Assembly (NCBI GenBank): GCA_963733375.1
Contig: CAVTDB010000026.1
Coordinates: forward strand, 192,001-256,000
Origin: Nitrospirota bacterium
GTDB lineage: Bacteria > Nitrospirota > JACRHJ01
DNA length: 64,000 nt
Direction of reading: 5' to 3'
Shown here: positions 1 through 64,000 of the stretch, one piece after another
Numbering within the stretch: position 1 is the stretch's first letter
Layout of the letters: each line of letters begins with the position of its first letter
Translations under genes and position numbers: made by a program
Notes under the pieces: generated by a model
Told to the model about the DNA's origin: nothing
Seen by the model: only the letters and a program-made list of their open reading frames with translations
Database searches by the model: none

Positions 1-549
1 GTTCTTTATCCCCATCGGCCCAAGGACATCGGGTACGCTCATGAGGCCCGCCGGGTTCGGCGCCGCGCCCGGTACGCCCGTATTCGTCGCGCAGGAGCCT
101 ATCGCCACGACGGCGGCGGCCTTCGGTGCGGCCTCCTTGACAATGTCTATAAAATCCTTGCCATGAATGGTGCCGTAGCCCTTTTTGGAAGGCATGGAAC
201 CCTCGATGACGAATATGAACCCGCCCTTGTCCACCGCGTTATGGAAATTTTCCTCCGCCTGATCGCCGGCCGCGGCCATAACCGTATCATTGAAATCAAG
301 ACTGATTATGTCCAGTATTATCTCGGCGGGGCCAGGGTTTTTGGCCTTGATGAACATCTCGGTGCAGCCGGAGTCGCAGGCCAGGGTCAGCCATACGACG
401 GAGGGCCGCTTTGCAGCGGTAGTCACGGCCTGAGCGATTTGAGGTATGTATGCCTCGGACAGCCCCAGGATAGCGGCGGTGGCGCCGCAGAACTTGAGGA
501 AGTCTCTCCTCTTCATGTGTTTTAGGGCATTCTGTGAATTGCTCCGCAT
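1..549 (-). CDS. [NiFe]-hydrogenase small subunit, Tat-exported (5' part; runs off window start)
   Basis: Manual translation (absent from ORF track): MRSNSQNALKHMKRRDFLKFCGATAAILGL...RPSVVWLTLACDSGCTEMF...VIEGS...VAIGSCAT..GVPGAAPNP. Twin-arginine RRDFLK signal and group-1 small-subunit motifs; AAGGA RBS upstream. Confidence 0.92.
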   Translation of the reverse strand, partial: MRSNSQNALKHMKRRDFLKFCGATAAILGLSEAYIPQIAQAVTTAAKRPSVVWLTLACDSGCTEMFIKAKNPGPAEIILDIISLDFNDTVMAAAGDQAEENFHNAVDKGGFIFVIEGSMPSKKGYGTIHGKDFIDIVKEAAPKAAAVVAIGSCATNTGVPGAAPNPAGLMSVPDVLGPMGIKN

Positions 550-864
550 TTTCCCGTTCCTTTCGCTTGGGTTAAACGCAATGTTCCCGAAGGCGCATCA
601 CTCCTTCAAGGCCGCTCATCCCCCGAAACTCAAAACCCCCGGGTCCTTCAGCATGGAGACATCCCCCAAATCGGATAAGCCCTGTCCTCACATTATTTCA
701 ATTTCTTAAATTTCTTATAGGTATGGCAGTGTCTGGCGGATTACTATTAGAGAACAGTATAGCAAAAAAATAAAAATTTGGGCAAGAAAATCCATTGTTT
801 AGCGAAATTAGCTTCTTTGGCGGTCAGCGAAAGGAGTTTTTGAGTCACCGGCTGGGAAAAACTT

Positions 865-3420
865 TTAATTTAACCCGTATTTTCCGGCAAGAAATTCGGC
901 GGTATACCGAGTTACCAGCTCGTCAGAGTTCAACATGGCATCGAGCTGTCTGGTGTAAGATATAAGCCTGCCGAGCTGGTCGAGCAATTCCTGGACCCTG
1001 TCCTGGCTTATATTAGAGAGCCTGGCGACCAGAAGGTCTCCCTTTATGTTAAGGCCGAACCCATGCTCCTTTAAAACCTCCGCTATGAAGGTCACCCTCC
1101 TTGAGCGCTTCACGATGTCGGTAGCGCCTCCGACGAACCGGAAGTAAATGTGGTTATTCCGCGCTTTTTCGCTGCAGTAGCAGTCGATCATGTTGAAGTG
1201 ATAGCCGAACCGCAGATTCAAACTTACATATTCTCTCGAAACCACGGCCAGATTGTATCCTACGTAACTTTCCGCATCATTCCGGATATCGGGCATACGG
1301 ACCATGCTTGAAAGAAAATCCCTGACATTCAGCGAGACCGTTTCCGAATGCCACACGCCAGGATAAGTCATCCCCTTTAATATACTGGCAAGCGGTAAGG
1401 ACGACACCTGTTCGATGCCGATTTTATCTTTCTTGTCAAGAAGAGTGAGTCCGCCGCCGATATCGACCACCATCAACGCCGCCGGTATCGGGAGTTCAAG
1501 TCTTACGGTTGCCTGACTCTTTGCATTTACGCCTCTGTGCCTCGCCTCATCGATAAGCTCTGTAACCGACTTCTCGTGCATAAACCTCAGTACGTCATGG
1601 ATAGTCCGGCATCCTTCTACCGTAAAATCCTCCATCAGCGGGTCAACGAGATGAAGGGGCGAGATATATCTCAAAAGCTGCCTTTTCTTTCGATACTCGC
1701 CGATACCCTCCATGCCGAACACGCTTTCCCTGGAGGCCTTTACCAGTTCTTTGATAAATCCTTCATAAACTCTGGCGTTACCTTCCTTATCTATATGTAA
1801 GGTTACAACCTTGCCTTCCTTCAGTATTTTTGTCGCATCGCCGGCATTGACCAAAGTCGGGATTTTGAATTCACGGCAGACTGAAGCCATGTGGCTGACA
1901 GGCGCGCCCGTATCCGTTATGATGGCGGAAATGTACGGCATGACCTTTACGAATTTCGAGGAGTCGGTCCTGGCGACCAGGACTGCCCCTCTGGGGATAT
2001 TTTCGATCTCGTCGTCACGGTTTATTATGAAAACCGCCCCTGCGCCCGTACCCCTCTGGACTACGGTCCCCTTGCCTTCCATTATGACGGCGGCTTCGGC
2101 GGGTACGGAATATCCTGGTCCCGTTCCCGGCCCTCCTCCAACCGAAGCGGCCTCGCCTGGAGAATATATATAACGCCATCTTTGTCCGCCGCCCATTCAA
2201 TATCCTGCGGCCCTCCAAAATGCCTTTCTATTAAAACGGCCTGGGACGCAAGCTCGTATACCTGCTCGTCCGTAAGGCAAGGCGTATTAATTTTATCGGC
2301 CGGCGTGGCCATGGCTTCTATTCCGCCGTCGCTCAAAAGCACGGCCATCGAATCTTTTCTGCCCGTCTTTCTATCCGTTATTTTAAAGCCCGGATTTTTA
2401 TCAGTGGGTTTTTTTACCATGAACAGGTCGGGCTCCACCGTTCCGTCGACCACCGAGACGCCGAGCCCCCATGAGGCGTTAATCATTATATCCGCCGCGT
2501 TATCGGGACTACTCGAAAATATCACGCCGCTTGAAACCGCATCTATCTGCAGGACGCACCCTACCGCCATCTTCATGCTTCCCGCGTCATGGCCCGTATT
2601 CTTCAGATACGCGGCCGCGTCCCTGGAAAAGAGACTTGCTATTACCTCTTTGTAGGCCGCTTCTATCGAATTTTTCTCGGCAGGCACGTTAAGGACAGTC
2701 TTGAACTGTCCGGCAAAAGTAAATTCGCCGTCCTCCTCTTCCGCGCTGCTTCTCACTGCGACAAAACATGGGGTCTTGCATACCCGATTTTAAAATTGCA
2801 AGAGCGTTGCCTATATCGTCCGAGACTGCCGGAGGGATTTCCCCGTTTAACACCAGATCGCACAGCCTGTCGAGCTGTTCATCCTCTAGAGAGCCTGCGC
2901 TGGACAGGCCTTCTATCATTGTCTCGAGATGGTTATGCTGGGTGAACATTTCGTAGGCGCGGGTCGTTATGGCGAAGCCGGGCGGGACGTTCAGTTTCAG
3001 CTGGTTTTTCATTTCCGCGAGGTTTAAATTTTTGCCGCCTACCTCGTGCGTCATGTCCCAGCCTATATCATCGTATGATACGACAGCCTTCGCGAAAACG
3101 ACGGCCGTGTCTTTTATGGCCGCATTTATCCGGGAGTCGATGCCGTCAAAAGTTTCCTGAAGGCGTGAATATTTTTTTTGGGTGAGCGCGTCGAACTTTT
3201 GAATTGAAGCGCCGACGGCATTATTGAGTTTATGATAGGCCGATTTGATGTAAATTATATCGAACAGGTAGTCCCCGCCGAGTTTCTCTCCCAAATCGGT
3301 GATGATATCAAGAGCCCTGTTGTTGCTGTCGATGATTTCTTTAAAAAGTTTGAACTGGTCCTGCCATGGAGGTTTCTTCCCGTTAAACTTTTCAGTTAAA
3401 AAGCTTTTAAGGTTAAACAT
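865..3420 (-). CDS. PEP-synthase/pyruvate,water-dikinase-like PEP-utilizing enzyme (three ORFs joined across apparent frameshifts at ~2755 and ~2190)
   Basis: VGGKNLNL..M, VPPGFAITT, RSSAEEED..FTFAGQFKT, GPQDIEWA, LQARPL (ATP-grasp); SHMASVCREFKIP (phospho-His swivel domain); atypical C-terminal domain with RFGYHF. Confidence 0.85.
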
Positions 3421-3484
3421 GGATTGCTCCGGGGTCCCTTTTCAAAGACGCCTTATCATAACTCCGGCAGTCTTTGCTCCGCCA

Positions 3485-4889
3485 TCATTTTACCACTTTA
3501 CTGGTTGGAAGCTCTATAGAAAAGGTAGTGCCGGTCCCCAATCCGCTGTCAACCTTAATATTGCCGCCATGGTTCTTGATTATGCCGTAGCTGACGGATA
3601 AACCAAGTCCGGTGCCTCGCCACGCCCTTGGTGCTGAAAAACGGGTCGAATACGTGCGGGAGAAATTCCGGAGATATCCCCAGGCCCGTATCCGTTACGC
3701 ATATCTCAATCATGTCCTTTTTCTTATTATGTTTTGCCCCGATATTCAGCCAGCCGCCCTCCGGCATCGCCTGCGAGGCATTTACCAGAAGGTTTACAAG
3801 GACCTGTTGTATCTGGTGCTGATCGACCATGACGTGAGGAAGTTTGTTCTTGAGGTTTGCACGGACTTCTATCTTGTTTATATCCAGCATGTTTTGTACA
3901 AGGTTAAGGGAGGTGCGAATAACGTCTTTAATATCGGCGTCCCCGAACACCGCCATCTTTGGCTTTGAGAAATCGAGCAGGTTTTTAACTATCTCCTTAA
4001 TCCTGTCGGCCTCCGACTCGACCTTCTTCATAAACTCTATGCGGTCCTGCCGGCTCATGCTGTCATAGACTTCGGCATAGGTCTGGGCTATCATGGATAT
4101 GTTGTTCAACGGGTTTGTTATTTCGTGAGCTACGCCCGCGGTCAGTATGCCCATTGAGGCCAATTTTTTGGACTGGAGCAGTTCCTCTTCGTGGGTCTTC
4201 AATTCTTCGGACATGGAGTTTACTGCCTTTATGACGGAACCAAGCTCATCGTTGGACTCCACTCCGTCAATCTTTTCAAAATTACCCGATGCTATGGTGT
4301 TGGCCAGGGCTTCTATTTTTCTTAGCGACCTTAAAATTTTTTGCGAAACAAGATGGCTTACGGCAATCGCGGAGAGGATTATGCCTATTACGGAAAACAG
4401 CATAATTTGCTTCGTGCTGGAGAGGATGTTTCCCACCCGTATCCGCTCTAAATGGACCATTGATTCAGAGAATTCCCGAAGTTTTTTGCCTTCGGTCCGC
4501 AGCTTTGTCTCACATCTCCGGTTCTTATTATCGCAAGTTACAATCGACTCGTTGACCGCGCGGTAGTAGTTATCGATGTATGTCTTGATTTTAACGAGGT
4601 TTTCGTTTCCAACCGCGCGGGAAATATCTTTACTCGCAGAGTCCACGGTACTTTTCGCGGTTTTTAACTTGTCCTGTATTTCGGTCAGCGCGGAGGGGTT
4701 ATTATAGAGGAAGTAGTTCTTCTCCGAAAGCCGCATTTCCAGGAAGGATGCGTTCAAGTCGTCGGCAATCTCCACGAACCTAAGCTTTGTAAGCACGACA
4801 TTCAGCGACTGAACGGCAAAAAAGCCTATCAGCATCATGAGGCCAACATTTACAATGTTGGACATCACTATCTTCTGCTCTATTTTCAT
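3485..4889 (-). CDS. Membrane sensor histidine kinase (HAMP-HisKA-HATPase); C-terminus frameshifted near 3615 and 3520
   Basis: Two TM segments, [10 protein letters not shown]-box, NASQA N-box, DTGLG, PFFSTK; [18 protein letters not shown] continues in another frame. Confidence 0.9.
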
Positions 4890-4998
4890 ACATCCCTCAG
4901 GCGGCAGGCTGTATTAAAAACCCGGCCTGACTTCGGGAAAGCGGCCGTCATGAGATACGTGCCGACCATCGGATTGATTCCTTCGCGTTACTAAACCG

Positions 4999-5781
4999 TC
5001 AATGCGCACCCCCACCGCCCTTGCCAAAAATGATCCCGACGCCAAAGCCCGCGCTTATCGCCGACACGATGGCGAGTATGCCGTATAAAGCGCCCTGGTT
5101 TTTGGCCATATCCGCAAGCTTCTTTACAACACCCACCTGCTCCACGGTCACTTTGGACGAGGCTTGTTCGACTATTTTCCGATCTTTTACCGCATAGACC
5201 GTGACCAGGTAATCTCCGGGGGGGGCCTGATAAGGCCAATTGAACTTCATGGAATACTTCTGTTTGCCGCCTTCGCTGGAGACCTGAAATTTGGCGCAGG
5301 AATTAGCGAAAAGTTTCTTTGATTCCTTATATCTTACAAATTCGCCGAACCATTTATTCTTTTCCGTCTGGTCTTTTGCCGGCTCCATGTTCATGTGCCG
5401 TTGCAAGGCGGGATAGCCGAGCACACAGCGGTCCTGTTCGCATACGGCCAGCATCTCGTCGAGCTTTTTTGAACACTGGACGAAATACAGGTTAGGCACC
5501 TTCTCGCATTTTAGTTCGCCGACATTCATCCACAGCGCTCCGGCTACCTTGCCCTTCATCTTCAGGGCCTGGTGGCATTCCGGGGAGGTCACGGCTATTA
5601 TATAGTCATACCCCGGGTCGGACAGGCCTGAGACGCTGAGCTCGGTCCCGCTGTAAAAGAAGCCAATGGATATGTTGTCGTTGCTTGTTTTCTCGGTAAG
5701 AAATGCGGAAGCCCCGGTCGAGAACGCCGCGATGAATAAAGTGGTTAACGCAAGAGATAATATTTTAATTTTAATTTTCAT
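4999..5781 (-). CDS. TIGR02186-family membrane-anchored exported protein
   Basis: Signal peptide from MKIKIK, KGKVAGALWMN, PYQAPPGDY motif, C-terminal TM; typical partner of TauE. Confidence 0.8.
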   Translation of the reverse strand: MKIKIKILSLALTTLFIAAFSTGASAFLTEKTSNDNISIGFFYSGTELSVSGLSDPGYDYIIAVTSPECHQALKMKGKVAGALWMNVGELKCEKVPNLYFVQCSKKLDEMLAVCEQDRCVLGYPALQRHMNMEPAKDQTEKNKWFGEFVRYKESKKLFANSCAKFQVSSEGGKQKYSMKFNWPYQAPPGDYLVTVYAVKDRKIVEQASSKVTVEQVGVVKKLADMAKNQGALYGILAIVSAISAGFGVGIIFGKGGGGAH

Positions 5782-5783
5782 GA

Positions 5784-6713
5784 TTAATGGCCTCCTCCCA
5801 TACCAAGAAGCAGTGACGGCGTAAGCGTTAGGTCGAATATCATCTTCACCGTTACGATGAGCGCGATCGCCGCGAGGAGTATCTTCAGCTGGTCCGCCTT
5901 CAGTTTTCTGCCGAAGTAAGTCCCTACCTGCGCGCCGAGTGTCGAACCCACAAGAAGCAGGACGGCTAAAACAAAGTCCACGCTGTGGTTTGTGTAGGCT
6001 TGCAGGAACGTGACCTCGATACAAGTGAACAGTATCTGGAACAGGCTTGTGCCGACAACGACATGCATGGGCATCCTTAAGATGTAGACCATTACCGGGA
6101 CCATCAGGAAGCCGCCGCCCACGCCCATAATTGCGGCCAGGACGCCGACAATCCAGCCGAAGAATATCGGAACTATCAAGGAATGCGTGACGCCAGACTT
6201 GTCGAACCGGGTCTGGAGCGGAAGGCTGGCCAGGAATCTGACCATCGCCGATTCGCCGGCGGGCTTTGCCTTCTCCGTGGTGGCCGCTTTGTTCTTTTTC
6301 ATGCTGGCAAAGCTCTCATAGAACATGTAGCCGCCGATTATGCCAAGCATTATTACATAGGTCATTTTGATTACAAAATCAGCGTTGCCCGTGGCCTTGA
6401 GGATCTTTATGGCCTGCACGCCGAAAAGGCCGCCGGTGAAACCGCCCACCAGAAGGTAGGCGCCCATTTTGAAGTCTACGTTGCCTACCTTCCAGTGCGC
6501 GTAAGTCCCGGAAGACGAGGCCGCCACTATCTGGTTCGAGTCAGTCGCCGCCGCGACCGTGGAAGGTATTCCGAACATTATCAGGAGCGGGGTCATAAGC
6601 CATCCGCCGCCCACGCCAAATAGGCCGGAAAGAAGCCCTACGGCCAGCCCGAGGCCGACCGGGACCAGTATGTTTATGCTTGTGAGAGCGACAGGCAGAT
6701 ACAGGTGCATCAT
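5784..6713 (-). CDS. Sulfite exporter TauE/SafE family membrane protein
   Basis: Duplicated GLFGVGGG / AIMGVGGGF motifs, VVGTSLFQ, highly hydrophobic. Confidence 0.92.
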   Translation of the reverse strand: MMHLYLPVALTSINILVPVGLGLAVGLLSGLFGVGGGWLMTPLLIMFGIPSTVAAATDSNQIVAASSSGTYAHWKVGNVDFKMGAYLLVGGFTGGLFGVQAIKILKATGNADFVIKMTYVIMLGIIGGYMFYESFASMKKNKAATTEKAKPAGESAMVRFLASLPLQTRFDKSGVTHSLIVPIFFGWIVGVLAAIMGVGGGFLMVPVMVYILRMPMHVVVGTSLFQILFTCIEVTFLQAYTNHSVDFVLAVLLLVGSTLGAQVGTYFGRKLKADQLKILLAAIALIVTVKMIFDLTLTPSLLLGMGGGH

Positions 6714-6759
6714 TTTAATCCTCCATGTTTTTGAGGCCGGTTTCCAAAGCCGGGCCCGC

Positions 6760-7128
6760 CTATGCCGATTTTGCCGGCTTGGCGATTGTGACCACTTGCG
6801 TAGTCGCTGATTTTAAAAGCCTGTTCAGCTCTTTTGACGAAAGCCTCTCGTTTCCGGTCACGGTCGCGCCCAGCAGCACCGTCTCGACGTTCAATTGTTT
6901 CAAGGCCTCGCGTATCGCCGGGAGAAATTCTTTTTCAGAACTGATTATTTCGGTCTTTATTCCGCCGTTGCCATTATTATTGGGCGCCGTGGCGCTTGTC
7001 TCGGATTCGGACGCGGGAGACTGTATCAGCAGGATTGACAGGTCCTTGTCGAGCGTCCTGGCAAGCTCTATCGCGTAAGACAGCCCGTCGTCGTTCTGGC
7101 AAGTTACAAAAAGCAGGCTTCTCCTCAT
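6760..7128 (-). CDS. Small hypothetical protein, possibly degenerate universal-stress-protein fold
   Basis: 122 aa with GGAGG RBS; LLFVT...GLSYAIELA start resembles USP beta1-alpha1. Confidence 0.55.
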   Translation of the reverse strand: MRRSLLFVTCQNDDGLSYAIELARTLDKDLSILLIQSPASESETSATAPNNNGNGGIKTEIISSEKEFLPAIREALKQLNVETVLLGATVTGNERLSSKELNRLLKSATTQVVTIAKPAKSA

Positions 7129-7160
7129 TCCTACCTCCGGTTAAACTAACCCGATATAAT

Positions 7161-7176
7161 AGCAATAAGGATGCCA
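7161..7176 (-). promoter_or_regulatory. Sigma-54 -24/-12 promoter
   Basis: Minus strand TGGCATCCTTATTGCT = GG-N10-GC consensus, ~30 nt upstream of the 7128 start; IHF-like TTTCAATAAGTTA at ~7182-7194. Confidence 0.85.
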
Positions 7177-7260
7177 GAATGTAACTTATTGAAAAGACAT
7201 GGATTTTACTAAGAAAGTCAAAAGAGGAGATTGTTGCAATATGGAACTGCGTTGAACGGC

Positions 7261-8592
7261 TTATTCGTTTTTCAATATCCTCCAAAGGCTCGTCCGCGAT
7301 ATCCCCAATGCCTCCGCAGCCTTTGTTTTATTGCCTCCGAGGATATCCAGAACCTTTTCTACATAAGCCCGGTTCAACACCTCGATAGTCTTTATGTCAC
7401 CAGGTTCGAATGTATCAATCTGAAACATCTTTAGACTTTGCGGCAGGCTTTCCGGGGTTATCTCATGGCTTCTTTCAAGGATGGTCGCGCGCTCGATAAT
7501 ATTTTCAAGCTCGCGTACATTGCCCGGATATGTGTATTCTTTCAGAATTTTCATCGCTGCCTTGTTTATCCCGGAAATTTTCTTTCGGGATTTCGGCAGG
7601 TGCTTTTCGAGCAGGAACCTGGCGAGAGGCTCTATATCGTCCTTCCTTTCGCGAAGCGGCGGGATGAATATTTCCATCACGTTCAGCCGGTAGTACAAGT
7701 CCTCGCGGAACCTGCCTTCGGCAATGATAGACTTCACGTTCCGGTTGGTTGCGGCTATGAACCGGACATCGACGCTTACCGTCTTTGTCCCGCCCACGCG
7801 GTAAAACTCGCCCTCCTCAATGACCTTGAGTAGCTTCGCCTGGAGGCTGGGGGCCATTTCGGCAATCTCGTCTAAAAAAAGAGTGCCGGTGTTCGCAATC
7901 TCGACCAGGCCCTGCTTTTTCTTTACCGCGCCCGTGAAAGCCCCCCGTTCGTGGCCAAACAGCTCGCTCGCCAGCAGCTCCTCCGTAAGGGTGGCGCAGT
8001 TCAGGGACAGGAAGGGAGCGTCCTGTCTCCGGCTCGTATAGTGGATTATCTTGGCAAGGAGGCTCTTGCCTACGCCGGACTCGCCCGTCAGGAAGATGTT
8101 GCATTCCGATTCCTTCAGGCTTTCGATGGTCCTGAGGATCTCGTTCATGCTGGCGCTCTTGGCTATTATGGAAATCTTTCGCAGTTCGCTTGAGATGGTG
8201 CGGACAGGCAGGCTCTGCTTGATAAGCCCCTTCCGCTCGAATATCTTCCTGACCGTCGTAACCAGCTCGTCCAGCACGAAAGGCTTCGTAATATAATCCA
8301 GCGCTCCAAGCTTGATCGCCTCCAGTGCCGAATCAATGCTGCCGTAGCCGGTGATTATAATAACATCGACCTCCGGGTGTTTCTCTTTCACCTTGGGCAG
8401 CAAGTCAAGACCCGTCATCCCCGGCATTTTTACGTCCGCGATAAGAAGGTCGAAATCGCGCTCCTCGAGCAAAGCCCAGGCGTCCAGCCCGTTATATACG
8501 GACATCACCCTGTGGCCTTCCCTTTCCAGGGTGCTCTTCAAGTGCTTCTGCGTTATCTCCTCGTCCTCGGCTATCAGAATGTCATACGGCAT
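7261..8592 (-). CDS. Sigma-54-dependent response regulator (REC-AAA+-Fis HTH, NtrC family)
   Basis: DVKMPG receiver, GESGVGKS Walker A, GAFTGA, FLDEI, C-terminal KAAEALGISRTSLWR. Confidence 0.96.
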   Translation of the reverse strand: MPYDILIAEDEEITQKHLKSTLEREGHRVMSVYNGLDAWALLEERDFDLLIADVKMPGMTGLDLLPKVKEKHPEVDVIIITGYGSIDSALEAIKLGALDYITKPFVLDELVTTVRKIFERKGLIKQSLPVRTISSELRKISIIAKSASMNEILRTIESLKESECNIFLTGESGVGKSLLAKIIHYTSRRQDAPFLSLNCATLTEELLASELFGHERGAFTGAVKKKQGLVEIANTGTLFLDEIAEMAPSLQAKLLKVIEEGEFYRVGGTKTVSVDVRFIAATNRNVKSIIAEGRFREDLYYRLNVMEIFIPPLRERKDDIEPLARFLLEKHLPKSRKKISGINKAAMKILKEYTYPGNVRELENIIERATILERSHEITPESLPQSLKMFQIDTFEPGDIKTIEVLNRAYVEKVLDILGGNKTKAAEALGISRTSLWRILKNE

Positions 8593-10186
8593 TTATTTCT
8601 GTCTCCTGGATTTTCTTCGGCAATGTTATTTCAAACACTGCGCCGCCGTTTTTGTTGCCGGCCTTTATCTCCCCGCCGTGCTTTTTTACGATATTGAATA
8701 CTATCGCAAGTCCAAGTCCGGTGCCCTTGTCCTTGGTGGTAAAAAACGGCTCGAATATCTTTTCCAGGTGTTGTGGTGAAATCCCCGGACCAGTGTCCGA
8801 TACCGTTATCTTAACGGCGTCCGCCGCGTCCTGTATCATAACGGCCAGGTCGCCCTGGCCTGCCATTGCATCTATCGCGTTTGCGAAAGTGTTTATGAAT
8901 ACCCGCTCCATCTGGCCTGCGTCCACCGGGATAACACATACGGGCGGGGCCTCAAACCGAAATTTTATCCCTTCGCGGCCGTATGCGCTGGCAGTATTAG
9001 CCAGCCCATACGCTTCCCGTATCAGCGGCACGATATCCGTCGGTGCAAGCTTCGGCTCCTGCCCCCGGGCGAAATCCAGGAGGTCCCCGATTATTCCCTT
9101 CACACGCTCGGTCTGTCCTACTATGTCTCCGACTACCTCTTTTATCTTCGGCGGCGAATCATCGTTAACCAGTTCTGCGAGTACCTGCGCCGACAGGTAT
9201 ATATTGTTCAGCGGATTATTAAGCTCGTGCGCCACACCCGACGCAAGGGTGCCTATCGCGGCGAGTTTCTTATTCTGCATGAGTTCTTCTGTTTTCTTCG
9301 CAAGCTCCCGTTCCCTTTGCGCGAGCTCATTTTCCATCGTGTTAAACTTCTCTACCAAAACATCTACCTCGTCTTTGTGCGTGGGATCCGCAGGCATGAG
9401 CGGCACCCTCGGATAGACCCCCCTGCCGGTGTGCTCGACTACGTTTGTCAGCATCTCAAGCCTCAGAGTTACGCTGCTCAGGATCAAGAAAATCGACCCC
9501 AGGCCTATCAGAAGAAATAGCGGAAACACGATCAGCAGGGCGAGTTGCGAGAGCTTAATCGTGTGCTCGACCCTGTCCCTCGCCGCCTTGTCCAGTTCCT
9601 TGATGCTGTCTATTATATCCTCGCCTGTCTTCCGGAGCCCCTTGATATCGCCGTCTACCGCCTTAAGACCCGAGACAAGCCTCTCATTCGGCGGCAGGCC
9701 GGCATTCTTTGTCAGGTATTCCGAGCTTTCGAGGGGACGCTCCATGAAAGTCATCTCTATCAGTGGGATAGACTTTGCGTATTTTGAATTTGCCGGTTCT
9801 CTGTGCCGCTGCATCTCTCTGTCAAGCGAGTCAAGCGAAGCTTCAATGCGGTCGAATTGGTCCCTGTATTTCGCCGTCAGGGAGTGAAGCCTCAAAAATT
9901 GTCCTCCCGCGTACGTTCGCTTAGTCACCGATAGGGTACCCAGTATCTCCTTCAGATATCTGTGCACCTCGGCTGATTCCTCAGCCGACTTCTGCGGGCC
10001 GTACAGGAAGAAGTTCTTTTCATGCCTTCTTATCTGAAGAGATTTTGTCCGGAGGGTATCAGTCAGTTCAAGAAAGGTGATCTCGTTTCGCATCTGGATA
10101 AAATTAACATATTCGAAAATAACCAGAAGGGCGATAATGGACGCGCTGATTAGAAATCCATATGTTATCTTCTTTTTCAGGAACAT
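8582..10186 (-). CDS. Membrane sensor histidine kinase
   Basis: AHELNNPLNN, NAIDA, DTGPG, GTGLGL; periplasmic RRHEKNFFLY motif shared with the 3485-4889 kinase. Confidence 0.94.
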   Translation of the reverse strand: MFLKKKITYGFLISASIIALLVIFEYVNFIQMRNEITFLELTDTLRTKSLQIRRHEKNFFLYGPQKSAEESAEVHRYLKEILGTLSVTKRTYAGGQFLRLHSLTAKYRDQFDRIEASLDSLDREMQRHREPANSKYAKSIPLIEMTFMERPLESSEYLTKNAGLPPNERLVSGLKAVDGDIKGLRKTGEDIIDSIKELDKAARDRVEHTIKLSQLALLIVFPLFLLIGLGSIFLILSSVTLRLEMLTNVVEHTGRGVYPRVPLMPADPTHKDEVDVLVEKFNTMENELAQRERELAKKTEELMQNKKLAAIGTLASGVAHELNNPLNNIYLSAQVLAELVNDDSPPKIKEVVGDIVGQTERVKGIIGDLLDFARGQEPKLAPTDIVPLIREAYGLANTASAYGREGIKFRFEAPPVCVIPVDAGQMERVFINTFANAIDAMAGQGDLAVMIQDAADAVKITVSDTGPGISPQHLEKIFEPFFTTKDKGTGLGLAIVFNIVKKHGGEIKAGNKNGGAVFEITLPKKIQETEINAV

Positions 10187-10370
10187 GAAGGCCTCATTTG
10201 TTCAATTTGAAACATTATAAGCTTTAAGGCATTGGATGTCCAAAAATTTTTTCACCTTCGGGTCGATGAGTTTAAGAAAAGCAGTAGGGACTTTGGGGGG
10301 CAGGGGGGGCGCAAAAAAGGGGGTTAAACAAAAAAAGGAATTGCAAGTTCGCAACCCCTTTTGGTAAATT

Positions 10371-10448
10371 TGGCGTCCCCCGGGGGATTTGAACCCCCGT
10401 CGCCGCCGTGAAAGGGCGGTGTCCTGGGCCAGGCTAGACGAGGGGGAC
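10371..10448 (-). tRNA. tRNA-Glu (TTC)
   Basis: Minus strand GTCCCCCTCGTCTAG...CCGCC CTTTCAC GGCGG...GGTTCAAATCC...GGACGCCA cloverleaf with encoded CCA. Confidence 0.96.
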
Positions 10449-10618
10449 GGGTTTTGGCGTGCAGGTAAATATACAGAAAGACATGACTTCCTGTCAAGCC
10501 ATATTTTTGAACGCCGGCAGGATTATTTAGCTGGACTTTTGGCATTTTCATTAATATAATCAAAACGCGTTTTGCGCCTCGCCCGGCAAGATACCCTTCC
10601 TTCGGGCAAGATAATTAT

Positions 10619-10633
10619 TGATAATTATTATCA
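10619..10633. promoter_or_regulatory. Fur-box-like operator
   Basis: Perfect 7-1-7 inverted repeat TGATAAT-T-ATTATCA, preceded by an extra GATAAT hexamer. Confidence 0.75.
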
Positions 10634-10680
10634 TTTCATGATAGGATTACAGAAACTGTAATTCTAATACGCGGAGAGCC

Positions 10681-11220
10681 ATGAGAAGCGTAATGGAAAT
10701 CAAAAAGCTCAATAAAAAAAACCCGGAAAAGGCTTCAAAACCCCGGAAAAAGGTGAAGCCGAAGGTGGACCTGTCTCTGATAGAGAAGGTGCTGGAGGGA
10801 ATAGACACCAATGCCAGGGACATATTCCTGCCGGTCCTGAGGCGCACCCAGGAAGTATATGGATTTATCCCGCAGGAGGCGGTTACGGAGCTGGCGAAGC
10901 GGCTTAAAACCACCCCCGCCCATCTTTATGGGGTAGCCACTTTTTACGACCAGTTCTCGCTCGCCCCGCAGGGGAGAAACGTCATCAGGCTTTGCACGAA
11001 TATGGCCTGCAACGTGAACGGGGCGGAGACGCTCCTTGGCTTGCTGCGAAGCAAGCTGAAGCTTACAAAGGGCAATACCACCGCGGACGGCAGATATACG
11101 GTTATCGAGTCCGAGTGCATAGGCTCCTGCGGGCGGGCGCCCGCGATGATGATAAACGACGACTTTCACTACGACCTGACTCCCCAGAAGATAGAAAAGA
11201 TACTGGCGAGGTATAAATGA
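10681..11220 (+). CDS. NuoE/HoxE-like [2Fe-2S] subunit
   Basis: VATFYDQF, CTNMAC...CIGSC thioredoxin-like 2Fe-2S motif. Confidence 0.92.
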   Translation: MRSVMEIKKLNKKNPEKASKPRKKVKPKVDLSLIEKVLEGIDTNARDIFLPVLRRTQEVYGFIPQEAVTELAKRLKTTPAHLYGVATFYDQFSLAPQGRNVIRLCTNMACNVNGAETLLGLLRSKLKLTKGNTTADGRYTVIESECIGSCGRAPAMMINDDFHYDLTPQKIEKILARYK

Positions 11221-12497
11221 GCAAGGTGCTCCTTAAGAACATAGACACTCCGAACAGCCAGGACATAGACGTTTACCTCTCGTCCGGCGGATACACCGCG
11301 CTGAAGAAGGCATACTCCATGACGCCCCGCGAGGTCACGGACGAAGTAATCAAGTCCGGCCTTAAAGGCAGGGGCGGCGCGTGGTATCCGGCCGGGAAGA
11401 AATGGGAAGTAAGCCTTGACATAGACAAGAAGCCGAAGTACTTAATCGCCAACGCCGACGAGGGCGAGCCCTGCACGTTCAAGGACCGGCCCTTCCTCGA
11501 GAAGGACCCGCACATGCTGATCGAGGGCATGTTGATCGCGGCCTACGCCTTTGGCGCGGAATTCGGCTACATCTATATCCGGGGCGAATATCCGGAAGGC
11601 GCGGAGGTATTGAACGCCGCCATAAAGCAGGCCGAAAAGAGGGGCTACCTTGGGAAAAATATTCTCGGCACGGCAAATAATTTTGAGTTGAAGGTTTACA
11701 GGGGCGCGGGCTCCTACGTATGCGGAGAGGCCTCGGCGCTTATCGAGTCTTTGGAAGGCAGGCGCGGACATTACCGCACCAGGCCGCCGTACATGGCCGT
11801 CGAAGGCGCCTTCTCCATGCCGACCGTGGTGAATAACGTAGAGACCCTGGTGAACGTCCCGCATATCATAGAGCGGGGCGCGGAATGGTTTGCCGCTATA
11901 GGCTCTCCGAAATCTCCGGGCCCAAAAATATTCAGCCTGAGCGGGAATGTGGAGCGGCCCGGCCTCTACGAGCTGCCGACCGGGATTACCTTGCGCGAAC
12001 TGATTTATAAACACGGCGGGGGTATCAGGGGCGGCAAGGAACTGAAGGCCGTAATACCGGGCGGTCTCGCTACTTCCGCGCTGACAAAAGAGCATCTGGA
12101 CGTCAGGATGGACGTGGACTCGCTCCGGGCGGTCGGGACTTCCATAGGCTCCGGCTCGGTCACCGTCATGGATGAGGACGTCTGCATGGTCCATGCGGCG
12201 AGACGGGCCGCGAAGTTCTTCTCTCACGAGTCCTGCGGCAAGTGCGCCCCGTGCAGGGAAGGCACCAAAAGGATGCACGAGCTTTTAATAAAGATAACGG
12301 ACGGGAAGGGCAAAGAGTCCGACCTGGAGCTTATGCGCGAACTGGGCGAGACGGTCCAGGGGACGGCGCTCTGCGGCCTGGGCGAGAGCTGCGCGAACTT
12401 CATCCTGTCCACCCTGAAATATTTCAGGCATGAATATATGATGCATATAAAGGAAAAGGCCTGCCCGGAGAAGTCATGCAAGGCCCTGGCGGTTTAA
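11217..12497 (+). CDS. NuoF/HoxF-like FMN/NAD-binding subunit
   Basis: SGLKGRGGA, NADEGEP, GAGSYVCGEASAL, ESCGKCAPCREG...C. Confidence 0.94.
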   Translation: MSKVLLKNIDTPNSQDIDVYLSSGGYTALKKAYSMTPREVTDEVIKSGLKGRGGAWYPAGKKWEVSLDIDKKPKYLIANADEGEPCTFKDRPFLEKDPHMLIEGMLIAAYAFGAEFGYIYIRGEYPEGAEVLNAAIKQAEKRGYLGKNILGTANNFELKVYRGAGSYVCGEASALIESLEGRRGHYRTRPPYMAVEGAFSMPTVVNNVETLVNVPHIIERGAEWFAAIGSPKSPGPKIFSLSGNVERPGLYELPTGITLRELIYKHGGGIRGGKELKAVIPGGLATSALTKEHLDVRMDVDSLRAVGTSIGSGSVTVMDEDVCMVHAARRAAKFFSHESCGKCAPCREGTKRMHELLIKITDGKGKESDLELMRELGETVQGTALCGLGESCANFILSTLKYFRHEYMMHIKEKACPEKSCKALAV

Positions 12498-12513
12498 GCC
12501 TTAAGGAGAGGCG

Positions 12514-13278
12514 ATGCACGAACTGATAATCGACGGAAAACCGGTTGCCTTTAATTCCGGTGAGACCATCCTCCAGGCGGCGAAGAAGGCCGGGATCTAC
12601 ATCCCGACGCTCTGCTGGGACGAAAGGCTGAAACCATCCGGCGCGTGCAGGATGTGCGTCGTGGAGGTGGAAGGCAGCCACAGGCTTGCCGCCGCCTGCC
12701 ACACGCCCGCGAGGAGCGGCTGGGTGGTGCATACGGCCTCGCAGAAGGTGCACGAGGCAAGGAAGCTCATAGTCGAGCTGATGCTGGCGTCGCACCCGGG
12801 CGAGGAGGAATGCTCCGACTGCGTGAAATGCGGCAGCTGCGTGCTCCAGAGCTGGGCTTACGCGTACGGCCTCCGGGAGCCGGCGATGCCGATGACCTGC
12901 CGCCACTGCGAGAAGCCATATTGCAAGGAAGTCTGCCAGAGCGGCGCGATAATAAAAAAGGGCAATGTCGTCTTTATCGATTATAAAAAATGCAACGGTT
13001 GCAGAGAGTGCGCGATGGTCTGCCCGTCCGGGATAATCATGTGGGACGGCAAGAAGATGACCGTCCGCAAATGCGACCTCTGCATAGATGAAACTTCCAA
13101 AGGCGGTCTGCCCGCCTGCGCCAGCGTCTGCCCGTCCGGTGCCCTGGAATTTGACGACATGGATGTCATAACGGGCCGGAAAAAGAAAAAGGCCGCGGAA
13201 AAAATCCGCACGGCGGCATTGGCAGGAAACTCCAAAAGAGGACAGGTAACGAGGGGACCGCATAGATGGCGAAAGTGA
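12514..13278 (+). CDS. Chimeric Fe-S protein: NuoG/FdhA N-terminal [2Fe-2S]+His-Cys3 domains fused to the C-terminal three Cys motifs of a HycB/HydN-type ferredoxin
   Basis: IPTLC..GACRMC..AC; HP..C..C.....C; then CRHC..PYC...C, CNGCRECAMVCP, KCDLC..PACASVCP. Confidence 0.85.
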   Translation: MHELIIDGKPVAFNSGETILQAAKKAGIYIPTLCWDERLKPSGACRMCVVEVEGSHRLAAACHTPARSGWVVHTASQKVHEARKLIVELMLASHPGEEECSDCVKCGSCVLQSWAYAYGLREPAMPMTCRHCEKPYCKEVCQSGAIIKKGNVVFIDYKKCNGCRECAMVCPSGIIMWDGKKMTVRKCDLCIDETSKGGLPACASVCPSGALEFDDMDVITGRKKKKAAEKIRTAALAGNSKRGQVTRGPHRWRK

Positions 13279-15748
13279 ACAAAGTTCTTTTTACGCACCC
13301 GGATAAATGCATAAACTGCAAGACCTGCGAAGACGCCTGCGCCGAGGCCCACGACGGCATATCCAATATCGAAGTGGTGGCCTTCCCGAAAAAAGGCAGG
13401 TTCGGCGGCGAGAACCACAAATATGAAACCGTCCTCACCGACCCCTTCATAGTCAGGGACAACAACAAGTGCGTGATGTGCGGCAAGTGCGTCCGCATCT
13501 GCCAGGAGGTCGAGGGCAGGGGAGTCCTGACGCTGTCCAACCGCGGTTTCGGGACAAAGGTGGAGCCCGCGTTCAACCTGCCGCTTAAAGAGACCGGCTG
13601 CAGTTTCTGCGGCCACTGCGTCTCCGTCTGTCCGGTCGGCGCCCTTGTCGAGAAAGATACATTTACAAAGGACCGTACCTGGCGCGATTTCCTGCTGAAG
13701 AAGACGGAGACCACCTGCGCGTACTGCGGCTGCGGCTGCGTTATGGAGATAAATTCCAAGGACGGGGTCATAGCCAAGATAACGTCGCTCCGTCGGCAAG
13801 GGTTCCAACAACGGGAGCCTGTGCGTCAAGGGGCGTTTCGGGTATGAGTTCGTGAACAGCCCGGACAGGCTCAAAATACCGCTCATCCGCACCAGTTCGA
13901 AAAAAGCCGCGCCGAAATTCCGGCAGGCGTCATGGGGCGAGGTCCTGAAGCTTATAGCGAAAAAGTTTTCCGCCGCAAAGAAGAAAAATCCCGATTCGTT
14001 CGCCGCGCTCTCATCCGCCCGCTGCACCAACGAAGAGAACTATATCTTTCAGAAGTTCGCCCGCATGGGGATGGGGACGAATAACGTCGACCACTGCGCG
14101 AGGCTCTGTCACGCGTCCACGGTAACGGGTCTCCTCGATGGCCTTCGGCAGCGGCGCTATGACGAACTCCATCGCCGACCTGGAAAATGCGGAGATAATA
14201 TTCGTCATCGGCTCCAATACCACCGAATCTCATCCCATAATCGGTCTTCGGATAAAGAAGGCCGTGCGGGAGCGGGGCGCGAAGGTTATACTCTGCGACC
14301 CGAGGAAGATTGAGCTTGCCGATTACGCATCTATATGGATGAGGCAGAAGCCCGGCACGGACGTTGCCCTGCTTAACGGGTTGATGAACGTCATCGTCCA
14401 CCAGCACCACCAGAAGCACAGGTCGTTCATAAAAGACCGGACGGAAAATTACGAAGAATTTTATAACTCGATAAAGGATTTCACTCCGGAGATGGCATCC
14501 GAAATTACCGGAGTCCCTGCCGAGCAGATCCGCAATGCCGGGACCATGCTTGCGCGTTCAAATGCCGCGTGCTTCGTCTATTCCATGGGCATCACCCAGC
14601 ACACGACCGGCGTTGACAACGTCCTCTCCGTGGCTAATATCGCAATGCTTACCGGCAACATCGGCAGGACCGGGACGGGAGTCTATCCGCTCCGGGGCCA
14701 GAACAACGTGCAGGGCGCATGCGACATGGGCGCGCTCCCTAACGTTTATCCCGGATACCAGAACGTCGCGGATGCGGCGGCGAGGGAAAAGTTCGAGAAG
14801 GCCTGGGGGACAAAGCTGCCCGAGGCGCCCGGCCTTACAGTCACCGAGATAATGGACGCCGTTTCGCACGGGACAATAAATACCCTGTATATCATGGGGG
14901 AGAACCCGGTGCTTTCCGACCCGGACTCAACCCATGTGAAGAAGGCGCTCAAGAAGGTGGACTTCCTGGTAGTGCAGGATATATTCCTGACCGAGACGGC
15001 GCAGCTCGCGGACGTCGTCCTGCCCGCGTTCTCATGGGCGGAGAAAGACGGCACTTTCACCAATACGGAGCGGCGCGTCCAGCTTGTCCGTTCGGCTATA
15101 CCGGCGCCGGGGGAGGCGAAGGCGGACTGGGAGATTGTAAAGCTTATCGCGGAAACGATGGGGCTCGCCGGATTTAAATTTAATGCCGCGCGCAACATAT
15201 TCCGCGAAATGGCGACCCTCACGCCTCAGTACGCCGGCATGGGACATGGGAGGCTGGAGGAGACCGGCGGACTATGCTGGCCGTGCCCGACGCCGGACCA
15301 TCCGGGGACGCCGATACTTCACACGGAGAAATTCACGCGGGGTCTCGGCAAGTTCCACGCCGTGAGTTTCAGGCCGCCCGCCGAAAACCCGGACAAGGAA
15401 TATCCCTACCTCCTTACGACCGGCAGGATACTCCAGCATTACCATACCGGCACTATGACGAGGCGCGTCGGGGGCTTAAACCATATCGTCCCGGAGGCGT
15501 TTGTCGAGATAAATCCGAAAGACGCCACAAAATTGAAGGTAGGCGAGGGAGATTTTCTGAAGGTTGCGTCGCGCCGGGGCGAGATAAAGATAAAAGCGCG
15601 GGTCACCGAGCGCGTGACAAAGGGAGTAGTATTCATACCCTTCCATTTCGCCGAGGCGTCCGCGAACGTCCTGACCTCGGCCAACGTGGACCCGCTGGCG
15701 AAGATACCGGAGTACAAAGTCAGCGCGGTAAAGATCGCGAAGGCATAA
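13266..15748 (+). CDS. fdhF: Formate dehydrogenase alpha subunit (Mo/W-bisPGD, Cys-type) with N-terminal ferredoxin motifs; apparent frameshifts at ~13790 and ~14137
   Basis: KTETTCAYCGCGC, LCVKGRFG, SSARCTNEENY, CARLCH (TGT Cys, not Sec), PLRGQNNVQGACDMG, EKDGTFTNTERR, IPEYKVSAV. Confidence 0.9.
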
Positions 15749-15768
15749 GAAAGCTGATTTCTAATTAT

Positions 15769-15800
15769 AGGGGCCGACCGCAGTGTCGGCCCTTTCTTAT
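15769..15800 (+). terminator. Intrinsic terminator after fdh operon
   Basis: AGGGCCGAC-CGCAGT-GTCGGCCCT hairpin followed by TTCTTATTT. Confidence 0.75.
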
Positions 15801-15856
15801 TTGCCGCCCCCCAAAGATTCCTTGATTACCGGTTCCATTATCTTTTAAAATAATAC

Positions 15857-16714
15857 ATGGACGAAATAGAAAAAAGAGTCCGTGACGCCCTCGATGCGGA
15901 TACGGACGGCATCGGCAAATTCCTGAAAGACCCCTCCGACAAGGTCATCCTCTCGCTGCTCGCTAACCGCAATATTAACGAGGAACACCTGGTCGTCCTG
16001 GCGAAGAGGCGAGATTTGGCCGGCGTCATCCTGGAAGCGGTGGGGGCAAGGAAATTCGGGCCGGAGGGCTACCGGGTAAAGCTCGCGCTTGTCACGAACC
16101 CGAAGACTCCGAGGCGGATGGCGCTTTCTTTCCTGAGAGATTTAAGGCTGCGGGATCTGGGGTTCGTCACGCGGAATAAGGCGATTCCCACCGAGCTCAG
16201 GCAGGCCGCGGAGGGGATAATAAAAGAGAAGCTTCCAATGCTGCCGCCGGGAATAAAAATATCCCTTGCCAGGCAGGTCTCGGAAGAGGTGGTGAAGTAC
16301 CTGCTTGCCGAGGGAAACCCGATGGTGGTAAAGGCGTGTTTTGAGAATACCATGATGAATGAGGCGGTGGCGCTGTGGGCGATAAACCATAAAAAAACGC
16401 CGCCGACCACGATAGAAAATATCTCGGCGCATCAGAAATGGTCCGCGTATAAATCCGTCAGGTTCGCGCTTTCACGGAACCCGCTTACGCCAGTTGAGCG
16501 GGCGATTGAATTCGTGCGGGGGATGAACTCGTTTGACCAGCGCTACCTGTACAATGACCCGTCGGTCCCGGCAGCCGTAAAGGTGCAGGTGGAGATAGAA
16601 CTCGAAAGGAAGGGACAGCCGCTGTTTCCGCCGAATGAGGCGGGGAGGGTGATAGGCGTGCCGGAGCCGCCGGAAGCGCCGGAAGCGCCGGAAGCGCCGG
16701 AAGAAGAGGAATAA
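15857..16714 (+). CDS. Conserved hypothetical alpha-helical repeat (LRV/DUF2336-like) protein
   Basis: Repeated LVTNPKTP / LSRNPLTP / LYNDPSVP units; acidic PEAPEA tail from a 9-bp tandem repeat. Confidence 0.65.
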   Translation: MDEIEKRVRDALDADTDGIGKFLKDPSDKVILSLLANRNINEEHLVVLAKRRDLAGVILEAVGARKFGPEGYRVKLALVTNPKTPRRMALSFLRDLRLRDLGFVTRNKAIPTELRQAAEGIIKEKLPMLPPGIKISLARQVSEEVVKYLLAEGNPMVVKACFENTMMNEAVALWAINHKKTPPTTIENISAHQKWSAYKSVRFALSRNPLTPVERAIEFVRGMNSFDQRYLYNDPSVPAAVKVQVEIELERKGQPLFPPNEAGRVIGVPEPPEAPEAPEAPEEEE

Positions 16715-16831
16715 TCTCAATCTCGGCCCAATAACCCTCCGGCCCAAAAAAGGCGACCTGAGGTGCCTCCGGACACGAACTTCGCCCCAATATCCGGCTT
16801 TAACAGTCCTGCCCCGGTGCCCCGGGCCCGG

Positions 16832-17041
16832 TTATTTTTCTACTTTATACCCTGCCTCCGCGACCGCTTCCGCCATCTTATTTGTATCGACCGCCGCTTC
16901 ATCATAAGTGACCTCGGCTGATTTCGCCTTCAGGTCCACCTTTGCGGTAGAAACTCCAGCCAGGTCCTTGAGCGCGTTCTCCACGTGCATCGCGCAGTGG
17001 CCGCAGGTCATTCCAGATACTGAAAGCTTAACCGTCTTCAT
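16832..17041 (-). CDS. copZ: CopZ-like heavy-metal chaperone (HMA domain)
   Basis: GMTCGHC motif, 69 aa, ends AGYKV. Confidence 0.88.
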   Translation of the reverse strand: MKTVKLSVSGMTCGHCAMHVENALKDLAGVSTAKVDLKAKSAEVTYDEAAVDTNKMAEAVAEAGYKVEK

Positions 17042-17044
17042 ATA

Positions 17045-17776
17045 TCAGACTCCGATTTTAAGATAATGCATTATATTGCCGGAAAGGGACTCGAACTGCC
17101 CGAAGAACATAAGCGCGCCCACGGAAATAAGGAGCAGGGCGGTCGCGACTTCTATAATCCTGAAGTGGTGTTTTACGCGGTTAAAGAGGGGCATGAAGAA
17201 ATTTATCGCAAGAGACGTCAGGAAAAACGGCAGCGCAAGGCCCAGCGTGTACAGTGAGAGGAGCCGTATGGCTTCCCATTGGCTCTGGGAGGAAAGGCCC
17301 ATGCCGACAATGGAAGCGAGTATAGGCCCGACGCAGGGCGTCCACCCTGCGGAGAAGGCTATGCCGACGATGAACGAGCCGAGATAGCCGGAGGGAATTT
17401 TGTGGATATGGGCCCGCTTCTCCTTGTACAGCCATTTCAATTTGAATACGCCCAGGAAATGCAGCCCGAACAAAAAGATCAATACCCCGCCAATCTTCCC
17501 GACAAGACTCCTGTGTTCCCTGAGCGCCCCGGAGAGAAGGGTGGTCCCCGCGCCGAAAACGACTATAAAAATAAAGGCGAACCCGGCGATGAAACAAAGA
17601 GTCTTCAGCACCACCCTGCGCTGGGCCGATTTTCCAAGGTTACTCTGGTACTCCTGTATGGACATCCCTGTGATGTATGAGAGGTAAGCCGGAATAAGCG
17701 GCAGGACGCAAGGCGAAAAAAAAGACAGAAGTCCCGCGGAAAAGGCCATCAGGTAAGTGACCCCATACGTGAACAT
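17045..17776 (-). CDS. ccdA: Cytochrome c biogenesis / thiol-disulfide transporter CcdA
   Basis: FFSPCVLPLIP and GWTPCVGPIL motifs, 6 TM. Confidence 0.93.
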   Translation of the reverse strand: MFTYGVTYLMAFSAGLLSFFSPCVLPLIPAYLSYITGMSIQEYQSNLGKSAQRRVVLKTLCFIAGFAFIFIVVFGAGTTLLSGALREHRSLVGKIGGVLIFLFGLHFLGVFKLKWLYKEKRAHIHKIPSGYLGSFIVGIAFSAGWTPCVGPILASIVGMGLSSQSQWEAIRLLSLYTLGLALPFFLTSLAINFFMPLFNRVKHHFRIIEVATALLLISVGALMFFGQFESLSGNIMHYLKIGV

Positions 17777-17781
17777 CTATT

Positions 17782-18372
17782 TTATTTCGCCCCTTTCGAG
17801 ACGTAGTCGTCCCACGTCATATCCTTGTATTTTCCGGTCTTTACGAACTGCAGGTATTTGAGAAACTCGTCCGGCGCAAGGTAGCCGTTCAGCACGGCGG
17901 CCTTGTTCCCGTCCTTGTCCAGAAAATATACGGTGGGATAGCTCGCTACCTTGTACTTGTCCGCAAGCTCGGACATGGTTATCTGGCGCATCTCGTAGGT
18001 CACTTTATTCTTCGACTCGGAATCCACCTTCACCGGCACGAAGTCCGCGTTTAAAGCCTGGGCCACCTTAGGGTCGGAATAAGTGGTTTTGTCGAGTTCC
18101 TTGCACCACTTGCACCACTGGGCAAAGAAATCCACCATCACGAATTTATTCTCTTTCCTGGCCTTCACGAGCGCATCGTCGTATGAAGACCACTGGACCG
18201 TATTCTTCTCCGCCTCCGCCTCATTTACGGCCTCCTGGTGGAGGTCTTTCACCGGATTTGCCTTCTGCTCCACTTCGGACTTGTCTACCGCTCCAGCGCA
18301 CGAGGGCAGGACAAGAGCCGCCAGCAGAAGAGCGAATAAAACTGCCGTCTTAACCGCCGAATGGTGACGCAT
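17782..18372 (-). CDS. Exported thioredoxin-fold (SoxW/DsbD-gamma-like) lipoprotein
   Basis: Lipobox-like LPSC, WCKWC active site, YPT cis-Pro. Confidence 0.85.
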   Translation of the reverse strand: MRHHSAVKTAVLFALLLAALVLPSCAGAVDKSEVEQKANPVKDLHQEAVNEAEAEKNTVQWSSYDDALVKARKENKFVMVDFFAQWCKWCKELDKTTYSDPKVAQALNADFVPVKVDSESKNKVTYEMRQITMSELADKYKVASYPTVYFLDKDGNKAAVLNGYLAPDEFLKYLQFVKTGKYKDMTWDDYVSKGAK

Positions 18373-18956
18373 TATTTTCCCCCAACAGATTTAAGGTAGT
18401 CTTCGAATTTGATACCCTTCCCGTAAGCGCCGCTCGAAATGTAAGTGAGCTTGGGCTTGAAGTCCTGAGCGGATTCGTAGCCCGGGATCTGTCCGATTTT
18501 CTGTTGTTTTCCGTCAAGGAACCAGATGCTCGGAAAGCCTGTCACGCCGAACTTTGAGGCCAGGTCCCTCTCGGTCATCGATGTGCCCTCGTACGTTACT
18601 TTGTTTTCGCCTTCCGCGTTGACCTTGATCGCTATAAAGCTGCCGTTGACAGTCTGCGCGACCCCTGCGTCTTTATAGGTCGTATCGTCGAGCAGTTTAC
18701 AATATTTGCACCAGGTGGTGTAAAAGTCGATCATGACCGGTTTTCCGGTCTTTTTTGATTCGTTGATGCCGTCGGTATAACTCATCCATTTTATAGCGCC
18801 GGCTGAAGCCGGGTCCGGCGACGGCATGGCCGCCTGCGTGTTTTCACTTGGCGCGTTTGTCTGCGCTTCCTTCTTCTGGCAACCGAACTGCAAAAATAAA
18901 AATACCGCTACCGCCGCTACCGCCGCCATTTTGAGATAGGACATTGAACCCCCCAT
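18372..18956 (-). CDS. Exported thioredoxin-fold (SoxW-like) lipoprotein, paralog of downstream gene
   Basis: FGC lipobox, WCKYC, GFPS. Confidence 0.85.
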   Translation of the reverse strand: MGGSMSYLKMAAVAAVAVFLFLQFGCQKKEAQTNAPSENTQAAMPSPDPASAGAIKWMSYTDGINESKKTGKPVMIDFYTTWCKYCKLLDDTTYKDAGVAQTVNGSFIAIKVNAEGENKVTYEGTSMTERDLASKFGVTGFPSIWFLDGKQQKIGQIPGYESAQDFKPKLTYISSGAYGKGIKFEDYLKSVGGK

Positions 18957-18995
18957 TGATTTCTTCTGGCCCCAATGATTTTCTTTTGGCCCCTT

Positions 18996-19283
18996 TTATT
19001 TCTTATTTTGCTCTTTGCCAATGTATTTGGAAGGATTCTTATCAAAAGCCTTCTTGCAGTTAGCGCTGCAGAAGTGATAGGTCTTCCCGTCGTACTTTTC
19101 CTGGTATTTCGAGTCCTTCGCGTCCATGCCGCATACCGGGTCAACCGTGGTTTCCTTCGCGGCCGCCGCTTTTTCTTCCATACCGCATGTGCCTTTGGTG
19201 CACTGTTTCGGCGCGTCCGCCCAGGCCGGCGAAAAAACCGCCGCAAGAGATATTACTGAAATGACTAGCAAAAAGTTCTTCAT
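18996..19283 (-). CDS. Exported YHS-domain protein
   Basis: Signal peptide; DPVCGM...YDGKTYHFCSANCKKAF. Confidence 0.85.
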   Translation of the reverse strand: MKNFLLVISVISLAAVFSPAWADAPKQCTKGTCGMEEKAAAAKETTVDPVCGMDAKDSKYQEKYDGKTYHFCSANCKKAFDKNPSKYIGKEQNKK

Positions 19284-19549
19284 AAAACCCTTCCTCCATT
19301 TATCTGAATATAATCAATCATGTCCTTTTTCATCCTCCCATGCGGCAAGGTCCTCCCGGAAACAGACGCGCCTCCTGTTTAGGCACCGGAAATGGGATGA
19401 GAAAGAACCTTATATGCACGCGTCAAGTATAACAATGAAAACGCGCAAACGCAATGGTTTATGTTGACTCTATTGACAAAACGGCGGCAGGAGGTTTAAA
19501 ATGCGACAGATTCCGAATTCTTTTATTAAACATGAGGGTTACAAAAAAG

Positions 19550-20627
19550 ATGATACCTGCGATAGAATGGAAGGACGGAAAAGTCTGCATGCTGGACCAG
19601 ACGAAGCTTCCCGGCGAGGTGGCTTACGTGGACTGCACGGACTATATTACCATAGCAAAGGGCATTAAGGAGCTTTGGATACGCGGCGCGCCCGCTATCG
19701 GGATTGCCGCGGCAATGGGGGTCGCGCTTGCGGCGAACGATATAGAGGCGAAGGATTTCGATAGCTTTTACCAGAAATTAATGCCTGCATGCGACCACTT
19801 AGCCGCCCAGAGGCCGACCGCCGTCAACCTCTTCTGGGCGATAGACAGGATGAAGCGCTTTGCTCTCGCGCACCGCGACGCGGGCGTAGATAAGGTAAAG
19901 GAGTTGCTGGCCCTTGAAGCCCAGAAAGTACTCGAAGAGGACGTTAAAATAAACCGCGCCATAGGGGAGTTCGGCGCGGGGTTCATCCGTGACGGTGATA
20001 CCATACTTACCCACTGCAACGCGGGTTCGCTGGCTACCGGAGGATACGGGACCGCCACCGCTCCTATCCGGGTGGCCGTGGAGCAGGGGAAAAAGATAAA
20101 GGTATTTGCGGACGAGACGAGGCCGGTGCTTCAGGGCGCCAGGCTTGACCGCCTGGGAGCTAATGCAGGACGGCATAGACGTGACCCTTATCACGGACAA
20201 TATGGCCGGCTATTTCATGAAGAAAGGCGAGATAGACCTGGCTATAGTGGGGACGGACAGGACGGTACGGAACGGGGACGTGGCGAATAAAATCGGCACT
20301 TATACCGTCGCCGTCCTTTGCAGAGAGCACGGGATACCTTTTTACGTCGCCGCGCCGACCTCGACGATAGACCTCTCCATGCCGTCCGGCGAGCACATCC
20401 CGATCGAGGAAAGGCCCCCCGGCGAAGTTACCGACATCTGCGGGAAGCTCTGCATTGCGCCTCTTGGGGTAAAGGTAAAGAACCCCGCCTTTGACGTAAC
20501 TCCGGCTAAATACATAACGGCCATTGTAACGGAGAAAGGGGCGTTCAGGCCCAGGGATATAAGGAAGCTCGGGGACGGCGGGATAGACCTGGACAAGGTC
20601 AGGATCAAGCGGGAGGGCGGTTCGTGA
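19550..20627 (+). CDS. mtnA: S-methyl-5-thioribose-1-phosphate isomerase (frameshift ~20148)
   Basis: [62 protein letters not shown]. Confidence 0.93.
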
Positions 20628-22296
20628 TAAGGGGACTCAGAGTTAAAACTCGGGATTGTCATCGTATGTCTGATGATAATGTGGTTGGGCGCCTTCATCT
20701 ACCTCTCCGCCAGTCATCCTTCCTGGATTCTCCCGGTCGTATCGGTGCTTGCCGTATTCACCCTGCTCGTCATGATGTACAGCTTTGACAGGATAGTGCT
20801 TCGGCCCGTGCTCAGGATGAAGGATATGATGGGCAATATGGCGGGGAACGAGGCGGACCTTACGCAGAGGCTGGACCTTTCCACTAACGATGAGTTGGGC
20901 GAGATGGCGGCATTTATAAACCTTTTCATGGAAAGGCTGCACGACCTTGTGGCGAGCACGGGCGATAAATCCGATCTCCTGCTTAAGCTTACGGATGAGA
21001 TACGGAAAAAAACAGATATTTTCGCATCCGGCGCCAAAGAGCAGGGGGATGCGACGAATGAGAATTTCCGGGCTTTGGAGAGGATGGACCGTTCTGTCCA
21101 GGACGTAGCCGGCAGCGCGGAGAGCCTTAACATCACATCCGCCGACAGCTCCGCGACAGTCACTGAAATGGCCGCGCAGGTGGACGTCGTCGCGGAGAGC
21201 ACGGCGAACCTTTCGGGTTATGTCGATGAGGCGTCTTCATCGATTTCTGAAATGAACGTGTCCATAAAGGAAGTAGCCGAAAACGTGAAGATGCTGTCGG
21301 AGCTTGCGTCGAAGACGGCTGACGGGGTTGGACATATACACGTGACGACCCGGGAGGTCGAAGGCAAGGCGAAAATGTCCGCGGCGCTTTCACAGGAGGT
21401 CTCCCGTGACGCGGATACTCTGGGGAACGAAGCGATCGCCAGGACGATGGGGGCGATGGATATGATAAGAGAGACCGTGGAACAGGCGTCGGAGGTCATA
21501 GAAAGCCTCGGCCAGAGGTCCGCGGAGGTGGGAAAGATAATAAAGGTCATAGACGAGATAACCAACCAGACCTCGCTCCTTGCGCTGAACGCGGCGATAC
21601 TGGCGGCGCAGGCGGGAGAGCACGGCAAAGGATTTTCGGTCGTGGCAAACGAGATAAAAGAGTTGGCTGAGCGCACTTCTTCTTCCACCGGGGAAATAGC
21701 GAAGCTGATATCAGTCCGTCCAGGAGGAATCCCAGGCCGCGGTGGAGTCGATGCGCGCCGGGAAAGAACGGGTTATCGAAGGGGCTAAGACGGCCTCGGG
21801 AGCGGCGGATGCGCTGGCAAAAATAATAGAGTCGTCCAACCGCTCAATGAAGACGGCCGTGGAGATAGAGAAGGCGACCACAAGGCAGGCGGAGGCCGTA
21901 CAGCAGGTGGCGGAAGCAATCATAGACGTGCATGAGAGGATTCAGCAGATAGAGAAGGCGACCCAGGAGCAGAGCAAGGGAAGCGAACTCATCGCCTCCG
22001 CCGCGGAGAAGATAAGCTACGTTTCCAGGGAAGTCCGGAAGGCAATGGACGAGCAGGCCAGAGGCATCAAGGAGTTCGCGAAAAGCCTCGACGATACCCG
22101 CGAGATGGCCGGCACCATCGCCCAGGCGACGAAAAGCCAGAGCGATGAAAGCGGCAGCATCGTTAAGTCCATGGAGAAGTTCCTGGAAATCGCACAGAGC
22201 AATTCGGAAATATCGAAAGACATGGAGGAGGCGGTCGGCAAGCTCCTCAGGCAGGCCGGATACCTCCGGGAAGATATGGGGAAGTTCAAGGTTTGA
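20624..22296 (+). CDS. Methyl-accepting chemotaxis protein (frameshifts ~20650, ~21715)
   Basis: 2 [41 protein letters not shown] hairpin. Confidence 0.92.
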
Positions 22297-23525
22297 GAAG
22301 GAAGTTATTTATCCTGCTCATGGTTTTTGCCTCCATCGCCGCGTGTGCCGGGCCGAAAGAGGTCTCCCGGAAGCCGCGGGGCGAAAAGCCCCCAAAGCCG
22401 GTGGCGCCGTCGGCGCTTGTCAGGCTAAGGCAACAGGATTATCCGGATTTTCTCGATGGCGCGGAGCCTTTCTCGCTCGCCCGGGCCGCCGCAAATTCGA
22501 TAGATTATTTCTTAAAGCTCCCGCGTAAACAAATAATGTTCGGACATGACAGATATTCCGCGCGCGGCATGGCGAAATCGCTCTCGGATTTCAGGGAGTT
22601 CCTTCTTGCAGGCCCTTCGGCTGGCTTGATTAAAAAATACGTGACGGAAAAATTCAACGTATATGAATCCACGGGTTCGAACGGCTCAGGCCGCGTCCTC
22701 TTTACCGGCTATTACTGTCCCGAAATCGAGGCGAGCCTCACTCCGGACGAAAAATTTAAATATCCTTTATACAAAAAGCCGGACGACCTTGTCCTTGCGG
22801 ACCTGGGGCGGTTCAGGAAGAATATGAAAGGGACGCTCCTGGGCAGGGTGGAAAACGGCAGGTTCGTGCCGTACCATAAAAGGAAAGAGATTCGGGAAGG
22901 AGCCTTGGACGGCCGGGGCCTTGAGATAGCCTGGTGCGCCGACCCGACGGAAATATTCTTCCTTCAGGTCCAGGGCTCCGGTGTGCTGTCCTTCCCCGAC
23001 GGCTCCAGGAAACACATCAATTACGCCGGGGAAAACGGCAGGGCATACAGGAGCATCGGGGCTGTCCTGATGGACAAGTGCCGCGCGGAAGGGGGCGTGA
23101 TGTCGCTTGAGTGGCTTAAAAACTACCTGCACTCTCACCCCGAGGAAATGGACTCCGTAATGGACCAGGACGATAGCTACGTCTTCTTCACCCTGGCCGA
23201 TGACGGCCCGTTCGGCTGCCTCGGGGAGCCCGTAACCGGCGGGAGGAGCATAGCGGTAGACCACGCCGTATTCCCTTCCGGCGCGCTGGCGTACGTGGAT
23301 ACGGAAGCCCCCGATTTTACAGGCGCTGACAGCCCCTCCGGCTGGTCCGCCTTCAAAAGGTTCGTTCTCGCCCAGGATGCGGGCGGCGCCATAAAAGGGC
23401 CTGGAAGGGTTGACGTCTATTTCGGATACGGAGATGACGCCGGGAAAAAAGCGGGGTGGATGAAGAGGGACGGGAGACTGTACTTCCTGGCGGCGAAAGA
23501 CGCGCTTATTGTATCTCCTCGATAA
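22293..23525 (+). CDS. mltA: Membrane-bound lytic murein transglycosylase A
   Basis: Lipoprotein signal, FTGYY, LQVQGSG, SYVFF, AQDAGGAIKGPGRVDVYFG (3D domain). Confidence 0.92.
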   Translation: MRRKLFILLMVFASIAACAGPKEVSRKPRGEKPPKPVAPSALVRLRQQDYPDFLDGAEPFSLARAAANSIDYFLKLPRKQIMFGHDRYSARGMAKSLSDFREFLLAGPSAGLIKKYVTEKFNVYESTGSNGSGRVLFTGYYCPEIEASLTPDEKFKYPLYKKPDDLVLADLGRFRKNMKGTLLGRVENGRFVPYHKRKEIREGALDGRGLEIAWCADPTEIFFLQVQGSGVLSFPDGSRKHINYAGENGRAYRSIGAVLMDKCRAEGGVMSLEWLKNYLHSHPEEMDSVMDQDDSYVFFTLADDGPFGCLGEPVTGGRSIAVDHAVFPSGALAYVDTEAPDFTGADSPSGWSAFKRFVLAQDAGGAIKGPGRVDVYFGYGDDAGKKAGWMKRDGRLYFLAAKDALIVSPR

Positions 23526-23802
23526 AGATTTGAAGCCCCGAATCTTCCAGCATTTTCTTGAACCTCGCCAGATCCGCCTCGAACTCGCTCACCGCCTGGC
23601 GCTTCTCGTTTACCCGGTTCAGTTCCAGGACCTTCCCGTCTTTATCGCTTTTCCCGTAATAGTTTATCGCCACCACCATGCCTTCTCTGTCCAGACGGCT
23701 TGCCATCAGGCGGATATACCCCTTCTCCAGGGGAATGAAATACCCCTTGTAAGGTTTTTCTCCCTCGCCGACTTCGGCCAAAGCTAAGAAATTGAACTCC
23801 AT
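23506..23802 (-). CDS. Hypothetical protein
   Basis: 98 aa ORF with natural composition; TTGTCA/TATAAT promoter immediately upstream. Confidence 0.6.
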   Translation of the reverse strand: MEFNFLALAEVGEGEKPYKGYFIPLEKGYIRLMASRLDREGMVVAINYYGKSDKDGKVLELNRVNEKRQAVSEFEADLARFKKMLEDSGLQIFIEEIQ

Positions 23803-23916
23803 AGATTAATTATACCGCTCTCATATCCTTTGACAAATAAAGGTAAATATTATAACGTAAACCCAGTCCCGATAACTTAGTTTATAGCGTTTAAAAATTT
23901 TAGAAGGACTTAAAAA

Positions 23917-24351
23917 TTGGCCTCTGTAATCGCGGTAAGCGTAAGCGAAAAGAAGGGGATGCGCAAGAAAAACGTGGAGAGCGTGGTGCTGATTGCAAAT
24001 TTCGGCATCGAGGGCGACGCGCACGCGAGTTCCGAGTGGCACCGGCAGGTGAGCCTTCTGGCGATAGAGAGCATAGACAAGATGCGAAAAGCGGGGCTGA
24101 ACGTGAATCCCGGCGATTTTGCAGAGAATATTACTACTGAAGGCATCGACCTGGTGACGCTGCCTGTCGGGACGAAGATAAAGATAGGCCCGGCGCTGGG
24201 CGAGGTGAGCCAGATAGGGAAAGAGTGCCATACCCGCTGTGCGATATATTATCAGGCGGGGGACTGCGTAATGCCGAAAGAGGGAATTTTCATAAAAGTT
24301 CTTCAGGGCGGTACGGTCCGGCCGGGCGACGAAATATCGGTGGCCCCATGA
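23917..24351 (+). CDS. MOSC-domain protein
   Basis: GIEGDAHA, RQVSLL, PGDFAENITT, QIGKECH..C, CVMPKEGIF. Confidence 0.9.
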   Translation: MASVIAVSVSEKKGMRKKNVESVVLIANFGIEGDAHASSEWHRQVSLLAIESIDKMRKAGLNVNPGDFAENITTEGIDLVTLPVGTKIKIGPALGEVSQIGKECHTRCAIYYQAGDCVMPKEGIFIKVLQGGTVRPGDEISVAP

Positions 24352-24836
24352 TCAAGGCGGCCGTTTTTACTATATCCGACAAGGGTTCGCGCGGCGAGCG
24401 GGAAGATTTTTCTGGTCCTGCCGTGATGGAGATGCTTAAAGGAGTGGCGGCGGAAATAGTCCATTACGAGATAATCCCGGACGAGGTTGAGATTATCATG
24501 GACCGGCTTATAAGGTTCTCGAAAAGTGGCATGGCAGACCTCATCGTGACTACCGGCGGCACCGGGGTCTCGCCCAGGGACGTGACTCCGGACGCTACAA
24601 AAGAGGTAATCGACAGGGAACTTCCGGGGATGGCGGAGGCGATGCGGGCCGAGTCTTTAAAGAAGACTCCGCATGCGATGATCTCCCGCGCCGTCTGCGG
24701 GATACGGGGCAGGACGCTTATAATAAACCTGCCGGGCAGCCTTAAGGGGGCAACGGAAAACCTCGCCGTAGTTCTGCCCGCGATACCGCACGCAGTCGAA
24801 AAAATTTGCGGAAGCGATGCCGAGTGCGGCCGTTAA
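24348..24836 (+). CDS. mogA: Molybdopterin adenylyltransferase MogA/MoaB
   Basis: TISDKG, TTGGTGVSPRDVTPDAT, SRAVCG, NLPGS. Confidence 0.92.
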   Translation: MIKAAVFTISDKGSRGEREDFSGPAVMEMLKGVAAEIVHYEIIPDEVEIIMDRLIRFSKSGMADLIVTTGGTGVSPRDVTPDATKEVIDRELPGMAEAMRAESLKKTPHAMISRAVCGIRGRTLIINLPGSLKGATENLAVVLPAIPHAVEKICGSDAECGR

Positions 24837-24962
24837 ATAAAAAGTCCTTTATTTAATAGTGCCGGGATAGCGAAATTCCGAAAATTCTTCAAATAAAGTC
24901 TTTATTTTTCAATTAGTTGCAGTGCGGTTTTCCGGTTTTTGAAAACGGGCGATTATGCGGCG

Positions 24963-25435
24963 TAACTTAACGTAAGATAAAGGTAAATAGCCTAAAAAAC
25001 CCCTTAAAAACGATGTATCCAAACCCCCCTTTTTTGTATCAAAAGTGGCCCCTGATGCCGCAAAAATGGCTCAAAATGATGCATAAAAAAAAACGGCGGA
25101 TAAGCCATTTATATATTGATAGCCGTCAATAAACGACGAGTTGCGGCGGTAAACGGGAAGAGCTATTAAGAGCAGGTTTTTGTCGTTGACTCATAACCAG
25201 GCCTGATGTATAGTCGGGACTGCGAGGTTCGAAAACAAACGGAATCGTCATTTTTGAAGAGTTCAAGGGTTGAAACTCGGATTTTCTCACGTTTGAAAAT
25301 GAGAAATTTTGAGGCCTAACCTACCGTAAGATAAAAGTAAATAGCCTTAAAAGCCGCTTAAAAACAATGCCTCCCCAACCCCATTTTTTGCCTCCACAAG
25401 TGGCCCCAACTGCCGCAAAAATGGCTCAAAATGAT
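24963..25435 (+). repeat. Dispersed direct repeat A (~118 bp; copies ~24963-25080 and ~25317-25435)
   Basis: Both read TAAC.TA.CGTAAGATAAA.GTAAATAGCCT...AAGTGGCCCC...TGCCGCAAAAATGGCTCAAAATGAT. Confidence 0.9.
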
Positions 25436-25485
25436 ACCCGATAAAAAATCGACGAACGATTTAAAAAAAAAAATCGGAGGAACGC

Positions 25486-25705
25486 ATGATTCGAAGAGGT
25501 GAAGCGGCATACCGGTGTTCTAATCGAGGCCGTCGAGCACAAGATTGATATTGTCATTGAAGGTGTAATGGGGGTGAACGAGAGGCTGGACAGGCACGGC
25601 TGAAAATAAGCAGGAGCACTCCCGGCTGGAGAAGATGACGCTTGTCAACCTGGCCGACATTCAACGCTGGACCAGCGGGTGGGCGGATTGGAAGAGAAAA
25701 TTTAA
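25486..25705 (+). pseudogene. Small coiled-coil hypothetical gene with several indels
   Basis: GGAGG RBS; stitched translation ..EEVKRHTGVLIEAVEHKIDIVIEGVMGVNERLDRH..EHSRLEKMTL..LDQRVGGLEEKI*; may be intact given assembly error rate. Confidence 0.55.
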
Positions 25706-26590
25706 CCAGAGTAAGCCTTGACCGCAAGCTTACATTTCATCGAAGCCCATCTCTGAAACGGGGGTGGGTTTTTTATTAACGATGAGTTGAGGCACGGAAC
25801 AGGAAGAGATTAAGAGACAAAAAATATGATGTTTCCTGATTTTTCATGGAAATAGTTTCTTCTATCCATTTATGTATTATGTTATTAATTTAAGCAGGAT
25901 TTCTAAGTACATCGAATACTCACTAAACAGGAGCGGTAGATGGACATGTCCGGCGGAAATACATTATGAAAAAGGGAAGCGACGGAAATGCGAAGCTATT
26001 TTAAGGAAAGCGGGAAAATAGTTGAATGGCTAAACGGGCAGTTATAAATTCGTTAAAAAAATATCTTAACCTGCTCCGCGAAAACGGTTTGCCTGTTACG
26101 GGGGGAGTTTTGTATGGAAGCTATGCGCGCGGAGAGGAAACTCCTGATAGCGACATAGACCTTCTCGTGCTTTCGCCGCTCTTCGACAAGGACAAGCGTG
26201 CAATGGTGGGAAAGATGTGGGCGTTGGCCCGGCTTATTGACATAAAGATCGAACCGGTGCCGGTCGGGGAGAAACGTTATGAAACAGACAACGTTTCACC
26301 GTTTCTTTTGATGGCGCGGAAGGAAGGAATATTCCTGCGGGTTGACGAAACGAAAGAAAAAGTGAAAGCTTCATAAAATTTAGGAAGACTGGAAGTAAAA
26401 TCATCCCGTCATTAAAATATGGGATGTGGCCCTCAAAGCTGGACCAGCGGGTGGGCAGATTGGAAGAGAAAATTTAATCAGAGCAAGGCTTGACCGCAAG
26501 CTTTCATTTCATCGAAGCCCATCTCTGAAACGGGGGTGGGTTTTTTTATTAACGATGAGTTGAGGCGCGGAACGGAAAAGGGTATTAAAG
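25661..26590 (+). repeat. Direct repeat C (~155 bp; copies ~25661-25816 and ~26433-26590) flanking the MNT gene; its 3' 40-bp sub-repeat B also occurs at ~25131-25172
   Basis: GCTGGACCAGCGGGTGGGC.GATTGGAAGAGAAAATTTAA...AAGCCCATCTCTGAAACGGGGGTGGGTTTTTT..TAACGATGAGTTGAGGC in both copies. Confidence 0.93.
26026..26376 (+). CDS. Minimal nucleotidyltransferase (MNT, pol-beta fold)
   Basis: LYGSYARGEETPDSDIDLLV signature, 116 aa. Confidence 0.9.
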   Translation: MAKRAVINSLKKYLNLLRENGLPVTGGVLYGSYARGEETPDSDIDLLVLSPLFDKDKRAMVGKMWALARLIDIKIEPVPVGEKRYETDNVSPFLLMARKEGIFLRVDETKEKVKAS

Positions 26591-26623
26591 CCGAAAATTT
26601 TCTCTAATAGAAAGGAGAGAACT

Positions 26624-26818
26624 ATGCTATGGGCAATCTTAGCAGTTGTCGTAATAATTCTTTTGGTTTTATTAGTAAACATGTTTAAACTGCAAGAAAT
26701 CCATGAAACCCTCTCTGATATTAGCAATCATCTCGGGGGCATTAAAACAAGGATGGAAATAGAGAGTTATTCAAAGGCAACCGATTGTTTAGGTTTACGA
26801 AAGGAAGGCAGCAAATGA
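26624..26818 (+). CDS. Small single-TM protein
   Basis: AAGGAG RBS; N-terminal hydrophobic stretch then LQEIHETLSDIS. Confidence 0.65.
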   Translation: MLWAILAVVVIILLVLLVNMFKLQEIHETLSDISNHLGGIKTRMEIESYSKATDCLGLRKEGSK

Positions 26819-26949
26819 ATTGGTTTGCATTCGCCTGTGTAGCAGTCGGTTTCATTATGCTTTATAGAATCCTCGAAAGACTTGAAGGTATACATATTAC
26901 CTTGGCTCGCATCTCTTCAAAGATGGAGGAGCCGCGACGAATGGATTGA
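26815..26949 (+). CDS. Small single-TM protein (44 aa), paralog-like to upstream gene
   Basis: ATGA overlap; MNWFAFACVAVGFIMLYRILERLEGIHITLARISSKMEEPRRMD*. Confidence 0.55.
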   Translation: MNWFAFACVAVGFIMLYRILERLEGIHITLARISSKMEEPRRMD

Positions 26950-27023
26950 TAATAAAGGCACGTCCGATTAATGGATTAGCCTATGGTTGGCAGTATATGA
27001 GGAAGAGATTCATGGTAACTTGT

Positions 27024-27732
27024 ATGTCTAATGATGTTCCAAAGAGACAATGCTTTGTTGGCCTACTCGATATTCTGGGCTATAGTGATATTGTTAAAAA
27101 TAGCGAAGCATTGGAATCTGTTTGGAAAACATACAGTGAGATAAAATCTTCGGCATCATTTATAAAAGCCAATCTGGAATCACTTCTGGAACGAGAAATC
27201 ATAAATGTTGATACTTTTTCTGATACGTTTCTACTGTATACATCAGATTATAGTAATAAAGGGCAAAAAGACATTGATGAATTATTCAATGCAATGCTGG
27301 GAGTATGTGATGCGCTTTTCCATTCGGCGAATTCAAATGGGATTCCGATTAGAGGCGCGATAACGGCTGGAGAAATAATAATCGATAAGGGAATACATAT
27401 CGGCAAACCTATTGTAGATGCTTACGAAATGGAGCAAAACCAAGATTGGATAGGATGTTGGATAAGTGATGATGCAATAGCACGTATCAGCAAAGAATTG
27501 ATTGAAAGACATATGAACGGCAATCTTATTTTAAAGTATGAAATTCCATTTAAAAGCGGTGAAATCAGGGAGTGCTGTGTGTTTAATTGGGTTAATTTTC
27601 CTGATGCTTATGACTTTGGTATTCGTAAGAAGAAAAGACGGCCAAGACTGGTCGGTGGAAAGAAAACACCGTAATACCCGTGACTTTATCAAATTTGTCC
27701 AGAGTTCCATTTTCAATAAATCGGGGAAATAA
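27024..27732 (+). CDS. Stand-alone class III nucleotidyl-cyclase-like protein (probable frameshift ~27620)
   Basis: VGLLDILGYS, TFSDTFL, IRGAITAGE, GKPIVDAYEME motifs; plausible C-terminus continues in the 27538-27732 frame. Confidence 0.7.
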
Positions 27733-27839
27733 CGACTTTCCAAACCGTCCCGTCCCCGCTCTATCAATTTCCTTGCAAAACACGCCTGATTATTGTATAA
27801 ATTCCTCTACTTTAAAGGAAAAGGCGGTGTTCGGCCCTG

Positions 27840-28917
27840 ATGCCCAAGATAGAGGACTTAAGGAAAAAAATCGACGAGATTGATGACGAGCTCCTGGGGC
27901 TTCTGAACAGCCGCGCCAAGCTGGTCATCGATATAGGCCGGATCAAGAAGGAGCAGAATACCGTCTTCCACGTGCCGGACCGCGAAAAGCAGATCCTTGA
28001 GCGGCTGGCAAAAAAGAATAAAGGCCCGTTCCCTAACGGAGTCCCTTCAGGCGGTGCTGAAAGAGATATTCTCCGCCTCGCTTTCGCTTGAATCGCCCGC
28101 AAAAATAGCGTATCTCGGCCCCAGGGCCACGTTCTCGCACCTTGCCTGTATCCAGCAGTTCGGGTACTCCGCGCAATACGTCCCCGTGAACAGCATAAAG
28201 GAAGTCTTCGCCGAGGTCGAGCGCGGCCTGGCGGAATACGGCGTAGTGCCGATAGAGAACTCCACGGAAGGCGTCATCAGCTACACGCTGGACATGTTCA
28301 TGGACTCGGACTTAAACATATCCGGCGAAATAATGCTGGAGGTCTCGCACTACCTGATGAACCATACCGGGAAGCTTTCGGACGTGAAGAAGATATACTC
28401 GCATCCCCAGCCGCTGGCCCAGTGCAAGCACTGGCTGGAACAGAATATGAAAGACGTACCCGTCGCGGAGACTTCATCCACCACGAAGGCCGCAGAGATG
28501 GCCGTGGAAGACCCCTCTCTTGCCGCTATAGGCAGCAAGCTTGCGGCTGATATATACGGCCTCAAAATCCTGCGCGAGCGCATTGAGGACAACGTCAACA
28601 ACTATACCCGCTTCCTCATAATCTCAAAAAAATCGCCCGCCCGGACGGGGAAAGACAAGACCTCGATACTGTTCTCCGTGAAAGACCGCCCCGGCGCGCT
28701 GTACGATATGCTGAAGCCCTTCGCCGAGCGCGGCATAAGCCTGACGAAGATAGAGTCCAGGCCCTCCCGCAAGAAGGCGTGGGAGTACCACTTCTTCGTG
28801 GACATCGAAGGCCATTACGAGGACCCGGAGGTCAAGGAAGCCATCGAGGAGCTAAGCCGGAACTGCCTGTTCATCAAAGTCCTGGGGGCGTATCCGGCGG
28901 CCAGGATCAATAAATAA
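27840..28917 (+). CDS. pheA: Chorismate mutase/prephenate dehydratase (P-protein; frameshift ~28045)
   Basis: LRKKIDEID CM domain; YLGPRATFSH, VPIENSTEG, NYTRF, IESRPS. Confidence 0.95.
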
Positions 28918-29020
28918 AAACCTTTGTTACCTTTTTGGAAAAAGGTAACGCCAAAAACTTTTGGGTTTAACACCCCGCTTTTCTTTGTGTTACTTTCTTT
29001 TCACGTGAAAAGAAAGTAAC
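28912..29020. repeat. REP-like palindromes between pheA and hisC
   Basis: GTTACCTTTTT-GG-AAAAAGGTAAC and GTTACTTTCTTTTCAC-GTGAAAAGAAAGTAAC; related copies at 30978-31029 and 46330-46427. Confidence 0.8.
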
Positions 29021-29031
29021 GGTTTTAAAAT

Positions 29032-30115
29032 ATGAAAAAACTTACATCCGAATATATAGAGAGACTGACGCCTTACGCTCCCGGGAAACCGATAGATGAG
29101 CTTGAGCGCGAGCTTGGCTTGACCGGCTCCATAAAACTCGCCAGCAACGAAAACCCCATCGGGCCTTCACCTAAGGCAATCGCCGCAATCGCGGGTCATC
29201 TCGCAAGCCTTAACCGCTACCCGGACGGCGCCGCGCATTACTTAAAAGATGCGATAAGCAAAAAATTCGGCCGCCCGATGGATGAGATAATCCTGGGCAA
29301 CGGCTCGAACGAACTTCTGGACATAATCGTCCGCACGTTCCTTCTTGACGGCGAGGAGTCGATATTCGCGGAGCCGTCGTTTGTCGTCTATAAAATGTCC
29401 ACGCAGGCGGCGGGTAGAAAAGGCGTGGCCGTGCCCCTGAAGGACGGGCGGCATGACCTCGCCGCGATGGCGGACAGGATAGACGGCAAGACGAAGATAA
29501 TCTTCATCGCCAACCCAAATAACCCGACCGGCACGATGAATACCGAAGGCGGAGATGGACGAGTTCATGTCGCGCGTGCCGGAGGACGTGCTGGTGGTGG
29601 TGGACGAGGCGTATTTTGAGTACGTAACCAGCCCGGAATATCCGGATACGTTCAAATATTTAAGGGACGGCAGGAACATAATAATACTCCGGACGTTCTC
29701 GAAGATTTACGGCCTTGCCGGACTTCGTATAGGTTACGGCTTCGCGCCTCCGAAACTCGTGGACCTGATGAACAGGGTACGCGCGCCTTTCAACACCAAC
29801 TCGCTCGCACAGGCGGCGGCGCTTGCCGCCCTCTCGGACGACGGCCACGTGCGGGAGTCGGTAAAGGTGAACGAGGAAGGCAAGAAATACCTCTACGCGG
29901 AAATGTCGAAGATGGGCCTGGACTACCTGCCCACGCAGGCAAATTTCATCTGGATAGACCTCCACAGGGAAGCGCGTGGGGTTTACGATGCGTTACTTAA
30001 AAAGGGCGTTATCGTCAGGCCGATGGGGCCGACGCAGATAAGGGTGACGGTGGGCCTTCCACAGGAAAACGAGAGATTCATTAAAGCGCTTTCCGAAGCG
30101 CTACAGGGGGCATAA
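29032..30115 (+). CDS. hisC: Histidinol-phosphate aminotransferase (frameshift ~29550)
   Basis: KLASNENP, GNGSNE, NPNNPTG, DEAY, RTFSKIYGLAGLRIG. Confidence 0.95.
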
Positions 30116-30122
30116 AGCAGTT

Positions 30123-30983
30123 TTGAGCGCTCATTTTAATCAGGCGACAGTAATCGGAGTAGGGCTTATCGGCGGCTCTATCGCCGGCGTGATAAAGGCG
30201 CGGGGTATTGCGCAGACCGTCGTCGGCGTGGGAAGGAACAAGGATAACCTTGAGAGCGCCGTCCGGCTGGGCTTAATCGACCGCTATTCGCAGGACGCGA
30301 AGAAAGGCGTCATCGGCTCCGACCTCGTGGTGCTGTGCTGTCCCGTGGGCTCTTTCGAGCAGGTAGCGAAGGAAATAAAGCCGTACTTAAAGGACCAGGC
30401 CGTCGTGACGGACGCGGGGAGCGTCAAGGGCAGTCTCGTTGAGCGGCTGGAAGAGATATTTTATTTAAAGGCCCGGTATGTCCCGGCGCACCCCATCGCG
30501 GGAGGCGAGCGTTCAGGCGCGGAGGCGGCGGATTTAAAACTTTTCCAGGGAGCGCGCTGCATACTTACCCCGACAAGGCATACCGACATTCAGGCGCTGG
30601 AAGCGGTTTCCGACCTCTGGGAGGCGGCGGGCGCGAAGGTGGAGAGGATGGACCCGTTCGACCACGACCGCGTGTTCGGGATGGTAAGCCACCTCCCGCA
30701 CGTCGCGGCATATGCGATGGTCGGCGCGCTGACAAAGATGGACGGCGGCGAAGACGCGATATCCTATGCCGCGGGCGGCTTCAAGGACTTCACCCGCATC
30801 GCCGGAAGCCACCCCGGCATGTGGCGGGACATCTGCCTGCTGAACGCCGGGAACATAAAAGCCGCGCTGGATGTTTATATAAAATCACTTGAGGCCTTAC
30901 GCGGCCTGATAGAAGCAGGCGACGGCGATGCGCTGCAGGCGGAGTTCGAAAAAGCGAAGACGCTAAGGCAGAAGATAAAATAA
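30123..30983 (+). CDS. tyrA: Prephenate/arogenate dehydrogenase
   Basis: GVGLIGGS, DAGSVK, HPIAGGE, SHLPH, DFTRIA. Confidence 0.95.
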   Translation: MSAHFNQATVIGVGLIGGSIAGVIKARGIAQTVVGVGRNKDNLESAVRLGLIDRYSQDAKKGVIGSDLVVLCCPVGSFEQVAKEIKPYLKDQAVVTDAGSVKGSLVERLEEIFYLKARYVPAHPIAGGERSGAEAADLKLFQGARCILTPTRHTDIQALEAVSDLWEAAGAKVERMDPFDHDRVFGMVSHLPHVAAYAMVGALTKMDGGEDAISYAAGGFKDFTRIAGSHPGMWRDICLLNAGNIKAALDVYIKSLEALRGLIEAGDGDALQAEFEKAKTLRQKIK

Positions 30984-31029
30984 AAACCTTTGTTACCTTT
31001 TTGGGAAAAAGGTAACGCCAAAAACTTTT
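30978..31029. repeat. REP-like element nearly identical to 28912-28962
   Basis: AAATAAAAACCTTTGTTACCTTTTTGG(G)AAAAAGGTAACGCCAAAAACTTTT. Confidence 0.85.
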
Positions 31030-31049
31030 CTAAACTTTCGGTTATTTTT

Positions 31050-32347
31050 ATGGAAAACTTGAAAATTAAATAATTCTCGGGGCCGCTTAAAGGCTCCGTG
31101 CGCGTGCCGGGCGATAAGTCCATTTCTCACCGGGCCGTCATGCTGGGCGCTATCGCGGAAGGGACGAGCCGGGTATCGGGTTTCCTTACCGGCGAAGACA
31201 GCGTGAATACGGCAAAGGCGCTTGCCGCGATGGGCGTGGAGATAGAGGGCCTGGGCGGCTCGGAGCTTGATTATACACGGCGTCGGACTCCATGGACTTA
31301 AGGCCCCGAAGGACGTCCTCGACCTGGGCAACTCCGGGACGAGCATCAGGCTTCTCTCCGGGCTTCTTGCGGGGCAGGGTTTTCAGGCGACTGCTTACGG
31401 GCGACCAGTATCTTCGGAAGCGCCCCATGACCCGCGTGGTGAAGCCGCTTTCCATGATGGGCGCGCTTATCTCCGGAGAGGGGGACAAAAATTATCCGCC
31501 GCTTACCATAAAGCCGTCTGGCGGGCTTAAGGGTATAAACTATTCGTCTCCTATCGCCAGCGCGCAGGTGAAATCCGCCGTGCTGCTGGCCGGGCTTTAC
31601 GCCGAGGGTGAGACGACGGTCACGGAACCGATGAAGTCGCGCGACCATACCGAGCGGATGCTCAGGTACATGGGGGCGGAGCTGAAGACGGACGGACTGT
31701 CCGTTTCCATTGCAGGCGGACAGCGGCTTAAGGCCAGAGATTTCATGGTGCCGGGGGATTTATCTTCGGCGGCGTTTTTCATGGTCGCGGCGGCGGTCGT
31801 GCCGGATTCGAAGGTAGTAATAAAAGACGTGGGTCTAAATCAGACGAGGACGGGCATAATCGATATCCTGCGGCTGATGAACGCCCGCATTAACGTTGAT
31901 AACGTGCGCGAGGACGGTCCGGAGCCGGTGGCGGACATAACGGTCGAGCACTCGGACCTTCGCGGGATAGAGATAGGCGGGGAATTATTTTTGCGCGCTA
32001 TAGACGAGTTCCCGATAATCTGCATTGCCGCGCTCGCGGCTGAAGGGAAGACGGTAATCAAGGACGCCGCCGAACTTCGGGTGAAGGAATCGGACAGGAT
32101 AGCCGCAATGGCGAGGGAGCTAACTAAAGTCGGCGTGATGGTGGACGAGACTCCGGACGGGATGATTATTACCGGCGGGATGCCTATCCACGCGGCGGAA
32201 GTGGACAGCCACGGCGACCACAGGGTTGCGATGGCGATGGCGGTCGCGGGGCTTATTGCCGAGGGTGACGGTATGGTGATAAACGATACCGAGTGCATAA
32301 ATACTTCATTTCCGGGGTTTGTCGAACTTTTACATTCATTGGGGTAA
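31050..32347 (+). CDS. aroA: EPSP synthase (in-frame TAA at 31071 and frameshifts ~31270, ~31390, likely errors)
   Basis: [47 protein letters not shown]. Confidence 0.93.
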
Positions 32348-32350
32348 TTT

Positions 32351-32398
32351 CCCTGTTCCCCCCTCTTAAGTTAAGAGGGGGGCGCAGGGGGGCGTTAT
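32351..32398. repeat. REP-like palindrome
   Basis: CCCCCCTCTTAA-G-TTAAGAGGGGGG between aroA and cmk. Confidence 0.6.
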
Positions 32399-32401
32399 GT
32401 T

Positions 32402-33076
32402 ATGAAAAAAGTAATAGTCGCCATAGACGGCCCTTCGGGGGCCGGGAAGAGCACTGTCGGCAAGATGCTCGCGAAGGAACTGGGCTACCTCTATATAGAC
32501 ACCGGGGCCATGTACCGCGCAATCGGCTTGAAGGCTGTCCGCGAAGGTGTCGAGCTGAAAGAAGGGGACGCCCTCCGGAGCTTTGCAGAGGACGGAAGTG
32601 CAGACTTGTTCAGGCGGATGGCGGGTGTCAAGGTATATCTGGATAACGAAGACGTAAGCGAAGCGATCCGCACGCCGGAGATGGGCATGGTAGCATCCGC
32701 CGTATCCGCCCAGCCCTGCGTCCGGGAGAGGCTTCTTGAGCTTCAGAGGAAACTGGGCGAGGGCGGCGGGGTAGTGCTTGAAGGGCGCGATATAGGGACG
32801 GTGGTCTTCCCCGATGCCGAGGTGAAATTTTACCTGGACGCGAAGGTGGAGGAAAGGGCGAAGCGGCGCTGGCTGGAATTCCAGTCGAAGGGGATGGAGG
32901 CGGACCTTAAGACAACGATCGAAGACGTGGCGAAGAGGGACTACGACGACAGCCACCGTGAAATCGCGCCGCTGAAAATAGCCGAGGGCGCGGTAGTCGT
33001 GGACAGCTCCGGGCTGGGAATTAAAGAAGTGGTGGCCCTGATGAAGAAGAAGGTGCTGGAAGTTGCCGGGACCTAA
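32402..33076 (+). CDS. cmk: Cytidylate kinase
   Basis: AIDGPSGAGKST, DTGAMYR, EGRDIGTVVFPDA. Confidence 0.96.
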   Translation: MKKVIVAIDGPSGAGKSTVGKMLAKELGYLYIDTGAMYRAIGLKAVREGVELKEGDALRSFAEDGSADLFRRMAGVKVYLDNEDVSEAIRTPEMGMVASAVSAQPCVRERLLELQRKLGEGGGVVLEGRDIGTVVFPDAEVKFYLDAKVEERAKRRWLEFQSKGMEADLKTTIEDVAKRDYDDSHREIAPLKIAEGAVVVDSSGLGIKEVVALMKKKVLEVAGT

Positions 33077-33689
33077 GACGCATATCATCTACGACATATC
33101 GCACGCCATCTTTTATATCCTGTTTAAAATCTTATTCGGGTACAGGATTATCGGCCGCGAAAACGTCCCGAAAACGGGGCCTGTCATCCTCGCCAGCAAC
33201 CACGCGAGCTATCTCGACCCCCCATTTGTAGGCACGGCGCTGTGGCGCAGGGTAAATTTCGTCGCGCGTGACTCGCTTTTCAACAGGCCGTGGAAGAAAT
33301 TTTTTCTGGACAGATGTAATGCCTTTCCCATAAACCGCGACCGGCTGGACAAGACGACGCTGAACGAGATACTGGGCAGGCTTAAAAAAGGGGAGCCGGT
33401 ATGCCTGTTCCCGGAGGGTACGAGAAGCCTGGACGGCTCTTTACAGCCGGGTAAGGCTGGAATAGGTATGATAGTCTCTCTGGCGAAGGTGCCGGTGGTG
33501 CCGGTGTATGTGAGGGGAAGTTATTTGACGTTCGGGAAAGTACATAAGTCTTTCCGGCTTACGAAGGTTTCGGTGACTTTTGGAAAGCCGATGGATTTCT
33601 CGGGAACGGAAGGTAAAAGCCGGCAGGAGCGGTACCAGGGCATAGCCGACGCGATAATGGCGGAAATAAAAAGTCTTGAAGAAGCGTAA
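33063..33689 (+). CDS. plsC: 1-acyl-sn-glycerol-3-phosphate acyltransferase
   Basis: NHASYLD, FPEGTRS. Confidence 0.9.
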   Translation: MPGPKTHIIYDISHAIFYILFKILFGYRIIGRENVPKTGPVILASNHASYLDPPFVGTALWRRVNFVARDSLFNRPWKKFFLDRCNAFPINRDRLDKTTLNEILGRLKKGEPVCLFPEGTRSLDGSLQPGKAGIGMIVSLAKVPVVPVYVRGSYLTFGKVHKSFRLTKVSVTFGKPMDFSGTEGKSRQERYQGIADAIMAEIKSLEEA

Positions 33690-33798
33690 TTCCGCATAAA
33701 TATGCTGGAAAACCGTAATAAAATATGTTAGTATTTAAATCTTGCACGATTTCAGGCTTTATAGCCTGAAAATTAAAAAACCGGAGGTACGTAGTCTG

Positions 33799-35554
<1,756 letters not shown>

Positions 35555-35569
35555 GCTTCAGGAGGCTGG

Positions 35570-36466
35570 ATGAACAGGAAGCCCATTGCTTTCCTGATCG
35601 TCGGGGTAATTGTCGTCGTTGCGATTATAATCGCGCTTTCAACCGGCGCTTCACTCTTTTTGGGTGAAGCGCCGCTTGTGTCTTCAAATAAAGTCGCGGT
35701 TGTGAAGATAGAAGGAGTAATCCTCGACCCCGACGACGTAATAGACCAACTAAAGAAATATTCAAAAGACAGCTCGGTAAAAGCCATCGTCCTGCGCATA
35801 AACAGCCCGGGCGGGGCGGTAGTGCCCAGCCAGGAAATCTACGAGGAAATAAATAAAATCCGACGCAAGACCGGCCAGAAATTCGTCGTCTCCATGGGCG
35901 TTGTCGCGGCCTCGGGAGGCTACTATATCGCCTCCGCCGCGGACAGGATAGTCGCCAACCCCGGCACCCTTACGGGCAGTATCGGCGTCATCATGGAGTT
36001 TGCCTCCGCGGAGGAGCTTCTGAAAAAAATCGGGATCAAGGACGAGACCGTCGCCGTCGGCAAGCGCAAGGACGTGGGGGATTTCATGCGGACGATGACG
36101 CCCGACGAGCGGGATTACCTCCAGAGCGTGCTCCACGACGTGCATTCGCAGTTCGTGGATGCGGTCGCCGCCGGACGCAAGATGAAAACGCAGGACGTCT
36201 GGGCCCTGGCGGACGGGAGCATATATACCGGAATACAGGCGAAGGCGCTCGGCCTCGTAGACGACCTTGGCGACCTTGACGACGCCGTAAAAGTTGCCGG
36301 GAAGCTGGCGAATATTCAAGGCGAGCCGAAGGTGGTTACGGAAGAAAAAAAGACCTCGATCCTGGACCTCATCAAAGGCAAAGACGCCGGCAGCCTCTTC
36401 CGCGGCATCCTGGGAAAGAACCTCGGAGGCATGATGTACCTTTACGCCGCGCCGGAAATAAAGTGA
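35570..36466 (+). CDS. sppA: Signal peptide peptidase SppA (36K type)
   Basis: RINSPGG, AASGGYY, TGSIGV. Confidence 0.94.
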   Translation: MNRKPIAFLIVGVIVVVAIIIALSTGASLFLGEAPLVSSNKVAVVKIEGVILDPDDVIDQLKKYSKDSSVKAIVLRINSPGGAVVPSQEIYEEINKIRRKTGQKFVVSMGVVAASGGYYIASAADRIVANPGTLTGSIGVIMEFASAEELLKKIGIKDETVAVGKRKDVGDFMRTMTPDERDYLQSVLHDVHSQFVDAVAAGRKMKTQDVWALADGSIYTGIQAKALGLVDDLGDLDDAVKVAGKLANIQGEPKVVTEEKKTSILDLIKGKDAGSLFRGILGKNLGGMMYLYAAPEIK

Positions 36467-36577
36467 CAAAAAAACAATATCTTTAACCTTGACAACAGGT
36501 TATGGATATGTTATTTATTCGTTTAGCATCCTAAAGAAAGCCCATAGAGTTTCATATAAATCGGGGGGGAATAGTTT

Positions 36578-36859
36578 ATGACTAAGGCGGAACTTGTTGA
36601 GAAGGTCTCTGACAAGGTCGACGGTCTTACCAAGAAGCAGACCGAGGTAATTATCAATACCATTTTCGACAGTGTCAAAGAAGCACTTGCCGTCGGCGAT
36701 AAAATCGAGATCAGAGGCTTCGGAAGCTTCAAGATCCGCTCCCGCAAAGAGCGCGAGGGCAGAAACCCGAAGACCGGCTCCCCCGTTTCCGTGCCTTCCA
36801 AAAAAGTGCCTTTCTTTAAGGCGGGCAAGGAACTGAAGGAATTGGTGGACGGCAAGTAG
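36578..36859 (+). CDS. ihfB: Integration host factor beta / HU family
   Basis: MTKAELVE, IEIRGFGSF, GRNPKTG, PFFKAGKELKE; follows rpsA-sppA. Confidence 0.88.
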   Translation: MTKAELVEKVSDKVDGLTKKQTEVIINTIFDSVKEALAVGDKIEIRGFGSFKIRSRKEREGRNPKTGSPVSVPSKKVPFFKAGKELKELVDGK

Positions 36860-36941
36860 GGATACACCTGTAACTTTTCTTTCTCTATGGCAGGGGCTTA
36901 TTACATTGAGCCGCCTGCCTTTTTTGCTCTTAAGTGAAACT

Positions 36942-38216
36942 ATGGGCTATAAGGATATGCTGGGCCGGGGCGAAGTGGTAACCGTGGATGAGGCCCGCCG
37001 CATCTTTTACTCCTCGTACGTTCTGCCGGACCCGGAGACGGAGGAATTACCCCTTGACCTCCGCCCTCGGACGCGTGCTCGCCTCGGATATAGTCTCAGA
37101 AACCCCCCTCCCGGAATTCCCCCGCTCGTCTATGGACGGGTACGCCGCATCCTCCGCCGATACGTTCGGGGCATCCGAATCGCTTCCGGCTTATCTGAAA
37201 TTAGCGGGCGAAATAAAGATGGGCGAGCCGGCTTCAAAGCCGCTCTCGCGCGGGCAGGTCTTTACCATATCCACAGGAGGGATGCTGCCGCAGGGGGCCG
37301 ACGCGGTAGTGATGCTGGAACATACGCAGACCCTGGGCAAGGACGAGGTGGAGGTATTAAAACCCGTCGCGCCGGGCGAGAACGTGGTCCAGCCGGGCGA
37401 CGATATCAGGGCGGGTGAGACGGTGCTCCCTAAGGGCCACCGGCTCAGGCCGCAGGACCTGGGCGCGCTGGCGGGTATAGGGGTGACGCGGCCGCTGGTA
37501 TTTAAAATGCCGAAAGTAGCCATCATAAATACGGGGAACGAGATAATCCCGGCAGATAAAAAGCCTCTTCCCGGACAGGTACGGGATGTCAATTCATATA
37601 ACCTTGCCGGGCTGGTGCGGCAGGCGGGCGGGGTCCCGGTGCTGAAAGGCATATTCAAAGACGATTACGGCCAGATACGCGGGGCGGTTGAAGACGGCCT
37701 ATCCGAGTGCGATATAGTCGCGCTTACAGGCGGCAGCTCCGTCGGGCTAGGCGACCTGACGGCGAAGGTGATAAACGACGCGGGAGAAACCGGGCGTGCT
37801 CGTGCACGGGGTATCCGTCAGGCCGGGAAAGCCTGTTATAATAGGGGTGGTCAAAGGGCAAGCCGGTCTTCGGCCTGCCGGGGCATCCGGTCGCAGTGAC
37901 GGTATCCTTCGAACTTTTTTTAGGGCCGTTGATTAAAAAAGCATCCGGAGAGACCGACCCGCTGGGCATTGCCGGGATACCGAAGGTCAGGGTGGTGGAG
38001 GCAAAGATGGCCCGGAACTATTCCTCCGCGCCGGGACGCGAGGACCATCTGAGGGTCCTGCTCAAGTCCGAGGGAGGGGAGCTTTTCGCGCATCCGGTGC
38101 TCGGAAAATCGGGCCTTATATCCACCCTCGTGAAGGCGCACGGGACGGTGGTGATACCGGTCGAGAAGCCGGGACTTCAAAAAGGCGAAAAAGTAACGGT
38201 GAGGTTATTTGAGTAA
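36942..38216 (+). CDS. moeA: Molybdopterin molybdotransferase MoeA (frameshifts ~37055, ~37790)
   Basis: SSMDGYA, ISTGGMLPQGADAVVMLE, TGNE, GGSSVG, GLPGHP. Confidence 0.92.
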
Positions 38217-38222
38217 TGGCTT

Positions 38223-40302
38223 ATGCAGCGAAAAATCTACATAACCGCTACTCCGCTGGATGAGGCCCTGGCCCTGTGGCAGAGGCGCTTGACCGAGGCG
38301 GGCGTATGGAAGCCGCTTCCGGGCGAGCGGGTCGGCGTGGACGACTCCCTTGGGCGGGTGACGTCGGAGGCCGTGGCGGCAAAATTATCTTCTCCTTTTT
38401 ATCATTCGGCGGCGATGGACGGAGTGGCGGTACGCTTCGCCGATACGGTCGGCGCGTCCGAACATCATCCCAAAAAGCTGAAGCTGGGCGAGCAGGCGCT
38501 GTACGTCAATACCGGGAACCCGCTGCCTGACGGCATGGACTCCGTGATAATGGTGGAGGACATAAACGAGGCCGAGGGGGGTATATAGAGATAATCAGGA
38601 TGGGGGGTGGTGGGAGGAGGGAGAGATGTAGGAGAAAATGTAAGTAAGGAAAAGAAAGAGAAGAAAAAAAAAGAAAAAAGAGAGGAAAGGACATAAACGA
38701 CGTAGAGAATATCTATATCGAGATAATCCAGCCCGCTACCCCCTGGCAGCACGTGCGGGTGGTGGGAGAGGACATCGTGGCGACGGAGCTGATCGTCCCG
38801 GAGAACCACCTTGTCCGTCCGGCGGACCAGGCGGCGCTGATTGCGGGAGGCATCACCGAGCTTAACGTAAGGCGAAGGCCGAAGGCGGGGTTGATACCTA
38901 CGGGAGACGAGCTTGTCCAGCCGGGTACGGAACTAAAAAAAGGGGACATCATCGAGTACAACTCCCGCATGCTCTGTGGCATGGCTGGTGAGTGGGGCGC
39001 GGATTGCTAAAAGGTACGATATAGTGCCGGACGACCTGGGCGCGCTTAAGGCCAGGGTGCTGGAAGCGGTGCGTGAATGCGATATCGTCGCGGTGAACGC
39101 GGGCTCTTCCGCCGGGTCGGAAGACCATACGTACCAGGCGATAAGCGAGCTTGGGGAAGTGTTCCTGCACGGGATAAACACGAAGCCGGGAAAGCCCGTG
39201 ATACTGGGGATGGTAGAAGGGAAACCGGTAATAGGGGTGCCGGGTTATCCGGTCTCGGCGTACCTCGTTTTCAAGTTTTTCGCCCGCCCGCTCCTGTACG
39301 CCATGCAGGGGATGGAACCCCCCAGGGCCGAGAATATAAAGGCGACGCTCTCCCGGCAGATGTCATCACCGCTCGGGCAGGAGGAGTTTGTCCGGGTGAA
39401 GATAGGCAAGGTGGGAGAGAACGTAATCGCGACTCCGATGCAGCGGGGCGCGGGAGTGTTGATGACGCTGGTGCGGGCGGACGGCATCGTGCGCATCCCG
39501 GCGGCCTCGGAAGGTCTTGCGGCGGGCAGCAGTGTGGAAGCGGAGCTTTTGAAGCCTTCGGAGGAACTGGAAAATACCGTCGTCTGCATAGGGAGCCACG
39601 ACAATACTCTTGACCTGCTTGGAAATTTCCTGAAGAAAAGAAACCCGAAGCTCGGCCTGTCTTCCGCACATACCGGGAGCCTTGGCGGGATTATCGCGCT
39701 TGAAGAGAAACGAGGCGCATATCGCGGGGACGCACCTCCTGGACGAGGAGACGGGCGAATATAACGTCTCATACCTGAAGAAATACCTGCCGGGCAGGAA
39801 GGTATTCCTCGTGAACCTCGTTTACCGGGAGCAGGGGCTGCTGGTACAAAGGGGCAACCCGAAAGGCATAAAAGGTTTTGAAGACCTGCGGCGGCCTGAC
39901 GTTGTCTTCGTGAACCGGCAGGCCGGGGCGGGGACAAGGCTTTTAACCGACCTGTACCTGAAGCGCCTGGGCATTGAGGCGTCTTTGGTGCAAGGATACC
40001 AGCACGAGGAGTACACCCACATGGGCGTGGCATCCGCGGTGCTCTCCGGGGCGGCGGATACCGGGCTGGGGATACTCGCGGCGGCGCGGGCGCTGGGGCT
40101 GGATTTCCTGCCTGTCGCCCAGGAACGCTACGACTTGGCCATCCCCGGCGAATATTACGAGGACCCGAAGGTGCGTGCGCTTTTGAGCATAATCCGCGAA
40201 GACTCAGAGTTCCGCGAGGCGGTCACCGCCCTTGGAGGATACGACGTGCGGGACATGGGCAAAGTAATGTGGGAGGCCGGTGGACCGGCAGCAGACAGAT
40301 GA
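38223..40302 (+). CDS. MoeA fused to C-terminal periplasmic-binding-protein-like (PBP) domain; interrupted by a low-complexity insert (~38582-38712) and frameshifts
   Basis: AAMDGVA, TGNPLP, PTGDE, AGSSAGSED, GVPGYP; GSHD, REQGL, NRQAGAGTR, ERYDL. Confidence 0.88.
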
Positions 40303-41833
40303 CGCCGCTTGTGAAAAAATATTTCCTGAAACTTCCATACCCCTTCGGATAACGACAAGACCCCGGACCTCGAACGCGTCCTGGCGGGTCTTGGGCGCGA
40401 GGGGATAACTATTCAAAACGTCCCCATAGGGGTAGTCCGTAAACTGCCCGAAGCGCTGCGGGCGAATAATTTTGAAATAACCGCCACGGTAGGGTTCTTA
40501 AGCGAGCCGGAGCTTATAGACGTGGAGCCGGGGGAGCGGCTGGATAATAATTTCGGGCTTGCCGTGGACCTGGGCACGACGAACATCGTTGGCAAACTGG
40601 TCGATTTGAATACGGAGGCGACTGAAGCCGGTTTACTGCCCGAAGCCGGTCTACCGGCCGAGGCCTCGGAGACCAACCCCCAGACCGCCATAGGCGAAGA
40701 CATACTCGCGCGCATCCACCACTGCCTTAAGGCCGGAGGACTGGAAGACTTGAGGACGGCGGCGGTGGACTGCGTAAGCAGCCTGGCCGGGAAACTCGCC
40801 GGCGTTGCGGGCGTATCCGTAAACGATATTTCCTGCGCCTGCATATCCGGAAACACAACGATGTCGCATTTCTTCCTGGGGCTGGACCCGTACAATATCT
40901 GCCGCGCCCCTTATGTACCCGCCGCCAACCGCTTCGGCGCACTCACCGCAAGGGATATAGACCTGAAAATCAAGCCGGAAGCGCCGGTCCTAGTCCTGCC
41001 GAATGTCGGGAGCTATGTCGGCGGAGACGTCCTGGCGGGGATACTTGCGTCCGGGATGGCGGATAGGGACGGGATATCCATACTGGTGGACGTTGGGACG
41101 AACGCGGAAATAATTGTCGGCAACAGGGACTGGCTGGTCGCATGCGCGGGCGCGGCGGGCCCGGCGCTTGAAGGGGGAGTGGTGAGTTCCGGCATGAGGG
41201 CGGCCCCCGGCGCGATAGACAGGATAAAAATAGACGCCGACTATGAACCGTCCTTTACCGTAATCGGCGGCGTTCAGCCCGCAAGGGATGTGCGGCTCCG
41301 CGCTCATAGACCTGTTGTCCGAGCTTTTCAGGACGGGCTTAATTGACGGCAGGGGGAAATTTATCCCGGCAAAAACCAAAAGGATAATTGAAACTGAAGC
41401 GGGGCTGGCCTATAAGGTAACGGGCGATATAATCTTTACCGAAAAAGACATAGAGAACCTGATCCGGACGAAGGCCGCCATGTATACCGCGCTGACGGTT
41501 ATAACTACCGAAATAGGCATAACTTTTAATGATATCGAGTCATTTTTCGTGGCCGGCACGTTCGGCGAGTATATTGCGGCGGACAAGGCCGTCTCCATCG
41601 GGATGCTCCCGGACATCCCTCTTCATAAATTCAAGCTCCTGGGCAACTCTTCGCTTAAAGGCGCTACCTCTGCGCTCCTGGACCGGGACGCCCGTGAAAA
41701 AATAGAGAGAATAGCCGGGGTGGTAACTTACAAGGAATTAAACGCCAGCGCGGAGTTCATGAGCCTTTACCGGGCCGCCATGTTTTTACCCCATACCGAC
41801 GCCTCTCTTTTCCCGAGCCTGCATAAAATCTGA
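40299..41833 (+). CDS. ASKHA-domain ATPase (DUF4445/RACo-like corrinoid activator; frameshifts ~40340, ~41280)
   Basis: AVDLGTTN, GNTTM, YVGGD, DVGTNAE, AAGPALEG, CGSALID, AGTFG, GNSSL. Confidence 0.88.
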
Positions 41834-41964
41834 ATTATAAGGATGCTCTAGGAATTCAATTAATTTTTTACTTGACACGGAGTCCTTTACAGTACTAAAG
41901 TTGTCAAATATAAATGGCGTTATATTTCTGTAAATTTTAAGCCTTATCCTCGAAGGGAGCAAGC

Positions 41965-42381
41965 ATGGAAAACAACGATGACAAGGTTTGCAAGGAAAGC
42001 CTGCCTCTTTATCCGATAGGTATTGCCGCGGAACTGGTCGGGACGACGGACCAGACGCTGAGGCTTTACGAAAAGCACGGGCTGGTAAGCCCCGCGAGAA
42101 GAAATAAGAACCGGTTCTATTCGGACAACAACATCAAGTGGCTCCGCTGCGTACGCGAGCTGATCCACTCGAAGAAAATAAGCATAGAGGGAGTGAAGAA
42201 GCTCCTGGATTACGCGCCATGCTGGGACATACAGGGATGTTCGGAAGAGGTACGGGAACAATGTTCCGCCTTCGTGGACCGTTCTGCCCCATGCTGGGAA
42301 TTGACCCGGAAGCACTGCAAGAACGGCACGGATTGCGGCAAATGTGTCGTTTACTTAAGCGGGATGGAAAAGCGAAAGTAG
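41965..42381 (+). CDS. MerR/HspR-like regulator with Cys-rich C-terminal domain
   Basis: YPIGIAAELVG..QTLRLYE..GL HTH; PCW..C..C..PCW..C..CGKC tail. Confidence 0.85.
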   Translation: MENNDDKVCKESLPLYPIGIAAELVGTTDQTLRLYEKHGLVSPARRNKNRFYSDNNIKWLRCVRELIHSKKISIEGVKKLLDYAPCWDIQGCSEEVREQCSAFVDRSAPCWELTRKHCKNGTDCGKCVVYLSGMEKRK

Positions 42382-42450
42382 GAACGGTTAATTAAGCCTG
42401 CCCTTAAGTTTACCCTTTATTACCTTTTCCCATTACGGTAAAATGCACAG

Positions 42451-42906
42451 ATGAAGTTCGCCGCGGACGCCATGCTGGGCAGGCTCGCCAAGTGGCTTCG
42501 GCTCTTGGGCTTCGATACGTCTTACGAAACAGATATCGAAGACAATAAGCTTGTGCGGACGGCCCGGCAGGAGGGCAGGCTTATCCTGACGCGGGATACC
42601 CGGCTGGCCGGCAGGCTTCGCGAAGGGGAGGCGCTGCTGGTAACGGACGACCGGGTAAAAGTCCAGCTCACGCAGGTGCTGGATTTTTTAAAAATGCCGC
42701 CCTCCTCATTTGCTTTACTTTCGCGGTGCGCCGTTTGCAACGAAGTCCTTCGGGAGACCGGGAAAGACGATGTCCGGGACAGGGTGCCCGAATTCGTGCT
42801 CTGCCGGGAAAAAAAATTCAGACAGTGCCCGTCCTGCGGCAGGGTTTACTGGCCGGGCACGCATGCTGTAAGGATAGCGCAAACTTTAAAATCCCTTGGG
42901 CGATGA
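42451..42906 (+). CDS. Mut7-C RNase domain protein (DUF82)
   Basis: DAMLGRLAKWLRLLGFD, LTRD, RCAVCN, CPSCGRVYWPGTH. Confidence 0.9.
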   Translation: MKFAADAMLGRLAKWLRLLGFDTSYETDIEDNKLVRTARQEGRLILTRDTRLAGRLREGEALLVTDDRVKVQLTQVLDFLKMPPSSFALLSRCAVCNEVLRETGKDDVRDRVPEFVLCREKKFRQCPSCGRVYWPGTHAVRIAQTLKSLGR

Positions 42907-43956
42907 TGCCGGGCCTTAAAGACTTAAACATAAAAAAGACGGACGGCGCGAAGCTGTTACTATACTCGGCGCTGGCGCTGGCGGTCGTGGTGGTCGGCGG
43001 GACGCTGGGGTATTCGCGGCTTGAGGGCTGGACTGTCCTCGACTCGCTTTTCATGACCATAATCACGATCACCACAATTGGATACGGCGAGGTCCATCCG
43101 CTGGACCCGGCCGGCAAGGCGTTTACCATAACCGTTATACTTTTCGGTTTGGGGGCCGTGGCCTTCGCGGTGCGGAACGCGACGAGGCTGATGCTCGAAG
43201 GGGAGTTGGCCGACATCCTCGGGAGGAGGAAATTGGAGCAGAAGATAAAGAAGCTTAAGGACCATTACATCGTCTGCGGGTTCGGCAGGATGGGCAGGAT
43301 TATCTGCCAGGAACTCGCAAGCTAGCCCGGTGCCTTTCGTGGTCATCGAGAGAAACGCCGAAAACATCGAAGAGGCGGACTGGGAGAGATACCTGATAAT
43401 GCAGGGCGACGCCGACCGCGACGAGACGCTTGTCGAGGCCGGGATAAAAAGCGCGAAGGGGCTGATTTCCGTCGTATCCACGGATGCGGACAACCTCTAC
43501 ATCGTCCTGACCGCAAGGGGGCTTAACGACGGCCTTTATATCGTCGCGCGGGCGGGCGAGGAAGGCTCGGAGCAGAAGCTTCTGCGGGCCGGGGCAAGCA
43601 AGGTCATCTCCCCATATCACATCGGGGCGGACAGGATAGCCCAGGCGATGCTCAGGCCCGCGGTGGTGGATTTTATCGAGTTCGCGACACAGTCTGAGAA
43701 CATGGACCTGAAAATGGAAGAGGTCACTATCGGCAAAGGGTCTTCCCTCGTGGGGCGGGCGATCAAGGACAGCGGGATAAGGCAGGACCTGGACATCATA
43801 GTCGTCGCCATAAAACACGCGGACGGGAAGATGGAATTCAACCCGAACCCCGGCTCCATCCTCCGGGAAGCCGATTGTCTGATTGCGCTCGGACGTCCGG
43901 AGCAGGTGAAGCTCCTGGAAAAAATCACTTCGGATAACGGGGCCGCCGGAAAATAA
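42903..43956 (+). CDS. Potassium channel with TrkA-N/TrkA-C (RCK) domains (frameshift ~43320)
   Basis: TTIGYGE selectivity filter, CGFGRMG Rossmann motif. Confidence 0.93.
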
Positions 43957-43958
43957 AA

Positions 43959-44178
43959 ATGACAGCGGAGATTGGGAGAATACTTATTATAACCGGCGCG
44001 GTCCTGCTGGCGTTGGGCGCTCGTGTTCCTTTTATCCGGGAAGCTGCCGTGGATAGGAAAACTCCCGGGCGATATCGTCATACACAGGAAGAATTTTACG
44101 TTCTACTTCCCGCTCGCCACCGGCCTGATCGCCAGCCTGGTACTGACGCTCATCCTGTGGCTCACAGGCAGGAAATAA
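43959..44178 (+). CDS. DUF2905 small membrane protein (frameshift ~44020)
   Basis: Stitched: ..LPWIGKLPGDIVIHRKNFTFYFPLATGLIASLVLTLIL. Confidence 0.8.
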
Positions 44179-45308
44179 TGAGACCGATATTTAACCTCCT
44201 CGCGCTGTGCTCGGCCTGCTGCTGTTTGCCGGGGCCGCTCAAGCTCGCGTCCGAAAAGGTCCGCGTGCTGGTCCTGGACGACCTGCCCGGCGTGACGCTC
44301 AATTTCCCGCCGGAGTATAACGTGGAAGGTGTTTCCGGCCTGGGCATCGCTTCGCCTGACCCTGACGGGCAGGGCGGGACGCGCATAGACCTGGAAGGCG
44401 ACAGGTGTCCGGAGGGCGGCGTAAGGATAAACGCGGAAGGCATTATAGTCAGCGTCAACCGTTACGCGTTGACCGGCGTCATAGAGATAAAAAGAAACGC
44501 CAGGGGCCGGTACAGGATAATAAACGAACTGGACCTGGAGGACTATACCCGCTCGGTGGTGGGCGAGGAGATGGGCTCGAAATGGCCGATAGAGGCGTTG
44601 AAGGCCCAGGCGGTGCTGGCCCGGACGTATGCCATGTACAGGAAATCGTGCCGGTGCGCGGTCGATTACGACCTCTGCGCGACTGTGAACTCTCAGGTGT
44701 TCACGGGCGGCGCGAAAGAAAAGGAAGGCCCTTCCATGGCGGCCAGGGAGACTGCGGGAGAGATATTGACATATGACGGGGCGCCGATAGAGGCGGTATA
44801 TCATTCCACCTGCGGGGGGCTGACGGAAGACGCGTGCAACGTATGGGACAGGAAGTATCCCTACCTGAAATCCAGGGTATGCAATTACTGCAAGGACTCC
44901 CCGTACTACACATGGAAGAAGCGGATTACAATCCCGGAACTGGACGAGTCGCTCATACAGGCCGGGTATATGATAAACGGACTTAGGTCGATAAAAGTGC
45001 TGGAGAGAAGCGAGTCAAAAAGAATAATGAAGCTCAGGCTGACTGGCGAATCGGGGAGCGTGGTAATGAAGGGCGCCGATTTCAGAAAAGCCGTAGGCTA
45101 TTCCAAGCTTCCGAGCACGGCGTTCGAGGCGCACAGAGAAGGGGACAGCTTCGTCTTCCTGGGCAAAGGCTCCGGCCACGGCGTGGGCTTGTGCCAGTTC
45201 GGCGCAAAAGGCATGGCGGAAGACGGGAAGACTTACCAGGAGATACTTCAGTATTATTATCCGGGAGTGACTCTCTCGCGGCTGCGGAACACCGGGGATT
45301 CAAGATAG
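44178..45308 (+). CDS. SpoIID/LytB-domain protein
   Basis: LEDY..VV..EM, EALKAQAVLARTYA, YHSTCGG, GHGVGLCQFGA, YYPG. Confidence 0.92.
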   Translation: MRPIFNLLALCSACCCLPGPLKLASEKVRVLVLDDLPGVTLNFPPEYNVEGVSGLGIASPDPDGQGGTRIDLEGDRCPEGGVRINAEGIIVSVNRYALTGVIEIKRNARGRYRIINELDLEDYTRSVVGEEMGSKWPIEALKAQAVLARTYAMYRKSCRCAVDYDLCATVNSQVFTGGAKEKEGPSMAARETAGEILTYDGAPIEAVYHSTCGGLTEDACNVWDRKYPYLKSRVCNYCKDSPYYTWKKRITIPELDESLIQAGYMINGLRSIKVLERSESKRIMKLRLTGESGSVVMKGADFRKAVGYSKLPSTAFEAHREGDSFVFLGKGSGHGVGLCQFGAKGMAEDGKTYQEILQYYYPGVTLSRLRNTGDSR

Positions 45309-46329
45309 ATGCTGATAGAGGATTTCGATTACGAGCTCCCGAAGGAGCTGATAGCGCAGTCGCCCGCGCCGAGCGCGATAAATCGCGCCTTATGGTCCTG
45401 CCGCGCGGTGCCGGCAGTATCCGTCACGGGATATTCTCCGACCTGCCGGAGTATCTCCAGCCGGGAGACGTGATGGTGATAAACGACGCGAAGGTGGTGC
45501 CCTCCCGGCTTATCGGGACAAAGGCCACCGGCGGGAGGATCGAGGCGCTGATCCTGCGGCATATCGGCGAGGGAAGATATGAGGCCCTTGTCAAGGGAAA
45601 GACCGCGCCGGGGACGGAAATCATTTTTACGCGAGAGCTTCAGGCGGCCGTGGAGGAAGACCTGGGCGGGGGCAAGAAGGTAATCAAATTCTCCAGGCCG
45701 GAGCGCGGAAGAGGCCATCAGGAAAGCGGCTTCGATGCCTCTCCCGCCATATATAGACCCCTCCGGCAGGGACGCGGAGCGCGACAGGGAGCGCTACCAG
45801 ACGGTTTATGCGGCCAGGCCCGGCGCAGTCGCCGCGCCGACCGCGGGACTCCATTTTACGGAAGCCCTCATGCGCGAAGATAAAAGAAAAAGGGGTTTCG
45901 GTCGTATCCGTCACTCTGCAGGTGGGCCCCGGGACGTTCATGCCGGTGCGGGAAGAGGTAATCGAGCGCCATGAGATGGAGGAAGAGGAATATAGCGTGC
46001 CGGAGGAAACTGCCGACGCGGTGAACCGCGCGCTCGCCGAAGGGCGGCGTGTAATCGCGGTGGGGACGACCAGCGCCAGGACGCTGGAATCTGCCTTCAG
46101 GGACGGCCGGGTCCGGCCCGGAGAGGCCAGTACCCGACTTTTTATCTACCCCGGATATGAATTCAAGGCTATCCGGGCGATAGTCACTAATTTCCACCTT
46201 CCCAAATCCACATTGCTTATGCTAATATGTGCCTTCGCGGGCAGAGATAAAACGCTTTCGGCATACAAAGAGGCGGTCCGGGCGGGTTACCGCTTCTATA
46301 GCTACGGCGACGCGATGCTTATAACCTGA
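45309..46329 (+). CDS. queA: S-adenosylmethionine:tRNA ribosyltransferase-isomerase (frameshifts ~45370, ~45710, ~45880)
   Basis: [52 protein letters not shown]. Confidence 0.95.
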
Positions 46330-46427
46330 CTTGACTTTCTTTTCGGGTGAAAAGAAAGTAACAAAGAAAAGCCGGACGTTTAAGCCCAGCTTTCTTTTGC
46401 TACTTTTCTTTCTCGAAAGAAAAGTAG
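46330..46427. repeat. Pair of REP-like palindromes
   Basis: ACTTTCTTTTC..GAAAAGAAAGT and CTACTTTTCTTTC..GAAAGAAAAGTAG. Confidence 0.7.
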
Positions 46428-46434
46428 AGAGAAT

Positions 46435-47084
46435 ATGAAAGATTTAGGAAAAATAAGAGACCGATACGATTATTCCTTCGACGCGCGCCAGATGGGCCTG
46501 GTGATATTTGGCGTCGCCGCCATCGCCGCGCTTGTTTTCGTGCTGGGCGTAAGCGTCGGGATACAGTGGCAGAGGAAGAGGCAGCCGGAAGCTCGCCGCC
46601 GCAGGCGAAGGCGCAGGCCGGAAAACTTCAGGCCAAGGCAGTACCGGCCGCCCCGCCGGTCTTGAAGCCGGTAACGACGTCGAGGGCCGCTTTTGTCCCC
46701 GCTACCACCGCATCAGCCAAGCCGAGGACAGTTACCCTGACGTTCCCGAAAGTTCTGACTTCCAAAAATGATTCCGTCGCCCCTCTCGTAGAGAAGAAGC
46801 AAGAGAAGCAGAAGGAGAAAGAGAAAGAGAAAGAGAACCACGCCGGGACGGGACATTACACCGTGCAGTTGGGAGCTTATAAAGACGCCTCCGCGGCCAA
46901 GGCGAAGGCGGCAATGCTGAAGAAGAAAGGGTACGACGCAAGGGTATATGCCGCCTCGGGCAGGAAAGGCGGCTATAACTATAAAGTGCACGTGGGGACT
47001 TTCCAGACCAAAGAAGACGCCGCCTCCGAGGCGAAGAAACTTTCAGCCTCCGAGAGAGCGGCGTCTTACGTTACCAAGGAATAA
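46435..47084 (+). CDS. SPOR-domain (FtsN/DedD-like) protein (frameshift ~46590)
   Basis: N-terminal TM, Pro/Ala linker, YTVQLGAY..A..LKKKGY..YKVHVGTF. Confidence 0.85.
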
Positions 47085-47160
47085 CGGCTTAATTTTTAAA
47101 ACGGTTCAGAGCCCCAGAAGGAGCAGTAATCGAGGATGACTGCGGCGGCGGAGGATTAAT

Positions 47161-48351
47161 ATGATAGTTTCATGCAGCCAGTGCAATGTGCGTCTCAAGA
47201 TTGACGATGCGAAAATAAAGGAGGGAGGGTCCAGGCTAAAGTGCCCCAAGTGCGGAAACGTCTTCCTCGTGGAGAAGCCCGCCGCAGCGCCAGCCCCTGA
47301 ACCGCCCGCGCCCCCGGTAGAGGCTCCCGCGCCGCCAGTGCAGGAAGAACCCGTTTTCAGGCAAACGGAACCTTCCGCGCCGCCGGAGCCTCGCCCCGGA
47401 ACCTTCATGGCCTCCTTTCCAGGAGCCTGCCCGCGCCGGAGCCTTCGGAGCCTGCTTTTACTCCCCCGCCTCCTCCGCCCGCGCCGCCAACCGCCGAGGC
47501 GCCGGAGCCGGAGCCAGGAAGCTTCAATAGGAGCGCCGCCGCAGATGGAGAGCGCCCCGGCCGCGCCTAAATGGAAGCTGGACAGGTCGAAGATAGTTGT
47601 AGCTCACGACGGGGATTCCGTGCTCAGGCTGGTCGAATCCATTTTAACCGAAGAGGGCTATCAGGTAATCTGTGAAAGCGAAGGCATCGCGGCGGTCGTC
47701 GCCATAGAGAGAGAGAAGCCGTTCCTTGTTTTGCTGGACGTCGCGCTCCCCAGGATCTACGGCTTCGAGATATGCGACAGGCTTAAGAACAGCCCCGAAT
47801 CCGATGAAATAAAGGTCATACTCCTCGCGGCTATTTATGACAAGACCCGCTACAAAAGAGAACCCGTCAGCCTGTACGGAGCGGACGACTACATAGAAAA
47901 ACACCACATCCAGGACTGCATTGCCAGGAAGGTGAAGCGGCTGGCGGCGGACGGGCAGCCTGCGCCGGGAACGAACTCGCCGCGTGAAGAAGAGACATGC
48001 AAGCCCTCTCTCGAAGACCTTCCTCTGCGGGAGGAGCAGATATTCGAGATGCGCAAAGAGGAGATAAAGCCGGTCCTGGCGACGTCGTCGGTGGGCAACC
48101 AGCAGGTGGAGGCCGCGAGGCGCTTTGCCAGGATTATACTGTCGGACATCGCGCTTTATAACCAGGGCGCGGTCGAGGCAGGCGTGAGGGACGGGAATTT
48201 CGAGCAGGCCCTTGCGGCGGAGCTTAAGGAAGGGCGGGACCTCTACAACGGCAGGATCTCCGGGGAAGTCATCGCGACCGGGGATTATTTCGCGGAGGAG
48301 ATGTCGAAGTTCGTCGAGAAGAAAAGGCAGACGATGGGCCTTGGAATTTAA
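47161..48351 (+). CDS. Zinc-ribbon (MJ0042-type) + Pro-rich linker + receiver domain protein
   Basis: CSQC...CPKC; LDVALPRIYGFEIC, GADDYIEK; C-terminal ARRFARIILSDIALYN domain. Confidence 0.85.
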   Translation: MIVSCSQCNVRLKIDDAKIKEGGSRLKCPKCGNVFLVEKPAAAPAPEPPAPPVEAPAPPVQEEPVFRQTEPSAPPEPRPGTFMASFPGACPRRSLRSLLLLPRLLRPRRQPPRRRSRSQEASIGAPPQMESAPAAPKWKLDRSKIVVAHDGDSVLRLVESILTEEGYQVICESEGIAAVVAIEREKPFLVLLDVALPRIYGFEICDRLKNSPESDEIKVILLAAIYDKTRYKREPVSLYGADDYIEKHHIQDCIARKVKRLAADGQPAPGTNSPREEETCKPSLEDLPLREEQIFEMRKEEIKPVLATSSVGNQQVEAARRFARIILSDIALYNQGAVEAGVRDGNFEQALAAELKEGRDLYNGRISGEVIATGDYFAEEMSKFVEKKRQTMGLGI

Positions 48352-48401
48352 ACGAAAAACCTTGACACGTCAGGGGAACTGCTATAACATACTAAAATTG
48401 A

Positions 48402-48478
48402 CGGGGCGTAGCGCAGCCTGGTAGCGCACACGGTTCGGGACCGTGGGGTCGAAGGTTCAAATCCTTTCGCCCCGACCA
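48402..48478 (+). tRNA. tRNA-Pro (CGG)
   Basis: CGGGGCGTAGCGCAGCCTGGTAGCGCA-CACGG TTCGGGA CCGTG..GGTTCAAATCC..CCCCGACCA; TTGACA promoter at 48362. Confidence 0.96.
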
Positions 48479-48547
48479 TTTTTGCAGCAAGTGAAGGGTA
48501 TCCTCGAAAGAGATGCCCTTTTTCATTACGGCCGTCCAGGGGGGCAG

Positions 48548-48832
48548 GTGCCGGACAGGAAGGTAGCGGCCGAGATTATCGTCAGCGGACGCGTCCAGGG
48601 CGTCGGGTACAGGTTCTTTACGGAGAGGGCGGCCGCGAAGCATAACGTGCGCGGCTGGTCCATGAACTTGCCGGACGGGCGTGTGGCCCTCGAGATAGAG
48701 GCGGTTGAAGAGGACGCCAAGGGGTTTATAAAAGAACTCGAACAGGGCCCTCCGATGGCGCGGGTGGAAGAAGTAAAGGTCAGCTGGAAAACTCACCAGG
48801 GCAAATTCAATAACTTCACAATCAAGGTTTGA
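48548..48832 (+). CDS. acyP: Acylphosphatase
   Basis: [26 protein letters not shown]. Confidence 0.92.
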
Positions 48833-48843
48833 CGGGTGCAATA

Positions 48844-49885
48844 ATGCCGAAAAAGAAAAAACAGAAAACCGAAGAGTTCTCAGGCGAGACCGTCGAACTG
48901 GATGTAGAGAAACCGAAGGACGAGGAAGAAGAAGAACTTTCCTACTTTCCGGCGGAAGAGGCCAGAAGAGGAAGAGTTCGAGGCGGGGATGGGTGAGGAG
49001 CTTTTCGACGCGGAGGAAGAGGAGGAGGCCGAAGCGCCTTCAGCCTATCCGGACGAGGCCCAGGACGCCATAAAGCTCTACCTGAAGGAAATCCGGGTAT
49101 CGGCCCTCTTGTCCTTCGAGGAGGAACAGGAGCTTGCCCACCGCGTAGAGAAGGGCGACGAAGAAGCGCGCGCCCATATGATCGAGGCGAACCTCCGGCT
49201 CGTCGTCAATATCGGGAAACGCTATATCAACCGGGGCCTCCCGTTCTCGGATATTATAGAGGAAGGCAACATCGGCCTGATCAAGGCCGTGGAGAAGTTC
49301 AAGCCGGAAAAAGGCTTCCGTTTCTCAACCTATGCCTCCTGGTGGATAAAGCAGTCCATAGAGAGGGCGCTTGTCAACCAGACACGCACCATACGCCTGC
49401 CCGTACATATATCCGAAGTCATCAATACGTTCGTGAAAGTCGTCCGCAGACTTATCCAGAGCTTGAAGCGCGAGCCGACGGTGGAGGAGATTGCCGCGGA
49501 GATGAACTACGCGCCCGATCAGGTCAAGGACATCATGCAGCTCATCCGGAAGACGCACTCCCTTGATACGCCCATAGGCAACAAGGAAGAAGGTTCGCTC
49601 AAGGATTTAATCGAGGACGAGGCGTCTTTATCCCCCGCGAAGGTTACCGAGGGCATCATCCGGCACGAGCAGATAATCGAGTGGCTGGACTACCTGACGG
49701 AGAACGAGAAGAAGGTGATAAGCCTCCGGTTCGGCCTGGAGGACGGGGAGGCGCAGACACTTGAGGTCATCGGCAAAGAGTTCGGCCTGACCCGCGAGCG
49801 CGTGCGCCAGATAGAGGCTTCGGCTTTAAACAAGCTCCGGTTCATCACCAAGCGCAAGAGTATAGACCTGGACAGCATTTTATAA
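48844..49885 (+). CDS. rpoS: Group 2 sigma-70 factor, RpoS-like (frameshift ~48960)
   Basis: NLRLVV, FRFSTYASWWIKQSIERAL, TIRLPVH, TRERVRQIE; acidic N-terminus without region 1.1; followed by apt. Confidence 0.78.
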
Positions 49886-49908
49886 AGACATTTAGTTCAA
49901 GGGGGCAT

Positions 49909-50424
49909 ATGCTCGACCTGAAGTCCCGCATAAGGGACATCCCGGACTTCCCAAAGAAGGGTATCCTGTTCAAGGACATTACCACGCTCCTGAAGGACAG
50001 TGAGGCCTTCCAGAAGGTCATCGACAAGATTACCTGTTTTTATGAAGACGAGGGGATAGAGAAGGTCGTCGGGATAGAGTCCCGCGGCTTTATAACGGGC
50101 GCACCCGTGGCATACGCGCTCAACGCCGGGTTCATCCCGGTCAGGAAATCGGGCAAGCTCCCAAGCGATATATACGAGGCGAAGTACGAGCTTGAGTACG
50201 GCACGGATACCCTGACAGTCCATCAGGACGCGATAACGCCGGGCGAGCGCGTGCTGGTGGTGGACGACCTGCTGGCTACGGGCGGCACGATGGCGGCGAC
50301 GCTGGACCTTCTAAAGCAGCTCGGCGCGGTGGTGGTCGGCGTGGCGTTCCTGATAGAGCTTACGGAGCTTAAGGGCCGGGACAAGCTTGCGGGATACCAG
50401 GTGCTTTCTTTAATCAGCTATTAA
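49909..50424 (+). CDS. apt: Adenine phosphoribosyltransferase
   Basis: PDFPKKGILFKDIT, ESRGF, LEYG, VDDLLATGGT. Confidence 0.96.
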   Translation: MLDLKSRIRDIPDFPKKGILFKDITTLLKDSEAFQKVIDKITCFYEDEGIEKVVGIESRGFITGAPVAYALNAGFIPVRKSGKLPSDIYEAKYELEYGTDTLTVHQDAITPGERVLVVDDLLATGGTMAATLDLLKQLGAVVVGVAFLIELTELKGRDKLAGYQVLSLISY

Positions 50425-50472
50425 TCGGGGTTGACTAAGACCCCGTTTTGTTCTATATTTTTTTCACTCTTT

Positions 50473-50549
50473 GCCCCCATAGCTCAGTTGGATAGAGCAC
50501 AGGTTTCCTAAACCTGGTGTCGCATGTTCGAGCCATGCTGGGGGCACCA
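50473..50549 (+). tRNA. tRNA-Arg (CCT)
   Basis: GCCCCCATAGCTCAGTTGGATAGAGCA-CAGGT TTCCTAA ACCTG..GTTCGAG..GGGGGCACCA. Confidence 0.95.
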
Positions 50550-50556
50550 AATAAAA

Positions 50557-50595
50557 CAAGGGGTTAGCTTATGAAAGCTAACCCCTTTTCTTTTG
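50557..50595 (+). terminator. Terminator after tRNA-Arg
   Basis: AAGGGGTTAGCTT-ATGA-AAGCTAACCCCTT then T-rich tail. Confidence 0.8.
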
Positions 50596-50644
50596 AAATT
50601 CGGACGCGTTCGATCACGCCTTAACAATCAGTGCTTAAGTCCCT

Positions 50645-51490
50645 TCACACTGCGGCCTTGACGCTGTGCTTGCGGAACATGTCCACTGCCATTGACGGCA
50701 GATAGATATAGAACGTGCTTCCCTTTCCTAATTCGCTGTCAATCTCAACGCGCCCGCCGTGTGCTTCGGCCACGGCTTTGACTATCGTGAGCCCCAGTCC
50801 GGCGCCCCTTACGCCTCTACTTTTAGAACGAAAATACATATCGAAAAGTTGTGATATCTGCTTTGCCGGTATTCCAGGCCCCGTGTCCGATACGGATATA
50901 GCCGGAAAAATCTCTTTCCCCACCCTGTGATATTCGGTTTTAAGAGATATCCGTCCTCCTTCGGGTGTGTAATTGATTGCGTTTTGCAGAAGGTTGTTAA
51001 TCGCTCTTTCAATAAATCTTCTATCCAGAAAAGCAAATTGAAGGTCTTCCGCAAGCTCCATCTCGATTACCTGATGCTTTTTAGCAGCCTGGATAGCGAA
51101 TTCTGTTTTTACTTCCTTTAATACCTCATTCAAATCGGTAGAGGTAAATTCAGGCGTCAAGATACCGGCTTGCAGTCTTGCATGAAATGTAAAATCGTCC
51201 ACCATCCCCAGAAGCTTATCACCGCTCGTGAGTATGTGACCGCACATTTCCTTAATGTCGCTATCCAAACCTTCATGCGTGGCTATCAGCTCGGCGTAAC
51301 CCATTATGACTGTCAGCGGCGATTTAAAATCATGAGTCACCATGGCCAGAAAGTTATCCCTTTGCTGTTCAACCCATTTTTTCTCGTCCGTCGGGGAAAC
51401 TTCAGGCAGGCTATCTTTAACTTTACCGGTTTTCACGAGGGTACCCTTTCCAGCCCAAAAAGCAGGTCCAAACATTAAACAAACTAACAA
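50645..51490 (-). CDS. Histidine kinase with little or no sensor domain
   Basis: THDFKSPL, NAINY, DTGPG, GAGLGL; start uncertain. Confidence 0.88.
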   Translation of the reverse strand: MLVCLMFGPAFWAGKGTLVKTGKVKDSLPEVSPTDEKKWVEQQRDNFLAMVTHDFKSPLTVIMGYAELIATHEGLDSDIKEMCGHILTSGDKLLGMVDDFTFHARLQAGILTPEFTSTDLNEVLKEVKTEFAIQAAKKHQVIEMELAEDLQFAFLDRRFIERAINNLLQNAINYTPEGGRISLKTEYHRVGKEIFPAISVSDTGPGIPAKQISQLFDMYFRSKSRGVRGAGLGLTIVKAVAEAHGGRVEIDSELGKGSTFYIYLPSMAVDMFRKHSVKAAV

Positions 51491-51532
51491 TATTAATTAT
51501 TATTATAACAAATTATCATTAAGAAATTATTA

Positions 51533-51562
51533 AAATCGCATTAATTTTAATTAATGCGATTT
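51533..51562. promoter_or_regulatory. Perfect 14-2-14 inverted repeat abutting a TTGACA -35
   Basis: AAATCGCATTAATT-TT-AATTAATGCGATTT between divergent genes. Confidence 0.7.
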
Positions 51563-51597
51563 GACAAAACGTATGAATCTCATTATATATTGTAAAT

Positions 51598-52137
51598 ATG
51601 CATACACTAAAATACCGCATCGTGATGGCATTCGCCGTAATGCTTATTTGCCTGTTCCCGGCGGCGGGAATGGCGCAGGACTCCGCCATTTCCAATGGCG
51701 ACCTCCTTAAAATCACCGTCTATGGCAACGACGACCTCACAACCGAAACGCTTGTTAGCTCAGAAGGCACTATATCCTTCCCGCTTATAAAGGAGGCCAA
51801 GGTCGGTGGACTCAGCGTCCACCAGGCGGAGAAGAGGATAGCTAAACTCCTGGCCAAAGGATATCTTCGGGACCCGCACGTGACCATCCTTATCACCGAG
51901 ACGAAAAACGTGGTTTATGTTACCGGAGAGGTACAAAAACCCGGCTCGTACAAGGCGGATCCCGATACGACCGTGCTCAAGGCCATTGCGCTGGCGGGGG
52001 GCCTGACGGAAAAAGCGGCCCCCGGCAGGACAAAAATAACACGCAAGGTGGACGGCAAAGAATCCACGATGAAAGCGCATATGGGCGATTCCATCAAGCC
52101 GGACGACGTGATAAACGTCCCGGAGAGCTTCTTCTAA
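51598..52137 (+). CDS. Polysaccharide export (Wza/EpsE-like Poly_export + SLBB) protein
   Basis: Signal peptide, GDLLKITVYG, GTISFPLI, VTGEVQKPG, AIALAGG, ends VPESFF. Confidence 0.88.
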   Translation: MHTLKYRIVMAFAVMLICLFPAAGMAQDSAISNGDLLKITVYGNDDLTTETLVSSEGTISFPLIKEAKVGGLSVHQAEKRIAKLLAKGYLRDPHVTILITETKNVVYVTGEVQKPGSYKADPDTTVLKAIALAGGLTEKAAPGRTKITRKVDGKESTMKAHMGDSIKPDDVINVPESFF

Positions 52138-52204
52138 GCCATCCACCTCTAAAGCGTGCTGCCCAGGCAACCGTCCCAAAAAAAGAAACAATCTCATGCC
52201 ACTC

Positions 52205-52241
52205 AAAAAAAATGCGCCCGCCGAAAGCGGGCGCATTTTTG
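52205..52241. terminator. Bidirectional intrinsic terminator
   Basis: AAAAATGCGCCCGC-CGAAA-GCGGGCGCATTTTT between convergent genes. Confidence 0.85.
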
Positions 52242-52269
52242 AATGCGGGGACGGAGTATTAAAGCGTAT

Positions 52270-53232
52270 TTAGGCGGCTTTCAAGAGCTTCTCGATTGCC
52301 TCCTTGCTTACTTCCACGCCCATGGATTTCAAGGTCATCAACACACCTTGCTCGTAGCTCCGCGCCTTCATGGCGTAGCCGAACATGTCTATTGCACGGA
52401 TGCCTGACACCCTCGTCGATGAAGACATGCTCTCAGCCTGAAGCAAGCCAAACTCCTTGGCGTAGGTGTTGAAGTCCACCATCTTCGGCTCCGGCAGGCC
52501 CATGAGCGCCGTTATATGGCTCATCAGGGTCCTTTGGGTGACCGGCCTGTCGTCGGATAGCGTGAATACGTCGCTGTTGTTTACGTTCTCGACTATCTCG
52601 GCGTACAGTCCGGCTACGTCGTCGATGTGGATGAGGTTCAGGTAGTTGTCGCCGGGCTCTACAAGCCTCGCCTTGCCAGCCTTTAAGGCCTCTATCAGCC
52701 CCTTGAACCACCCGCCGCTTCCGTAGACCATCGCCGGAAAGACCCTGATCACGTTAAGCTCAGTTTCCTCCGCCAGTTGGTCCACTACCTTCAGCGAGCC
52801 TTCAATCGGCCTGCAGTACCCGATCGGATCGACGGCGTCCGCATCGGATGCCCATTTGCCGTGACGGTTGCCATAGCAGTCCGTATGAAAAGTCGCAATC
52901 ACCGTATTTGCATTGCCGTCGGAGGCCGCTTTGATGAGGTTTGCCACCTCTTCGGTATGCTTTCTTGAATATGTTTCAACCTTGTCCTTGGGAATTTTCT
53001 CGCTGCTGTCGATCGGACTGATAAGGCTTATTACCTTATCCGCTTCCCTTATCCTGTCGCACCATTCCCCTGATTCCAGAAGGTCGCCAGTAAGGTAGTT
53101 GACTCCCTTTTGTTTAAGGGATTGATTTTCACCGGCCCGAACCAGGCCAATGACGTTATGTCCTCTATCGGCAAGCTCTTTCGTTACGGCCGAACCGAGA
53201 AAGCCGCTTGCCCCTGCGATGAATATCTTCAT
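52270..53232 (-). CDS. NAD-dependent epimerase/dehydratase (atypical SDR)
   Basis: IAGASGFLG, VYG, IHIDDVA. Confidence 0.85.
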   Translation of the reverse strand: MKIFIAGASGFLGSAVTKELADRGHNVIGLVRAGENQSLKQKGVNYLTGDLLESGEWCDRIREADKVISLISPIDSSEKIPKDKVETYSRKHTEEVANLIKAASDGNANTVIATFHTDCYGNRHGKWASDADAVDPIGYCRPIEGSLKVVDQLAEETELNVIRVFPAMVYGSGGWFKGLIEALKAGKARLVEPGDNYLNLIHIDDVAGLYAEIVENVNNSDVFTLSDDRPVTQRTLMSHITALMGLPEPKMVDFNTYAKEFGLLQAESMSSSTRVSGIRAIDMFGYAMKARSYEQGVLMTLKSMGVEVSKEAIEKLLKAA

Positions 53233-53377
53233 TGATGCACCTCCTCTAAACCGCACTTTTTCATTTGTTACACCTATTATTAAGTATAGCACTCATTCCT
53301 ATTATTGTAATTTAGCGCTGGATTATCCTGTTTTTTTCAATTGATATCTCATGCCGTTTATGCTAATTTTCACATAC

Positions 53378-54619
53378 ATGAAAGAGCAGCTTATTAATGC
53401 GGAGATACTGAGTCTTTTAAATGAGAAACAAGAGATAAGCCATGTCCTGGAGCAGGTAGCGCTCAAGCTGAAAAATTACCTGGGATGTGAAGCGCTGGGA
53501 ATAAGGATAAAGGACAATAAAGGCAATATCCCATACGCCGTAACTACCGGATTTAACGATGAATTTCTGGCCAAGGAATGTTTTTTATCCGTAAGGACGG
53601 ACAGTTGCGTCTGCATCGGGATAGTAGAAGGAAAATACGACCCTGCCCTGCCTTTTTATACTCCCCACGGCTCCTTTTTTACGGATAATTTACTGTCACT
53701 TACGCCCCTCCTGGATGGGATGCGGGCCGGAACGTTCAGGGGTGAGTGCGTCCGGTGCGGGTGGGAGTGCCTGGGCGTCGTGCCTATCCGTTTTGCACAC
53801 CAGTATTTCGGGGCCATCCATTTCGTGCACAAGGAAGCAAATGCCATTCAGAGAAGTCAGGTCCGGTTTGTAGAAAATATCGCCTCGCAGATTGGTCTTT
53901 ACATCCACTCAATTGCCGCCGTTAAAGAAAAGGACGGCGAGTTTCAGGAGATTGTCCAGCGGATAATCCACGACCTCCGAAGTCCGCTCACGTCGATAAA
54001 AGGTTTTTCGGAGCTTATCACATTAAAATATTCGGACCGGCTTGAAGACGACATCCCGGAAATGGTCGAAAGGATTTCCAGGAACGCCGAATACATCGAG
54101 CACTTCATCCATAGCTTTGGCGATTTCGCGCACTCGACCGGCGGCGCGAAAGAACATTCCGAGACGATAGATTTAAAGGAATTCATTTTAAACCTCGTCT
54201 CGGAAATGGACCTGCCGCGAAAAGAAGAGGTCGAAATAAAGTTTGAGGAAAATATCCCCTTTATAGAGTATCCTCCGTTTTGCCTCAAGAGGATATTATC
54301 AAATTTGATAGGCAACGCCGTCAAATATACTCCCGGCGACCGCACGCCGGTAATCGAGGTCGGCTGCCAGGAAAAGGATATCTTTTATCAGGTCTCGGTG
54401 AAAGATTCCGGCATGGGCGTAAAGGCGGATGAGACGGAGAAAATTTTTCACCCGTTTTACCGCTCCAGCAAGGCGGCGAATATCCGCGGCTCGGGGCTCG
54501 GCCTGTCAATCTGCAAAAAGCTGGTGGAAAAACGCGGCGGCACGATATGGGTCTATTCGGACAAGGGTCAGGGGAGCACCTTTTATTTCACGGTGCCCAA
54601 AACTATAAAAAATCCTTAA
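53378..54619 (+). CDS. Cytoplasmic GAF-domain histidine kinase
   Basis: Cys-rich GAF; HDLRSPL, NAVKY, DSGMG, GSGLGL. Confidence 0.9.
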   Translation: MKEQLINAEILSLLNEKQEISHVLEQVALKLKNYLGCEALGIRIKDNKGNIPYAVTTGFNDEFLAKECFLSVRTDSCVCIGIVEGKYDPALPFYTPHGSFFTDNLLSLTPLLDGMRAGTFRGECVRCGWECLGVVPIRFAHQYFGAIHFVHKEANAIQRSQVRFVENIASQIGLYIHSIAAVKEKDGEFQEIVQRIIHDLRSPLTSIKGFSELITLKYSDRLEDDIPEMVERISRNAEYIEHFIHSFGDFAHSTGGAKEHSETIDLKEFILNLVSEMDLPRKEEVEIKFEENIPFIEYPPFCLKRILSNLIGNAVKYTPGDRTPVIEVGCQEKDIFYQVSVKDSGMGVKADETEKIFHPFYRSSKAANIRGSGLGLSICKKLVEKRGGTIWVYSDKGQGSTFYFTVPKTIKNP

Positions 54620-54768
54620 GCACGGCTTAGCCCACCCGGGGAAGCCCCCTTCCTTTTTTCCAACGTCTCCTTTTTGTCTCTTCTACTTCCCGATTTTATT
54701 GATAATTCCCTGATAATAATGTAAAATTATTAGTTGGCGTCTAATATTTTTCCCCGGAGCTATCATAA

Positions 54769-56067
54769 ATGGCTGATGAAGACTTAAATAAATTAAAGAT
54801 AGAGAAAACAGTAACAAAAACGGGCATCCGCAAGCGGAAAAGGCCCTTTATCTGGGCGGTGGCCGCGGTGATTATCCTTGCGGCGGTCCTCGCGGCGACT
54901 GGCGTCCTTACTCCCGCGGTCGAAGTGAAGACCGCCGTCGTATCCATGGTCTATCCGACACAGACGTTCACCCGTCTGGACGCGAGCGGGTATGTCGTGG
55001 CGCAGCGCAAGGCGGCCGTGGCGGGCAAGGTGACGGGAAGGCTGGACTGGCTTGGCGTAAAAGAGGGCTCCCGCGTAAAGAAGGGCCAGATAATTGCGCG
55101 CCTTGAGAAGCAGGACGTGCTTGCGGCCGAGGCCCAGGCCAGGGCCAATCTGGCCAGTTCCCGCGACACGCTGAACCAGGCGTCGGCGAACGTGATAAAC
55201 GCGAAGTCGGCGCTCGATCAGGCCCAGGCCGAGTTAAGCGACGCGAAGCTGAACATCGACCGTCAGAGAGACCTCCTGAAGAAGGGGTTCGTCGCGAAGT
55301 CTGATTATGATTCAGCCGAGGCGAGATATAAAAAGGCGGTTGCGGGCGTCGAAGGCGCGAAGGCCGCAATACGCGCGGACGAGGCGGCCAGAAACGCTGC
55401 CAGGGCCGCAATATCTGGCTCCGCCGCGGCGCTGGAAGGCGCGGAAGCGAACGTGGAATATACCCTCATCCGGGCCCCGTTCGATGCGGTGGTCCTGACG
55501 AAGAACGCGGATATCGGCGACATCGTAACGCCTATAGGGGCATCCACCAACGCCCAGGCCGCGGTGGTTACAATCGCCGATATGGACTCGCTGGAGGTGG
55601 AGGCGGACGTCTCGGAGGCGAACCTGGAACTGGTGAAGGAGGGGCAGCCCTGCGAGATTCAGTTAGACGCCCTGCCCGGCAGCAGGTTCAGGGGGGAGGT
55701 GTCCGTAATAGTGCCCACCGCCGACCGGACGAAGGCTTCGGTCATGGTGAAAGTAAAGTTCATAGACAAGGACCCGCGGATTCTGCCGGAGATGAGCGCG
55801 AAGGTTGCGTTCCTCGCGCATTGGCCGAGCCCGGAAGACAGGAAACCGCTGTTAGCCGTAAACCCGGCCGCGCTGACTGAGAAGCACGGAAAGCAGGCGG
55901 TCTTCGTGATAAAGGACGGGCGGGCGGTTCTGACTGCGGTACGCACCGGGAAGAAGCTGGGGGATTGGGTGGAAGTCACCTCCGGCCTGAAGACGGGGGA
56001 CAAGGTCGCGGTAAGCAACGTGGATAAATTAAAAGACGGCTCAAAAATAAAAGAAGCCGTGGAATAA
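54769..56067 (+). CDS. Efflux periplasmic adaptor (MFP, MacA-like)
   Basis: N-terminal [12 protein letters not shown], coiled hairpin, IRAPFDA, ADVSE. Confidence 0.92.
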
Positions 56068-56069
56068 CG

Positions 56070-56762
56070 ATGGCAAATAATAAAGAGCCTGTGGTCCAGG
56101 TCAGTAACGTCACGAAGTCCTACCGCCGGGGAAGCCAGGTGGTGCCGGTACTGCAGGATTTGACTTTCGATATACAAAAAGGCGAGTTCGTCGCCCTGAT
56201 GGGGCCATCCGGTTCCGGCAAGAGCACGCTCTTAAACTTAATCGCCGGACTGGACAAGGCAGACAGCGGGAGCATCCATGTAGGCGGGGTCGATATTACC
56301 GCCCTTTCGGAGACCGAGCTTGCCGGGTGGCGGGCGTCGAACGTAGGGTTCATATTTCAGTTCTACAACCTGATCCCGGTATTGACCGCGTTCGAGAACG
56401 TGGAACTTCCGCTGGTGCTGACCGGACTTTCAAAAAAAGAACGGCGCGAACACGCCGATACGGCGCTTAGAGTAGTGGGCCTCGAAGACCGTATGGACCA
56501 CTATCCTTCCCAGCTTTCGGGCGGCCAGCAGCAGAGGGTGGCAATCGCCCGAGCGATTGTCACGGACCCTGCAATACTTGTCGCGGACGAGCCGACGGGG
56601 GACCTGGACAAGGTCTCGGCGCAGGAGATACTGGGCCTGATGGAGCGCCTGAACCGTGAATCGGACAAGACGATTATCATGGTGACGCACGACCCCAGAG
56701 CCGCCGAAAAAGCGCACGTCCTGAGGCACCTCGAAAAAGGTATCCTCACCAATGCTGATTAA
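56070..56762 (+). CDS. ABC transporter ATP-binding protein (MacB/LolD-like)
   Basis: [28 protein letters not shown]. Confidence 0.95.
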
Positions 56763-57905
56763 GCTCCTTTTTAAAAACCCCCTGCGCCACAAGCTCCGGT
56801 CCATCCTCACAGTTCTGGGCATCGCCATCGCCATATTGTCTTTCGGTATGCTCCGGACAATCGTCGGCGCGTGGTATTCGGGGGTCGAATCGTCGTCGGC
56901 GACGCGCCTCGTTACGAGAAATTCCATATCGATAATTTTCCCGCTCCCGCTTTCCTATAAGGAGAAGATACGCCAGGTATCCGGGGTGAAAGACGTATCT
57001 TACGGTAACTGGTTCGGCGGGACTTACCAGAACGAAAAGAATTTCGTGGCGGCTTTCGCCGTGGATCCGAGAGCTACTTTAAGATGTTCCCGGAATACGT
57101 AGTGCCGCCGGACCAGATGAAGGCTTTTTTGAACGACAGAAAGGCCTGCATAGCCGGACGGAAGCTTGTAGAGAGATATCACTGGAAGATAGGCGACACG
57201 ATCACGATCAAGGGGAATATTTTTCCCGGGAACTGGGAGTTCGTACTCAGGGGTATATATAAAGGGAAGTACAAGAGCACGCCCGAGGACCAGTTCATGT
57301 TCCATTGGGACTACTTAAACGAGACAATGAAGAAGGAAGAGCCATCGAGGGCGGACCAAGTAGGATTTTATATGCTGGAAGTGGAACGGCCCGACCTGGC
57401 GGCATGGGTCTCGCAGGATATCGACAAGATGTTCAAAAACTCCATGGCGGAGACGCTGACAGAGACGGAGAAGGCATTTCAGCTTAGTTTTATCGCCATG
57501 ACCGAGGCGATAGTAATCGCGATACAACTGGTTTCTTTCGTCGTCATTTTAATCATCATGGCCGTAGCGGCGAACACAATGGCCATGACCGCGCGCGAGC
57601 GGATAGGGGAGTACGCGATATTCAAGACGCTCGGTTTCGGGGGATGGGATATCGCCTTCCTTATCTTCGGAGAGTCGATCATTTTGTCGATGACCGGATG
57701 CGCGATCGGCATAGCGTTGACGTATCCGGCGGCGCAGTGGTTCAAATCGGAGCTGAGCGACTGGTTCCCGGTCTTCAACGTCGCCCGGCAAACCATTTAC
57801 ATGGACATCGCGGCCGGGATGATCGTGGGAATTACGGCCTCCATTTTCCCGGCGTGGCGGGCGATAAAGCTGCGGATAGCCGACGGTCTCAGGAGGATCG
57901 GATAA
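56752..57905 (+). CDS. ABC permease (MacB/FtsX-like; frameshift ~57085)
   Basis: [34 protein letters not shown]. Confidence 0.9.
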
Positions 57906-59075
57906 ATGGCCGCGATCTTCTTTTTCTATTCCTTCCGTAACCTCTGGACCAGGAAGCTCACGACTGTCCTGACGGCGGGTGGGATGGCGCTCGTCGTTTT
58001 CGTGTTCGCGTCGGTCCTCATGCTCGCTGCCGGTTTGAAGAAGACGCTGGTGGAGACAGGCTCCTATGATAACGTCGTCGCCGTCCGCAAGGCGGCGGAG
58101 ACCGAAGTCCAGAGCGGAGTGGACCGCGACCAGGCGTCCATCGTGGAGAGCCAGCCGGAAATCGCGACTGGTCCGGACGGAGAGAAGCAGGTGGCAAAGG
58201 AGCTTGTCGTGCTGATAAACCTGCTGAAACGGGGGAGCGACAATCCGTCTAACGTGGAGATACGCGGCATAGGCAAAGAGTCCATGGCGCTCAGGCCGCA
58301 GGTAAAGATCGTCGCGGGGCGGATGCCAAGGCCCGGGTCGGCTGAGATTATGGCCGGGCAGGGCGTCGCGCAACGCTTCCAGGGCGCGGGCCTCGGAGAG
58401 AGTTTGAAGTTCGGGATGCGGGACTGGAGGGTCGTGGGGATTTTCGACGCGGGCAATACCGGGTTCAATTCGGAGATATGGGGGGACGCCGACCAGCTTA
58501 TGCAGGCATTCCGCCGGCCTGTTTACTCCTCGGTCATATTCAAACTGCGGGACTCCTCCGAGTTCGGCAAGGTAAAGGCGAGGCTGGAATCCGACCCGAG
58601 GCTGACGCTGGACGTAAGGCGCGAGACGCAGTATTACAAGGACCAGTCCGAGCTGATGGCGAAATTCTTGCGGATTATGGGGCTCTCCCTTACGGTGATA
58701 TTTTCCATCGGCGCGATAATCGGCGCGATGATAACCATGTACGCCGCGGTGTCGAACCGTGTGAGCGAGATAGGGACGCTCCGGGCGTTAGGTTTCACGA
58801 GGCGGAACATAACGCTGGCGTTCATCTCCGAATCCCTTCTGCTGGGTTTAATCGGGGGACTGGCGGGGCTTTTCCTGGCGTCCTTCCTCCAGCTCTTCAC
58901 CATATCCACCATGAACTGGCAGACATTCTCCGAGCTTGCGTTCACGTTCACCCTTACGTTTGAAATTTTCTGGAAGTCGCTGGCGTTCGCGCTTGTGATG
59001 GGCCTTATAGGCGGAGTGCCGCCGGCGATTAGGGCGGCACGGATGAATATCGTGGAGGCTCTCCGGACGAGCTGA
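57906..59075 (+). CDS. ABC permease (MacB/FtsX-like)
   Basis: RNLWTRKLTT, EIGTLRALGF, PAIRAAR. Confidence 0.92.
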   Translation: MAAIFFFYSFRNLWTRKLTTVLTAGGMALVVFVFASVLMLAAGLKKTLVETGSYDNVVAVRKAAETEVQSGVDRDQASIVESQPEIATGPDGEKQVAKELVVLINLLKRGSDNPSNVEIRGIGKESMALRPQVKIVAGRMPRPGSAEIMAGQGVAQRFQGAGLGESLKFGMRDWRVVGIFDAGNTGFNSEIWGDADQLMQAFRRPVYSSVIFKLRDSSEFGKVKARLESDPRLTLDVRRETQYYKDQSELMAKFLRIMGLSLTVIFSIGAIIGAMITMYAAVSNRVSEIGTLRALGFTRRNITLAFISESLLLGLIGGLAGLFLASFLQLFTISTMNWQTFSELAFTFTLTFEIFWKSLAFALVMGLIGGVPPAIRAARMNIVEALRTS

Positions 59076-59102
59076 TAAACAGAAAGTGAAAAAAAATTCC
59101 AC

Positions 59103-59143
59103 AAAAAATAACCCCCGGAATTTCTTCCGGGGGTATTGGTTTT
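59103..59143. terminator. Bidirectional terminator
   Basis: ACCCCGGAA-TTTC-TTCCGGGGT with A/T tails between convergent genes. Confidence 0.75.
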
Positions 59144-59159
59144 TCGTTTTTGATGCGCT

Positions 59160-59357
59160 TTACGCGCTCATCACGTTAACCGCCTGCGGACCCTTCGGGC
59201 CGTTCGTGACTTCGAACTGGACTTCCTGTCCTTCGTTCAAAGTCTTGAAGCCGTCCATCTTTATCTCGGAGAAATGCACGAAAACGTCTTTGCCTTCCTC
59301 AGGAGAGATGAAACCATAACCCTTGCTCTCGTTGAACCACTTTACTGTACCCTTCAT
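59160..59357 (-). CDS. cspA: Cold-shock protein
   Basis: [31 protein letters not shown]. Confidence 0.93.
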
Positions 59358-59555
59358 CAACAAAACCCCTTTTTCTTTGGGCTGGCGCACCCTGCGCATC
59401 GCCCGATTAACCTGTCAAACTTTTTCAACCTAAGTAAAGCGTTCAACCTCTTAGCAATGAAAAATCGCAGGCATAAAAAAAGCCACGGCGTTGTGCCGTG
59501 GCACCACTTGTCAAATACTACTCGCTTGTTTGGAAGATGTCAAGACTAATATATA

Positions 59556-60263
59556 CTAATCTTTAATAAACCTGTCCCTGAACTCGCGCGCCTCCGCAGG
59601 CGGGACGTTCTTCGCGTTCTCCAGCCTCTTAAGAGTCCCCGCAGGGTCGTCATGCACGCCCTCGACGACCTTTTGCACCGCGGTCGCAAACCGCGCGATC
59701 CGCGCATCCACCTTTGCGGGGAACAGCTTTACCAGGAGTTTTAAAGCAACTCCGGCAGCCGAGTTATCAACCATCATGTAGCCTTTGGCCTTTGCATCGA
59801 GCTTTCCGCCGCTGGTCTCATGGTACTCCACCAGAAGGGCGATCCTTCCCTTCAGTATTACGCCCAGGATTATCTTCCAGTAGCCGTCGATGTAGTACAG
59901 CCTCCTGCCGGGGGTGGAGTTGATAAGCTCCATATCGCCTACCAGTTGTTTGGTGTCGTCGATGTGATAGACCTCGGGGCCGGTCTTCGTTATCACATAC
60001 TTATCGAGCGATTTATGCATTTTCCCGGCAAGGGCGACGGAGGTGCGGGGCCTGTCCAGCAGGAACTCGAAATCGGGCGCGGTGGTAGGCAGGGCTTTGA
60101 GGTCCGCTTCCCTGTAAAGGGTGGGGTCTTTAAAAAGTTCCTTTGCTTTCCCTTCTTTGGCGGTGAGGGCGCCGAAATCAGGGTCCGCCGCGCCTGAAAA
60201 AGCAAGGGTCGGAAACAGGACAGCCAGGACCAGCGCAAAGAAGAGGTAATACTTAATTCTCAT
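59556..60263 (-). CDS. Exported hypothetical protein
   Basis: Signal peptide; no recognised motif. Confidence 0.7.
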   Translation of the reverse strand: MRIKYYLFFALVLAVLFPTLAFSGAADPDFGALTAKEGKAKELFKDPTLYREADLKALPTTAPDFEFLLDRPRTSVALAGKMHKSLDKYVITKTGPEVYHIDDTKQLVGDMELINSTPGRRLYYIDGYWKIILGVILKGRIALLVEYHETSGGKLDAKAKGYMMVDNSAAGVALKLLVKLFPAKVDARIARFATAVQKVVEGVHDDPAGTLKRLENAKNVPPAEAREFRDRFIKD

Positions 60264-60318
60264 AGCTATTGTAATAGACGCTCTGCATGCTAAAAAGTTT
60301 ACACTTCTTTATTCTAAC

Positions 60319-60909
60319 CTATCTGACGATGAATTTCTCAAGTCTTTTTCCGAAAACACGCGAGAGCCTGTAGAAATCCTCCGACTCCTCCCTGGTTATG
60401 CAGTCTCCTTCGAGCATCTTTTTCGAGTATGACTCGATTGCGGAGGCCTCACGCTTCATGTCCGCGAACTGCACGCGCAGGCTGTTGTTCATCTCTTTAA
60501 ACGAGTCGGAGAGACTTTTTATCTCGTCCTTGGCCCGTAGCTCAAAACTACCCGTCAGGTCGCCCTTGCCAATTCGCTCCGCCGCCTTCCCAAGCCGGAA
60601 TATCGGTCCCGCAAGCCTGTGGGATACCACCAGCACCACTATTGAAACCGCCGCGACAATCAGCAGGACCGCTAATAAATTTACCTTCAAGAGCGCGGGG
60701 ATTACCATATCCGATGTGCTTGTGAGCCGGAAGTGGTTGCTGTAGAATACTTCTTCCGCGCTCCTTTCCACGGAGCGGTAAACCAGGTATCCCGCCGCCG
60801 CGAACCCCGCTACGGCAACTATCAAAAACCTGGCCACGAACCGCGACTGAAATCCCTTTTTGATGAAATAGTTCCGTCTCCTCCAGTCATTATTTTGCAT
60901 TTGGTTCAC
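60319..60909 (-). CDS. 2-TM + HAMP protein without output domain
   Basis: RRNYFIKKGFQ N-terminus, SHRLAGP, GDL..LRAKDE. Confidence 0.82.
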   Translation of the reverse strand: MNQMQNNDWRRRNYFIKKGFQSRFVARFLIVAVAGFAAAGYLVYRSVERSAEEVFYSNHFRLTSTSDMVIPALLKVNLLAVLLIVAAVSIVVLVVSHRLAGPIFRLGKAAERIGKGDLTGSFELRAKDEIKSLSDSFKEMNNSLRVQFADMKREASAIESYSKKMLEGDCITREESEDFYRLSRVFGKRLEKFIVR

Positions 60910-61789
60910 TCCTTAACTCCTTATGGCAGGCGAGGCAGAGGCCCTGGAAGCTCCCGCGGGCGCCTATTACCAGCGTCTTCCCTTCGGCCGCGTAAGGGTC
61001 GTGGCAGGTGCAGCAGCCGATTTTCCCGTCGAAAAGACGGAGCCTCTTATCCAGTTTCTCTTCCGGGACGTAACCGGCGTTCCCCATTGTCGCCAACGAG
61101 TAATCGACGCCTATCGGGTGAGAGAGGCCGATGCAGGAAGTCGAATGGGGCCAGACGCCTTTCCCCAGGGTCGTCTTCGGGGATGCGCCGCCGTGACAGT
61201 CCAGGCAGGCGAGCGAGAGCGGGTCCAGGTCTGCGCCCTTGTCCGAAACCTTGAAACGAGCGAACCCGTGGCCCTTGTTCATCACCGTCCTGTGCGAGTC
61301 TGTCAGGGCCGTCTTGTTCACGTCCGGCCCTATCGACGCCAGCTGTATCTGCTTTATTCCTTCTTCCGTATTATGGCAGGATAAGCAGAAGTTCTTGCCG
61401 ATGACGTCGCGGCGGAGGAAATATGTCTTCTGGCCGGTGAGGGGATTGACGTATTCCCTGTGGATGTCGTGGCAGGTCGCGCAGGTCATCTTTCCGTCCG
61501 CGTCCAGCGGCATATCCCTGGGTATGTTCACCCGGTCCGACGGCTTCATGTTCACCTGGTGAGAGATGCTTTTGGACATGTCGTGGCAGCGCGCGCACAT
61601 GTTGGAGACAGTGTCCGTGAGCCGGAGCGGCTCCTCGCTTGGCGTCCCCTTGGACGGGAGGGTAACGTGGCAGTAGAAGCAGTCCGTCCGGGTGAACTCG
61701 TGCGGGTTCGACCTGCTGTCGAATTCGACAGCGAAAGCGGCGGCGGCGACGGCTGTCGTTAAAAGTGCGATTATGAAAATGCGGCGCAT
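60890..61789 (-). CDS. Exported multiheme cytochrome c (7 CxxCH)
   Basis: CFYCH, CARCH, CATCH, CLSCH, CLDCH, CCTCH, CLACH; SHQV/SHPIG doubled-CXXCH-type motifs; signal peptide. Confidence 0.92.
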   Translation of the reverse strand: MRRIFIIALLTTAVAAAAFAVEFDSRSNPHEFTRTDCFYCHVTLPSKGTPSEEPLRLTDTVSNMCARCHDMSKSISHQVNMKPSDRVNIPRDMPLDADGKMTCATCHDIHREYVNPLTGQKTYFLRRDVIGKNFCLSCHNTEEGIKQIQLASIGPDVNKTALTDSHRTVMNKGHGFARFKVSDKGADLDPLSLACLDCHGGASPKTTLGKGVWPHSTSCIGLSHPIGVDYSLATMGNAGYVPEEKLDKRLRLFDGKIGCCTCHDPYAAEGKTLVIGARGSFQGLCLACHKELRSEPNAK

Positions 61790-61802
61790 TCTATTGTCCC
61801 CG

Positions 61803-62384
61803 TCAGTTTGACGTCTTTATGGCATCTAATCTCTCGACGAGTTCGCCAGCGGCAAGATGTATCTCGCGCAGGGTCTCCGCACGCTCTGTCGCCGACATGC
61901 CAAGGGGCGATTTATCCCGCAGCCTCCGGGCGCAGCTATCCAGCTGCAGGTATGCCACCTCTACTCTGCATACCTTCTGCCTGAGTCCCTTCACCATGCC
62001 GTTCACCTGCCGGGCGAACTCCTGGACCTCGTCGTTGTCCCTCAGGGTAAGGTTACAGGAGAGGTTGCCCTCCGCTACCATGCGCGCCGTCTTCTCTACC
62101 TTCCAGAGGGGCCCGGCCAGCTTATGCGACATCAGGAGGCCTATAACCGCGATACCAAGCGCGAGCAGCGGCAAAACGGCCGTCTCGGACAGACCGATTG
62201 CGGATGGCACGCTGAACCGGAAAGACCTGACGGTTTGAAGGGCGGCGGGGAATCCGCCTTGAATATCTTTCCTTAGAACAAAATAGACAGCGGCGCAGAA
62301 GAGGATTTCGGAAGCCACGGTGAGGAGGAAGGCTTTCATGATTAACTTTGACTGAAAGCTTTTCCCGATAAAATATCTTCTCAT
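61803..62384 (-). CDS. 2-TM + HAMP protein without output domain, paralog of 60319-60909
   Basis: MRRYFIGKSFQ, SHKLAGP, GNL..LRDNDE. Confidence 0.8.
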   Translation of the reverse strand: MRRYFIGKSFQSKLIMKAFLLTVASEILFCAAVYFVLRKDIQGGFPAALQTVRSFRFSVPSAIGLSETAVLPLLALGIAVIGLLMSHKLAGPLWKVEKTARMVAEGNLSCNLTLRDNDEVQEFARQVNGMVKGLRQKVCRVEVAYLQLDSCARRLRDKSPLGMSATERAETLREIHLAAGELVERLDAIKTSN

Positions 62385-62544
62385 TTCCGTCCCTCCCTTG
62401 CCTGGGTAAAAAGCTTTAAGTCCTTGACACTTAAACCCGGACGTGCTAAGTTTCCAGTGCCCGGGAGACGCCCGGAAAAGCTCTCCGGTCAAAATAAAAA
62501 AGTTATACTTAAGTAAAACAACACAACCTTTATTTGTCAAGCCT

Positions 62545-64000
62545 ATGTATTATCCGGATATCAAGGAATTCAAGAAAAAGGCCGGGCAGGGAAACCTCGT
62601 CCCCGTATATCGCGAAATGCTCGCGGACATGCTTACGCCCGTCTCCGCCTTCCTTAAAATAGATTCAGGCCGGTATTCGTTCCTCTTGGAGAGCGTCGAG
62701 GGCGGCGAAAAATGGGCGAGATATTCCTTCCTCGGGGCCGACCCGTCCGTTATAGTCCGCACCTCCGGCAATAAGGGGTTCATAGAAACAAAAGGGTCTA
62801 CGGAAGAAAGAGAACTCACGGCTGACCCGGTATAATTCCTGAAGGAGACGATGGCACAGTACCGCCCGGTCCCGGTTGAGGGCCTGCCGCGCTTTTTCGG
62901 CGGCGCGGTCGGGTACGCGGGCTATGACGTCGTTGGCTTCCTGGAGAATATCGGGACAAGAGAAAAACCGGGCGTGGACTGCCCGGACCTCTTCTTCATG
63001 CTGACGGACACCCTGCTGATATTCGACAATGTCGCGCAGAAGATAAAGGTAGTGGCGAATGCGCACGTCGGGGAGGCGGGGCCGGAAGCGGCGTACGAAG
63101 AGGCGAAAATTAAAATCGACGCCCTGGTGGAAACCCTGAAGGGGAAGCAGCCGAAGCGTAAAAAGCCCAGGGCCAGGATTACCGGAAAGCTTAAATCCAG
63201 CTTTACAAAAAAGAATTTCGAAAATGCCGTAAGGGCCGCGAAGGAATATATCAAGGCGGGCGACATCTTTCAGGTCGTGCTCTCCCAGAGGTTCGAGGAG
63301 AAGGCGACAATCGACCCGTTCGACGTGTACAGGGCGCTCCGGGTGATAAACCCGTCGCCTTATATGTTCTACCTGAACTGCGGCGACTTCGTCCTGTCCG
63401 GCTCCTCGCCCGAAGTGATGGTCCGGGTGGAAGGCACGCGGATAGACCTGCGGCCTATCGCGGGGACCAGGAAAAGAGGGGCCACCGAGGAAGAAGACGA
63501 GGCGCTGACGAAGGAACTCCTGGCCGACCCCAAGGAGTGCGCCGAGCACATAATGCTTGTCGACCTGGGCCGAAACGACGTGGGGCGGGTATCGAAGCCG
63601 GGTAAGGTCGCCGTGAACGAACTGATGGTCATAGAGAAATATTCTCACGTCATGCACATAGTCTCAAACGTCCGGGGCGAGCTGAGTGATAGCCAGGACG
63701 CATATGACGTCATGAAGGCGTGCTTCCCGGCGGGCACGGTATCCGGCGCGCCCAAGATACGCGCCATGCAGATAATAGACGAGCTGGAGCCGACCAGGCG
63801 CGGCCCTTACGCGGGCGCGGTCGGGTATTTCAGCTTCACAGGCAACATGGACACCTGCATAACGATAAGGACGCTCCTCTTCAAGGACGGCAAGGTCTAT
63901 GTGCAGGCGGGGGCGGGGCTGGTCGCGGACTCCGTGCCGGAGACGGAATATATCGAGACGGTGAACAAGGCCGCCGCAATGATGAAGGCGCTCGAAATGG
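62545..64000 (+). CDS. trpE: Anthranilate synthase component I (frameshift ~62833; runs off window end)
   Basis: LLESVEGGEKWARYSF, GDIFQVVLSQRF, NPSPYM, GSSPE, RPIAGT, EHIMLVDLGRND, FPAGTVSGAPK, QAGAG. Confidence 0.95.

Follow-up and report, generated by a model that had tools for sequence, protein, structure and literature searches.

Here, we describe an operon in a 64,000-nucleotide stretch of a Nitrospirota metagenome-assembled genome (MAG; hereafter, the window) in which the gene for the alpha subunit of a formate dehydrogenase (fdhA) is divided into two adjacent genes, A and B, each carrying a part of a ferredoxin. Judged from its sequence, the operon is that of a NAD-linked Mo or W formate dehydrogenase (FDH), consisting of a nuoE-like gene, a nuoF-like gene, and fdhA as two genes. 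All genes lie on the same strand; the nuoE-like gene, preceded by promoter-like sites at 10532–10560 and 10618–10647, overlaps the nuoF-like gene by 4 nt, gene A follows after a 16-nt gap, and a hairpin marks the operon end. The features, numbered within the window, are these:

10681–11220, + strand: nuoE/fdsG-like gene for the [2Fe-2S] subunit, operon start (Pfam 2Fe-2S_thioredx, 5.7e-46)
11217–12497, + strand: nuoF/fdsB-like gene for the FMN/NAD(H) subunit, 426 aa (Pfam Complex1_51K, SLBB, and NADH_4Fe-4S only)
12514–12882, + strand: gene A residues 1–123, NuoG-like N-module of FdhA (Pfam Fer2_4, NADH-G_4Fe-4S_3)
12883–13158, + strand: gene A residues 124–215, ferredoxin Cys groups II–IV (Pfam Fer4_11, hhalign)
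13159–13249, + strand: C-terminal tail of gene A, up to the stop of the sister genomes, TAA (13247–13249)
13238, + strand: 1-nt insertion (G) found only in this assembly; absent in the sister genomes G001 and G002 and in run X2, the sole run with cover at this position
13251–13257, + strand: Shine-Dalgarno-like GAGGGGA, read from the sequence, 8 nt ahead of the gene B ATG (13266)
13266–13385, + strand: gene B residues 1–40, ferredoxin N-terminus with Cys group I
13386–15748, + strand: remainder of gene B, with the 2x[4Fe-4S], Mo-domain [4Fe-4S], and bis-MGD catalytic domains of FdhA
13788, + strand: 1-nt insertion found only in this assembly, first frameshift of gene B; absent in G001 and G002
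14137, + strand: 1-nt insertion found only in this assembly, second frameshift of gene B; absent in G001 and G002
15769–15794, + strand: terminator-like hairpin of 10 pairs, of which 7 are G-C, followed by a T-rich tail and lying 21 nt past the fdhA stop

The assignment to the FdsABG-like, NAD-linked FDHs follows from the NuoE-like and NuoF-like diaphorase genes that adjoin fdhA. The NuoE-like product scores 148.5 bits against the NCBIfam NuoE model NF005722 (cut-off 141), and the NuoF-like product 424 bits against NF010120 (cut-off 389). Outgroup NuoF homologues carry a C-terminal 2x CxxCxxCxxxCP domain that has no counterpart in the NuoF-like protein of the window. For BfuB, of the electron-bifurcating BfuABC family, section 7 of PMC12318220 gives a list of features; of these, the N-terminal [2Fe-2S] and C-terminal 2x[4Fe-4S] domains are absent, by Pfam, from the NuoF-like protein, so that this subunit gives no positive pointer to bifurcation.

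The open reading frame at 12514–13278 reads ...LQSWAYAYGLREP|AMPMTCRHC...KCDLC...CP, that is, as quoted in the initial annotation, the N-terminus of an FdhA/NuoG protein joined at about position 12880 to motifs B, C, and D of a ferredoxin, here called Cys groups II, III, and IV. Pfam agrees, placing Fer2_4 at residues 4–76, NADH-G_4Fe-4S_3 at 83–122, and Fer4_11 at 125–215 (4.4e-20; 72.2 bits, cut-off 26.2). The N-module, colinear over residues 1–123 with residues ~1–120 of single-chain orthologues, contains a [2Fe-2S] site and the His-ligated [4Fe-4S] motif H94-x5-C100-x2-C103-x2-C106-x2-C109; the ferredoxin part contains groups II (C129, C132, C137, C141), III (C160, C163, C166, C170), and IV (C187, C190, C202, C206) and is followed by a tail that aligns with those of P0109 and P0232, both stand-alone ferredoxins. 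Conversely, the frame at 13266–13847, for which the Shine-Dalgarno-like GAGGGGA would provide the ribosome-binding site already attributed to gene B, reads MAKVNKVLFTHPDKCINCKTCEDACAEAH...IEVVAF|PKKGRFGGENHKY...DPFIVRDNNKC: the start of a ferredoxin with its first motif (group I; C15, C18, C21, C25) followed by the continuation of FdhA, again as quoted earlier and in agreement with Pfam, which detects Fer4_Nqo3 and the start of Molybdop_Fe4S4 in this frame. Over the remainder of gene B, the Pfam matches are Fer4_Nqo3, Molybdop_Fe4S4, Molybdopterin, and Molydop_binding.

The ends of both genes differ from those originally proposed. In the sister genomes, gene A is 244 aa long, with its stop at the TAA equivalent to 13247–13249, 16 nt ahead of gene B; in the window, the G inserted at 13238 shifts the frame and prolongs the gene A frame to 13278, creating the last 10 residues and the A/B overlap. 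Similarly, the gene B end placed at 13847/13850 is no gene end: the frame shifts at ~13788 and ~14137, and FdhA, an intact 826-aa open frame in G001 and G002, is broken into three frames in the window and runs to 15748. Isolated 1-nt indels are scattered across the whole window, and 11 of the 22 long G002 ORFs fall there in more than one frame. The insertions at 13238, 13788, and 14137 are probably assembly errors and, because the assembly is rich in such errors, the earlier gene B end, the gene A tail, and the overlap can be regarded as artefacts. Alternatively, the frameshifts could be true mutations in a pseudogene that decays in this organism after an insertion destroyed fdhA. The gene is formally broken in this MAG, and the three frameshifting insertions fall within 900 bp of A/B, with none in the 1.8 kb of nuoE/nuoF. 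Nevertheless, lone 1-nt indels of the same kind split half of the long genes window-wide, and the insertions are missing from every run with cover at the respective site: that at 13788 from 3 of 3 runs (X2, X3, X4) and that at 14137 from the contigs of X1, X2, and X4. Furthermore, A and B are intact in the sister species, with dN/dS of 0.04–0.19. We therefore consider decay very unlikely.

A different concern is whether the arrangement itself could be an assembly chimera, with a misjoin placing a ferredoxin into fdhA, or the two ORFs being the product of an error-prone MAG, as the proportion of frameshifted long ORFs relative to G002 and the three 1-nt insertions inside A and B might suggest. 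This was also the outcome that the initial annotation named as fatal to its reading, and we judge it exceedingly improbable, given that the same junctions recur in independent data. The separate assemblies G001 and G002, of the same genus, encode a gene A that is 95% and 94% identical, respectively (244 aa in a 247-aa open frame), followed by gene B, and the metagenome contig L037 carries both junctions, with a 76% identical gene A at 340–1062 and gene B from 1070. Thus, the FdhA polypeptide, with its NuoG-like Fe-S module at the N-terminus and its catalytic domains, is split over A and B in L037 and in all 3 genomes of the genus. Assembled contigs bridge junction 1, in gene A, in all 4 runs (from 4 studies) and junction 2, in gene B, in 2 of the 4; a single 2,696-nt contig of X2 covers all of 12400–14300, with contigs of X1, X3, and X4 covering parts of this stretch. 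None of the runs listed as containing it was an RNA run. Moreover, dS of 0.09–1.6 across the junctions, combined with low dN/dS, speaks for long inheritance. The split and permuted architecture is hence real and inherited in a small clade of peat and wetland Nitrospirota.

Within the databases, this clade is narrowly represented. Among the 120 matches listed from a collection of 5.8 billion proteins, at least 6 full-length clusters and at least 1 fragment have the architecture, and the next match is 41% identical. In a set of 1.84 billion representative proteins, one representative, standing for a single 50%-identity cluster, spans the whole query; P0123 (1405 aa), the third-best representative match, was set aside as a tandem FdhA-like duplication lacking Fer4_11. 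The DNA signature of junction 1 occurs in 2 genome records among 185,579 species, both from sister species, and a scan of metagenomes with N-terminal peptide patterns is dominated by ordinary FdhA/NuoG genes, L037 being the one relevant locus among the matches listed. One cluster of full-length gene B relatives (P0121) was found with the first 60 residues; the contigs on which partners of P0003–P0006 would lie are at most ~3.6 kb, too short for a gene B of searchable length. Databases name gene A "NuoG-like" or "(2Fe-2S)-binding protein" and gene B "formate dehydrogenase alpha". Literature searches, judged at the level of search entries, found no described enzyme with such an architecture, in line with the novelty originally suspected.

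The identity of the ferredoxin was established by alignment of the pieces. Gene B residues 5–43 align to residues 2–40 of P0109 (BLASTP of the gene B N-terminus, E 4e-8), and gene A residues 124–235 to its residues 42–154. In profile-profile comparisons against an alignment of nine stand-alone ferredoxins, gene B 5–37 (hhalign probability 96.6%, E 6.2e-10) and gene A 124–239 (E 6.2e-42) match consecutive parts without overlap. Among solved structures, the same holds for WorS (9mqx_E), with gene B 6–31 on residues 3–28 and gene A 123–228 on 46–146, and the best matches of the gene B N-terminus are the N-termini of HycB4, HycB3, WorS, and HycB. These colinear alignments support the original proposal that fdhA harbours a HycB/HydN-type ferredoxin in circularly permuted form, generating two reciprocal fusion genes, and that the re-paired halves make a normal four-cluster ferredoxin. 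The re-paired outer halves likewise make a normal FdhA: the canonical orthologues in the family (G006, G008, G009, and G010), the gene being canonical in another genus, are open frames of 909–934 aa, uninterrupted at the insertion site, where they read straight through (...YGLWGPAAAPKPGRFEGERHRY...). The sixteen Cys in four groups typical of HycB/HydN/DmsB-type proteins are all present, 12 on A and 4 on B; they do not follow in the order I–IV on one chain, groups II–IV being encoded by gene A and group I by gene B. In groups II–IV, 12 of 12 Cys are invariant in all 9 family sequences, and group I, compared in 4 sequences, keeps all 4 of its Cys in each; dN/dS is 0.13–0.19 for groups II–IV, 0.04–0.20 for group I, and 0.06–0.13 for the FdhA parts. 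All 16 ferredoxin Cys are evidently kept under purifying selection.

Gene B supplies the catalytic part of the enzyme. The sister-species gene B, from an operon with 97% DNA identity to that of the window, reaches 877.9 bits on TIGR01591 (FdhF/FdsA-type FDH alpha; cut-off 666.25); the window copy is cut by two 1-nt insertions. The active-site region ...NNVDHCARLCHAST... aligns with ...nnvdhcarlxhsatv... of the solved F420-dependent FDH 9t1s_L, with a Cys opposite the non-standard X, so that a Cys metal ligand is followed by His in the alignment, as expected of an FDH alpha subunit; passages of PMC7171172 give Cys386/His387 as the active-site residues of the Rhodobacter capsulatus enzyme (RcFDH). 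FdsABG(D), the NAD-dependent Mo-FDH of R. capsulatus (6TG9/6TGA), and its relatives share the operon logic, with NuoE-like, NuoF-like, and FdhA subunits, and FdsA has the same [2Fe-2S], His-ligated [4Fe-4S], 2x[4Fe-4S], Mo-domain [4Fe-4S], and bis-MGD modules; accordingly, 6tg9_A aligns to gene B 10–824 (E 6.9e-191) and gene A 4–226 (E 2e-22). FdsA, however, is one polypeptide without a HycB-type module, whereas the FdhA described here is interrupted, with a four-cluster ferredoxin inserted at the break. The four Cys groups and the Fer4_11 core are shared, in turn, with WorS of WorABCSL (9MQX), HycB3/HycB4 of HDCR (7QV7), HycB of Escherichia coli FHL (7Z0S), and FdhB of Desulfovibrio FDH (6SDR), all of which are separate single chains in the order I-II-III-IV, unlike the ferredoxin described here, which resides within both halves of a split FdhA. 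According to sections 7 and 9 of PMC12318220, WorABCSL and HDCR pair such a ferredoxin with a catalytic subunit of the NuoG-like or FdhF type; a pairing of this kind is present here, too.

How could such a gene pair have emerged? A whole HydN/HycB-type ferredoxin gene occupies the fdhA loop that separates the His-ligated [4Fe-4S] motif from the 2x[4Fe-4S] domain, in the order groups II-III-IV, tail, stop, spacer with the ribosome-binding site, start, group I. The encoded products are A (244 aa), with the FdhA N-module and groups II–IV, and B (826 aa), with group I and the remaining FdhA. We propose that this state goes back to a single insertion, the inserted piece being either a circularised ferredoxin gene or a segment that reached across the boundary between two tandem copies. 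An inversion between oppositely oriented genes was rejected as the origin on the reasoning that it would yield convergent and distant fusion genes, not adjacent, co-oriented ones. Read-through of A into B was dismissed as well: in G001 and G002, gene B follows the TAA and 16 nt in another frame, and it lies in another frame in L037, too.

A single-chain relative, G005 (P0122; 978 aa), has an insert at the same site that contains groups II and III only; it is 61% identical to gene A over residues 1–186, while group IV, the tail, the stop and start codons, and group I are all missing. Known from one MAG contig of 6.4 kb, this fused form stands as a singleton among the 5.8 billion proteins of the collection. 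Given that the tree groups G005 with P0006, a split form, at 91/87 support and that its insert is homologous to groups II–III of gene A, we infer that it is a re-fused derivative of the split form: a later in-frame deletion, from group IV through the stop and start to group I, would have produced a re-fused gene with a two-cluster insert. In the free tree, poorly resolved in its backbone, the canonical genus is nested within the split forms (77/94); either the insert was lost in that genus, or it arose once, and the AU test does not discriminate between these alternatives (p 0.50).

In the DmsB/FdnH/HycB fold, three of the group I Cys bind one cluster and the fourth binds that of group IV, which in turn lends one of its own Cys to the cluster of group I. 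To our knowledge, all single-chain proteins with this fold use groups I and IV jointly to ligate two [4Fe-4S] clusters. Because here the two groups are on separate chains and their ligands are mixed, neither piece would complete a cluster alone. Thus, Cys bookkeeping together with the known fold suggests that two [4Fe-4S] clusters are common to chains A and B, with ligands from both group I (on B) and group IV (on A), and that the ferredoxin domain folds across both chains, stapling the FdhA halves together. The A+B pair would then hold one [2Fe-2S] and eight [4Fe-4S] clusters, compared with one and four in canonical FdhA.

The split could also be genuine without the ferredoxin being re-assembled, A functioning with a working II+III insert and a vestigial group IV, group I of B standing idle or having other ligands, and the FdhA halves being held solely by native contacts between FdhA domains. 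The single chain of G005 keeps II and III alone, which indicates that this half is self-sufficient; given that this FDH lacks groups I and IV, the putative shared clusters are not indispensable. We nevertheless regard such an arrangement as unlikely, because lineages that are 68–98% identical without exception retain the 8 Cys of groups I and IV, the dN/dS of group I is as low as that of the catalytic parts, and the mixed ligation characteristic of the fold would leave both pieces incomplete. Cross-chain ligation accordingly remains our preferred reading.

The position of the insert bears on the route of electrons. In complex I, the His-ligated cluster of a NuoG-like module leads on to a ferredoxin-type cluster string, N5 of NuoG being followed by N6a/N6b of NuoI; the parallel is an analogy only, NuoI being a separate two-cluster subunit in a membrane complex. 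In the operon described here, the insert begins 14 residues past the His-ligated cluster motif. The corresponding cluster of R. capsulatus FDH, A4 (His117/Cys121/Cys124/Cys130), is placed by passages of PMC7171172 off the path from bis-MGD to FMN, at the dimer interface, where that branch of FdsA ends, whereas in the window the ferredoxin follows in the sequence. Given this position after a cluster that is off-path in R. capsulatus, the four-cluster string may extend the His-ligated side arm and so provide an extra electron port, an idea that stands on weaker ground than cluster sharing.

We consider it likely that the explanation as a whole holds, namely, that of a NAD-linked FDH with a permuted ferredoxin insert, cross-chain clusters, an origin by single insertion, and frameshifts that are errors of the MAG. 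More tentatively, and with considerable doubt, a one-step integration of the permuted ferredoxin might have turned a two-port FDH into a three-port one, with two inter-chain [4Fe-4S] clusters and a four-cluster wire that prolongs the otherwise dead-end His-ligated cluster and passes low-potential electrons to and from a third partner. Candidates for such a partner are a ferredoxin, a hydrogenase, or another module.

If correct, this would be a natural pair of proteins joined by Fe-S clusters half-ligated by each chain, created by the entry of a complete gene, stop and start codons included, into a loop of another gene. Permuted insertion of this kind would add a domain without in-frame trimming, a "gene-in-gene" route to domain insertion. 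The current gene names, by comparison, hide that neither gene A nor gene B can be complete alone, which calls for caution in annotation. Finally, with no, four, and two extra clusters, respectively, canonical FdhA, the split form, and the re-fused form of G005 constitute a natural series that would be useful for learning how extra cluster strings alter the choice of partner and the bias of CO2/formate enzymes.

FdhA, the catalytic chain of the FDH encoded here, is split between two genes that also carry the pieces of a permuted ferredoxin. Gene A joins the NuoG-like N-terminus of FdhA to ferredoxin cysteine groups II–IV, and gene B joins group I to the rest of FdhA. The operon comprises the following features.

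10532-10647: promoter-like sites of the operon
10681-11220, + strand: nuoE-like gene, the first of four operon genes
11217-12497, + strand: nuoF-like gene
12514-13278, + strand: gene A open reading frame, within the limits of the initial annotation
13266, + strand: start of gene B, with fdhA ending at 15748
15769-15794: strong terminator-like hairpin, directly 3′ of the fdhA end

The peptides originally quoted for both genes are found exactly where they were placed. Gene A encodes Fer2_4, NADH-G_4Fe-4S_3 and Fer4_11 (residues 125-215) domains; gene B opens with a CxxCxxCxxxC motif, followed by the FdhA 2x[4Fe-4S] and Molybdop_Fe4S4 domains, and its Molybdopterin and Molydop_binding domains are reached in the window after two frame changes. 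These breaks probably stem from the source assembly, a MAG of 2.39 Mb in 26 contigs, 81% complete. Comparison of the operon with the sister species G001 and G002 over 5.4 kb revealed five indels relative to G002. Genes A and B contain three of them, each a single inserted nucleotide (13238, 13788 and 14137), which create a false 10-residue tail of gene A, a false overlap of the two genes, and a spurious stop at 13847 that truncates gene B. The first insertion is missing from the contigs of the single public run covering it and the second (13788/9) from those of all 3 covering runs, whereas the third (14136/7) is left out in 3 runs and, in a fourth, coincides with the end of one contig while another skips 14043-14135. 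Thus, the frameshifts in both genes are probably assembly errors, so that the true products are 244 aa (A) and 826 aa (B), separated by TAA and 16 nt, and fdhA runs to 15748. This spacer contains GAGGGGA, in line with the earlier proposal that gene B has its own ribosome-binding site.

Similar isolated, non-homopolymer 1-nt insertions or deletions relative to G002 occur across the whole window (e.g., 20144, 21713, 28036, 29544, 32563-32820 and 43319), and 11 of 22 long G002 open reading frames are spread over more than one frame; one of the 22, facing gene A, is likely a shadow frame. Interpretation of any broken gene of this MAG should therefore begin with a comparison to G001 or G002. Two segments about 800 bp apart (25609-25816 and 26434-26591) match the same G002 stretch, which suggests a local repeat, and the motif CTTGACCG recurs at several intergenic sites.

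The split architecture itself is real and inherited. Junction 1 (~12880) is bridged by contigs in 4 of 4 runs from four studies and junction 2 (~13390) in 2 of 4, and one public-run contig covers 12400-14300 end to end at 97% identity; the misassembly contemplated in the initial annotation is thus dismissed. The same fusions recur in independent genomes: among the 12 species genomes of the order, 8 have an fdhA orthologue (E <= 1e-40), which is split in all 3 genomes of the source genus, and both junctions, with A preceding B, are also present on a metagenome contig (L037) whose gene A is 76% identical. One genus has the canonical single chain (4 of 5 genomes; open frames of 909-934 aa; site reading ...YGLWGPAAAPKPGRFEGERHRY...). 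A degenerate DNA signature of junction 1, searched in 185,579 species with one genome per species, retrieved only 2 records, both from the sister species.

Genes A and B carry, by sequence, a circular permutation of one ferredoxin, as initially proposed. In the stand-alone HycB-type ferredoxin P0109 (169 aa), residues 2-40 align to B 5-43 and residues 42-154 to A 124-235. In profile-profile comparison against nine stand-alone ferredoxins, B residues 5-37 (E 6.2e-10) and A residues 124-239 (E 6.2e-42) match consecutive, non-overlapping template columns. Among solved structures, WorS (9mqx_E) matches B at residues 3-28 and A at 46-146; the B N-terminus otherwise matches best the initial motifs of HycB4, HycB3 and E. 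coli HycB.

The remaining form, the 978-aa single chain of G005 (1 genome), has an in-frame insert and reads ...YDLCEPAGKPDCASCESQACKTVCQKHS...CDNCRQCAMVCRYG...EKMVMRGMPASKKKVNRFEGERHEY...; groups II and III are retained in frame, and group IV, the tail, the stop, the start and group I are absent. Because free-standing ferredoxins show groups I–IV plus the tail in the same linear order, this form is most simply read as the product of a secondary deletion, which re-fused the gene and cost it precisely the pair of clusters that groups I and IV build. The G005 form, a singleton, comes from one short contig. In the tree, it pairs with the split-form protein P0006 (support 91/87); constraining all insert-bearing rows to stay together costs 0.17 lnL (AU p = 0.50), so the canonical genus may either have lost the insert or never have had it.

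The permuted pieces are maintained by selection. None of the 12 cysteines of groups II–IV varies among the 9 gene A sequences compared (68% to 98% identity), and none of the 4 of group I among 4 gene B sequences. At dS values reaching 1.6, dN/dS is 0.13-0.19 for groups II–IV, 0.04-0.20 for group I, and 0.06-0.13 for the FdhA segments. The architecture is also rare. Among the matches listed from a collection of 5.8 billion proteins, 6 full-length clusters and 1 fragment have the gene A architecture, the next match being 41% identical and of the HoxU type; of 1.84 billion representatives clustered at 50% identity, 4 reach E <= 1e-30, only one of them spanning the whole query.

By its catalytic part and its neighbouring genes, the enzyme is an NAD-linked FDH of the FdsABG-like kind, although it departs from the single alpha chain of that group; likewise, Fer4_11 and 16 cysteines are shared with HycB-type ferredoxins, but not the arrangement of groups I–IV in order on one chain. 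Among the papers listed by full-text literature searches, we found none on a split or permuted FdhA-ferredoxin. Taken together, the split FdhA-ferredoxin is real, conserved and rare.

Several observations concern the surroundings of the operon. Divergently upstream lie a sigma-54 response regulator and a histidine kinase (7261-10186, - strand; 10371-10448), with a tRNA-Glu between, which could be its regulators. Downstream, 15857-16714 (+ strand) encodes a 285-aa protein with a PEAPEAPEAPEEEE tail, its own promoter-like site and no match in Pfam or NCBIfam, which adjoins fdhA in G005, throughout the split genus, and in the one canonical genome examined there (G008). About 10 kb from the operon, at the window edge (1-549, - strand), is a [NiFe]-hydrogenase small subunit (Oxidored_q6); the large subunit, just beyond the window upstream in the contig, is itself broken into two frames in the MAG. 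At the FdhA active-site position occupied by Cys in the present clade, the loci L013 and L015 of the outgroup genomes G029 and G037 have an in-frame stop, displayed as a frame break (...HCARY*HSSTV...) and consistent with selenocysteine.

The mechanism that we propose from these sequences is, as a whole, attractive but unproven. In the HycB-type fold, groups I and IV exchange ligands: each supplies three cysteines for a cluster of its own and lends the fourth to that of the other. Because of this exchange, chain A by itself could complete no clusters beyond those of groups II and III; the other two, drawing on 3+1 cysteines of group IV (A) and 3+1 of group I (B), would be completed only jointly. 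The ferredoxin thus probably refolds across both chains, stapling the FdhA halves together. A further feature lies nearby: the His-cluster motif (12793-12840; gene A residues 94-109) reads H-x5-C-x2-C-x2-C106-x2-C, with an extra invariant Cys, in 9 of 9 split forms, a phylogenetically non-independent count. This Cys is missing in the canonical genus (C-KA-C-AKDGD-C) and in the re-fused G005 (C-AD-C-ARTGR-C), and hence co-occurs with groups I and IV.

A Pfam search detects none of the additional Bfu domains in the NuoF-like subunit, and nothing points positively to bifurcation. The insertion begins 14 residues past the His-ligated cluster motif. In R. capsulatus FDH, the His117/Cys121/Cys124/Cys130 cluster sits at the dimer interface and is not part of the route from Mo to FMN (PMC7171172). 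Given the closeness of the insertion to this off-path cluster, it is plausible that the new four-cluster string lengthens the His-cluster side arm and so provides a further port for electrons. In WorABCSL, by comparison, HycB-type strings plug into a NuoG-like subunit (PMC12318220).
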